Below, in pieces: positions 1-64,000 of a DNA stretch of 64,000 bases (the stretch's first letter is position 1; every line of letters begins with the position of its first letter). The notes under the pieces are model-generated. The model was given only the letters and a program-made list of their open reading frames with translations, was not told where the DNA came from and made no database searches. Made by a program: the position numbers and the translations under genes. This stretch comes from Adineta vaga (Eukaryota > Animalia > Rotifera): the NCBI GenBank assembly GCA_021613535.1, contig CP075496.1:10602001-10666000 (forward strand), read 5' to 3'.

Positions 1-382
1 TCATATTCAAATTAGTATATGAACGAATAGGTATTCTTTAAAGAGAAAAAAACATTAAGTTTATATCGAAAGATGTATTCTATATTAACTTCAATTGCAA
101 AAAAAAATACAACTCGATTACATGATTGATACGTTCAATCTTCCCAAATTCAAATACAAATATACTGTTCTACCACAAAGATATATATACAAACAAATTC
201 ACGAAAAAAAAACACATAAGAATTCTGTTCAATAGTTCATCACTCATTAAGTCATCGTCTCTTTCCAATTTTCATCTCTATGGAATACGATCTGATAGTT
301 AAATTCTGATTTTATGGTCGAAATAAAATATAATTCTATCAAAGCACGTAACTGACATTTTCTGTTATGATATAAAAACTAT

Positions 383-943
383 TTACACCATATCTTCATC
401 ACTTTGTCCAATACGTGTTCGTTGTTCTGATGGTGATGAATTGTAACGATAACTTTGCTGTTTATTATCGAAATAATCATTTATTGACGGCTTTGTTTCA
501 TCAACTTCTGTAATACCACCACCACCCAATAAAAACTCATCATCTGGTGTTAATTGTTCAAATTCATTTGCATAGAGATCTTCAGCAGTTGGTCGTCGAC
601 ATCCTAATAAATATCCAATAATTCCAACAACAGCGATTATTAAAAACACCATTGCAAAAGCAATCAATACGACAGACCAAAATGGAAAGAAACCTATGTG
701 AAAGAAATGATTATTGAATAAAAGAGAATAATGATAAAAATTACCGCGAAGTAAATAATCAGGATTGACACGATTGAACATATCTGTTCGTCGACTTCCA
801 GACATTTCGTAATGTGTTCGAGCTCCATAACCCAAATCATGTTGTTCTCGTAATTGATCTGGTGTTAAAAACTGACTATCACAGATGATAATAAACGTTA
901 GTAATAATCCTAAGTAGAAATTCATTTTTCGTAACGAAAACAT
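383..943 (-). CDS. Intronless type I single-pass membrane protein of unknown family (186 aa)
   Basis: Continuous ORF with N-terminal hydrophobic signal-like segment (FYLGLLLTFIIIC), one long TM helix (FWSVVLIAF...IIGYLLG) followed by CRR, then an acidic tail. Confidence 0.7.
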   Translation of the reverse strand: MFSLRKMNFYLGLLLTFIIICDSQFLTPDQLREQHDLGYGARTHYEMSGSRRTDMFNRVNPDYLLRGNFYHYSLLFNNHFFHIGFFPFWSVVLIAFAMVFLIIAVVGIIGYLLGCRRPTAEDLYANEFEQLTPDDEFLLGGGGITEVDETKPSINDYFDNKQQSYRYNSSPSEQRTRIGQSDEDMV

Positions 944-2133
944 CAGAGAAATCTTTTATATCTATACAACCTGTTACTGCCTTGACAATCATCATACTCT
1001 GCTAAGAGACCATCAACGAATATGTATGTATATGTATATGAGTAAAAAGAAGTGAAGAAGAAAAAAAAGAACGAGAAATGGGTCACCAAATGTAATTTTC
1101 AATAGGAGCACCAGTGAGAGAAAAGTAAAAATGAAAGAGAAAGAAAGAAAGAAAGAAAAAAAGAATGAAGAACTGAATATTATGAGCTCAAATAAAGCAC
1201 TAAGAAAAACGTCAAAAGAAGAGAATGTGTCGTTTGTCGAAAGAAAAAGAAAAAAACAGAACTATCATTTCTTCTCTTTTTTTTAACATACTGTTACATG
1301 TTCTGTATTTGTCATTCAATATGTCCTTCGCCAAAGAAAGGAAGTGTACACTACACTTTGACCAATAAATGTTATATTTGCATGTGAGATATATATATAT
1401 ATATATTAGATCATTCGCTTTACCGTATAATTAGAAATATTTCAGTTTGATATAATTCACCATAAATCTTAGTTAAATATGAGTTAGAACTCAAATATAA
1501 TGCTTCAGAGATCATAGAATTCTTTAGATAGCACTTTTAATCTTAGATTACCAAGAAAAACAATCAATCAACTCGTTCATCATCCCCATTCGGCTCTTCA
1601 TATTCACACACACAGAAATACCCATAATATTAAATCAAAATCGTTTTCATACGTATACACAAAGAAAAAGGAAAATAGTAATAAAATACAAGACACACTC
1701 TAATACATCTGTCTAATCATACGCGAAACTGCGTACATGGATGATAATAATATTAATAATAATAGTAATGAAGAAGAAACTCATGATGATGATGATGATC
1801 AAGAAATGTAGTAATAGTGAAAAAAGAAACAGAAACAACAAGTAGGTAATACTTTTTCAGAAAAGAAAACAAAGAAAGCAAAACTTCTCATTGTTTCACT
1901 GCTAATAAAGACAAAATGGAAGGAAAAACACACATAAATATGTAGAAACATTATTGAGAAGAAGAAGAAGAAGAAGAGAAAACAAAAAAAAACAAAAATG
2001 ACCGGAAGATGATAAAGAATGGGATTTTGTTTGTACATAAAAAAGAAACCATAATAATTTTTTAGAAAAGATCATACATATCAAATACGATTTAGGTTTT
2101 ATTTTCTTATTTGATAATTTTAAATGAAAGAAT

Positions 2134-4800
2134 CTAACCGTTCCAACCATCATCGAATAAATTAGTTAAATTATGACTCGATTGTGATTGTATTAAACGT
2201 CGATTTGTCGTAGTTGCTGGTGGTGTAACGAGATCATAGAGAAATGTCATCTCACTATTCGTATCGAAATTGTTACCAACTGTTGAATTTGTTGATGTCG
2301 ATGGCGTTGGAATCGATTCAGATTTCATTAATTTCGAACGTCCAGTTGATGGAGTTCCATAATATTGCAAAAGATGATTATGTTGATATGAAGGATGAAG
2401 ATCACAAGCAATTGTACTACTATCAACAATTGTTCTATTATGATGATTTAAATTTGGATCAATATTGACTGTTGGATGAAGAAGACGAATATGTGATAGA
2501 TTATTAGTTAAATAACCTTCGTTTTCATTAAGTGAAATATCATTTAATTCATCATCAATCGTTCGAGGTACAATTAAAACTGAATTTGCTGTTGGTGTCG
2601 CTGATGTAAGTTGATCATATTGTTGATGATTATCCTGAGACAGATTATCTTCCATATCTGTATCAATTGAAGATGCATTTGAATCAAGATCATTTTCTTT
2701 TGAAACTAAATATTTCAAAACAAAACAAATTATATGTTCATATAAATTCATCTGTTTTTCTTCTTTCAGTTATAACCACAAAAGGCTGTGTGCAGTAGCA
2801 ATATGATTAATTAACATTCATTTCCATTGATATGTAAAATAAAGAAGCATGCAGAGATAAGGAAACACGAGTTACAAAGTGTAATATATATATATATATA
2901 TGCAGACAAAGATGAAATATCTTACTTGAATTACTCGGTGATGATGATGTCGTATTGGCATTTGACTGTGTTGATTTCGTCGTTGTAGATATCACCGCCT
3001 CCTGACAATCATCCCGATATCTATCTGAACTCAAGAAACTACAAATATTGTCGCGATAAGTTTATTCTCATATTCTCAAAAATTCTCTTTCAATAGAAAT
3101 ATATATATCCCAACACCTTCTTTAAATCTCAGTACTATTTCTAACCTACTTGACTATTTAATATGTACACACATACACATATATTAAAGAAGCACTTACT
3201 CAAAAGCATTTCATTAATAAGATCATCAACTTGTCTGGTATCTTGATTATAACGTGCAACAAGATCAACCATTAGTCGAGCTGTATTTTGTAAAGGTGGT
3301 AACAATAATAATAGTGCACCAAAACGTCCACGCATCAATGGTCGTTGTTGATTAATATATGTTTCAAGATTAACTTGTATACGTCGACGTAATTCTTTCA
3401 CACGTATTGGATCGGATAAAGATTTATTATCTTGAAAAACAAACATGTTCAATAATTACAAAAAAAAAGAATTTCATTCAATAGATAAATACAAACCATT
3501 ATCAAAAAAGACGATTGCTTTCAAACAAGCATATTCTTTTTCATCTAATTGATTTTCTTTTAATGGTTTAACAATTTCATCAATAATTCGTGCAGCTGCA
3601 CGACTTAAACCTGGATCAGAAGCGTTTCGTGGTATAACATAATGATTGCCTAATAGTAAATAATCATCACAGTTCAATGAACGACATGCAACACCCAAGA
3701 TGAGATTTTCGCCTGTATGACCACGTAATAGAGCAATCTAAAACATTTTCAAATAACTCTATAAAAACGAAATCAATACAAATTTTCTTATTTAATACCT
3801 TATCATTGTCAGATAGTTCAACAAAACCTTTTAAATCTTTGGCCCATTCAATCAAACTACGAAGTTGATAATTCATCGATATACCAATTGTTTCTAATGT
3901 AGCTTGAACACGTTCCGTATCCGATGGTTGGCGATCAAATTGAAATTGTCGACCAATATACTACAAAAAAAGATATAAAATGTAATGGAAAACATGTCTA
4001 TTTAACATACTTCTTGAGCTGTTTTTTCTGCTCTTAAAAGTGCTGTAACACTTAAGTCATCATCATCCTCATCAATATCACCAGTAAGATGTGAATTAAG
4101 TTTAATATTATTCATTCCATAGTTATGATTATGACTACGTTGTCTTCCAAGACGATCTCTTTCTTTTTGTACCGCTAAAATATTAGTATCAATAGAAATC
4201 AGAATACTATTATTTTATTGATATTTACCATCTTTTTTCATACCCATTCGAATACATTTTCTAAATAATACAAACGATATGTTTAAATCAATAAACAAAA
4301 TCCAACATACTTCCATCGACAATGTCGACATTGATTACGTTTATCTTTATCAATCGTACAATTATTTTGATGACGACATTCATAAACAGGATTTTTTCGA
4401 ACACTTCGTCGAAAAAATCCTTTACAACCATCACATGATATTGCTCCATAGTGTTTTCCTAAATAAAATACAAAGTTAACCAATTAAACATCGCATGTTT
4501 TTTCTTTCCATCTAACCTGTAGCTCGATCACCACAAACGACGCAATCCAAACTTTCAGAATTATTTCCAAATGTATTATTTGTCATTGAATGTAAACCCA
4601 TCGTCATTGTTTCTGGTATACCACCAATAGCATCTTGAAAACCAAGAGTTTGGTCATCGAATTCACATTTAATAGTCACTGGTTCGCTTATATCTTCGTT
4701 TCCAGCAGTACGTCGCACTAAATAAATAAAGCAGCTGATATGATACTAGATGAGGAAAACCCCATTGAAACTACACATTTGAATTATCATTCAATGCCAT
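2134..4800 (-). CDS. HNF4: Nuclear receptor HNF4 (NR2A), multi-exon; first exon/start uncertain
   Basis: Spliced exons give [32 protein letters not shown]...[24 protein letters not shown] (HNF4 DBD) and the LBD motifs [45 protein letters not shown]. Downstream exons (~2926-3024 and 2134-~2706) join in phase. Confidence 0.93.
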
Positions 4801-6995
4801 GTTTAAATCATGCACGTGATGCGTGACACCTACTGCTATGTATATATGTATTTCTTTCTGATTGAATGATGAGTAGGTTGAAATAGACGAAATGAAAGAA
4901 CGAAAAAGATAAGAAGACGAAAATAATCGTTAGTCAAAAATGCAACAGATAATAAAACATGAGTTTATTTTTCCTTTTGTTTCACGCGGTAGCTGCGTGT
5001 TATATTGAACAAATAGAAAATATGTTTGACAATGTGTCGAGAACAGGAAGAAGCCGAAAGGTATGGTAGTCGTGATTAAGTTCTCATTTCTTTCTTCATC
5101 ATTTATGCTCTTACTTTCTCTTTATCTTCTGCTAAGTATTGACGCCGCCAGTGTCTAAAACTGCACAAACGTGTTTCCTATTTTGTAATGGTTGGTTTTT
5201 TAATAGACGTATCGAGTCTTTATCTCTTTTTTCAAAAAATTCTTCCGTTGCGTATATACTTTTCAAGCATGAATAAATACAGAATACAGAAACAGATTGT
5301 TTTGTAAACGATGAAAAAAACGAAAGAAAAGGACAAATTTCGTATACTCGTACGTCTAACCTTTCGCTGGTTATTACTTTAGATACACACATAATATAAC
5401 ATTCAGTTTGAGACACATTAATTTTACCTGAAGATGCCATCGATGATAATAGTAAATATTTAAATCATAATCGACAATCTAAATAAAGAGAATATGCAAT
5501 TTCGAAAATAATATTTTATATTCTTGATAATCAATCAAGTATGTCTAATAATCTCAATTGATTCTCATTAAAATAGTTTTCATTTAGGTACATTGTGCGA
5601 TTTGAAGAGAAACTAATTATCTTAAAAATAATATATTTCATGTCAACCGTCTGGAATGTTATTCAAAAATGTTTATGTACTCAGCGAGCAGAAATCTTCT
5701 TGAGCACATCGTCACATTTACTCAATAGAATCACAAAAATTCTTTTTGAAATGATCTTGATTAAAATAAGATATCTTAGCTACAAGGAAAATTTGTTTTC
5801 ACCTTCTGAAATCGACTTTTTCAAACTAGAAAGCGTGGGAAAATCCTAACTAGAAACCATTGCTCTCTCAATCTAATACTCATATTCAATGAATATGTTA
5901 TTTTTATTGATAAAACACAAAAACAAATCTATACTATTTGGTATATCATTGATAAATTCTGTGCAATTGTTTTCATCGATGCTTTGACAATAGAAAAACG
6001 CCTTGGAATTCATTCTCATATATTTCTTATAATCACGTGTGGAAGAAAATTCTTCTAAACAGAATAATCCAAACTGGAAGGAATGATAAGTATTTTTATA
6101 ACTAGATATCATACCTATTTTAAAAAGTATAATGAAAGATCTACGGTAAGAACGTACTCTAAGAAGAAAAAGAATAATAATTGTCTAATAAACAAATTAA
6201 AAACATTTCCATCGTCTTTATTTTCATCTCAACAAGATCAAACTTTATGATGAACTAAAATACTGATTTATATTTGTCATGCTTAATACCAGTAGAAATA
6301 GCATTTTAATCTTCTCCAAAGAATTTACCGAACAATAAATACAACTTGCATTTTGATGAATTTATCATCTGAAAAATAATTATTCACTGGATACAAAACT
6401 GTCTATTTTATTTCAAGACTTCACTCGTTCAATTTGATAGAGATTTCGAGATAAAAATCGTTTTTGCGAAATGTTAATACACTTATTTGACCTCGTTTAT
6501 TTTGTTGCTTACCTTAAAATAGATTAGAAAATTAGAACATAGATAGTAAAGAAAAGAAAGTAATAGGTTTCGATAATAAAACAAATGAAACAATCAGAAA
6601 TAATCTCGAAGAATTGAATGATAAATTTCAATTTCTTGAATTGAAATCTTAAAGAAAAAATACCAACTATTTATCAATGATTATTACTTTTGATTAATAT
6701 TGTTTATTTCTATTAGCGACATCTATCAACAAATGAATAACAACAATAAAAATAGGTAAAATGAATTCTAAAAATCATTTAAATTAATTTCATTATTTCA
6801 TGAAAATTTATTTACTTTTTTTCTTCGACACCATTGTAAACGAAAATGAGCCTTTGCATTGACGTGCCTTTGTTTACCGATGATCCATTAATACTAACAT
6901 CGAAATCTCTATTTCTTCTCAACGTTCTTCCGGTTTCAATAAAAAAGAAAAAATTTTCTCATATCAGAACTCTTAATTTCTGATATTTAATCATA

Positions 6996-9662
6996 ATGAC
7001 AACAAATTGTCCATCATTTGTTCGACATCAATCACTTGAAGCAACTCAAGTAATTCCATTATTTGATTCAACTACAACAACATTCACATCAACGCCACCA
7101 TTTAAACCGAAAGCTGGCGAAGTTTACGTGATGAAACTCGATATTGGTCATGAAAGTAAGTTTCAATTCCGATGAATACCTTTGTTCATCCGCTCGAGTC
7201 GAAAATTTTTATGAATAAAATCTGGAATCATCTTGGAAACAAAACAAAGGTATATCACGGATAGTTGATTGAGATTTTTGTTTATCATAGATGATTGGCG
7301 CAGTGATGGTTATCGTTGGGTTCAAATAGCTGCACGACGTTTACCAACACATAATCCCGTTATAAAAAAATGTTATTTTCATGCTGGTCAAAAAAATAAG
7401 AAGAAAAGTAAAGATTTTGAAAAGCAAGCATTTGTTTCATTGGTTGATCCGTCCAAAGTTGTTGTACAATATCTTGGTGATGAAAATGTTGCTGAAGAAT
7501 TTCCACATGGTAATTCAAAGAAAAATACTAAACCTTTCTTTCGTACACGTCCATCATTATTAAATAAATTAATATCTGAAGCAGCAACGAACGCAGAAAC
7601 AGCACAAATATTTAAACAATATACTGCAAATAATTCTAATGAACATGATGATGTTGATGAAGATGATGATGATGATGAAGGATCTACAGTTAACAATTCT
7701 ATGGAAGCTGAAGAAACAGTTGATGATACAGATCAAAAGAAATCTTCGATTATTAAAAATGAACCAAAAAAACCGAGAGTTGGTCCTGAAGTTCTCTCTC
7801 AACCACGTAATATTGAACAAATAAGAAATGTTAAACGACGCTTAGCACGTCGTCTCGTTGCATCAGCTGATGAAATCTCTGAATTATATCGTTTTGCACG
7901 TGAAACACCAAATTATATTGTTCGTTTTACATTAATACCAAATATTGTTGCTATTGCTTTTTCCAATGAGTCCATGCATGAATTTAATTTATTATTAGAT
8001 CATCCAGATCTTTTATCTCAACAACAAGTTCTTATAACATTTGATTCAGCATATACAATCAATGCATTTCATGTAACATGTGTGTTTTATCGACATATTG
8101 CAATGAAAGAAGAACCATGTATTTTACTTGGTAAGATTTATTAATTAACAAATTTATGATGGAATTATACATATATATATATATATGCAAAATTTTCTTC
8201 TGTATAGGTTGTGCATTACATAATCGTCGATCAGATGATGTTTATGAATATATTTTAACACATTTAAAACAACAATGTCCAAATATTGAATCACGTTGTT
8301 TATTTATTATTGACAGTGAAGGAAATACATTAAAAAATAATTATTTATCCATCTTTCTTCCACATCTACGTATAATACATACATGGAATTATGTGTTTTC
8401 ACAATTACGTGCGTGGCTATTACAAAATGGTCGAACACAAGCAGATTATCAATTTTATAATGCCGAATTGAAATCGTTATTATTATGTGCTGATATGTTA
8501 ACATTTACACGTTTATACGATCGATGTAAATCGAATTGGACACAAGAATTTCGAACATATTTTGAACAAATTATTTTACCATTAGTAGATACTGATCTCG
8601 GTTCGTGGGTATTGAAAAAATATGATTTATTTGATGCTTATTCAGGAATCAAAGGATTGATTTGTGAACCAATGCAATCTGTGGTATGTCAAATTTAATA
8701 TTTTAGATTCTATTGTTTTTTTCTCTCTTCTCTCTTCTCTTTTAATATAGGCCGCTCAATTACGTGATTGGCGTGAGTCTCGTTTTGACAGCGGTGCCAT
8801 GGCATTTTATTGGTTACAAATGTATTTTGTTCAACAAATACGAAAGTCCTATTCTCGTCTTGGTGGTATCTATACATTAAAACAAGGTATCTATGAAAAA
8901 TGGGCTATGAATGCAGTCACATCGAGTGCGGCACATGAACCCATCAAAGCTTTGATACCAGAAAAAATTGTTGAACATGTTCGAGCCAAAGTGATTATTT
9001 CATCAGTACATCATCCGCATTTACAAGCAAAACGTAGTGGTGAACAACAAATTCTAACATTATCACCTGTGAAAAGACTTAAAACAACTACATTTGATGG
9101 TACACAACATCATCATCATCAACCATGTATTATTGCCACAACAACAACAACACCACATCAAGTTACCACAGCTGATTTGAAAGCAACATTACTTGCTGCT
9201 GCAGCAGCAGCTCAACAACAACCAAGAACAATGACGGTAAGTCACACTCAGTCAAATACAAGAAAAAGAAGATTTTATATCCATTTCCTTTAAATAATTT
9301 AGATCCGCCGAATTGCTGCAACAACTAGTCCACAGCATCAACATCAGCATCAACAGCAACATCAACAGCAACAGACAACATTTCGTCTTACAACTGCGCC
9401 TTCGACATCATCTACTCAACAACCGCAACAGTTTATTATTACAACAGCTGGTACAGCTCTACCATTGACACAAACGACGACTACGACAACAGGATTAGTT
9501 GATGATTCGTCTATGTATGATGATGGTACAGCAGATTTAAGTGGTTGTTTAGTGACGACTTCATCACAAACACAAAATTCAACTACGACACAAACACGCT
9601 CATCATTTGTTCGTCCTTCCCTGCCGACAAATGTTCTTCGATTGACAGTTGTACGCAAATGA
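6996..9662 (+). CDS. MULE/Mutator-like transposase-derived protein with N-terminal CG-1-like DNA-binding region and Q/T-rich tail (5 exons)
   Basis: ATG 6996 is preceded by an in-frame stop. PPFKPKAGEVY...DWRSDGYRW is CG-1-like. LITFDSAY, LFIIDSE, IHTWNY and ICEPMQSV fall at the D, D, CxxH and E positions of MULE-type transposases. GT-AG introns join in phase. Confidence 0.72.
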
Positions 9663-10176
9663 AAACAAAAACAAATGTTCGTTTTCTTTTCGTTTTTCTT
9701 TTCATTGATCATTGCATGTCTGTATCTTGATGTACAGGTTTAAAACACATTCGTCTGTACATAGGATCAGCTTTACTGTTATTGTTTTTTTTTATATATA
9801 TAAATAAGATGAACAACAAAAATTCATCACATTTATATTCAAATTAGACAGATATTTGTGCATATACATATCAATTGATTACGATCTAAGCTACAATTGA
9901 TCACTATGTGATTTGGCTGTATTTATTTCATTTTATTGTATTTAGGAAATCTTATTCTGATCGTGAACTTATGGTAGATAGTGAATGTAGGTTTTTTCTA
10001 TTTCAATATTTGGATTAAACGTGTTAATTTTTTTTGTTTAAAAAAAACACTTTCAGATATTAATTGATTTAATTTTTATAATAATAAATCTTCAACTGTG
10101 AATGCAACACTAGATTTTGTTCATTTGTTGAAAGGAATTTTTGTCGCATTCATTTAGAAAGATTCGGTTAGTCAGA

Positions 10177-11019
10177 TCAAACAGTACAATAACGGTAATC
10201 ACAGGCTGGTGGTTGCGGTAGCTGATAAACATAAAAATCTTGACATTTAGTCACGGATATTAAGCTGCAATCACTACATGTATTGGTTGAATAAAAATAA
10301 CAGACAATACTTGTAGCTGTAGTAAAGATTGCTGTGGGATACTGTCCGGCGAACCATCCGGTAGCAACAGCACCGCAAGAATTTGGAGGTACAGGCGAAT
10401 TTGCTAATAATGTTCCGGCTGGATCTAGAAAACGAATCCATACTGATGTAGTATTAGTAAATGGTGATTTGTTATCACAAGAATTAATCGATTGTGTATA
10501 AGCAACATTACGTGTGTTATCGATAATTTGTGTGTAATTTATACATTGAAGTGGAGTTTCAGTCGAATAGACATAAGTCGTCGTGGGTGATGATGAACAT
10601 TGTAACGGTGTAGTTGTTGCTGAATTAAATAAAAAATCGATTTACATACAAAGAAACTTCTATAAACTCATCATATACATATACCTGAATTGTTCGTTGT
10701 TGTTGTGCTATATGTCGTGGCAGCCACTATAATAATTCCAGAATTTCGAGTATTGGAAACTAATGAATAAATGGCGATGATTAAGCCTGCTATCGATAAT
10801 AGAGCAATAACAGTAAGAATAAGAAATAATGTCATTAAACATGAACGAATGTTGAATTTTGGAAGACTTGATGATATTGTTTCATCAAAAGTATATGGAT
10901 ACCTAAACATAATACGAAAGAGAACATTTCTTTTTCTTTTAAATCTTTACTTACCGGTAATCTGTACGAGATGGTCGTCCATTGTCATCAATATCGATAT
11001 TGATTGTTGAGATAGACAT
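10177..11019 (-). CDS. Type II membrane protein with Thr-rich stalk and C-terminal UMOD/GP2/OIT3-like D8C cysteine domain
   Basis: Exon 1 MSISTINIDIDDNGRPSRTDYR is spliced to a TM-encoding exon. The last exon encodes WIRFLDPAGT...CGAVATGW...VCY...C...VTKCQDFYVYQLPQPPACDYRYCTV*, which matches the D8C pattern. Confidence 0.78.
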
Positions 11020-11806
11020 GGATCCGTATTTCAAATTATAACTTACAATCGATGCCTTCTTTTGCGTAGAGATGACGAGTAAGTCAATTTAGATAGAAAA
11101 ACTAATTGACTACATACATCAATCACAATCCTATCAATAATGTTAACGAATTTTGTATTCTTCACCAGTACTAACTATATTAAAACAGCTTAATTCAAAC
11201 TGAAGTCAAAATGTAAACACTCATGTTGATTTGCTTCAAATGAAATCTCTTCTCGTTTGATTTTGACTATAGTAAGAAACCTATGAAATGAGAGAGATTT
11301 TTATGTTCACGATAAAAGTCATCAATAGTTAAATAAAGCATTCATTACCTTAATAAAATTTCAAGTACAACATGTTACTAACACCGAAAGTATTTATATA
11401 CCTATTTTGAAGCGTCAAGGTTACAATTAATGATTGACTTTTCAGATGCTTCTATATTTACAATAACAATCAGAAGTGTTGATCGACAATCACAATCATC
11501 GAAAAACGCATCTAGTTATTATACGGAAAATATTACCTGTTTTGAGCTAAACAAGGACATATGAGATGTCACATTTGCTTAAAAAAACATTCGTATAATC
11601 TATACAATGCATTCATTCCTTCTGTGAACGATCGTTACTTTTTATAATTATCCATTCAAAATAAGAGAAATATTCATTTGTGATAACTCTAAATCTTTCT
11701 TTCTTTTTTTTCCCTCCTCACGTTTGTGATGTAAAAACAAAACAATTCAATTCAATCAGTGAACAACTCTGCGAAATTATATATTTGATTAAAAGTAAAA
11801 GAACAA

Positions 11807-14800
11807 TTATTCTAAACGTATATTATCAATAGCCCAATTGATATCATTTGTTGCATGTTCAATCTGTGTCCATCGAAATCGTACACCACCAGTCGTTCGT
11901 TTATCATTGATTTCTTTTATTCCTGTTGGTAATGTTACATTCACAGACTGTGCATGTTCTTGATTATACAATGTAATCAAACGTGACCATGATATACCTT
12001 CATCATAAGTCCATTCCAACGCTACTGTTATATTATTTGTTGTTAATACACAATTATCTTCAGTTGTTACATAAAATGCAAAGGAGATCATTCTAATTGA
12101 AAGATAAACATAATGTAAGAATTAAAACTAATTAAATCTGAAAAAAAAACTCACGTTGCTTGACTAATATTCAGTTCACGAGTTATTGCTTCAACATTAC
12201 CACAGCCACAACCGGCACGAAAATGAAGTGCTTGTCCACTTAGATAATTATTGGTATTATTATTATTGAGATTTTCATCACAAATATAACGAATATGTCC
12301 ATTACCACTTAATTTCATCCAATTATTTAGATTAGGTGCATTGATATCAACAACAGTTGAATCATCAAATGTTTCATTAAACCATGTAGGTAATGGTTCT
12401 TTACCCACATATTTTTCGCAATATGTTCCTAATATATGAAGATCGATCTTATAATTCTTAAAGACTTTTTCTTATACCTGAATAATCAATTGCACATTGA
12501 CAACCAGATACAGTACATAAACCTCGATCATGACAGTATTCTGGACATTCACCAACAAATAAACTATTGATTGACCATCGTTCATCTTTGATTTGTGTTC
12601 CAATCCAACGAAATTGTGTCCCACTAAATAGAAAAGTTGATTATTAAGATTTTCTTCATTCTTTTTCTTCTTCCTATAGAGTGCGATAATAGTCATTCGT
12701 TTGTAATTCTCTCACACTATTTCTTCTTCTCCTCCCGGTATCCAAGGCAATATGATTTCTCATGGAGTCACCAAACATGAATAGAATTTCTTATCATTGA
12801 CGCGAGAAAAACAGAACTAGAAAAAAAAACAAATTTCGTCCATTGTTTTTCGATTATTCATGCGTATTTAGAACATCAGCAACGAAGATATGCTAGCAGC
12901 TTCACAAGAAATCGACAATTTTATTGAACGGCAACGTTCTAGATTAAATAAACAACCATCTCAAGTTCCAATGAATCGACCTCCTGCACCTCAGCAACAA
13001 CTACTAAATCAACCACCTCCACGTCAAACTTCATTACCACCAAATAATATTCAAGATCGACTTGACTTCAAAGTAGCACGAATTCTAGATGAACCTCCGC
13101 CTCGTATTCCACCACAACAACAATTTTATCCTCCACCCTCTCAACCACCACCACCATTATCGATGCCTAATAATCAAGTTGTTGAACAACGTCGTTCATC
13201 ATACGATGGTAATGATAATTCAGCAACATTTTTTAAGCGATTCGGAGCATATGACGATAAACGTTCTCAATTGAAAGATGATTTAAAACGTGAATACAAT
13301 GAATATTTACAGAATCAAAGAGGAATGTCGAAAAGTAAATCATCTTCACAATTGTTATCACCACGAAATAATGTAACAAGACATGTTCAATTTCAACAAC
13401 AACAACATCAACAACAGCAACAGAATGGAAAAGTTGTCGCACCATGGGAAAAAAATGAGAATAAATCTCATTCAAATATGCAAAATACGAACAATGTTTC
13501 ATCAACAATGACATCAACAACAACAACAGATTATTCAACAAATCGTTCTCGTGGACAAACATCTGGTAATCATGATGAACAATTTATTCGAGATCGTGAA
13601 GAATATATATTAGAATTACATTCTCAAATACGAGAGTTAGAACAGAGAAGAAAACAACTTGAAACAGGTAAAATATCTTTCATACATTATTCATATTTCT
13701 ATTTTTTTTTTCTCATTATTCAGATGGTGCAAGAGTATCTGCTGGTGGTACGTCCATGGTGTCACGAGCTCATTATACGGAAGATTTAAATGCCTTAAAT
13801 TCTCTACTTGCTGAACGTTTAGATCAACGTAATGCAGTTGATCATGAACTAGCACGTATTCTTAATCGTCCTCCCGTTTCTTCCAGTCCAACACGAGTTA
13901 TGCCAACTGGCACATCAAATCTTAATATATCTCAAGGACATTCTCAACAACAACAAAATGTACGTCAAGTGCAAGCATATCGTCATGAAAATCGATCAGA
14001 TACAAATAATGCAGGATTTCAAATTGGTCGAGAAACGGACAAAGATGAAGAACAAACGGCGAAAAAACGTTATCAACAAGAACTTCAAGCGCAAATGCGT
14101 GAAGCACAAATGCGTAAAGTACAAGCAAAACAAGATAAAGATGACTACGAACGAAAATTAGATGCAGATATTCAACGATATAATTATTTTGGTCGTAGTG
14201 GGGGTGGCGCACCGATGCGAGATAAAGATGGAAATGTTATAGCTAACTTAGCTGACGTTAGAAATCCACCACCACCACCTACACAACGACAGCCTCAACA
14301 ACAACAACAACAACAACAACAACAGCCATATTTTCCACCTGATGATAAAGTCTATTCATTAGGTAATGGTTTAAGTTCTCTTTCAAATCCACCATTTTAT
14401 AGTGGCGAACAATACCAACCACAAAATGCATCAAATTCCGTAAATTGAATTGATAAGCATAGATGTATAGTTTGAATTACTTTTTTCAGGATCGACCAGG
14501 TTCACCAAACCATGCTTGGTGCAGTTAGTAATGGGATTTTCGGTACAGCTAAAACGGAAGCACAAATAGTACGAGAAGAAAAATATAAACAAGATTTAAA
14601 GAGACAAATGGACGAGAAACGTCAACGTGATGTGGAAGAAGCAGCCAGACGGCGCGCTGAAGAAGAACGTGAACTTGCTAAACATTTAGAATGGCAACAG
14701 CAAATGGAAAAGCAAGTGACCGAAGAAGCATTGAGAAAACAAGAAAAAGAAGAACAAGAACGTCTTCATCACCAACAATTACAAGAAGAATTAGAACAAC

Positions 14801-17800
14801 GAAAACGACAAGACGAAGGAACGTCAAAACGAAGTATAAATTTCTCTTAAAAGATGTTTATCCTTATTAATATTCTCTTCTGAATGATAGAACCAAAACG
14901 ACAAGAAAAACCAGCAACACCTCGAAGTGATGAAGATAATAGACAAAATAGTTACGATGAACCACAACCTCCACCACCTCCTCGAACAGATGCTGCCTAT
15001 CGAAGTTCATCACCTCCAGTACCTACATTGAAAAATAAAGATAGAAAACAAAAATCAACTGTTGGTAATGCACGACGTCCATCATACGATGATGCTAACC
15101 AACAACCACCACCACCAGCATTTGCTAATCATGATGAGTACATGCAACCAGCCCATGATGATGCAGACAGTCGAGGAAAACAAACATATCGAAAGCCACC
15201 AACGCCAAGACAACCAGGTTTGTATTATATTTTCGTAAAGCTTGCTGTTGCTAGATGTTCTTGCTTGTGCTTACTTCTATAGACATAACAACAGAACGAA
15301 AGAAACCACCCTGTAAGTACTGTAGTTATACTTTAAATGTGATATGTCATCTTGAAATCATTTATATTGTTAATGATTTATTTTAGCGACGTATCGATCT
15401 CGACCACGACTTAATTCCAATTCTGGTCTACCTAATCGAACAGGTTCTGCTGCTTCTCTTCGATCCGATGGATCTGATTCTGAAGTATTGAATCGTCTTG
15501 AACATTTAAAACGACAATTGAAAGATCGAGAAGCACGTCTTCAAGAACATGTGAATCGTCATCAAACTACTGAGCAAACATCCAAATCTTCACGAAAACA
15601 AAGTCCAGGACTTGTATTTAATACAGCACGTGTTCATCATCGTGATTCACCAACTACAAATGATGTTGTTCGTCGTATTCTTCAAACTGATGATGATATT
15701 GAATATAAACCAAGTTATTTCCGTGATGATACTATTCTATTAGGTGGTGCAGGCGGACTTAATGCTAATTCTGACAATGAATTCTTCTCATCATTAAAAC
15801 GTATGAATGCAGACAATCGAAAAATTAATGACGAGATCGAGAGAGAAGGTAATCGCAGTCGGTATGGTCATAATCAACCAAAATATTATGAACAAGACGA
15901 TCCTACTAGTATGGCAAATTATGAATTAAATGTAAGTCAATGAAAATATAAAACAATAAACTATTTTCGTTTTTTTTTATATAATTCTTTAGAGAATTGC
16001 TAAACAAAATGAACAACGTTTGAAAAAATTACGTGATCTAGAAAATGATGATGCATCATTATTAGATAGCAATGAAGTTCTTGAACGTTTTCAACAAAAA
16101 CAACGTCTTCAACGAGGTGGTAGTCAAACAACATTACAAGATGATGCTTGGCTTAAATAAACATGTTCTGTTATATTTTGTAAATTTTATCATGAAAATC
16201 ATCGTTACTTCTTACAACAGACTAAGTGAACAAATGTTCTTTTTTTTCCTTTTGTGTGAAAGCACTATAATGAGTATTATTATTATTATTGTCCGTCATT
16301 TCTTTGTCAAAAATAAAGATATGGACATGGGGAAATTGAATACTAGAAACATATTTACAGATCATATTCTAAAAAAAAGTTGCGCAAGTAGATTACCTGA
16401 GAATACTGACTCTTACGTGTGTACAAATTCGTCTTACCTTGAATATGTTTCAATTGGTAATTTAATCGTATGCATATTAAAGTAACCTCCATTTAGTAAA
16501 CTTGTTCGACATGCTAAATCTGCCATATCAGCCAATTTGATCCATTTAGATGATGATTCCGTTCGATATTCAATAGAACTAGTTATATTATGACAATGAT
16601 GTTTTTTTATATTAGTATTTCGATCACATTCAGTATTAAACTATTATAACAAAACAAAGTTTTTTTTATATTAAAATAAAAATGAACATAATTACTTGTA
16701 AAACTAGAACATAGTATGATTGAATAAGAATAGGTACTGTGATAATCGAGAAAGAAGTTTCATGAAAGACTAAAGTTGGTAAATTATTATTGCATAGATC
16801 AGGTTGTGCAAGTAAAGCACCATCAATGGATTCCCAATTTGAACGAGAAGATGAAACAGTATAGAAATAATCAGTTAAAAAATAAATACTGATTGATTTG
16901 ACTAAAATGTGTTCGTTTGACATATAACAAAAGAGATATATTAATTGAAGAAACTTACTGGAGATTATTTTCGAAAGACTCCATGATAAATTAGTACATT
17001 TGAGAGAAGCTGGTTCAAACCAACGAAATTGTCCTGTTTGATATTTTGTATTTATTGAATCTAATTCGATGGTTATATCTATCGATGTATTCGTATTTTT
17101 CATTGAAAAATTAAATTGATGTAAGATTGACCATGTTAATGTACCATCTGTAGAAATTAAGAAATAAATTGAATTAGTACATGTTTTTGGTACTTGTTCA
17201 AAACTATATGTCCATTTGATAGCACTAAAAAAAACAGACATTCTTGAAGAATAATCAATAAATTCAATATCTACCGTATTGATCTTAAATCAATCGGTTG
17301 CGTAATCGCTTGATGATTGTTAGTTGTCCATTTGATTCTGTTCGTTTTCTGTTCATATGGTTCAAATTGTAACCAATTAGTAGAAGAGAAATCTTTTTCA
17401 AATGTTTCACGAAAATCAACCTATTTGTTTAAAAATTTGTTGAAATAATAAGCAAATTAAATGAATCTACATACGATTGGAAGAATCGAATTACTCATTT
17501 GACATTCTCCTTCACTGCAATACGTATTACCGAAACAATTCATTGAACATTTATTTCCAACATAGAAATAAATCAAAGGATAATTTGAACATTTCGAAGA
17601 AAATTGCAATCGAAAACGAATTGATCGATTCTGATCTGATAAGATATTGAATGGAATAGTTAAACGATAGAATGTCATATTTCTTGATTGATATCGAATT
17701 GGTATAAACTGTAGTTCATTATCATTTTGAATTTCAAACCATTTTGAACCGAAATCAAATGAATATTGAAAATGATGATTTCTGTAATCAGTACAATTAA

Positions 17801-20800
17801 ATTCAATTTGTAGAATGTAATCTAATTTGAAATAGACATCTTTTGATTCATAGAGAGTTTGATTTGTCGATTTAATCAAGGTAAGAAATGTCGAATTCCA
17901 TCGAGTATAATTTGTATCTGTTGATTCAAACCATTGAAGATGAGAATGAATATGAAATATATGCAATTGTTCGATTGACCAAACAGATCGATCAGTCATT
18001 GGAGAATCTTGAATCACTCGGAGTTGAAGAATAATAGCTGGTAATAATTTAGTTATGCTATGAAAGTAAAAATGATTTTCCAATGACGAATATAGTATAA
18101 GTCAGTTTTAGATGTAATAAACGACTTACTTTAGTTGAGAACCTTTAAATATATGTAACGTAGTCCATTCGTGCGCATTAATTTCTCGATATTGTAAACG
18201 AATCCAAGCATTATTGTTTTTTCGAATGATTGTTTTCGATAAACATTGATCATTAAGTTCAATATAAACATAACTATCTCCATGATTGATATCTATATAA
18301 TTCGTTTCCAATTCTCGTTTACATGTCTAAATAATAAATCATAAATAAAGCATATCTATAACAAATACGCTTACATAATCAAACATCATGCCACATTCGT
18401 TATGATGTGAATGGCCAGAATTTCTAAAATATTTATATTTAAGAATATCCAATTCATTTGGAAAGCGTTTTAATGAAAGACTACAATCATTATTTGCCCA
18501 TCCAACTTCGCATCTAAATATAACATTCGATTCGAAATGATCTTATTGAATCAATATTTAAATATTACCGGCATCGACTATTATTCGAACACATACCATG
18601 ACCATGACAAGCATTTGCACAATTTGAACCAATATAAAGTTCAGAAATAGCAATAAGAAATTCATCTTCATTCATTGATATTTGTTCACTGACAAAACGA
18701 ATACGAAAACGAACTTGATTTGAACTATCAAACATTCGAATTATTGATAGATTAGAATTAGAAATAGATTTCGTCTTACCCGATCGTCATTGACGATAAT
18801 TTCCATGTATATATTTTCGATTGTCGATTATCAAATGATAGATCATTATAATCAATTCTTTGCCAAGTATATCCATAATCAAATGAAAATGATACTTGAA
18901 TACCTAATATTTTCACTAGAAATTCATTTCTAATTCAAAATAAATCTCATACTTATACATTGATTGAATGCTAGAGGAACAAGAACTAATTGAATATAGA
19001 AGAATTTGTCGAAAATAATTAAATTATCAGTTATAATTTCATTCAAAGTTGAATTTGATTGATCTAAAATATTTCTTTTCTTTTGTATAATTGATCTTTC
19101 TTCAGAAAACTCTTCATGCTTACTTATCGATGGAAATAGTAAATATGATCCATTGAATATTCCATCACCGAATGAAACAAATAAATTCGGTTCAAAATTA
19201 TTTAATCGATCAAATTTTCCATAAATTGTTTCTCGAGGTAGATTTGCACCACTGACAATAATATGTTCTATATGTAAACATTCTGGTATATTTAAAAGAA
19301 TTACTAATCGAATAAGTACATAATCATATTTCATTTCATCAGGAAAATCTTCATGTAAAATATATGATTGATTTATTGATAAAATATAATGCTTAAATAA
19401 TTGCCAACTTAAACCCATATTACGTGAATATTCTAACGAAATGATTGATGTATTCTGTTGACAATTCATATGAATATCCAGTTCGATAAATCTAGATTAT
19501 AATTAAATGTTAAATTTGTTTTCGTTTTAATAAATATTTACCTTGTTGAAATCAAATTTAATGGTGGAAGAAGAATTAAATCGTCTAATGGAGATGAACT
19601 TTCATTAAATCGTTCGAAAAATGTAGTTTTTGTTGATGATATTGAACAATTATTTTTCTCGGAACAACGACATTTTCCATTACAGATCTCTAATTCACAT
19701 AAAACTTCACATTCAGAACGAATAGTAACATTGCTTATTTGTCGACGAGTAGCAATAGTTGCATTACGTGCTAACCAACGAATTCGAATAAATCTCAAAA
19801 GAAAATGATCATTTGATTTTTTTGTATTTTGAAAATAAAGATTTACTTAGATACTGAAAGATAAGTATGTAATGGTAAATAAAAACGATTTTTAATTGCA
19901 CGAAGTGGTTGATTAATGATGACATCATTTGTATGCGAAACAAGTGTTGATGGACGATCAATTGATAACCATGTTTGACCATAATCTGTAGAAAATTCTA
20001 AATCAAATTGTGATTGATTCGGTGATCCTAATGAACTAGTCATACAAGGATGACTATCCAGCTATAAGCATTGAAGAGAATAGCTGAAATGGTAATAGAT
20101 AATATACAAATTTATATCCTACTTGAAATGTTAAAAATGATGTTTCATTCAATTGAATGTCGACTGTTGAATAAACTTCCAAAGGAAATATCGAATTTCT
20201 ATTTGAGAGAAATGTTTAGAAAATTTTCAATCATTTCAATATAACATACTTATGATTACAGGTATGCCTTGTTGAAGAATGGCTACTAATCCACTGAGTA
20301 GGTAATTTCTTAGGAATCATTTCAAATTTATGTAATATCCAATTCGATGTCCATTCTATAAATATAAATGATATAGTCAATTTAATAAAGATATCTCGTT
20401 TTTGTTATCGTACTTGTTGTAACACGCTGAAATAATCGAATACGAACTAAATGAAGTTGCAATGCTTCACCATCAGGAAATGTAATAAACCAAGGTTGAT
20501 GAGGTTGATCTGGACGATAGATTATAGTTGTAAGTATTGTCCATAGAATACCATTATTTGTTGAAATTTGAACATAGATGGGATCGAGAAATAGTTCAGT
20601 ACGATTGAAACAGACATCCAATTGAATACGAATGAATTTCAAATCGATCAAAGAGAATTCTGGACTGATGAGGCCACGACTACCTGTCTAGTATGACAAA
20701 AAAACAAACAAGATAGAATGAAATTAAAGAAATTTTTTTAATCTTTACTTGTGAAAAGACATATCGTGGATCGGTGACTGAACATTTTTCATGACCCCAT

Positions 20801-23800
20801 GTCTCCGACCAAACTGATAGATCCTCAGTTAATTGTATAGGTAATATAGTGTCATTAATTACAATCGAAGGATCTGGTGAACAATAAGGTAAAACATAAC
20901 CATGGTTACATCTAAACGATACATATCATTTTATGTTTCATTATAATCTTCAAATGATAGTTTAACTTACAGACAACCATTTGATTGACATAGTCCGTGT
21001 CCAGAACAAAACCATGGACAATCTGCTCCAACATAAACATTATTAATGATAAATCGTGCATCTGATTGACTAGTTATCCATCGAAAACGAACTTCCTGGT
21101 TACTAATTACATATAAGATCAACGAAAATACATGTGAATATACATATGATTAGTATAACTTACACATAATTATCTGGAATCGGTATCGTAATATTTCTTT
21201 GTTTTTGATATAATTGAGCAAGAAAAATCGATCCTGTCGTAGCTATTCTATCATCACAATAGACAGTTGTTTGATTACATGATGGAATTAAAGATATCCA
21301 ATTTGACCAACCATAACTAACATCGGAACTAATTTCTAATAATAATTTCCAATGAGTATCATTCGTTTTTTTAATTGGCAACATTTGTAAATCAAATTGA
21401 ATCATTGAACTTGGTTGAATTGATGGAAATTCCCATGTTTGTACAATATAATCAATCTTACTCTTTTGCTCAATATGTAAATTATTTTCAAACCAAATAT
21501 TATCATTTTCTTTTGTTCGAATACTAATTGAACGAATATTCCATGTTAAACATGGTTGATCTTATCAATTCAACATAAAATAAATATATATATATATATA
21601 CAAGAGAAAAAGTCCAAACCTGTCTTACCATTTTCTTCAATCCATCGTAAATGAAAATTTTCATTTATTTTTAAATCTTCAAAATTTTCAAAAAAATTAT
21701 TTGAAGTATCTAAATTATTCTTTGTAAACCATTGAATACCATTATCATATGAATATTGAAATAATATTTGATTGAAACAGTTTGTAACATTGATATATTG
21801 TAAACCAAATTTAAATATTACATATCTTAAAATGGAAATTTTGTATTAAAGAATGTCTTAGTTACTCTGATTAAATCAAATCTATTCTTCTCATCGATGT
21901 GAGATAGAAGAAAAAAACGTACTTGATCGTTTTGAATGGTCCAACCATTGCATATGATCGTTGGGTACGATTATTCGGTGAAAAACATAAATATGGTGTT
22001 GTTGTACTTTGTCGATTATAACATCGATGTGCAACTTGGGCATCCGATGATGTTGACCACATTGATGAATTTAATTTATTTGTAAATGTTTCGTAAATAC
22101 TCGATAACAATAATCGATTTGGTAAACAATTTGTTTCTAAATTTAGATTAAGTTAATCAATTCATTTCATTTCATTTTAGTGAAGTAAGATAGTATACTA
22201 GAAGTTTGATTTTTATCACATTGACAGATAGCTTTTTGATTGTTCCACATACATCTACCAAAACCATAACAGTTCGCTGGACAAGAAGGACCAATATAAA
22301 CATAGTTCAAAATAAAGGAATGATCGCTTTGAAATCGTATCAGAATAGAACTAGAATCAAAATATATACATGCAGTCTTATAAAAATCACGCATCATCAG
22401 TGCTGTTTTATCCTTCTCACAGTTTCATCTGTTATAATAATGATCGACAAAGTTTGTACAACTAAATATTTAACTTACCGTTGATACAGTTCTTTTGGCA
22501 TTTGTCGTCCAAAACGATTCATTTTTCGTTCAAAATTTTGTGTATCAATCAATTCATGCCATGTCAGATTATCCAGTGAATAAGCTACATGTAAATGTAC
22601 ATTAGGTCGATTTATATCAATCTAAAACCGAATACACTATAAATCTTTTCTCAACTTTAATCAATCCTACATCGATCATAATAACATAATCCTGTTGTTT
22701 GAACACGATAGACGTGGTAATCAATTCATAGATTGTTTTATTATATGGAATAGTACGAATTTGGTTTGTATACAATTCAGAGTTGTTTATCGTATATGTT
22801 GGATAAAGCCATTTTGATGGATCCGTTTTCTACGAGGAATAAAAAACATTTCCGAAATTCGTATGAAAAATTAATAAAATCAAGTCCAATACTTGAAATT
22901 GATCCATAAAATAATACTGTATCTGTGCTTTAACAAATGCGATATTTCTTATTTCAATTGAAGCATTTCTCCAACGAAATAATGTTTGTTTGGATTGACA
23001 TGATTTAGATACTAATACATAATGATCTCTAGAAAGAGTAATAAATAATTGATTTTATAAACAAAGAACGAACTGTAAGATAATTACTTTAAAAAACTCT
23101 CTTTTTCTCCTAACCATGGTCTCAATTCAAACCATTTAATACCACCATTTGGTGAACATTCGAATAGAAGATTATTTTTACGTAAATTAATAGTGATCGT
23201 TTGAAAATGAACAGCTAATATATCCGATGCGTCAATAAATGGTAATAAAAATTCATCATGAACCTAGAACAATGAAGAAACTATCTTAATCCATACTAGA
23301 ATTTTGACAAGAAATCGATTTCGTATTATATTAGAACTTTAACTATCAATCTTTCTCAGATGTAATAGATCGACTTACTGCATTTATTCCATATTTAATC
23401 AAATCATTTTCATCGAATGATAAATCAATTGGTTGTTTCATCAATTTTTTTGATTCATCCCTGATCATAAACAAAAAATATGTTTATGAAAAAGAATCTC
23501 ATTTTTCATTTTCTTACAAACATATGCCTTCAAAGCAACTTCCATTTAGCCAACAATTATTTTCACATTGTACACCCAAATGAATCGAATTTAAATCAAA
23601 CTTTTTCGTTGCAAGAACGGTTAGATTTAATATAACATCTTTAAACCACATGGCTTTTGGAAGTGTAATAATAACTATGAATGAAGAATTTTCCGAATGA
23701 TAAGAAAAGATATCAATATCTTTTGAAAGATCAATTTCAGTTGTATTGACTCGAAGACGAATCTAAATATCATTTGAAATACTAATCACGTTTAGATAGG

Positions 23801-26800
23801 AAACAAAAATGAATTTACATCATCGATATCAAACAGGACATTTGTTGTTTCTTTACGATTGATGGATTCTAATCGAAAACTAAGAACATAACCTGGTTGA
23901 ATATAAGTTAATCTTGTTTGAAAAGTTCTAAATGAAATAAAATGAAAATCAGTGGATTATTTTTCATGATCAATACATACTTTACATGAGAAGTTCGTTT
24001 TATTGATTTTATCGATGATATATCTTGAATAATAATATCATCAATTACCCAAACATCTTGATTATCACCACCATGTGTCATTTGTCTCCATTCGAGAAGA
24101 CAATTTTCACTTTCGAGTTTCTTTCGAAATAAAACTCGACTAATTGTTCTATAAATCAAAAACAATTAAATAAAAATTTAACGATTATTTTTTTAAATTA
24201 AACCTAAAATCTGGTGCAAGAATATCTGATATACTAAAACGATCAACAATGCTCCAATGAACACCATTTGAACAGGAAGATAATAATAGAATTGATTTTC
24301 TATCACGATCGAGATCAGTTTTACTTGTTCCTAAACATTGAACATTCGAACTACCCAGATGAAGTGTAAATTGTAATAATCTATAGAAAAGATAAATAGG
24401 ATATTCTAATCAATACTTTGAATCATCTACTTTGGTGAACTGCCATTGATATTTGATATTCGTAAAAATCGAAAACCAGCTTTAGAAAAAACCAGTGCTT
24501 TTCCTCGAGAGATAACATCACATTGATAACTGAGTTGACCGCCTAACAAACGTAAGGAAAAAGTGCGAAATCGGTATTAAAGAAATGCAACTAATGCATA
24601 CCTTGATAAGTAAATAAATCTGTTTGATCTTTATTGTTATTCATTAGAAATGAAGTATAATTAAATAATGTTTGATTGCTTATTTCACAAAATTTGCCCG
24701 AAAAACCCAAATCACATCTTGTAAAAGAGAAAAATGACTTATCACATAATTGAGAACTATTGAAATAAACATGTAAACATTTTCTACCTGCATGTATTTA
24801 ATTGACACCAACCATGCCCGCTACAACCTCGAAAACACCGTCCGATGAATACTACGCAAAATAAATTTATATTTCTTCTCTATCGATTTTAAATAATTAC
24901 CGCGATCAATTGCCCAAGGATCACTGTTCGAGTAGACTGATTCCGTATATGCTGAAGCACTTATTCGAAAACGTGTGTATTCTTGTTGTAAAATAGCCAT
25001 TGGCAACGGTAAAGTTACTCGATGCCATCCACTACGACGAAAAAATGTACTTAATTCGAAAATATTACATTAGATTTGCTTACGATGATGGTAATACAAT
25101 TTTTGATGAATAAACATGTTGTACATGATGTGAACATGCTGAATTGAGAAAACATGGTTGAAATAATCCATGCCAATTCTTTCCAAAATCAACCGAATAA
25201 TCTACATTGACGCTATAGGAAAATTCAGTTATGCTGAAATAGTACTGGATCATAAGTTATTCTCACATTTGACTCGGAATTGGTCCTCCATTCGTTAATT
25301 GTTGTGAGAAACATTTCGGATTTATACCCAATTGAACATAATGTGTAATATTCGACTGTAAAAGAGGTAGAGCAACAAAATCTCGTACACTCCATACATC
25401 GATATTTTTGCCTGCTGATTGATGATATTGTGATAAACAAATTCGTCCGAATGTTGTTGCATCATGACGAAATTCATTTAATCGACTATAGAAAGTTTTG
25501 TGACTTGACTAAATAATTACAGATATTCAAAATTCAAAGGAAGTATTGTTATTGATAACAGTATTCACCTGTATTTCACGTAGAGGTATGCGACGTATCG
25601 TTCGAGAATAGCCAACCGTCGAACCATTATAAAAAACAGCAAGAAATATTACGGCACCCGGTGTTGATACATGTTTATTTCGTTTCATACAAGATTCTAT
25701 GATAGAAATTTTATTTGAAATTTTTACTTATTTGTAAGAAAACTCAAACCTGCTGAAAGTGTAACACGAACACTATCGATCAAACCAAGTTCAATCGTTG
25801 GTGAACATAATTGTCGATAATTTTCACCGTTAAATGTGATAATATCTTCATCAGCACATGGTTTATTCAAATCTAAGAAACCTGTAGCATTCCATCTATA
25901 AATATCAGACGAGTAGTTAAAAAGTAAACATAGAACAATTTCAAAAAGTATTTTACTTTGTCCAATCAATTGGTGTATCTTTTGAAAGATGAAAAATAAC
26001 ATCACGATCGTAATTAAGGCTTCCAAGAAGAGAAAAATCAATAGTAGTAGCGCCGATTTCTGTTCGAATATCTGAATTGGATTCAAAGACCATACTCATT
26101 CGTTCATCGCATGTCTAAATATTTCAATAAAAATATGTATCATAAATTTAGATATAAATACTTTTAATTGACCACCAGCTAATCGATGCCAATTTCCCAA
26201 ACGCATTGTTTCAAATGTATCAAAAAAGTATTCAGTTTGTAATCGAGATCGAACAAACAATAAATCATCAATAAACCAAGAACCACCACCAGAAAATTTC
26301 TCACCATTCTGCTCAATTTTTAAGCATACTGTAGAAGTATTAGTAAAATTATCGACGAATAATGGAACAGTAACATATTCAATACCAGGTAAAACTCTAA
26401 AGAATAGTTTTATAAGTGAAGAAATTCGAGCCACTTTTTCTTTACCGTTGAGAATAAATAACATGCCAATCAGTATATTTTATGCAATCAGTTGTTATTA
26501 ATAATTGAAATGGTGGATCCGTCGGTCCAGGTGATGGACATGTACCACTTCCAAGACGCATATAAAGTAAAGATACATTAGTAATATCGATTGGATGAGA
26601 AATCTATGTACAAAAAAAGATATTAAATGAGAAGATTCATTAAAGAAAATAGTTACTAATCGTCGTTTGCCTCTTGGATTATTGAATATAGCCACACGAC
26701 CATCTTCTGCAGCATCACATTCACGACTTAATCGCATACCTTCATGTGTATACCTTTGTTAAAGAATATCAACAGTTATTTTAATGGAAATAAAGCATAA

Positions 26801-27570
26801 ATATATATATAAAAATACCAGATTTGTTGTACTCGTGACCCAAAGATTAACCAACTAAAGAAATCAATGATGAAATAATCAAGAATATAAAGAATAACAT
26901 TATTCTACTTGAAATTATCAAACAAAGCGATTTCAGTTGTATTGATTGTTCTCATGTAAGATTGAACATCATATTTATCATCAGTATCAATGATTTTATC
27001 TATGTAAAAACATTCTTTTAACATAAAACTAAAGTTCACTGTTTACAAATCAAACCTGTACTACTATTCGTACAAAGATGAGTTATTTTAATCGTGTTTG
27101 AAGTAAGATAATTATATAGACTAAAAGAATGAAAAGAAAATGATTAATTGTAGGAAATATTTTCAGTTACTTTAATTGAATACATGAAGTATTTGTGGAA
27201 TTTTTTTCCAATTTAAATATAAATTCAACTTTATTTTTATAAGATGTAATTGATTTATTTGTTGACCGACAAAAAGAATCGTTGCTTTGATTGGAGATTG
27301 TATCGACTCCGAGTGTTATATAAGATAATAATAAAGTATCATTCGTAGAAAGAATAACTAAAAGAAAAATCTTAGAGATTATACATAAATGATAAACAAC
27401 AAAATCCATGTTCATTAACCTGTATAAGGTACATTCAATTCAAATATAGTTGGTAAATTTTGAATTAATATCTTATCAGATGATGGTAGTGAACATAGAG
27501 CATTTTCCAAAATCGTATTTGTTTGAACAAAAGTACAACAGAGTAATAGGATGAAAAACATTAGCCTCAT
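11807..27570 (-). CDS. RELN: Reelin-like secreted protein: signal peptide, N-terminal region, 8 reelin repeats each with a central EGF module; dozens of short exons
   Basis: Start MRLMFFILLLCC at 27570. Recurrent Asp-box/BNR motifs (DYSVDFGKNW, QYSYDNGIQW, QISTNNGILW, EFSTDYGQTW, EYSRNMGLSW, QYSFDFGSKW, EWTYDEGISW), FRW...W-x-I-D motifs, and eight EGF modules such as CSGHGWC, CSGHGLC, CHGHGMC, CHDRGLC. Ends WAIDNIRLE*. Confidence 0.85.
12738..12751. promoter_or_regulatory. Candidate RFX X-box upstream of CSPP1
   Basis: GTATCCAAGGCAAT (reverse complement ATTGCCTTGGATAC) resembles the X-box palindrome GTTNCCATGGNAAC and lies ~140 nt upstream of the ATG of a ciliary gene. Confidence 0.5.
12890..16160 (+). 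CDS. CSPP1: Centrosome and spindle pole-associated protein 1-like, nested antisense in a reelin intron
   Basis: N-terminal EIDNFIERQRSRL, central YQQELQAQMRE...YNYFGRSGGGAPMRDKDGNVIANL, coiled coils, and C-terminal NEQRLKKL...DDASLLD...DAWLK* resemble conserved CSPP1 blocks. Phase-consistent introns. Confidence 0.8.
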
Positions 27571-28413
27571 ATTCTATGAATGTATGTGAGTAGTGCCATA
27601 CGTATATTCTTCTGACAACTAGATAGACAACCGTCGTTTATATAGATAGTATAAACAATCTTGATATAAGAATCATTGTATACTTTCTGTCTTTTTTTGT
27701 ATATAATAATGTGAGAAACTTTCCTCATCTGATTTCTTAGGACGAGAAAATGCTTTTGCATATTGAATATTAATTTTGATGATATACTATTATCCAATCT
27801 GAACAATGAATTACCTTGTTGTAAACACAGAACAAGGTTTTTCTTTCATCAAATTCGAGATTCGTACGAAAAAGAGACTTTCATCATTCTACTCTTCGCA
27901 GATATGCCGTAGAACGAGATAAGGAAATGATCGAAAACACAAAGCAATCGTATGTATGTGATTGCTTATCAAAACAGATAAACATCTCTTTTATACCAAC
28001 ACTGTATATCAGAACATTATTTATAAATTGCATGTCTTTTGAAGTATAATTAAGATTTGATAAAAATAAGAGAAAACGGCGAACTGATTACTTAGCTTAG
28101 AAGAAATTTTTTTTTCTTCATGCCGCATCTTGATATGTTAGTAAACAATGCAAAGCAAATATATCTCCATATTGCATAGTATCATGAGAATGTTGATGAA
28201 AAGTAAGAGAATTATCTCACAGTTGCTCAAAGTTAATATACATATATAATATATAGGGTGAAAAAGCGGACACAAAGAAAAGAATAGCGCTATGTAAGCA
28301 AAAGATATATATATATATATATAAGTTCAGTGAAAGTTATATTAATATAGAATTGAGAAAGATAGAAGGGCCACTATTGATCCTTAGTACATAACATTAG
28401 ATATTTTTGAGTT

Positions 28414-29284
28414 ATGACTACAACAGCAGATAATCAAGCCGGCGCAGTGAATCCATCGGTAAAAATGATAAAATATATCCTATAATATGATTAATGATGA
28501 ATCTTTTTATTTTTAGACTACTGCAACTATTGTTTCAGGACGATTTCAAGATAAAACTACGATTGTAACGGGTGCTGGATCAGGTATAGGTCAAGCTGTT
28601 GTTATACGTCTTGTTGCTGAAGGTGCATTCGTTCTTGGTATTGATGTTAATGAAACTGGTTTAAAGCAAACTGCGCTATTAACATCACAACCAGATCGTG
28701 TATCAATTGCTGTCGTATCCGTTACAGATGAACAACAGATCACGGAAAAAGTGAACGAATATATTACACGCCAAGGTGGTCTTGATGCTCTTATTAATAT
28801 GGCTGGTATTATTCGTGCAACATTAGCAACAGAAACAACACTAGAACAACTTCGATCAATTATTGATACTAATTTAGTTGGTACATATTTGTTGTGTCGT
28901 GTATGTCTTCCTCATCTTTTAAAAATGGAAGGTAATATTATTAATACAGCATCAACAGCTGGTCTTCATGGACATCCTTATATGGTAGCATATGCAGCGA
29001 GTAAAGGAGCTGTAATTGCATTGACCCAATCTCTTGCACGAGAATATATTTGTCAAGGAGTACGCGTTAATGCAATAGCACCAGGTGGTATTGTTACTCC
29101 ATTAATTGCTAATATTCAATTTCCACCCAATATAGATCCAAGTCTACTCGCTAATTTACAGTTACCTGAGAGACGAATGGGTCAACCAGCAGAAGTAGCA
29201 GCTGTCGTAGCGATGCTTGCTTCTCAAGATGGTTCATTCATTAATGGCGAAATCATTCGTATTGATGGCGGTTGTCATGCTTAA
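28414..29284 (+). CDS. Classical short-chain dehydrogenase/reductase (SDR), 2 exons
   Basis: Short first exon, then an uninterrupted core with TGAGSGIG, NMAG, YAASKG catalytic motif, VRVNAIAPG and IDGG. Confidence 0.92.
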
Positions 29285-29582
29285 TCGATTATTTTATACA
29301 AACAAAACTCTAATTATATAAACTATATTTGATTACTAATAATTTAGATTTTTTAATATAGTACTTTTTTCATTTACTAATTGTAATAATCAAATTTAAC
29401 GTAACTCAAATACGTGTGTTTCTCAAACATCAATTTGTAGATGAAGAGAGAAGAATGTTATTTTGTTCATTTTTCCACATGTAAACTTGTTTTTCCTCAG
29501 AATAACAAAGAGATGTATGTAAAAAAAAGAACACAAAAAAAATTTCAAGACAACACGAAAAATGAGTACTTTATCTCGTCAA

Positions 29583-30514
29583 TTAAGCACTAGTAATTGG
29601 TTTGAATCGTTCAGCACGTTTTGCTTTTTGTTCCTAGAAATATAGAAGTTAAAATAACGAGAAGAAATCAATTGATAATCTACGTACGTTCATCGTATTT
29701 GATTTTGCCACTTGTGATACATCACCAAATCGTTCCGTTCGTTTTTTAATTTCTTCCGTTAAAACTGGAGTTGATGGAGCAGATTTTCCATTGACTTTTT
29801 GCTTTGTCGACTGAAAAATTCATTCGATTTCAATTAGTTATCAAAGATGAGTTTTATCTTACTGTGGATGGTGTAACGACGCCAAAACGATCGATACGTT
29901 TTTGTTTGCTTTCTTCATCCACCACAGGTGAAGGACTATTTGTATGGAAACGTTCACCTCTTTGACGTTTTTTATTTTGTTCATCTTCCTAAATTTATAT
30001 TTCAAATTGAACAAATTTAAAATACTGATATTGAGACTTACTGCTGAAACTGGAGCAGCACCAACCGAATCTTTCTAAACGTCGTTTTTTAGCTGTTTCA
30101 TCAATGGCTTCCTATGAGAACAGAGAAATAGTCTTCGTTTATCTACAAATTGTTGTTTATTTACATGTGGTGTACCAAAACGTAAAGCACGAGAAATTTT
30201 CTTTGCTTCAGGTGCAATTTTTCCAAAACGTTCAAGACGCTGTTGAAATCGCTAGGAAAATAAACGAATCAATCATTCTCTAAGTTTCAGATATAAAACT
30301 TACATCTGCTGCAGCTACTTCTTCGGTTCCATTCTCAGCAGGAATATCACCAGTATCTACTTCGAATTCACTAAAAAAAAAGAAAACAAAAATATAGAAG
30401 TTAATTTTGAATAGACAATCAATTATTATACGTTAGATTCTCTGCAAGTTCTTTTGTATTTTCTGCAGGATCGACTGTTAATCCTGTACCAGCAATTTCA
30501 GTAGTAGAAGCCAT
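29583..30514 (-). CDS. SARNP/CIP29/Tho1/MOS11-like mRNA export factor, without SAP domain; apparent 1-nt frameshift near 30063
   Basis: Seven short exons with repeated R-x-x-RF(G) motifs (RLERFG, RALRFG, RGERF, RIDRFG, RTERFG, RAERF) typical of the Tho1/MOS11 C-terminal region. Confidence 0.75.
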
Positions 30515-30716
30515 TTTAGAAAATATTTCAGTAGTACTACCAATAGATTGTAATGGAAGGGTGTGGAAAGAAAGACATGCATCATACTGTCAATGCGCAC
30601 CAATGAGAAAATTCGATGGTAAATAATGATTCGTTTATTATTAACCAATTAGTTATCGAGAAAACTTTGATGAGGAAGAGGAAGAACAGTTTGGTATATT
30701 TTACATAACTTCAAAA
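30515..30716. promoter_or_regulatory. ~200 nt bidirectional promoter with three CCAAT boxes
   Basis: Divergent ATGs at 30514 (-) and 30717 (+). CCAAT occurs at ~30540, ~30600 and ~30645. Confidence 0.6.
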
Positions 30717-31265
30717 ATGAAAAAACGACATAAATCTAAAGCAGTTCAATTAGCAGCAGAACGTGATATTGAACTCTACGTTCGACTGTAAGTGTATTTA
30801 ATATTTAAATACAAAAATAGTTTATTTTATAATCGAATTCTAGAGAATTTGATGATCAAATTGTTGTTGAAGAATATCTTCTACGAAATGCAATTGAACG
30901 ATCAATTAATACACTTTTCGGCGAAGTAAGATTCTTTGTTAGTTTCATTATGTATCACAATTTGTTTCTTTCTCAGATCGGTAGTCAATCGATTAATGTA
31001 GAAATTGTATCATATCGATATGGAACAGCAACGATTCGTACCAAAGTCAAGTAGATTGATCAATAAGATTTTCTTCTATCGAAAGAAAAATAAATGATTT
31101 TTATATTATAGAATGATGAATCAACTTCGTTGTGCATTAGCATTTTATGGAATGCATGAAAAACGTGAATGTGCTTTTCGTGTTGATTTGAAATCAGAAG
31201 AAAATAATGATGATAAAGATGATGATGATGATAATGAGAGATCACTGGAAATGTCAATGGATTAA
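30717..31265 (+). CDS. Rpp14/Pop5-family RNase P/MRP subunit-like protein (4 exons)
   Basis: Spliced product has LYVRLEF...LRNAIERSINTLFGEIGS...VEIV...ATIR...LRCALAF...FRV, the Rpp14/Pop5 pattern, plus an acidic tail. Confidence 0.7.
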
Positions 31266-31303
31266 TTCATTTCTTTTTGTTTTTGTTATTTCAGATAAAT
31301 GCC

Positions 31304-32771
31304 ATGTGGAAACATTTTAAATTCGATCCTCATTCAATTAATTTATCGTGTCACACAGATGTGAAATTCAATGAAGTAATAGCATCTCATATAACGAATC
31401 CATCGATCTTTAATCTTACTTTCTAAATAGTTCGATCAATTATTACGAACAGAATGGGATCGTGCTTCAACTCAAGGTTTATTTACATTTGAAATCGGTG
31501 ATCAAATTAAACAACGTGTACTTGATGGTGATCTTCATTATATAGTCGAAGTAATTTCTTTTATTTATTGTTTTGTAAGATAAAATATTCTCGATCATTT
31601 CATTTGTCTATATAGTTAAATCCAAGTCGATATGAAAAACGTCGAATGCCATATGCATTTGAAAATGTGAATACACCATTTGATAGAAATAAATTTAATT
31701 TTAATAAAATCAAAGACGGAGAGGTAAATCGAAAGATATAACAATAACTTGTGGTTATAAATAGATAGATATATACTATTGATTTTTAGATTCTGTTTTC
31801 TTTAGATGATGAACAACAAACTGATAAACATTTAGTTATCATTAATAATTCACCTATTCGTTCTTATCATGTATTACTTGTAGTAGATCGTCAACGTGAA
31901 CAAATACAAGTAATAAATAGATAATTGCTGATGAAAATAAAACAACTATATTGTTTTGTTTAATTAATGAACAGATTTTAACAGTTGATAGTATCTTATT
32001 TGGACTTCGCTTTGTTGCATCAAGTGCTCATCCATTTCTCTACGCTGGTTTCAATTCTCTCTGTGGTTATGCATCAATTAATCATGTAAAAATTGATTCA
32101 ATTTCGAAATAGAACTATATATTTGGTCGTCATTTAGCTTCATCTTCATGGAATATATATGCCAGATCGTTTATTTCTTCAAACAATTGTAAATATGATT
32201 CATTCGATATACTATCCTCTTATAAATATAGTTTTAGAAATGTTCACTATTTCATTCGAAATCAAATTGTTATCTACATGATGTGTTCGATACACAAGCA
32301 TTTGCATTTGAAATCAAACATATTAGTGAACTCGATAGAATCGCTCGGTAAGAATTTTCATGTTGCATATCTAATCAAAGTTAAATATGTAGGTATATTC
32401 ATACCGTAACAACTTATTTTGCTTCATCGAGCATTGCACATAATCTATCGATTGTTAAAGGTGATTCATTTTCCGATGGATCACAACCAGCATTACGAAT
32501 TTTTATCTGGTTTCGTCAACCAAATATCGGAGTGAAATCAGTCGATCGATGTAATCTTGCTTGTCTGGAAATGTCAGGTTATGTCTTTCTTCGATGTAAG
32601 TTAAATGTCTACCAGATGAAATCATTTCAAGAATTTTATTTAGATGAAAACGTGTTTGATGATATAACTGAAACGGAATTACGTCAAAGTATTAATGCAT
32701 TGGCTTTATCATTAGAAGAACAACAAAAAATTAAAAACGATATTAAAACGCTATTAGATCAAGAAAAATAA
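31304..32771 (+). CDS. GDPGP1: GDP-D-glucose phosphorylase (GDPGP1/VTC2 HIT family), ~9 exons
   Basis: FDQLLRTEWDRA..QGLF, LNPSR, PFDRNKFNFNKI, IINNSPI, GFNSLCGYASINHLHLHG (HIT motif), NLACLEMSG. Confidence 0.9.
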
Positions 32772-32927
32772 ATACATATCGATTATTACTCAAGTAAATC
32801 TCGATTTTTGATAAAAAAGAAAAGGTGATCTTCAGTGAATGTTTAATTCCATTTTATGATAGTATCTGATGTTTATTTTTTTGCAAAAAACAAAAAAGAA
32901 ATAAAGTTTTCTATTTTTTTTTCAGAT

Positions 32928-33647
32928 ATGCTTTCATCATTTATTCTTCGTCGTTTGACATCACTTACACAACCACATTTCTATTCATTTTCCACTTCCG
33001 TTGTTCTTGGAAAAGGAAAAGATGCCGGTGGTGGACAATCAAAAGGAACAAAACGTGTTCTATCTGATTCTGACTTAGCTGCCTCATCAAACGATTGGTC
33101 AGCATTAAAAACTCAATATGATAAATTATTAGTTGAACTTCATGAACTTTATTCAAAACAAATTCAATTGCGAACATCATCGTTAGCATTCGAAGAATTA
33201 TCTGTTACTCTTCCACCGAATAAGAAAAGTCATCAATTGAAAGAATTAACACAAATTATTCAAAAATCACCTCAAATGTTTATGATCGACATGGCACGTC
33301 ATGCTCAATATATTCCCAATGTTCTTGAAGCTATTCAAAAATCTGGTCTCAATGTTAATCCTCAACAAGATGGTACAACACTTTATTTACCTACACCAAA
33401 AGTAACTCGTGAACATCGTGAGGAATTAGCTAAAAATGCAAAGAAATTAGCCGATCAAATCATTGTCAAAATGCGTGAAGCTTATTCAAAAGCACATCGA
33501 AATATAAAAAAACAAGAGAAAACTTTAAGTCGAGATTTAGTTGCTGATTTAGATACAAATTTAAAACGTCGACTTGATGGCTACATTACACAAGTAGAAA
33601 AAATTCGAGCAGAAAAACAAAAAGAATTGTTAAATTCAACATTTTGA
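32928..33647 (+). CDS. MRRF: Mitochondrial ribosome recycling factor (intronless)
   Basis: Ser/Arg-rich presequence-like N-terminus; AIQKSGLNVNPQQDGT...PKVTREHREELAKNAK and KQKELL are RRF signatures. Confidence 0.92.
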   Translation: MLSSFILRRLTSLTQPHFYSFSTSVVLGKGKDAGGGQSKGTKRVLSDSDLAASSNDWSALKTQYDKLLVELHELYSKQIQLRTSSLAFEELSVTLPPNKKSHQLKELTQIIQKSPQMFMIDMARHAQYIPNVLEAIQKSGLNVNPQQDGTTLYLPTPKVTREHREELAKNAKKLADQIIVKMREAYSKAHRNIKKQEKTLSRDLVADLDTNLKRRLDGYITQVEKIRAEKQKELLNSTF

Positions 33648-34296
33648 ATTTATTGAATAAAGTTCTAGTATTAAATACTCATAGTTATTTATGTTAGCTT
33701 TGAAATATTTCAAAAAGATTTCGTTGTATTTGCATATTATTTTGTTGAAAGAAGACATGTGATGTTTTTTTGTTCGATAAATGTTAATGGGTGACAAACT
33801 GATCTATTTAACCTATAAAAATGACGTATTTTATTAAAATAGATAGAACGATTTTACAGGATTCAAAAGTGAGCAATGGATAGTTCTCAGTGTTGAGAGC
33901 ACAGATATTGCATACTATTCTAACAATGCTTTATCGGCATCAGCAATCATTTTTTTTCTTCCTACAAAGACAAATTCGCTCGTTTAAACCATCTTACAAC
34001 TCTTACATAAATCTACTATCTAAAAGTTTAGATTTCATATCTTTGTTCTCTTTTGTTGTCTATGCTATATCGAATACTTTAACAAGCCCAGAAAAACAAC
34101 TGAATCTTTTCATGTTATCTTGTCTTCTCTTTTTCTTCAAACATCAACGACGAGACAAAGGATAATATATAAAACAATAACATTCGTTAATCCATCGTTA
34201 GAAATCAATTGTGTATCGTCTCGCAATAGATTAATTGTATGTGAATACTATTATCTATCATTACAATTCTACTGTTGAAGAAAGAAAAATTTCATT

Positions 34297-36052
34297 ATGA
34301 CATCAGTTATTTCCGATATTGAACTTAAATCTCAACTGGATCGAACTATAATTGATAATAAGATAACAAATGGATCAGCAGCAAAGAAAAGATTTCGCTT
34401 TCATACTTACAAAAATTTACTTATTCTTTGTCTGGCATTTCTTCTTCAATTTACTGCATTTGGAGCAATGGGTAATTTACAAAGTTCATTAAATACTGAA
34501 GCAAATGTTGGTGTGAATTCTCTCTCTATTATTTATGCTTGTTTGGTTTTTTCATCTATCTTTTTACCGCATCCTTTAATAGCTATACTCGGTCTAAAAT
34601 GGACTCTTGTCCTCTGCCAAATACCGTATGTATTATGGGAAATTGATTGATTTGATGGTAAACATTTTGTTTTCAGTTATCTTTTATATATTGCAGCGAA
34701 TTACTATCCAAAAGCATATCTTATGTATCCAGGTACAAGATAATTATCGATGGATTTTCTATGCATCGTTTTGTTTCTATTTAGCTGCAGCATTGGTTGG
34801 ATTAGCTGCTGCACCATTATGGACATCCAAGTGTAGTTATTTAACTGAGACAGGTGCAATCTATGCAGACATGAAACATGTTCATAAAGACGTGATTGTA
34901 AATCGATTTTTTGGTCTCTTCTTCATGTTCTTTCAATCAAGTAAGTTGTCTTTGGGTATCTTCTTTTTTTTTCATGTCAATTCTATTTCTTAAGGTCAAG
35001 TTTGGGGAAATTTAATTTCGTATCTTGTTCTTAAACCAAAGGAAAAAGAAAATAATGAAACATTATCTATGGACGTAAAAATCTATGATAAATGTGGAGC
35101 AGATTTTAGTGAAAAAGAATATAGAGGTGCTGAAGTTATCAATCAAATTGACCGAAAGACAGTAAGAATTGAACTATGTGATTCTTTTCTCTGTTTGTTT
35201 GCATTTTAGATTGATATTCTTTGTATTATTTACATTTGTATTTGTATTTGTTCGATATTGATTGTAATTATATTCCTTAATCAACGTCGCAAAACATCAC
35301 GAAGTAAAATTATAGATTTCAAAAATATCATGACAAGAATATCGATCATTTAGATAAAGTTTCTGTAATGCTTTGTGATTCAATTCGTTTATTGATTTCA
35401 ACGATACGACAAATGAAAAATATTAATCAATTGTTACTTATACCATTAACTATTTGGTCGGGTCTAGAACAATCCTTTCTTAGTGCACAATTTACTAAAG
35501 TAATTTTCATTTTTTATCGATAAAATAACATTGAATTGATGAGAATTTTTCTATTAGGGTTTTGTTTCTTGTACATTGAATGCTAAATACGTTGGACTTG
35601 TATTAATTGCTTATGGTATTTGTGATTCAATTGGTAGTCTTAGTTTTGGTCAAATAGTTAAATATTTCGGTCGATGGCCATGTTTTGTTCTTGCTGCAAT
35701 TATAAATTATTCTCTAATAATCACAATGTTTATATGGAAACCAAGTGAAAATACAATTGCTATTCTATTTGTTCTTGCTGGTTTATGGGGTTTATCAGAT
35801 GCTGTATGGCAAACACAAATAAATGCATTTTATGGTGTTTTATTTGTTGAAAATAGTGAAGCTGCTTTTTCGAATTATCGCCTATGGGAATCGATAGGTT
35901 TCGTTTTATTCTATATTATTACACCTTATATTCGTATACGAATAGCATTGATTATTTTATTGATCTTTTTATCATTGGGAATGTTTGGTTATGGTTTAAC
36001 TGAATATCGTTGGAAGATGAATGCAAAAAAAGTTCAAGCTATTTCATCATAA
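34297..36052 (+). CDS. UNC-93-like MFS membrane protein (UNC93A family)
   Basis: AFLLQFTAF...NLQSSLN, AAPLWTSKCSYLT, FFGLFFMFFQSSQVWGNLIS, DAVWQTQINAFYG, AAFSNYRLWESIGF. Confidence 0.93.
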
Positions 36053-36112
36053 ATGAATTTTTATCAAAATAAAAGCTTTTAGAAATTCTATAAATCAAAC
36101 GAATAGTTTTAT

Positions 36113-41765
<5,653 letters not shown>

Positions 41766-41885
41766 CTTGAAAAAAGGATCTTTTTTGCAATGAAATAAGC
41801 AACAAATGAGAAAGGAATTATTTAGAAAAGAAGAATATTTTATTTAGAAAAATTATATGTACAAGATAATTCGAAAACAAATGAT

Positions 41886-43129
41886 TTAAGTCGAAAGAAG
41901 TGAAGTGGATCTTTCAGTTCCATTCTCATCTTCGCCAAAATAAAAAACACCTTGTAAATTAAGTAAACATTCAGCTGCTTTGTGTAACTCTTCGAATGTA
42001 TTTGGATCTACATAATTTCAGAAAAGATATTTAACAAAATGATTGAAAGTATTATGAAAAGAACTGACCAATTAAAGCTAATTCAGCAGCATCACCATCA
42101 ATTAATCGACTATCTGGAATCTGTAAATCTTCGAGTAAATTATTTGATTCTGAAATATTAAAAGAATAGTTAATATATATCTATTTGACTTGTGAATTTC
42201 ACATACCATCTATAGAAGATGATAATGATTCATTTGGTATTTTATCTAAGGAGAAAATATAATCTATGTAATTTTACCTAACACAAAAGGAAATAATACC
42301 TGTTTCGTTTTGATTATCACCATCTACAATTAATACTTGACTAATCAATTTATCTATAAAATCATTTCATTGATTTCAATTTTTTCTCTTTTTCTTTCAA
42401 ACTTACTTTGTTCGTCAAGTGCTTGAGTGTCAATTGTCCAATTTTTCTTATTATTATCTTTATTTTGTTGATGTCGACTAGTTTTCAAATGCTTCATTAA
42501 ATTACTATATGATTTAAATTTCATCTGACATATATTACAAATATATGGCCGAACATCAGCATGAAGACGTACATGACGACGCATATTACGTATTGACCAA
42601 CATCGACATCCACAAAGAGTACATGTATAACTTCAAAGTAAAAAGATTATCAAAGAATAAATCATTTGAAAATGAATTTTACCTTGTAGTATTCTTTTCT
42701 TTGTGTTGATTTCGATGTATAACAATCTGTTCGTTTGATGTTAGATCCGTTTGTAGAAGAGAAGAAGATGGTTGAGAAGGTGATGATATAGGAATTATTG
42801 GTAATGGAAGACTTAATGGTTTACATCGTTGGATAGAACTTGTAATTTTTCCATTGGTGATTGTTGTACAACGAGATGAAGATATTTTCATTGCACGTTT
42901 TAAATGTGAAAGACGTTTTCCATGTTGATATAATGCACTACTCGAACGAAATTGTCTTTGACATAAATTACATCGAAACTGATTAGGATTCTGAAATATA
43001 TATTATTAAATCAAATTTGACTTAAAGAAATGAAATGATTTAAGGCAATTTACTTACAGATGTATGATTTGTTACTTGTAAACAATCATTATTCGTTGTT
43101 GTATTCATGATTTGTACAAATTTCGACAT
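41886..43129 (-). CDS. Small C2H2 zinc-finger protein, Schnurri/HIVEP-like finger pair
   Basis: FRCNLC..HGKRLSH single finger, then YTCTLCGCRC...HVRLHADVRPYICNIC...NLMKHLKTSRH pair; C-terminal AAECLLNL. Confidence 0.78.
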
Positions 43130-43413
43130 AAAAAAGTATCTACGTAAAAAACAACATCAGTTCAATGCTTACGGTTGCGATTATTTTGAACCGTTCAGTT
43201 TCGGTTTCTGAAGAAAAAGAGATTTTTTGATATAGTGTAATAGAATTTCTTTTTGTGATTTTGTTTTCTTTTATTAATCGCAAAAAAAATATCTAATCGG
43301 TACCAAAGAGCAAAAAGAAAACAGTTCATTTGCCTACACATAGAAAAAAGAAAACGAACGGGAGAATAGTCATTTCAAAAAGAACTGAAAAACAAAAATA
43401 AACTAATCATTGA

Positions 43414-43829
43414 TTATTCCCATTTAGCGAGAATATCAGCCTCTTTAAAGATGAAATATTCTTTATTTTCAATTTCAACCTTAGTACCACCATATTCTGG
43501 CAACAAAACTTTATCACCGGTTTGCACACTCACAGGAACTTGAGTACCATCCTAAAAAACAAAGAAACAAATCATTGATTGAAACGAACATTTATGAAAT
43601 TAACCTACTTTTTGTCTAAGACCTTTGCCTACAGCAATAACAGTAGCATGGAGAACTTTACCAATGGATTTTTCTGGGATATGTATGCCACCTTTCGTTG
43701 TTGTTTCCTTAGCAAATCGTTCGACAAGTACACGATCAAATAAAGGAAGAATACGTTTCAATGATGATGCCTTTTGGTAGAAAATTTTCAAAATCTTGTT
43801 TATTTTATCTTTCTTATCCTACTTACCAT
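43414..43829 (-). CDS. HSPE1: Mitochondrial 10 kDa chaperonin (HSP10)
   Basis: First coding exon is ATG only; then ASSLKRILPLFDRVLVER...TKGGI..PE...VLLPEYGGTKV...DILAKWE*. Confidence 0.96.
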
Positions 43830-46328
<2,499 letters not shown>

Positions 46329-48328
46329 GAGAATAAGTGAACGTTAAAATGACCTTCTAGAACAGTTTTGTTATGTCTATGCTTATTTTTGTTTTTTTTC
46401 TACTTTTGTGTCGGCCGTTGTATACCTTATAGGAAATACATAATAAGACGATCAATACTGATGAGAGTGATCATTATAAAAAAAATATTTTTGAAATCTG
46501 GGAATGCAATTGATTTTTACAAAGAGTGGATAGTAAATCATAGGAAAATGCAATATTTCCTTGAGTATAATACTACTGATGGCTTTCCATGAGAAAATAT
46601 TAATTTTTAATTGCGAACAAAATTTCATCAAAATTTGTCATCGATTGATTGCAACTAATAATTCAAAGAAATTGTATTTCATAAATTACAGTTTGTCAAA
46701 TATTCTTTATCAACAAGTTCATTACTTTTTCTGTTTCATTGAACTGATGAAAACAGCTATGAGACATGATAAGATTTATATCAATCAGACGATAAGAAAA
46801 TTAAACAGTATGAAAACAATGCTATCTAAGTCAATCGATATATATATATATATATAAATTTAACAATAGTGTTGTAAAAGTTTTATAACAGTCTACGGAA
46901 ATTCTTTTGTTAAGAATAGAAATATATTTATTAATTAATTTCCATCTCAAAGCAGAATGACCTTTTCTCTCGTACAAAAAAAATCTGTTTATTTTCATCT
47001 CATTTAGTTATAAACGAAATAATATGAGAGATTCAACATGCCTCTTGATGATTATTAGCAAAATCAATTTGCAATTAGTGTATCATAAGTTATCAGTATT
47101 GTATACATGACATACACATATCTATCTATGTAGACAAATGGTGCATACATGAGATCGATAACATCCGGAGTGTGAAGAAGATAGGAGACAGTTGCTCCAC
47201 CTCAATATCTCTTCGCCAAAAAAAATTGACTTCAATGACAGCTCTTCATCCTCATTAGTTCTTTTCAATTGATTTCAGTTAAACGATAATCATTCAATGT
47301 GTGTGAATTTCAACTTGATTATTTTGTCGGCATGTTAATATAAATATCAAAATAAGAGTCTTACATATTATTTTCAATGATAGAATTAAAAAACATAGTC
47401 GGCAATCATTGATATTTTTTCTATCTACATTCATCTTTTGATTAGAAGAGAAATATCTTGTTTGTACACAATTCATTGTTGTCTATATAGACTATTGCTA
47501 TTGAAGAGTTTTACAACCTCTTTCTCGCATCTGAGAAAAGAAGAAAAAAGAGTCAATGCATGCACACATACATACATATATATAAAATCTTATCTCATTT
47601 GTTCTCTTGGCTTCTTCGTCTTTTTCTTCTATCTATACGGAAATTCAATTAGAATCATGAGAATAGGTATAAGACGTTTGTAGTTGTCCGACATAAGCAA
47701 AAAAAACAATAATAAGAAAGGAGGAAGAAAACGATGATGATGAACACATATATATATATAGAAAACAGATCATCTTACATACATAAAAAACATCTTTAAC
47801 AAATGGCATCGGTCGCACGCGACTTTCTTTTACATGTTCAATTATCTTTTCTTCTGCTTCATCTTTTGCTTTTGCTTTTTTTTCATTGTCATATGGCGTT
47901 TTTCCAGTTGACTACTAATATACTAATATAAGTATCGAGTGACTTTTTTAATCGATGAATAGAAAAACAGATAGACGAATAGAAAAAAGTGTTGCTACTT
48001 TGTTCAGCGGAATAAAAACACCTTGAAAGGGAAAAAAATAGGAAATACCTGGTGAGAATCAATTTCTTTAACTAAACGCCCTCCTACGAATCAATGACGG
48101 ACATCCGGACTCTATTCAGCTTTTCTTTTCTTTTTTTTGTAATAACCCATCCATCCGTTATGGAAATAGGAAATAAGTGACCATATTCATCACTTCATTT
48201 AAAGAGAAAGAGAGAACAAGATCCAATATAGATTGATTTCTTTTTCTATGCCGATGTATCGAGAGACTCCATTTTCCACTTCAAAACGATTCTGTTTCTT
48301 GAGTGTTTACTGCTTTTCTCCCTATGTT

Positions 48329-48332
<4 letters not shown>

Positions 48333-48358
<26 letters not shown>
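48333..48358. repeat. (CT)n microsatellite
   Basis: About 13 perfect TC units in the non-coding region upstream of FoxD. Confidence 0.85.
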
Positions 48359-48366
<8 letters not shown>

Positions 48367-50070
48367 AGTCAAAACGATAGTAATATGTGTGAATAGCACA
48401 ACATTTCCGGCACAACTTTATATTTATATTTAGCTACCTGTTCATGCGCTTATAGGCAAGCAGATTGCCGACAACGGATTAATATGATCAGCAACAACGA
48501 GTCAACTAATCGAAAAAAAAGAAAGAAATGACAATAATGACAAGAATGAGCTTGTCTCTTACGCACGAATGGCATAATTGAGTTTTTGATTTGTTCGATT
48601 GGACAATAACATAACACGAGATCATTTTATATGAATATTTCAAGTATGGAAATCAATAATATCTAAAGAATGAATTACAACATAGATACACTTGGATAGT
48701 AATAATCAATTGATTTTCTTTTTCTTCAATATTGAACAATCTATCGAAGTATTTATACAAGAGATTTTCTCAATTAGAATGATTGGATAAAATTTCAATG
48801 ATCTATCTAATCTGTTTCACAAATAAATTGTCGAAGAAAAAAAAAGATTTCTTTTTGGTCAATCATATGTCCTATCACGCTAGATCTACTAAAAATAATT
48901 GAAACAATTAAATTGATACTTATTGACAAGTATTTTAACATCTTTGTCAATAGACTTCAAACTAAATCAAAATTACTAGTTGAAGTTAAAGATACATATA
49001 GTCGGTTGCCATTTCTTTTGTTGTTTTGTCGACAACATCTGAGTGGCTCTTCATCGGCATCACAATATCAACAGATACATATACATATATATATATATAT
49101 TTATATACACATCCAGACATCGATAAGGTCATATTATCACCTCATCACCTGCATCGATTGAAGAAACAGCCTGAGGCTGGTTACTAAACATATACACTTT
49201 ATTTCTTTTTTTTGTGGCAATATACACTAATAGAAAATGTCTGTTGGTTTTTTTTTCTTCTCCTCTCACTATTACTATTCGATAGTATAGTGATGATGGT
49301 GATTATGATTGCAAAAACGAGAAGATCTTTTGCATGAATACTCAAAATATTTACTTAGCGTTTGTTCGTCTACAATATGAGAAAGATAGAAAGAAAGAAA
49401 GAAAAAAAATGCAAGAATGACACAGTTTCTATCGTTTTTTTTTATTGCACACTCGCGTTCGTTTCAATAGCCTTTTCTTCGGTTGTTGATTGGTTCTGTT
49501 GATGTGTGTGTATGTTCGCAGAAAGAATACTTTCACATGTCAATCTACACATACATACATGAGAGAGATGATGGGATTGGCCGTTACGATAATATTTTTT
49601 CTTTTTCTCTCTTTCTCTCATTGCCGATCGTAAATCGATCTCTTTCTCTTTCTCTTTCTCTCTCTAACGCGCGCGCCCTATTGAAATGACGACAACGAAC
49701 GGAAATGAGCAGCAAACAGTCAGCATTACCCCATCGGAAATAGCCAAGCAGATCAGTCGTCTGTGAAGGTGAGGAAAAAGAGAAACACATACATAGAGAA
49801 AGTGTGTAAGCGAAAGAGAGACAGAGACAGAGCGAGAGAAAAACTTTTCTCATAACAATCATAGAATAACATAAGATACTTTTGGGAAAAAAAGATCTTT
49901 TTACATATATAATAATCGTCATTCGTCAGTTGTTCGCTTGCTTACATATATATTTTTCTTTGACTCTATTGATGTTCTTTTCTTCCTTCTACTTCTACAA
50001 CTTCTTCTATAATTGTCAAAATTGTTTCTAAATCACATTCCTTCAAACAAAATCCTTTGTTTTATTATCA

Positions 50071-51075
50071 ATGACAAATAAAATTGAAACAACAACAACA
50101 ACACCATCATCAATTGATGATGAATTGCTTGTTGATGTCGTTAGTCTTAATGGTAATAGTAGTTTATGTGTTGATTCATCTCAGCATACATCATCATCAC
50201 CAACATCTTCATCCTCATCACCCAATCATTCAATTGATTCAAGTCCGCATTCGCCAATTTCATCGTTATGTGGAGAAATTGAAGATGAACATACAAATTC
50301 CACGAAGAAATCTTTATCAGCTAAACAACATATTGTTAAACCACCTTACTCTTATATTGCATTAATTACTATGGCTATCTTACAATCTCCAACACGACGT
50401 TTAACCTTAAGTGGAATATGTGAATTTATTATGAATCGTTTTCCATATTATAAAGAACGTTTTCCTGCATGGCAAAATTCAATACGTCATAATTTAAGTT
50501 TAAATGATTGTTTTCTAAAAATTCCACGTTCACCAGGAAATCCCGGTAAGAATCTGCGGAAAATGAATTATCAAAATCTATTTCTTTTTTTTTCTTTAGG
50601 AAAAGGAAATTATTGGACATTAGATCCTGCTAGTGAAAATATGTTTGATAATGGTTCATTTTTACGTCGTCGGAAACGTTTTAAACGCATGAATCAACAT
50701 CACCATCATCATCATTCAGCATGTTTCCATCATGGACCAATGATATCTTCTTCAGTAACAGCACCACCACCGCCACCCTCGTTTCCACCAATCCCATATC
50801 CATTTCTTTCAACATCAGCACATTCAAAACGATGTTTTCCAATTTTACCCCCACCATTACCCTTACTTCCTCCACCACCTCCAATCCTACCAATGATACA
50901 TCAACATCCCAAGTCAAAAACTCCATTCACTATTGATAATCTAATCGGAAATATTAAAACATCACCAACATCATCATCTTCATCATCATCTTCATCATCG
51001 TCGTCGTCATCGTCAACACCATCAAATATCAATTCAGTATTAACGATAACTAATCGAGAAACATTTCGTGTATAA
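50071..51075 (+). CDS. FoxD: Forkhead box D transcription factor; one 54-nt intron (50546-50599)
   Basis: [89 protein letters not shown]; eh1 motif FTIDNLIG; N-terminal VDVV motif. Confidence 0.95.
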
Positions 51076-53091
51076 ATTTTCTTTTTCTTTTCCTCTTTTT
51101 TTTCTGTAACTATGTGCCACTTTTATTCTATATTTGACGACTAGTCAGTGAGAGCATGTTTGCCCGTTTGTTTTCTTTTTTTTATATATATTCACGTATA
51201 TATATATATATACATATATAAAATAATAATAATAACATTGTAACCAATGAAAAAAAAACTTCAACTCAACAAGAAAAATGATCGGTCAGATGTAAACTGA
51301 TAAGAAATATGTTCTTGTCTAGTTTTACAACTCTTTTTTTTGTCATGAAAGCAATAAATTAATGTATAACACGAATCATTATTCTCAAGTAAATCAAATA
51401 GTCGATAGTTCTTATGTTTACTTCTTGTAAACAGAAACATACATATAAATATAGAAAAGAAAAACGAATATCTTAACGTTTCTTTTCTGTTTTAAGATAT
51501 GTCATGTACATCTGTATCATCAACATCATAAATAAAAAAGAAATTGAGTTTCTTGTCACCGAATGATTGTGTTGAAAGATTTTCATCTGTTTCTGATGAT
51601 GATAATACCCTTGTATATACACATGAGTATCTGTTCGTTGTTAATCATATATATTAGACTGCTGCTTCTCTTTTATATATATATGTTTTGATGAATCGCT
51701 TTCTCGTTTGTACTAACACAAAAGTCAAAATAAACAAAAGGATAAATATCAATTGTTGTTATTCCAACGAGATGTGTGTGTATCTATGCTCTCTTCTGCA
51801 CAATTATCCACAATAAGGAGGAAACAACATGTCGTCAGTCGGATATCCGTCTGTTGTTGATGTAAGAGAGTATGAAAAGATTGAGAGAAAAGAAATAAAA
51901 GTGACTGTTGTTAGAATAGTAAGCAATAACAATTAGCTTCATCCCTCGATAGAGATAGACAAGATAGGAATGAAGACGATGTGCGAACGTACACAGCTGT
52001 GTAAGCGTACATGTATGTATCTCTTCGTTTTGCTTGAGTACGATGCACATACAAATAGAAGAAAAGAGAGAAGAAGAAAAAACAAATGCCGAAAATTTTC
52101 TTGTTTCAGATGTTAGTGGAATCGAATTCATGCAATACACGAAAAAGATATTCTCTACAATAGATAGATAAATCAAAGCAAGATAAGAAAATGAGATTAT
52201 CAATGAGTTAGAAGAGAAGAAAAATATCTAATTTTATTACATTTTCTTCTTTGAAGTTGTTTTCTTTTTCTCTATATGTACGATGAATTCAAATCGAAAT
52301 TAACATCAGTAAAATACTTAAGTGTTTGCTCTACTACATTCTTCATACGTTAAGTAACAAATAAAAAGAATGCTACTTTATAACTACTATAAAAAAAGAA
52401 AAGACATTAAACGAACTATCTTCAGTTTCTAGTCAGAAAACAAAGTGAACTAAAAACTTATCATGATTAGTTGACTTGTACGAGACAAAAGACATGAATA
52501 TATAACTATGTAAAATTTCTTTTTAAGTCCAATTTTAATATTATTTCAGATTGTTTCATTATAATCTGAGTTATTCCCTTCGTATCTGTTCTTGTAATTA
52601 TTGGATGGAGAGTTATGTATAATATAAGAACGATAGAACATATTTTCTCATTGTTAAACATAAGAACTTGAAATAATCTATGTAATAAATGAAGTTTTAA
52701 TATAGTGACATTTCTATTCCTTTCTTTCCTTTTTTTGTATTCAAGAAGATAAGCGGAACTAGAAGTGTACTTCATTTTTTCTAGAGTAGTCATCAAATAA
52801 GTATTGCACTTCTTTCTTTTACGACAAACTTAACTAAGTAATCGATAGAAAATGACTTGCTATTGTAAAATAATTGTATAGATTTCGATTTTTTCTTATG
52901 GAATATCCTTACAATCTTGATCTTTGTGTTGTTTTATTGAAAATAAGAGAAAAAAAAAGAATTTCTGTATTGACAAATATGTATATATAAAGAAAATTGT
53001 GAATTGTTTGTTTGCTTGTTTGTTTTTCATATTTGTTAAAAGATAAAATCAGAAGAAAAAGAGCTATCTGTTAAAAATTGTTCATATTAAT

Positions 53092-54476
53092 TTAGACATC
53101 AGAAGATTGACTTAAAGCTAAAAGAACCATTTTTAATTCTGGTTTGCTAAGCTTCTTATCGCGATTCACATCGCATCCATTTAATAATGACCGTTTAAAT
53201 TGTTGTAAATCATCATTATCATATTCCTAAACGATACCAAATAAATCAAATTTTAAATAAAAAATATCATAAATGACAATACTTTTCGAACAAGATCCAT
53301 TAGGTCCTTTACAAATCCATCTAGTTCTTCTTCTTCGATAATATTATTTCCATCCTTAATATGATAAAACATCGACGAAATATGAATTTATACATTATAA
53401 AAAGAATCAAATTACTTTATCATAAAGTTGAAATACTCGATCAAGATCTTGTGAATTTATTGATGAACAACCCTGGATTGAAATGGAGAAAAAATAAGTA
53501 AGCATGCAAAAAGAGACGAATAATTACTTTAAAAATTGGACGTAAAAGAAAATTTTCTCGAACAGGTAGAAGTCTAGAATTAAATTTACAAATGATTACT
53601 TTCTTTCATCTATATTTTTCTTTTTCTTTTTTACTTCGCCATTTCACTAAATTGTAATTTTCCATCACCATTTGAATCAAATATATGTAACTAAAGAAAG
53701 AATCAAATGAATTTTTTTTCTTTTTGTTTTTAATAAGATTTGAATTCCTTCCATACTATTGTGTCAGTATATTCAATTAATTTCTCTTCAGTTATTTTGT
53801 TTCCTTGTCGTCTATTTAAAAGTGTCTTTATAAATTGTTTTAATTCATCAGCTTCAATATAACCTGAACAATCAGTATCAAATTGTTTCCAAACTTTCAT
53901 AAAATCTACACTTGATTCAAGTGGATTATCTTTACGAAAAAGAAGAAGAAAATTTTCTTCTGTTGGTAGGATTTCAGCTAACTAAAAAGAAACGAATATT
54001 ATTTCATTAATTTACTATATCAAAAGAAAACATAAAACTTACTTCTCCAATTTCAATCCGACCATCTGAATTCACATCATAAGCTTCTAAGAAACATTCT
54101 TTTAATTCTCTTAATACACTATCAGATATCAACTAATAGAATAATAAAATTGTTGAATAAAAGAAGAAGATGGAAGAAAATATTCAACTTACATCTGGAC
54201 CTGTGTCACTTAAATTAACAGATGTAGCTAATTCACGAAGTAAATCGTCCAATTCATGCCCTTCAATGAAACCATTACCTAAATTAAAGATTAAAAAACA
54301 AATGAATATTTTTTTGATAAAATTCTATCCATACAATCAAGGTCATAATGACTCCAAATTTCCATGAATTGATTAGCAGTTAATTGTTTAAATTCTTTAC
54401 TTTGTTCATCACGAAATTGTCTTAGAAAGTTCTCTTTTTTACGATGACGTTGGTGCTCATTACCAGTTGTTGCCAT
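53092..54476 (-). CDS. Calbindin-32/Cbp53E-like hexa-EF-hand calcium-binding protein
   Basis: NFLRQFRD..LTANQFMEIWSHYDLDCNGFIEGHELD, AYDVNSDGRIEI, LPTEENFLLLFR.DNPLESSVDFMKVW..FDTDCSGYIEADELK; ~9 phase-consistent exons. Confidence 0.92.
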
Positions 54477-55847
54477 GAGAAGCGTTTTGATCTAAAAAAA
54501 AATAGGAGGGATGCGTGATAATGAGCAAAAGGTAACAGTTCTTGAAAAATTATTTGTAGCATATGAAAAGAACAAAGTCTTCTCACATCATGTTAGCAAC
54601 TATTTTATCTATCACATTTTTCTTCTTTACTTTGTCTCTTTCATTCTATCGTCTCCGGCTATGAAATCTAATTTCTTGATTCTTACTATTTGTTATTGTT
54701 ACATCTTTCTTTATTTAATATCCGAGTTTGTTTCTGATGTGTATGTTGATGTTCTTAATGGAAATTTGTCATGTTTTCTATCTACACTAGTTCAATAAAA
54801 GAACAATCGCGATATTAATTTACTAGGCGAACATCTATTACTGTGTCTGTCATCAGTTCAAACTCGTACGAGCATGCAATACTGTATGAGACGATTTTTC
54901 TAATGTGTCAAAAAAAAACAGAAGAAGAAAATGAAGATGAAGATGATGATGAAGAAGAAAGTATGAGCAGTACTGGTTAATATTCGGAACGGAAAAGAAA
55001 ATGACATACGCACGGTAGGAGAGAATGGCATATTCTCGTATAGGTAGATACTGAAAAGTGTGCGCATGAAAGATAATAAAAAGGAAACAATTTATATGCC
55101 GTTATAGAAAATCTTTGTTTATGAGCATTTTTCTGCTTAAAAAACGCAAAGAGAATACTAATATTTTTGACGTGTGGTGCATGTCGTATTAATTGTATTT
55201 GGTCTAAAAATAATTGAATGGAAGAGTAAATATATTAAAGTGGTTTTCAATCGAGAAAACGCCTCAGTTACATGTTCTAATATAGAAAGAAAATCTATTG
55301 ATCCTTATTTTTTTTCTTTTTCACTCGTTTGTTTCTTTTGCAAACATATCGTTTTGAGAACGTTTCGCTTTCTCTGAACTCTCGTAGGATGAATAAATAT
55401 TATTTTCTATCTATCGTTTCTTTCTATCTTAGTTAGTTTTAGCATGTAAACGAATCGATTCTTATTGAATATTTTAGTTTCTTGTTTTTCATCGTTTCAT
55501 TCAATAATTTTTCTATTAAATTTTCTCGAGATCGTGATATTAATATCTTATTATTAGATCAAACTATATCGCAGTTATAGAGATCGACAAGATAATAAAA
55601 TTTTCTAGTTCATATCTATCGTATAATTTCTAATTTTGTTTTTCTTCCTTATATTTCTTCTAATACTTATCTTGTGCATCGAGAACAATAAAAACCTGTC
55701 AATTTGAGAAAGCATGATGTGGAATGAAAGGATTCTCTCCTTGAAATCTTGTTTTTGTTTTTCTCTCTCGTTCATATTTGTCATTCAACGATTGCTTATA
55801 AATAAAAAATGACAAACTCAAGAACAAAGATTAAGTTTTATCCAACA

Positions 55848-55871
55848 ATATATATATATATATATATATAT
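55848..55871. repeat. (TA)n microsatellite
   Basis: About 12 perfect AT units. Confidence 0.85.
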
Positions 55872-57420
55872 AGAAGTCAACTGTTCATATATATCAATCC
55901 ATTCATTCGTTGTTTTTTATCACTAAATTATACTCAAAAACCTTCTGTTATATTGATTTGAACTTTGCACCGTTGTGTTTTTTCTTGGATTGATGATAAT
56001 CTATGACATATTGTATTTTATGAAAACGAGTACGTTTATTGTTGATTTTAGTTTTGGTAAAACATTAATCGGAAAACAACAGACATACCATCTGAGCCGA
56101 GGGAATAGTTGATTGTTCTCATTGAATCTCAAATGTGACGATTGTTATTTTAAGAACAAAGTCAATAACAACACACGCATACACCAAATGTTGAACAACA
56201 AAAGATGTATACTATTTACTTTATTAAGTTCTTTGAAGAAAAAAAAAAGAATCCTAACCGACTATATTTTGTTCTGTTTCTATAATTTATCTATATTATT
56301 AGTTTTCATTGTCTATTGTTTGAATTGATCGATCGATTATTGACGAAAACAATCGAAGAATCATCGTGATTTAAAAAATATACGTAACTATTGATGCAAT
56401 CCTACTAACTGTTACTCGATGAGATCATATGAATATGTCATTATTAACGAGAGTAATTATTCACCTTTCTTTCCTTTTTATCTTCAAAAATATCCAACTT
56501 TGTAAACTACTTTATGTCGAAGATGAAGAATATCTATGCTTATCTTCGCTATTCATAAATATTCTTCAAGCTGACATTTATTCATTGAAAAAAGAAACGT
56601 ATGAGAAGGGATCAGTTTGCAACATAATCTTTTTTGTCATCAACCATATGAAAGCATTTTAAGTCAAGATGACACTTTACATATATTATTAGTTTAAATC
56701 AGAAAACTTTCTCATATAACCTATTAGTTTTGAATTTGTATGTATTCTAATAATTATATTCATTATTTTGAACAGTAGACTGATTGTGTAGTTAAATTTT
56801 GTAAATGTTATTACTAAAGATTATTACAAAAGTATCCAAAGAGGATTAGATATGATCATTTGTTGCTCGACAGATTATTTCCATTCATTGACTTCGGATA
56901 GATTGTCAATAGTAGAAGAAGTTTTTCTCTCTTTCACGTGTCGGAAGAGTGGAGGAAAGATATATGCATCAATTATAATCAAGAAATATATTCTTCACAA
57001 GTTTCAGAATCTAACAGGATGGTAGAAGATGAGTATTATTTGTGAGTAGTTTCAAAATTTAGTCATGCAAATAAAAATGATCTAATATTCTACATACATT
57101 AAGTCATTTTTGCTCCTGTGAATTTTTAACTGATACTGACGAATGAATGTTACGACTATAGATATTCTAAAGAGACATCTATTGATTAACAATTTTTATC
57201 ATTTCCAAATGACATTTTATAATCTTATCTAAAAGTTTCAAGGATTTTCTTGTTAATTTGAGAGAAATTTTGTCATATATTATAGTTTAATTTAACTGGT
57301 TTCTTCCATAACCGTTTGTGGGAAACAAAGACTTACGTCTTTTGTTCTCGTTTCTCTCTTGTTCTTTCTCTATATTATATATCTATCTCAGCTTCTTCTA
57401 CGTTTACTTCTCATCGAATA

Positions 57421-59921
57421 ATGGCAGCAACATCTTCGCCAGCACCGATGCTCTTCTCTGTTTTGACTTCGTCTCATGACAATCACGATGATTTCGTTTA
57501 TCAATTACGAAATCATTTAACTCAAATTGAAAATAATGTACAAGAAACATTGAATAAAATTCAACAACGTATACTCTATAAACCAATTGAAATAGATAAT
57601 TCGAATCGAATCGATACAAAAGGTCGAACTCATTTTTTTGATGTGTAAGCATATTCAAATCAATCGTCAAGATACAAATTCTAACGATTATATTCGATTT
57701 TATTTTATAGATTGAAAGATGTAGCGATCAATAATAACGTCGTATGTGAAAAAATGTTATTAAATTGTTATTCAACTAATTCATCTATTTCTTTTCTCTT
57801 TTTTTTTAAATTAGCAATTCGACGAATCTTTCTTTCGACATCAATTTTTAGACAATCAAGATTCATCTCCATCACCGTAAGTTCAATTGCTTCTATTGAA
57901 TGATTTTTGATCTATTATTTTTCAGGAAAGTTGATATTGTTCGAGCTAAACCATCTATTACAACTGATACCGATGATCGTCCTCAACTATCACCTATTAA
58001 CAATAATCGTCGATCTCAATTTGCACCTGTTCTTAGTAGTACGCCAGTACATCAGACAAGTCCGATTATACCGATTCCTGTTGATCTTACTAGTATGTGT
58101 TTTCTTTTTCTTATTTTAACTTGAGAAGTATTTTTAACTTCCTCTATGTTTCCTGTTGTTTAGTGGCTACACCATCAGTTGCTCAGAGTTTAACAATGAA
58201 TTCAAATGATCTACCAACTGCTTTACCGTCAGCTATCGTTCCTCAACGAGCAAATGTTACACGTCCGGCTGGTCGTCCGCCACGTATTCCACGTGGTGAA
58301 TCCGTAACACGTCAAAAGAAAAATACTTCACCGATAAAAGAACAAAATGAAGAAACTGTTCTAACCAAAGAAATTCAAATAACAACTAAACGTCGTATCA
58401 AAACTAAACAAGACATTATTGAAGATAATATTGAAGTTATTATCGAACAACAAACAGATATTATTCCAGATATAATTAAACAAGTTCAAGCAACTCCATT
58501 ACGTGGAAGAAAGAAGAAAATAATTCAAGATGATATTAATATCATTCCACAATTGGAACCACCACCGCTACCACCGCCAGATGTACCTGTGAAGGAAACT
58601 GAAAATATTCCGAAAAAAACACGAGTAGGAAGAAACAAAAAGAAACAAGAAGACGACGTTGAAGATATTAAACCAAAACGAACTGCTTCTGTACGCAATC
58701 GAAAGAAAAAGAAAGAAGACGAGGAAGAAGAAAAAGCAGAATCACCAAAAGATGTTCCAGTAGCATCGAAAAAAGCAATCAGAAATAAAAAAACTGTTGA
58801 ACCTATTGCTAATATTGAAGAAGTAAGTAAATAAATAAAGTTCTTGAAAATATTTAGTTCCCAATTTATTTTAGACTTTACCACCACCACCACCACCAGC
58901 AACAAAAGTTCGTGCAACACCTTCACGTGGTAAGAAGAAATCACCAATTGAAACTGTTATCACATCACCACCGAAACTTATTACTCCACCAACTTCAAAG
59001 AAAACAACAAAATCAAAAAAACGAAAAGATACGAGTACAACAAATGAAAATCCAACTGATACGATTCAAGTAAGACATTTGTTTTCATCCAAAATAGACT
59101 AATATTTGTCTATTATTAGCCACCATCACCAAAACGTCGTGGTGGTCGAAATACAAAATCGAAAAATAACTCACCAGTACAACCAATGATTACTCCACCT
59201 TTAATTGAACAACAAGAGCAACCACCAGCACCTACATCAACTCGAAGTAGTCGACGTGGTAAAAAAGATATCGAAATACCAATTGAAAAACAAGAAACTA
59301 TTGTTTTGAATAAAAAATCTCGAACTGGTCGTGGAAAAAAACTTACTGAACCGAACAATACTGATATACCTGTCACTGTTGTGGATATCGTGATGACATC
59401 AGTTACTGTCTCGGTAAGTATTTTACATATTTTTTCAAATTGATACCTAATGAATCTATCTGTAGGCACCAGTTCCATCAACTACTGATTCAAAAGGTGC
59501 TAAACCACCCCGACCCCCGGTTGCACGAAAGAAAAAAAGTATTGCCATGCCACCCATATCTCAAATGTCTCCATCAACACCACCATCAACGAAACGTATT
59601 CCATCAACATCTCCTATTAATGATAAACCACTTTTACCTATACCTGTTCCAAAAAGTGGCGGTCGACGTCGTCAACAGCAACGTCGATTAGCTAATTCAC
59701 CGAACCGAGTAGAAGAGTCAACTTTAGAAATAATACCATCCGTTACACGAAATCAAAAACGTACACAATCGTCAGTCATGTCAACACCGAAACGAGCTCG
59801 TCGTGATAATCTTATTGTCACAACTGTACCTAGTACTCCAGGTAAAAAACGTAATAAATGTACGTGTGAAAAACGAAGACATAGAATATGTGACATTTGT
59901 GCAACAGCTGCTGAAACTTAA
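57421..59921 (+). CDS. Uncharacterised basic, Pro/Thr-rich low-complexity protein with C-terminal CxC-x7-CxxC
   Basis: Chain of long ORFs separated by ~55 nt GT-AG introns. Repeated RGRKK/RGKK/GRPPR motifs and many S/T-P sites. Ends KCTCEKRRHRICDICATAAET*. Some internal exons are uncertain. Confidence 0.7.
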
Positions 59922-60295
59922 CAAATGATTCTTTTAAATATTTTTTTGTACAAAGTCGATGTGCTAGTATATGTGTCTTTGTCTATTGTATATGTATTCT
60001 TATTCTCTCCATAATATTCTAGTTTGTCTATATTTTCCTTGTGTTATGCCTTCGTTCAATGATGAAAAAATAAAATAAAATCGAACTTATTTGCTAATAT
60101 ACTTTTTCAATGATCCTGGAAACAATAGAGAAAGATTTTCTATATATCCTTTGTTCTTTTTTATTGAGCGTCATTACTTTTTCAAAAAAAGAATGTCACA
60201 TATAACATGTGTTTAGAAACACAAAACAAAAATTTCAAGTATATTTCATCTAGCTATATACACAAATGAAGATTCAATTAATTTCTTTGAAATAT

Positions 60296-61019
60296 TTATT
60301 TAGTTGGTGGTGGTGGTGGAGCTGGCATTTTCTTAACTGATGAGCGGACCGATGGAGAAGGAGCGAGAGGAACTAAATCGAATGGTGGTGGCATAGTTGT
60401 ATCTTTTAATTGTATATCTTCAATAGGCGCTGATGCTAATGGATTTTGTTTATCATCATCGTGAATATCTAATCCAGGACTGAGATCATCACATATTCTA
60501 TTCATCCAAGGCATAGGATCTAATTTGATCAATGTTAACCAACAGCCACCACGTTGATACTGAAATAAAAGAATTTCTTTTCTTGTTATCGCAGAATTTT
60601 TTGCAATGAAAAACCTTAATTGAACAACGTTCTGGTTGAATTTCGCCTGGTAATTGAGCAATGGATATTGAATATACTTTTGTTTGAACATTTATTGTAA
60701 ATGTAAATGATCTAAATAGGATTCAGTAATATTTTATGTATACTACTGATTTTTGTCAGAAGACTTACTGATCTTGAAAATCGAGTTCTTTTTCATGTCC
60801 ATTTGATGGAATAAATTTCAATATATTAGGAAATGATCTTTTTACTTTCAATTCTGGAATATTTAAATACACTAATACCTTTCGTGCACCTTCTTCTTGT
60901 ACAACAACTAGAAGAAGATTTGAAAAACAATTCATTTTTCTTTATCAAATCGAATACATACAACTTGGTAAGATAGGTTTGCTTGCATCACCAGTTGCAT
61001 TCATAGCGATATGTTTCAT
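60296..61019 (-). CDS. CS/p23-like domain protein with Pro-rich C-terminus
   Basis: Spliced product VLVYLNIPEL...LDFQDQSFTFTI...YSISIAQLPGEIQPERCSIKYQRGGCWLTLIKLDPMPW matches the CS-domain pattern. The start may lie further upstream. Confidence 0.7.
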
Positions 61020-61872
61020 ATGATGAGTAATAACAACATAATATCGAAAGAATACTCGGTCGAATGATAGCTAAAGAGTAGACGTGAAATGAATATAGTA
61101 TTACTTTTTTATTGATCATTCAGTTTTATCTTTGTTTGACTGTCAGACAGGACGGGACAGAACAGAACGAATAAATTTGTTTCATTGGTATGTACATACA
61201 CCAATTACATTCCAATCGATCGAATGAATCGAAATTGTGAGTAGTGAGTTGTGATTGTGAGAAGAATTTTCTATTTTAAAGTAAGATATTGTGTTAGCCA
61301 TAGTAATAAAGACGATATCATCTGAATTCGATTTGAACATCTTATATTTGATCTAGTAGTGGTACAATTCTTCTCATATCACTCGTTACTTTCGTTTTAA
61401 ACTTGATATTTAGAAATACATTACTTGTCTTGGAAGTGTCATACATCACCAGGAATCATTTTCAATCAAGATTCAGTATTTTATATGCTTGAAAATCTGT
61501 TATTATTGTTAATAAAAATCAAGTTAAACAACTATAGAAAGAAAAATATTTTTCTTTGTCTTCTTATGAAATAGAACAATAGATTAACATAAATCAACAA
61601 AGAGAGAACACACTGAGCATCAGAGGGGAACCGTGAAATTTCAGAAGTGCACATTTTCCTCTCTTCTCTCACAGTTCCTTTCATCTTTGTACGACCTTCC
61701 TCATACTCCGCTCGTACTACAAAGAAGTCTCACTTTCCTCTCTTGACTCAAACTCTAGTGCATTCGTTTAAACAAATATAGATCTCTATTAATGCACAAG
61801 AACTTTAATAAAACAAGTATCTCAAGTATATTTGTAATTTTTTTAAATAAAATGTATAATTAAAAAACGAAG

Positions 61873-62984
61873 CTAAGTTTTGTTCGACACTTTTCCTTTG
61901 TTTGATTTTTCTTCATAGTTAACAATTGAGGATTGTAAAGGCATAGCTCCTTCTAATTCAATATGAATAGGAACAGTAATTTTAGTTATTAAACATGCAA
62001 ATATTGCACGAAATAACCATGATAAACCGACACATGTCATTATCCAAAAACTATTTTCTGTTAAAAACCATTGATAATATATTTTCGATTTATTCTCATA
62101 CGTTAGGCAAGTACGTCGTTGACCACACAAAAGATCTTGTTGTTTTGGATCGTTAAATTGAAAATAAATCTGTCGTTGTATACGAGCAAATTTATTCATT
62201 GAACTTACATCAGTATCTTGTTCATTGTTGGAATTTAATAGTTTAGTTTCAAGACGTTGAAATTCTTGTTGAATATCATCATGAACAATTCGAGCATCAC
62301 GACCAATGATCGATAGTTCAAATGCAAAGAATATTTGACATAAATGATTTTCATTGATAATAAAATCAGGAATATTTATATGGTATTGACGAGTATGAAA
62401 TGGTGTTTCGATTAAACGTATATCACGATACAAACATGATTGAATTCGTAACCATGATGATTTATCATAAAGCTAAACAAATGAAAATGAATTTTTGTAC
62501 ATGTAAAATATTTTCCTACTTGATAATCGACATATTTTCGTCGTAAAGTATTATAATAATTCGTTGCTGTTACTGTCAAATAATTCAATAACTGTGGATG
62601 TTTTTGTATGAAACCTAATTCTCTTTTAATCATATCAATTTGAATACGTTTTTTCAACAAAAGTTGCTCGGTACAACCTTTTGATTCAAATAAAATAAAT
62701 ATATAACAAATAATAATAATAATAAACATCATCAAACCATAGATCATCTTTACAGTTGCACTTAATTCTTGTTTTCCAATTTGTAATACAATAATAGTAA
62801 TTAAAAAGACAAGCCAAAGGAATATATTTGATACTAATGATGGTATACGTGCATGACGATTGAATGATGATTGTATTGGTGATTGAAAACTTCTCTCAAG
62901 AAAAGATGTTAATGATATATCGTTTGATGAGGATGATGAAGATAATGCATTGGTATTATGAATAAGAATTGTAAAAGGGAACAT
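61873..62984 (-). CDS. TMEM151-like multi-pass membrane protein (2 exons, intron ~62473-62519)
   Basis: The two overlapping ORFs join through a GT-AG intron (DYQ|LYDKSSW). Two N-terminal TM helices; C-terminal WFLTENSFWIMTCVGLSWLFR resembles the TMEM151 W..FW....LSWP.R motif. Confidence 0.6.
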
Positions 62985-64000
62985 AGAGAAGAAAATTTGT
63001 TTAAGATGAACAGAAGTGAACGTAAAAGAAGGAGAATAAAACAGAAATGCGCGTGAAAAAAAATGGAAAAATAATGGTTTTAAATATTGATTTTCTACTG
63101 GCGCATTTTGAATTTCTTTTCATAAGTAATAAGAAATCTTAGTCTTTCTTAATGAAACTGCACAAGAGATTAAACTGGTAGGAATGTATACGCATAACAT
63201 CACAAAAACATTATATAGAGATTTATCGATAATTTATAATTACTAAAACATTGCTGTAATGTATTTAGCAAATGTAACAAGTTTTAAAAGAACAAAAAGT
63301 AGATATCTGATATGTAAAATAATAAGAACAATATTTACAACAATTGATGGTTGACCTACGTTTCGTATTATTCTTTTCGAACATCTGATGACATGTCCGG
63401 ATGTTCGTAAATATTTGTGTTTGTGTACAGGAGATCATAAACGGAAAAGCAAAAGGAACTAAACAAACGTGTTCCTACAACCTTCCGAACACATTTTTTC
63501 CTGAATAACCTTTTGATTTAAGTGAATTTCTATCGTTCGAAGTTCAGAATGACAAGGTAATACCTATTATTGATATAAAGAATTTGTTCATCTAATTAAA
63601 ATCCAATAAATTTTCTTTGGATTCAAAAAAAGAGAAAGAAAAACAATAATCATTAATTGTTAATTCAATACATGAACCTAACCTATGTTTTATTCATAAG
63701 TCATGTTTCAATACACTTGTTACTTTCATATCAATTCGAAAAGGTTTTTTTTCTTTCAAGCAATCATTCTTACATACTTAATGTGAATTAGTATAAGAAT
63801 GTATTATATTTAAAAACGTTCGTTATCACGCAATAGGATTGATTGAAAGGAATAAGTATTAAGACTCATTTCCGGTTTTTATTACGCCTCGATACATATA
63901 CTTTACATTTCAATGACTATTAAATAGTAATATATTGTATGACGACGATGTGATGTTGTCTTTTCTCGCTGTACTTTTTATTTGCTCGAATGTATAGTAC

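Follow-up and report, generated by a model that had tools for sequence, protein, structure and literature searches.

An Rpp14/Pop5-like gene (G1), a GDPGP1-like gene (G2) and the gene of the mitochondrial ribosome recycling factor (G3, MRRF) of Adineta vaga are probably transcribed by RNA polymerase II as a single unit, an operon that would be resolved by polyadenylation and spliced-leader addition. Public RNA contigs place the 3' end of the G1 mRNA at the splice acceptor of G2, carry a spliced leader on G3 and run across both intergenic gaps. Co-transcription of the trio from one promoter is proposed here as a hypothesis.

Gene content of the locus

The analysed stretch of DNA (hereafter the window) has a length of 64,000 nt. 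Read from the sequence, the three genes lie in it head to tail, all on the + strand, with the following features:

30562-30708, no strand assigned: bidirectional promoter region, shared by G1 and a Tho1/MOS11-like gene on the minus strand (ATG at 30514)
30717-31265, + strand: G1, ATG 30717, TAA 31263-31265, 126 aa
30717-30787, 30844-30925, 30977-31050 and 31112-31265, + strand: G1 exons, from the open frame and GT..AG introns
31266-31299, + strand: G1 3' UTR, doubling as polypyrimidine tract and acceptor for G2 (RNA contig, hexamer scan)
31304-32771, + strand: G2, ATG 31304, TAA 32769-32771, 340 aa, nine exons
31304-31375, 31431-31550, 31616-31723, 31790-31909 and 31975-32085, + strand: G2 exons 1-5
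32138-32188, 32238-32347, 32393-32595 and 32644-32771, + strand: G2 exons 6-9
32772-32925, + strand: G2 3' UTR and intercistronic stretch, with cryptic donor GTs at 32825 and 32862
32926-33647, + strand: G3 mRNA body, spliced leader joined at 32926
32928-33647, + strand: G3 CDS, single exon, 239 aa
33656-33661, + strand: terminal AATAAA of the unit (hexamer scan)
from about 34114: RNA of the downstream UNC-93-like gene, a separate start after the silent stretch 33796-34103

All coordinates of the initial annotation, together with its order of an AATAAA (32900) followed by acceptor, AT and ATG before MRRF, were recovered when the sequence was read again. A search of Rfam over 29500-35000 returned no RNA family.

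The identities of G1 and G2 are candidates based on predicted proteins. G1 appears to be like the RNase P/MRP subunits of the Rpp14/Pop5 family, as PF01900 is found in the orthologous product of A. ricciae and, with matches marked weak, in those of A. steineri and R. socialis. The second gene is probably GDP-D-glucose phosphorylase 1-like: its orthologous products in the same three species contain PF26217 and PF26216 (precomputed Pfam), and an HLHLH histidine motif is present in the spliced translation across the exon 5/6 junction. The orthologous loci share 72-76% DNA identity with the window. Pfam gave no match for single exons of G1 and G2 because these exons encode only 24-67 aa. In G3, the Pfam RRF domain (PF01765) was matched at E = 3.4e-30 over residues 77-235 of 239, and the closest named relatives are annotated as mitochondrial RRF; judged by its translation, G3 is a mitochondrial ribosome recycling factor composed of the RRF domain and an N-terminal extension. 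A relative of 247 aa (P0013) had been suspected of containing a translated leader, and its N-terminus did not match the leader. A look-up of the exact MRRF sequence gave no match among the records searched.

RNA evidence

The RNA evidence consists of assembled contigs, not raw reads, of four public runs from four studies, and the kind of these runs is recorded merely as 'RNA? (a guess)'. Being assembled from 31-letter words, the contigs show RNA over a boundary, never one molecule with all three genes or with its start at the G1 promoter. All 11 cis introns were seen spliced (three joints in G1 and eight in G2), the stretch 33796-34103 had zero RNA depth in four of four runs, and about 30562-30715 had zero depth in three of the four with both flanks covered; these silent stretches argue against DNA contamination. 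An artefact, in which genomic DNA or assembly chimeras cross the boundaries and the nine loose letters described below match the leader by chance, is very improbable. The vague record of the run kinds would allow it, as would the fact that a contig across two genes does not show a single transcript, but no intron-retaining path was reported and the match of 9 nt is exact, with a chance of about 4e-6 per site. Furthermore, a trans-spliced G2 mRNA would share at most 5 nt with the mRNA of G1, far under the 30 nt needed for an assembler to join them. A 33-nt piece (33739-33771) that occurs in contigs with unrelated flanks lacks splice-site boundaries on either strand, and was set aside as a short similarity.

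The boundary between G1 and G2

Both intergenic gaps are shorter than about 250 nt and close with a very pyrimidine-rich acceptor 2-9 nt 5' of the ATG. The G1/G2 gap has 38 nt (31266-31303), is nearly pure T/C and has TTTCAG at its end, the AG being 31293-31294; the G2/G3 gap has 156 nt. The preceding tract is 87% pyrimidine at G2 and 74% at G3, compared with a mean of 60% for the 11 cis-intron acceptors of G1 and G2. Only 9 of the 2798 + strand AGs in the 64-kb window, that of G2 among them, have at least 87% pyrimidine over the preceding 23 nt, and an acceptor of this kind would occur by chance within 10 nt 5' of a given ATG with a probability of about 0.0014, against about 0.015 for one with at least 74%, as at G3.

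A contig of run X5 covers 31112-31299 and then continues with 14 untemplated A, which places poly(A) addition to G1 after 31296-31299, that is, 2-5 nt beyond the acceptor AG of G2. No AATAAA was found within 40 nt 5' of this site by the hexamer scan, just a GATAAA at the cleavage site itself. A contig of run X1 is continuous over 31244-31375, which takes in the final 22 nt of coding sequence of G1, the entire gap and exon 1 of G2, with at least 31 letters on either side of the G1/G2 boundary, and goes on through spliced G2 exons into G3. A single fused gene of G1 and G2 was ruled out by the intervening stop codon and the poly(A) tail.

If the trio is an operon, there would be no intercistronic DNA at this boundary and each transcript would meet one of two fates. 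Cleavage and polyadenylation 2-5 nt past the AG would give the G1 mRNA, whose poly(A) end was observed, and addition of the 23-nt leader at 31295 would give a capped G2 mRNA, so that the two outcomes would be mutually exclusive for each molecule. We saw no leader at 31295 in the contigs of the four runs, which is a weak negative because short leader tips are clipped during assembly. An out-of-frame ATG at 31299, located between the acceptor and the start codon of G2, would precede the G2 start as first AUG if the mRNA were trans-spliced at 31295.

The three genes could instead be closely packed and independent, with promoters of GDPGP1 and MRRF inside the upstream genes; the leader would then just trim the 5' ends, and the boundary-crossing RNA would be outron or incidental read-through. 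We regard this as rather unlikely, although it deserves more weight than the other alternatives. The contigs are unable to show the ends of molecules, and C. elegans has hybrid operons with internal promoters, which we count in favour of independent genes. On the other hand, as the 3' end of the G1 mRNA lies 2-5 nt beyond the acceptor of G2, any promoter of G2 would need to sit within the 549-bp G1 gene.

The boundary between G2 and G3

The second gap contains, in order, AATAAA (32900-32905), a T-rich run, CAG (AG at 32924-32925), AT and the ATG of G3. A contig of run X14 covers 32924-33650 and is preceded by the loose letters CTTACCAAG, which together with the genomic AG equal the 3'-terminal 11 nt of the rotifer spliced leader, a sequence of 23 nt (Table 1 of PMC3795323), joined at 32926. 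The same leader end followed by GT occurs in 54 copies in the genome of this window, and these were taken as leader RNA genes. The MRRF acceptor also serves cis joints from two donors in the GDPGP1 3' UTR, namely 32861>32926 in run X1 and about 32824>32926 in run X5, both GT..AG and from different studies. Cis-splicing of 3' UTR donors to 32926 shows that the RNA is continuous over the second gap.

Under the operon reading, the AATAAA located 19 nt before the acceptor presumably directs 3'-end formation of G2, and leader addition at 32926, the junction of which was observed, would yield the G3 mRNA, while a minor fraction would be cis-spliced from the weak donors at 32825 or 32862 to give dicistronic RNAs, consistent with the contig joints. 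It is improbable that MRRF is instead expressed mainly from cis-spliced messages with the leader-tagged form in the minority, whether as a dicistronic GDPGP1-MRRF mRNA with reinitiation or from a private 5' exon overlapping the GDPGP1 3' UTR. The two cis joints are indeed the dominant assembled path in their runs, but assemblers prefer a longer path over a 23-nt tip, so this dominance is uninformative on abundance. The donors differ between runs and are weak (GTATCT and GTGATC), which fits cryptic sites better than a fixed 5' exon, and X14 has the leader at that very acceptor.

The initial annotation had proposed an operon resolved by spliced-leader trans-splicing and had suggested a search for leader-tagged 5' ends at both downstream genes. 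The proposal agrees with the leader at 32926 (X14) and with the RNA across both gaps, and the leader-tagged end expected at 31295 is missing from the contigs. Use of the acceptors by cis-splicing only had been named as evidence against the proposal; this does not hold at MRRF, because the leader is joined to the same acceptor. Leader addition to single genes is an established feature of rotifers (PMC3795323), in keeping with independent genes, and since single bdelloid genes often carry it, the leader on G3 is necessary but insufficient for an operon.

Logan contigs with MRRF relatives were considered as leader-tagged or dicistronic transcripts, and those fetched proved to be intron-containing or uninformative genomic DNA. 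A first metagenome pattern scan for a leader-GDPGP1 junction gave no match. A second scan gave 55 contigs, nearly all of them long metagenome contigs with an identical 15-nt spacing, and those with readable labels were human-gut; the 80 bases around the match in one of them (L037) contained nothing rotifer-like, and the result was read as a chance match in a gut bacterium.

Promoter region

Two CCAAT boxes (30600 and 30645) lie inside the bidirectional promoter region and a third is at 30540. A. ricciae and A. steineri retain this pair, and R. socialis retains one box of it. The initial annotation had recognised a single CCAAT-rich promoter, and in agreement with this the only region of the unit that is both RNA-silent and CCAAT-bearing is the one upstream of G1. 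We found no CCAAT box of this first-position type upstream of G2 or G3 (within G1 and in the second gap), and no RNA-silent gap before either gene in the contigs of the four runs, both of which speak against independent promoters of GDPGP1 and MRRF. Two CCAAT boxes precede the GDPGP1 paralogue that stands alone on chromosome C1, and one precedes the apparently stand-alone MRRF of D. carnosus, in each case not more than about 110 nt from the ATG. In the proposed operon, the bidirectional promoter with its conserved CCAAT boxes (about 30560-30710) would drive transcription as far as the AATAAA at 33656, and the primary transcript would be cut into three mRNAs.

Conservation among bdelloids

The gene order of the trio, whose conservation had been put forward as a check, is the same in A. 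ricciae, A. steineri and R. socialis, where the three genes are collinear. The G1-G2 gaps are 47 nt in A. ricciae, 29 nt in A. steineri and 35 nt in R. socialis, and in an alignment of four species each of these three gaps is a pyrimidine tract with AG, ATA and then ATG; no AATAAA is present in the G1-G2 gaps of the three other species. Gaps of 29-47 nt kept across four species speak against independent genes. The G2-G3 gaps of these species are 85-193 nt. The trio is intact in A. steineri although its downstream neighbour differs, the order G2-G3 is found in another five genomic contigs of bdelloids, and the layout of the G2 3' UTR and intercistronic stretch recurs at seven other bdelloid loci. 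Neighbours outside the trio are also collinear between Adineta and Rotaria, and therefore most of the synteny signal is unspecific to the trio.

In D. carnosus, no GDPGP1 was found within the 688 nt upstream of MRRF on a short contig, and the acceptor lies immediately before the ATG of this apparently stand-alone gene, which favours independent genes. Contigs with a further relative (P0042, 40% identity) are of non-bdelloid origin, with no GDPGP1 upstream and no leader, and were rejected.

Comparison with known operon systems

The G1/G2 boundary resembles the operons of Ciona intestinalis (Satou et al. 2006, PMC1488885), in which the upstream poly(A) site is at the downstream trans-splice acceptor, AATAAA is absent within 40 nt upstream of the poly(A) site, and a given transcript is expected to yield either the upstream or the downstream mRNA but not both. 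Such alternative fates have been suggested in Ciona and likewise in the C. elegans SL1-type operons (PMC1488885). As in Ciona, the members are unrelated housekeeping genes, and the leader end seen here matches the single known rotifer leader, consistent with one leader for both single genes and operons (PMC1488885). Unlike in Ciona, cleavage occurs 2-5 nt past the AG instead of directly at it, so that the two mRNAs would overlap slightly, and the G2/G3 boundary has a canonical AATAAA (32900). The locus also belongs to another phylum with an unrelated leader, and the leader of G2, seen in none of the four runs, is inferred.

Features shared with the C. elegans SL1-type operons (described in PMC1488885) are the little or no intercistronic sequence, a general leader which is not operon-specific and, at G2/G3, an AATAAA of the upstream cistron 19 nt before the acceptor. 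The cis-splicing of donors in the GDPGP1 3' UTR to the MRRF acceptor may be a difference. The SL2-type operons of C. elegans likewise have same-strand housekeeping genes, one upstream promoter (putative here) and trans-spliced downstream genes (observed here for G3), but the intercistronic region of about 100 nt is missing here and there is no sign of a specialised second leader.

In the operational definition applied to chaetognaths, an operon is a set of genes on one strand with spacings below 250 bp of which at least one bears a leader; these operons are enriched in housekeeping functions and have no operon-specific leader (PMC12460157, Nature 2025). The G1-G2-G3 locus falls within this definition. 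The same study treats chaetognaths with rotifers among the gnathiferans and gives no rotifer operon data (PMC12460157). The leader sequence differs between chaetognaths and this locus.

Implications for rotifer genomes

Rotifers have been known since 2005 to carry out spliced-leader trans-splicing, and we found no published report of such an operon layout in this phylum. The chances are about even that bdelloids have widespread, conserved operons of the Ciona type, with 3' ends formed at downstream acceptors without a canonical poly(A) signal. If so, each primary transcript would yield either the upstream or the downstream mRNA, and this would be the first operon system documented for Rotifera, with the present locus as one clean example, and an independent origin of intercistron-less operons beside those of tunicates and nematodes. 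If documented, an operon in rotifers would extend polycistronic transcription to one more phylum beyond the few animals known to have it, and would bear on whether operons arise wherever leader trans-splicing evolves. A boundary with poly(A) addition on the acceptor and no AATAAA would make rotifers, after Ciona and C. elegans with its SL1-type operons, the third independent lineage in which the coupling of 3'-end formation and trans-splicing could be studied. Gene models and promoter assignments in the annotation of bdelloid genomes should allow for operons.

Gene structure and identity

The unit lies in an AT-rich window (about 30% GC) with short GT..AG introns, and it is composed of three genes.

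Genes of the proposed unit (coordinates, strand, description)
30717-31265, + strand: Rpp14/Pop5-like gene (G1), four exons, 126 aa, frame read in the sequence
31304-32771, + strand: GDPGP1-like gene (G2), nine exons, 340 aa, frame read in the sequence
32928-33647, + strand: mitochondrial ribosome recycling factor gene MRRF (G3), single exon, 239 aa

G3 matched the ribosome recycling factor profile PF01765 (Pfam, E = 3.4e-30), is present in one copy in the Adineta vaga genome, and has as nearest named relatives the mitochondrial RRFs of Adineta ricciae (88% identity), Rotaria socialis and A. steineri. The Pfam search of G1 and G2 was run per exon, with exons too short to score, and their joined coding sequences were used for a reading-frame check and for local comparison with related loci only. 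Both genes were tentatively identified through collinear orthologues with 72-83% DNA identity to the window; the called products of these carry PF01900 (RNase_P_Rpp14) for G1 and PF26217/PF26216 (GDPGP1_N/C) for G2. The HLHLH motif is present in the spliced G2 translation. The acidic tail of the Rpp14-like protein is encoded by a GAT/GAC-rich repeat (31201-31243), which was skipped in contig mapping, and the true start of the X1 contig is thereby hidden.

RNA contigs across the unit

Logan contigs from four public RNA runs of four studies (X1, X5, X14, X6) were mapped on 30100-34700. All 11 predicted cis introns were seen as GT..AG joints, so the contigs represent spliced RNAs. RNA depth fell to zero over 33796-34103 in every run and over 30562-30715 in three of the four, which argues against genomic DNA in the libraries. 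RNA extended from about 30709 to just past 33650, the silent stretches marking the limits of the unit, and no silent gap preceded G2 or G3 in the contigs of the four runs. A contig in each run matched only the 33 nt at 33739-33771 (90-95% alike, unrelated flanks on both sides); no splice sites occur at these edges on either strand, and the match probably reflects a short stretch of similarity to a different transcript.

The 3' end of G1 lies at the G2 acceptor. X5 record 6 covers 31112-31299 and continues into 14 untemplated A, and the genome reads AG-AT-AAA-T at 31293-31300; the tail therefore begins after 31296-31299, that is, 2-5 nt beyond the acceptor AG. No AATAAA was found upstream of this poly(A) site in a hexamer scan. 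X1 record 1 (1936 nt) runs unbroken over 31244-31375, including the last 22 nt of the G1 coding sequence, its stop codon, the complete gap and exon 1 of G2, and continues through the spliced G2 exons into G3. A 31-mer assembler could not have joined a G1 mRNA to a trans-spliced G2 mRNA, as their overlap would be 5 nt at the most; the RNA therefore truly crosses the G1/G2 boundary. In the contigs, RNA crosses both boundaries.

Joints into the G3 acceptor were found from 32861 to 32926 in X1 (donor GTATCT) and from about 32824 to 32926 in X5 (donor GTGATC), and these joints from the GDPGP1 3' UTR yield dicistronic RNAs. The X5 joint was mapped as 32817>32924 with GAAA between, and was reinterpreted via a one-A deletion at 32813 that was mapped in X1 and X6 but not in X5, where its presence was inferred from the joint letters. 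The donors used in the different runs, at 32825 and 32862, are weak GT sites. Cis-splicing competes at the G3 acceptor.

Spliced leader and acceptor sites

X14 record 4 covers 32924-33650, with the loose letters CTTACCAAG ahead of it. Together with the genomic AG at 32924-32925 they form CTTACCAAGAG, the 3' end of the 23-nt consensus rotifer leader (PMC3795323, Table 1). Because of this identity, leader addition is placed at precisely 32926, 2 nt ahead of the MRRF ATG, as the initial annotation had predicted. The leader is joined to G3, and cis- and trans-splicing appear to compete at one acceptor, that of MRRF. At the predicted GDPGP1 acceptor, no leader end joined at 31295 was seen in the contigs of the four runs.

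Copies of the leader 3' end with GT immediately after it number 54 in the A. vaga genome, versus 0-2 for the control; most form divergent (head-to-head) pairs 168 bp apart, and each is preceded by the remainder of the leader. These copies are the spliced-leader RNA genes. They are distributed on all six contigs of the 100.8-Mb assembly (e.g. loci L005-L016), with clusters at C5:9.88-9.93 Mb and C5:10.91-10.93 Mb, and a few carry variant leader exons, such as A for C at one position.

Reading of the sequence agreed with the annotated gaps of 38 nt (G1-G2) and 156 nt (G2-G3), the TTTCAG with its last base at 31294, the AATAAA from 32900 and the T-run-CAG-AT-ATG that spans 32915-32930. Both acceptors are unusual. 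Pyrimidines make up 87% (G2) and 74% (G3) of the 23 nt before the acceptor, compared with 60% on average in the eleven G1 and G2 cis introns, and among the 2798 + strand AG sites of the window only 9 have at least 87%. The chance of a comparable site within 10 nt of a given ATG is about 0.0014 for the G2 acceptor and 0.015 for that of G3. The eight other sites at this threshold (8750, 12679, 13723, 48368, 50599, 52745, 57814 and 61674), judged by their composition, may be further trans-splice acceptors.

An out-of-frame ATG at 31299-31301 lies between the proposed trans-splice site and the GDPGP1 start codon, 5 nt before the latter, and opens an overlapping 21-codon frame. It would be the first AUG if the G2 mRNA is trans-spliced, and was not found at the junctions compared in A. 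ricciae, A. steineri and R. socialis.

Conservation of the gene order

Gene order in other rotifers had been proposed as a check, and the order Rpp14-like, GDPGP1, RRF is kept in three bdelloid species.

Gaps of the trio (first and second, nt)
A. ricciae: 47 and 96
A. steineri: 29 and 85
R. socialis: 35 and 193

In all four species, A. vaga included, the first gap has a pyrimidine tract followed in order by AG, ATA, a few bases and ATG, and AATAAA was found in this gap in none of them. GDPGP1 is also followed by RRF in five further bdelloid genomic contigs, in all of which the gap ends in YAG, AT(A), ATG, with AATAAA usually 20-70 nt ahead of the acceptor. The synteny is for the most part not peculiar to the trio, because the neighbours adh_short, Tho1/MOS11-like, UNC-93 and DHO_dh also keep their order in both genera, Adineta and Rotaria. 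In A. steineri, by contrast, an intact trio stands next to a different downstream neighbour, which counts against mere regional synteny; a large minus-strand SecA/helicase-like gene (L085, 7820-12720) takes the place of UNC-93, and synteny breaks directly after MRRF. No GDPGP1 was found in the 688 nt upstream of the Didymodactylos carnosus MRRF on a short contig (L076). That MRRF has introns, with an acceptor directly before the ATG; in Adineta and Rotaria one exon holds the entire gene.

Promoters and interpretation

A three-gene operon is the best-fitting reading of G1-G2-G3 and probably the correct one. Leader addition to G2, 3'-end formation of G2 near 32920 and a single start site for the unit would complete the mechanism. 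The main rival, in which G2 and G3 are each expressed from promoters within the upstream genes, is rather unlikely. The sole ATTGG near G3 lies inside the G2 coding sequence, and it is not conserved. The CCAAT-rich region before G1 had been described as the only evident promoter, and this held: a sequence scan found no CCAAT box in either gap, whereas A. ricciae and A. steineri share both boxes, at 30600 and 30645, and R. socialis shares one of them. Two stand-alone relatives serve as natural controls and point the same way: two CCAAT boxes lie within about 110 nt of the ATG in the GDPGP1 paralogue on chromosome C1, and D. carnosus MRRF, which appears to stand alone, carries a single box at about -110.

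The C1 paralogue (L084, G000:C1:3586000-3595999; minus strand, about C1:3591931-3593403) is full-length, with about 50-70% amino acid identity per exon, and is followed after about 400 nt by an UNC-93 paralogue. No Rpp14 or RRF copy lies beside it in L084, and from its gene content the region looks like a duplicated counterpart of the window region that has lost two of the three genes.

According to PMC7986045, no rotifer operon has been described, and no published report of one was found in the literature searched; PMC12460157 names rotifers in a loose list of lineages showing 'trans-splicing and operonic transcription', giving no data. If the phenomenon is real, it is genome-wide and the present locus is one further, fairly clean example. 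The operon type itself is already known, and the locus adds a case of it. At the G2/G3 boundary the layout is similar to that of C. elegans operons of the SL1 type, and at the G1/G2 boundary it follows the Ciona pattern. Ciona operons have the poly(A) site directly next to the acceptor and mostly no AATAAA, and a single transcript is proposed to give one or the other of the two mRNAs, not both (PMC1488885).
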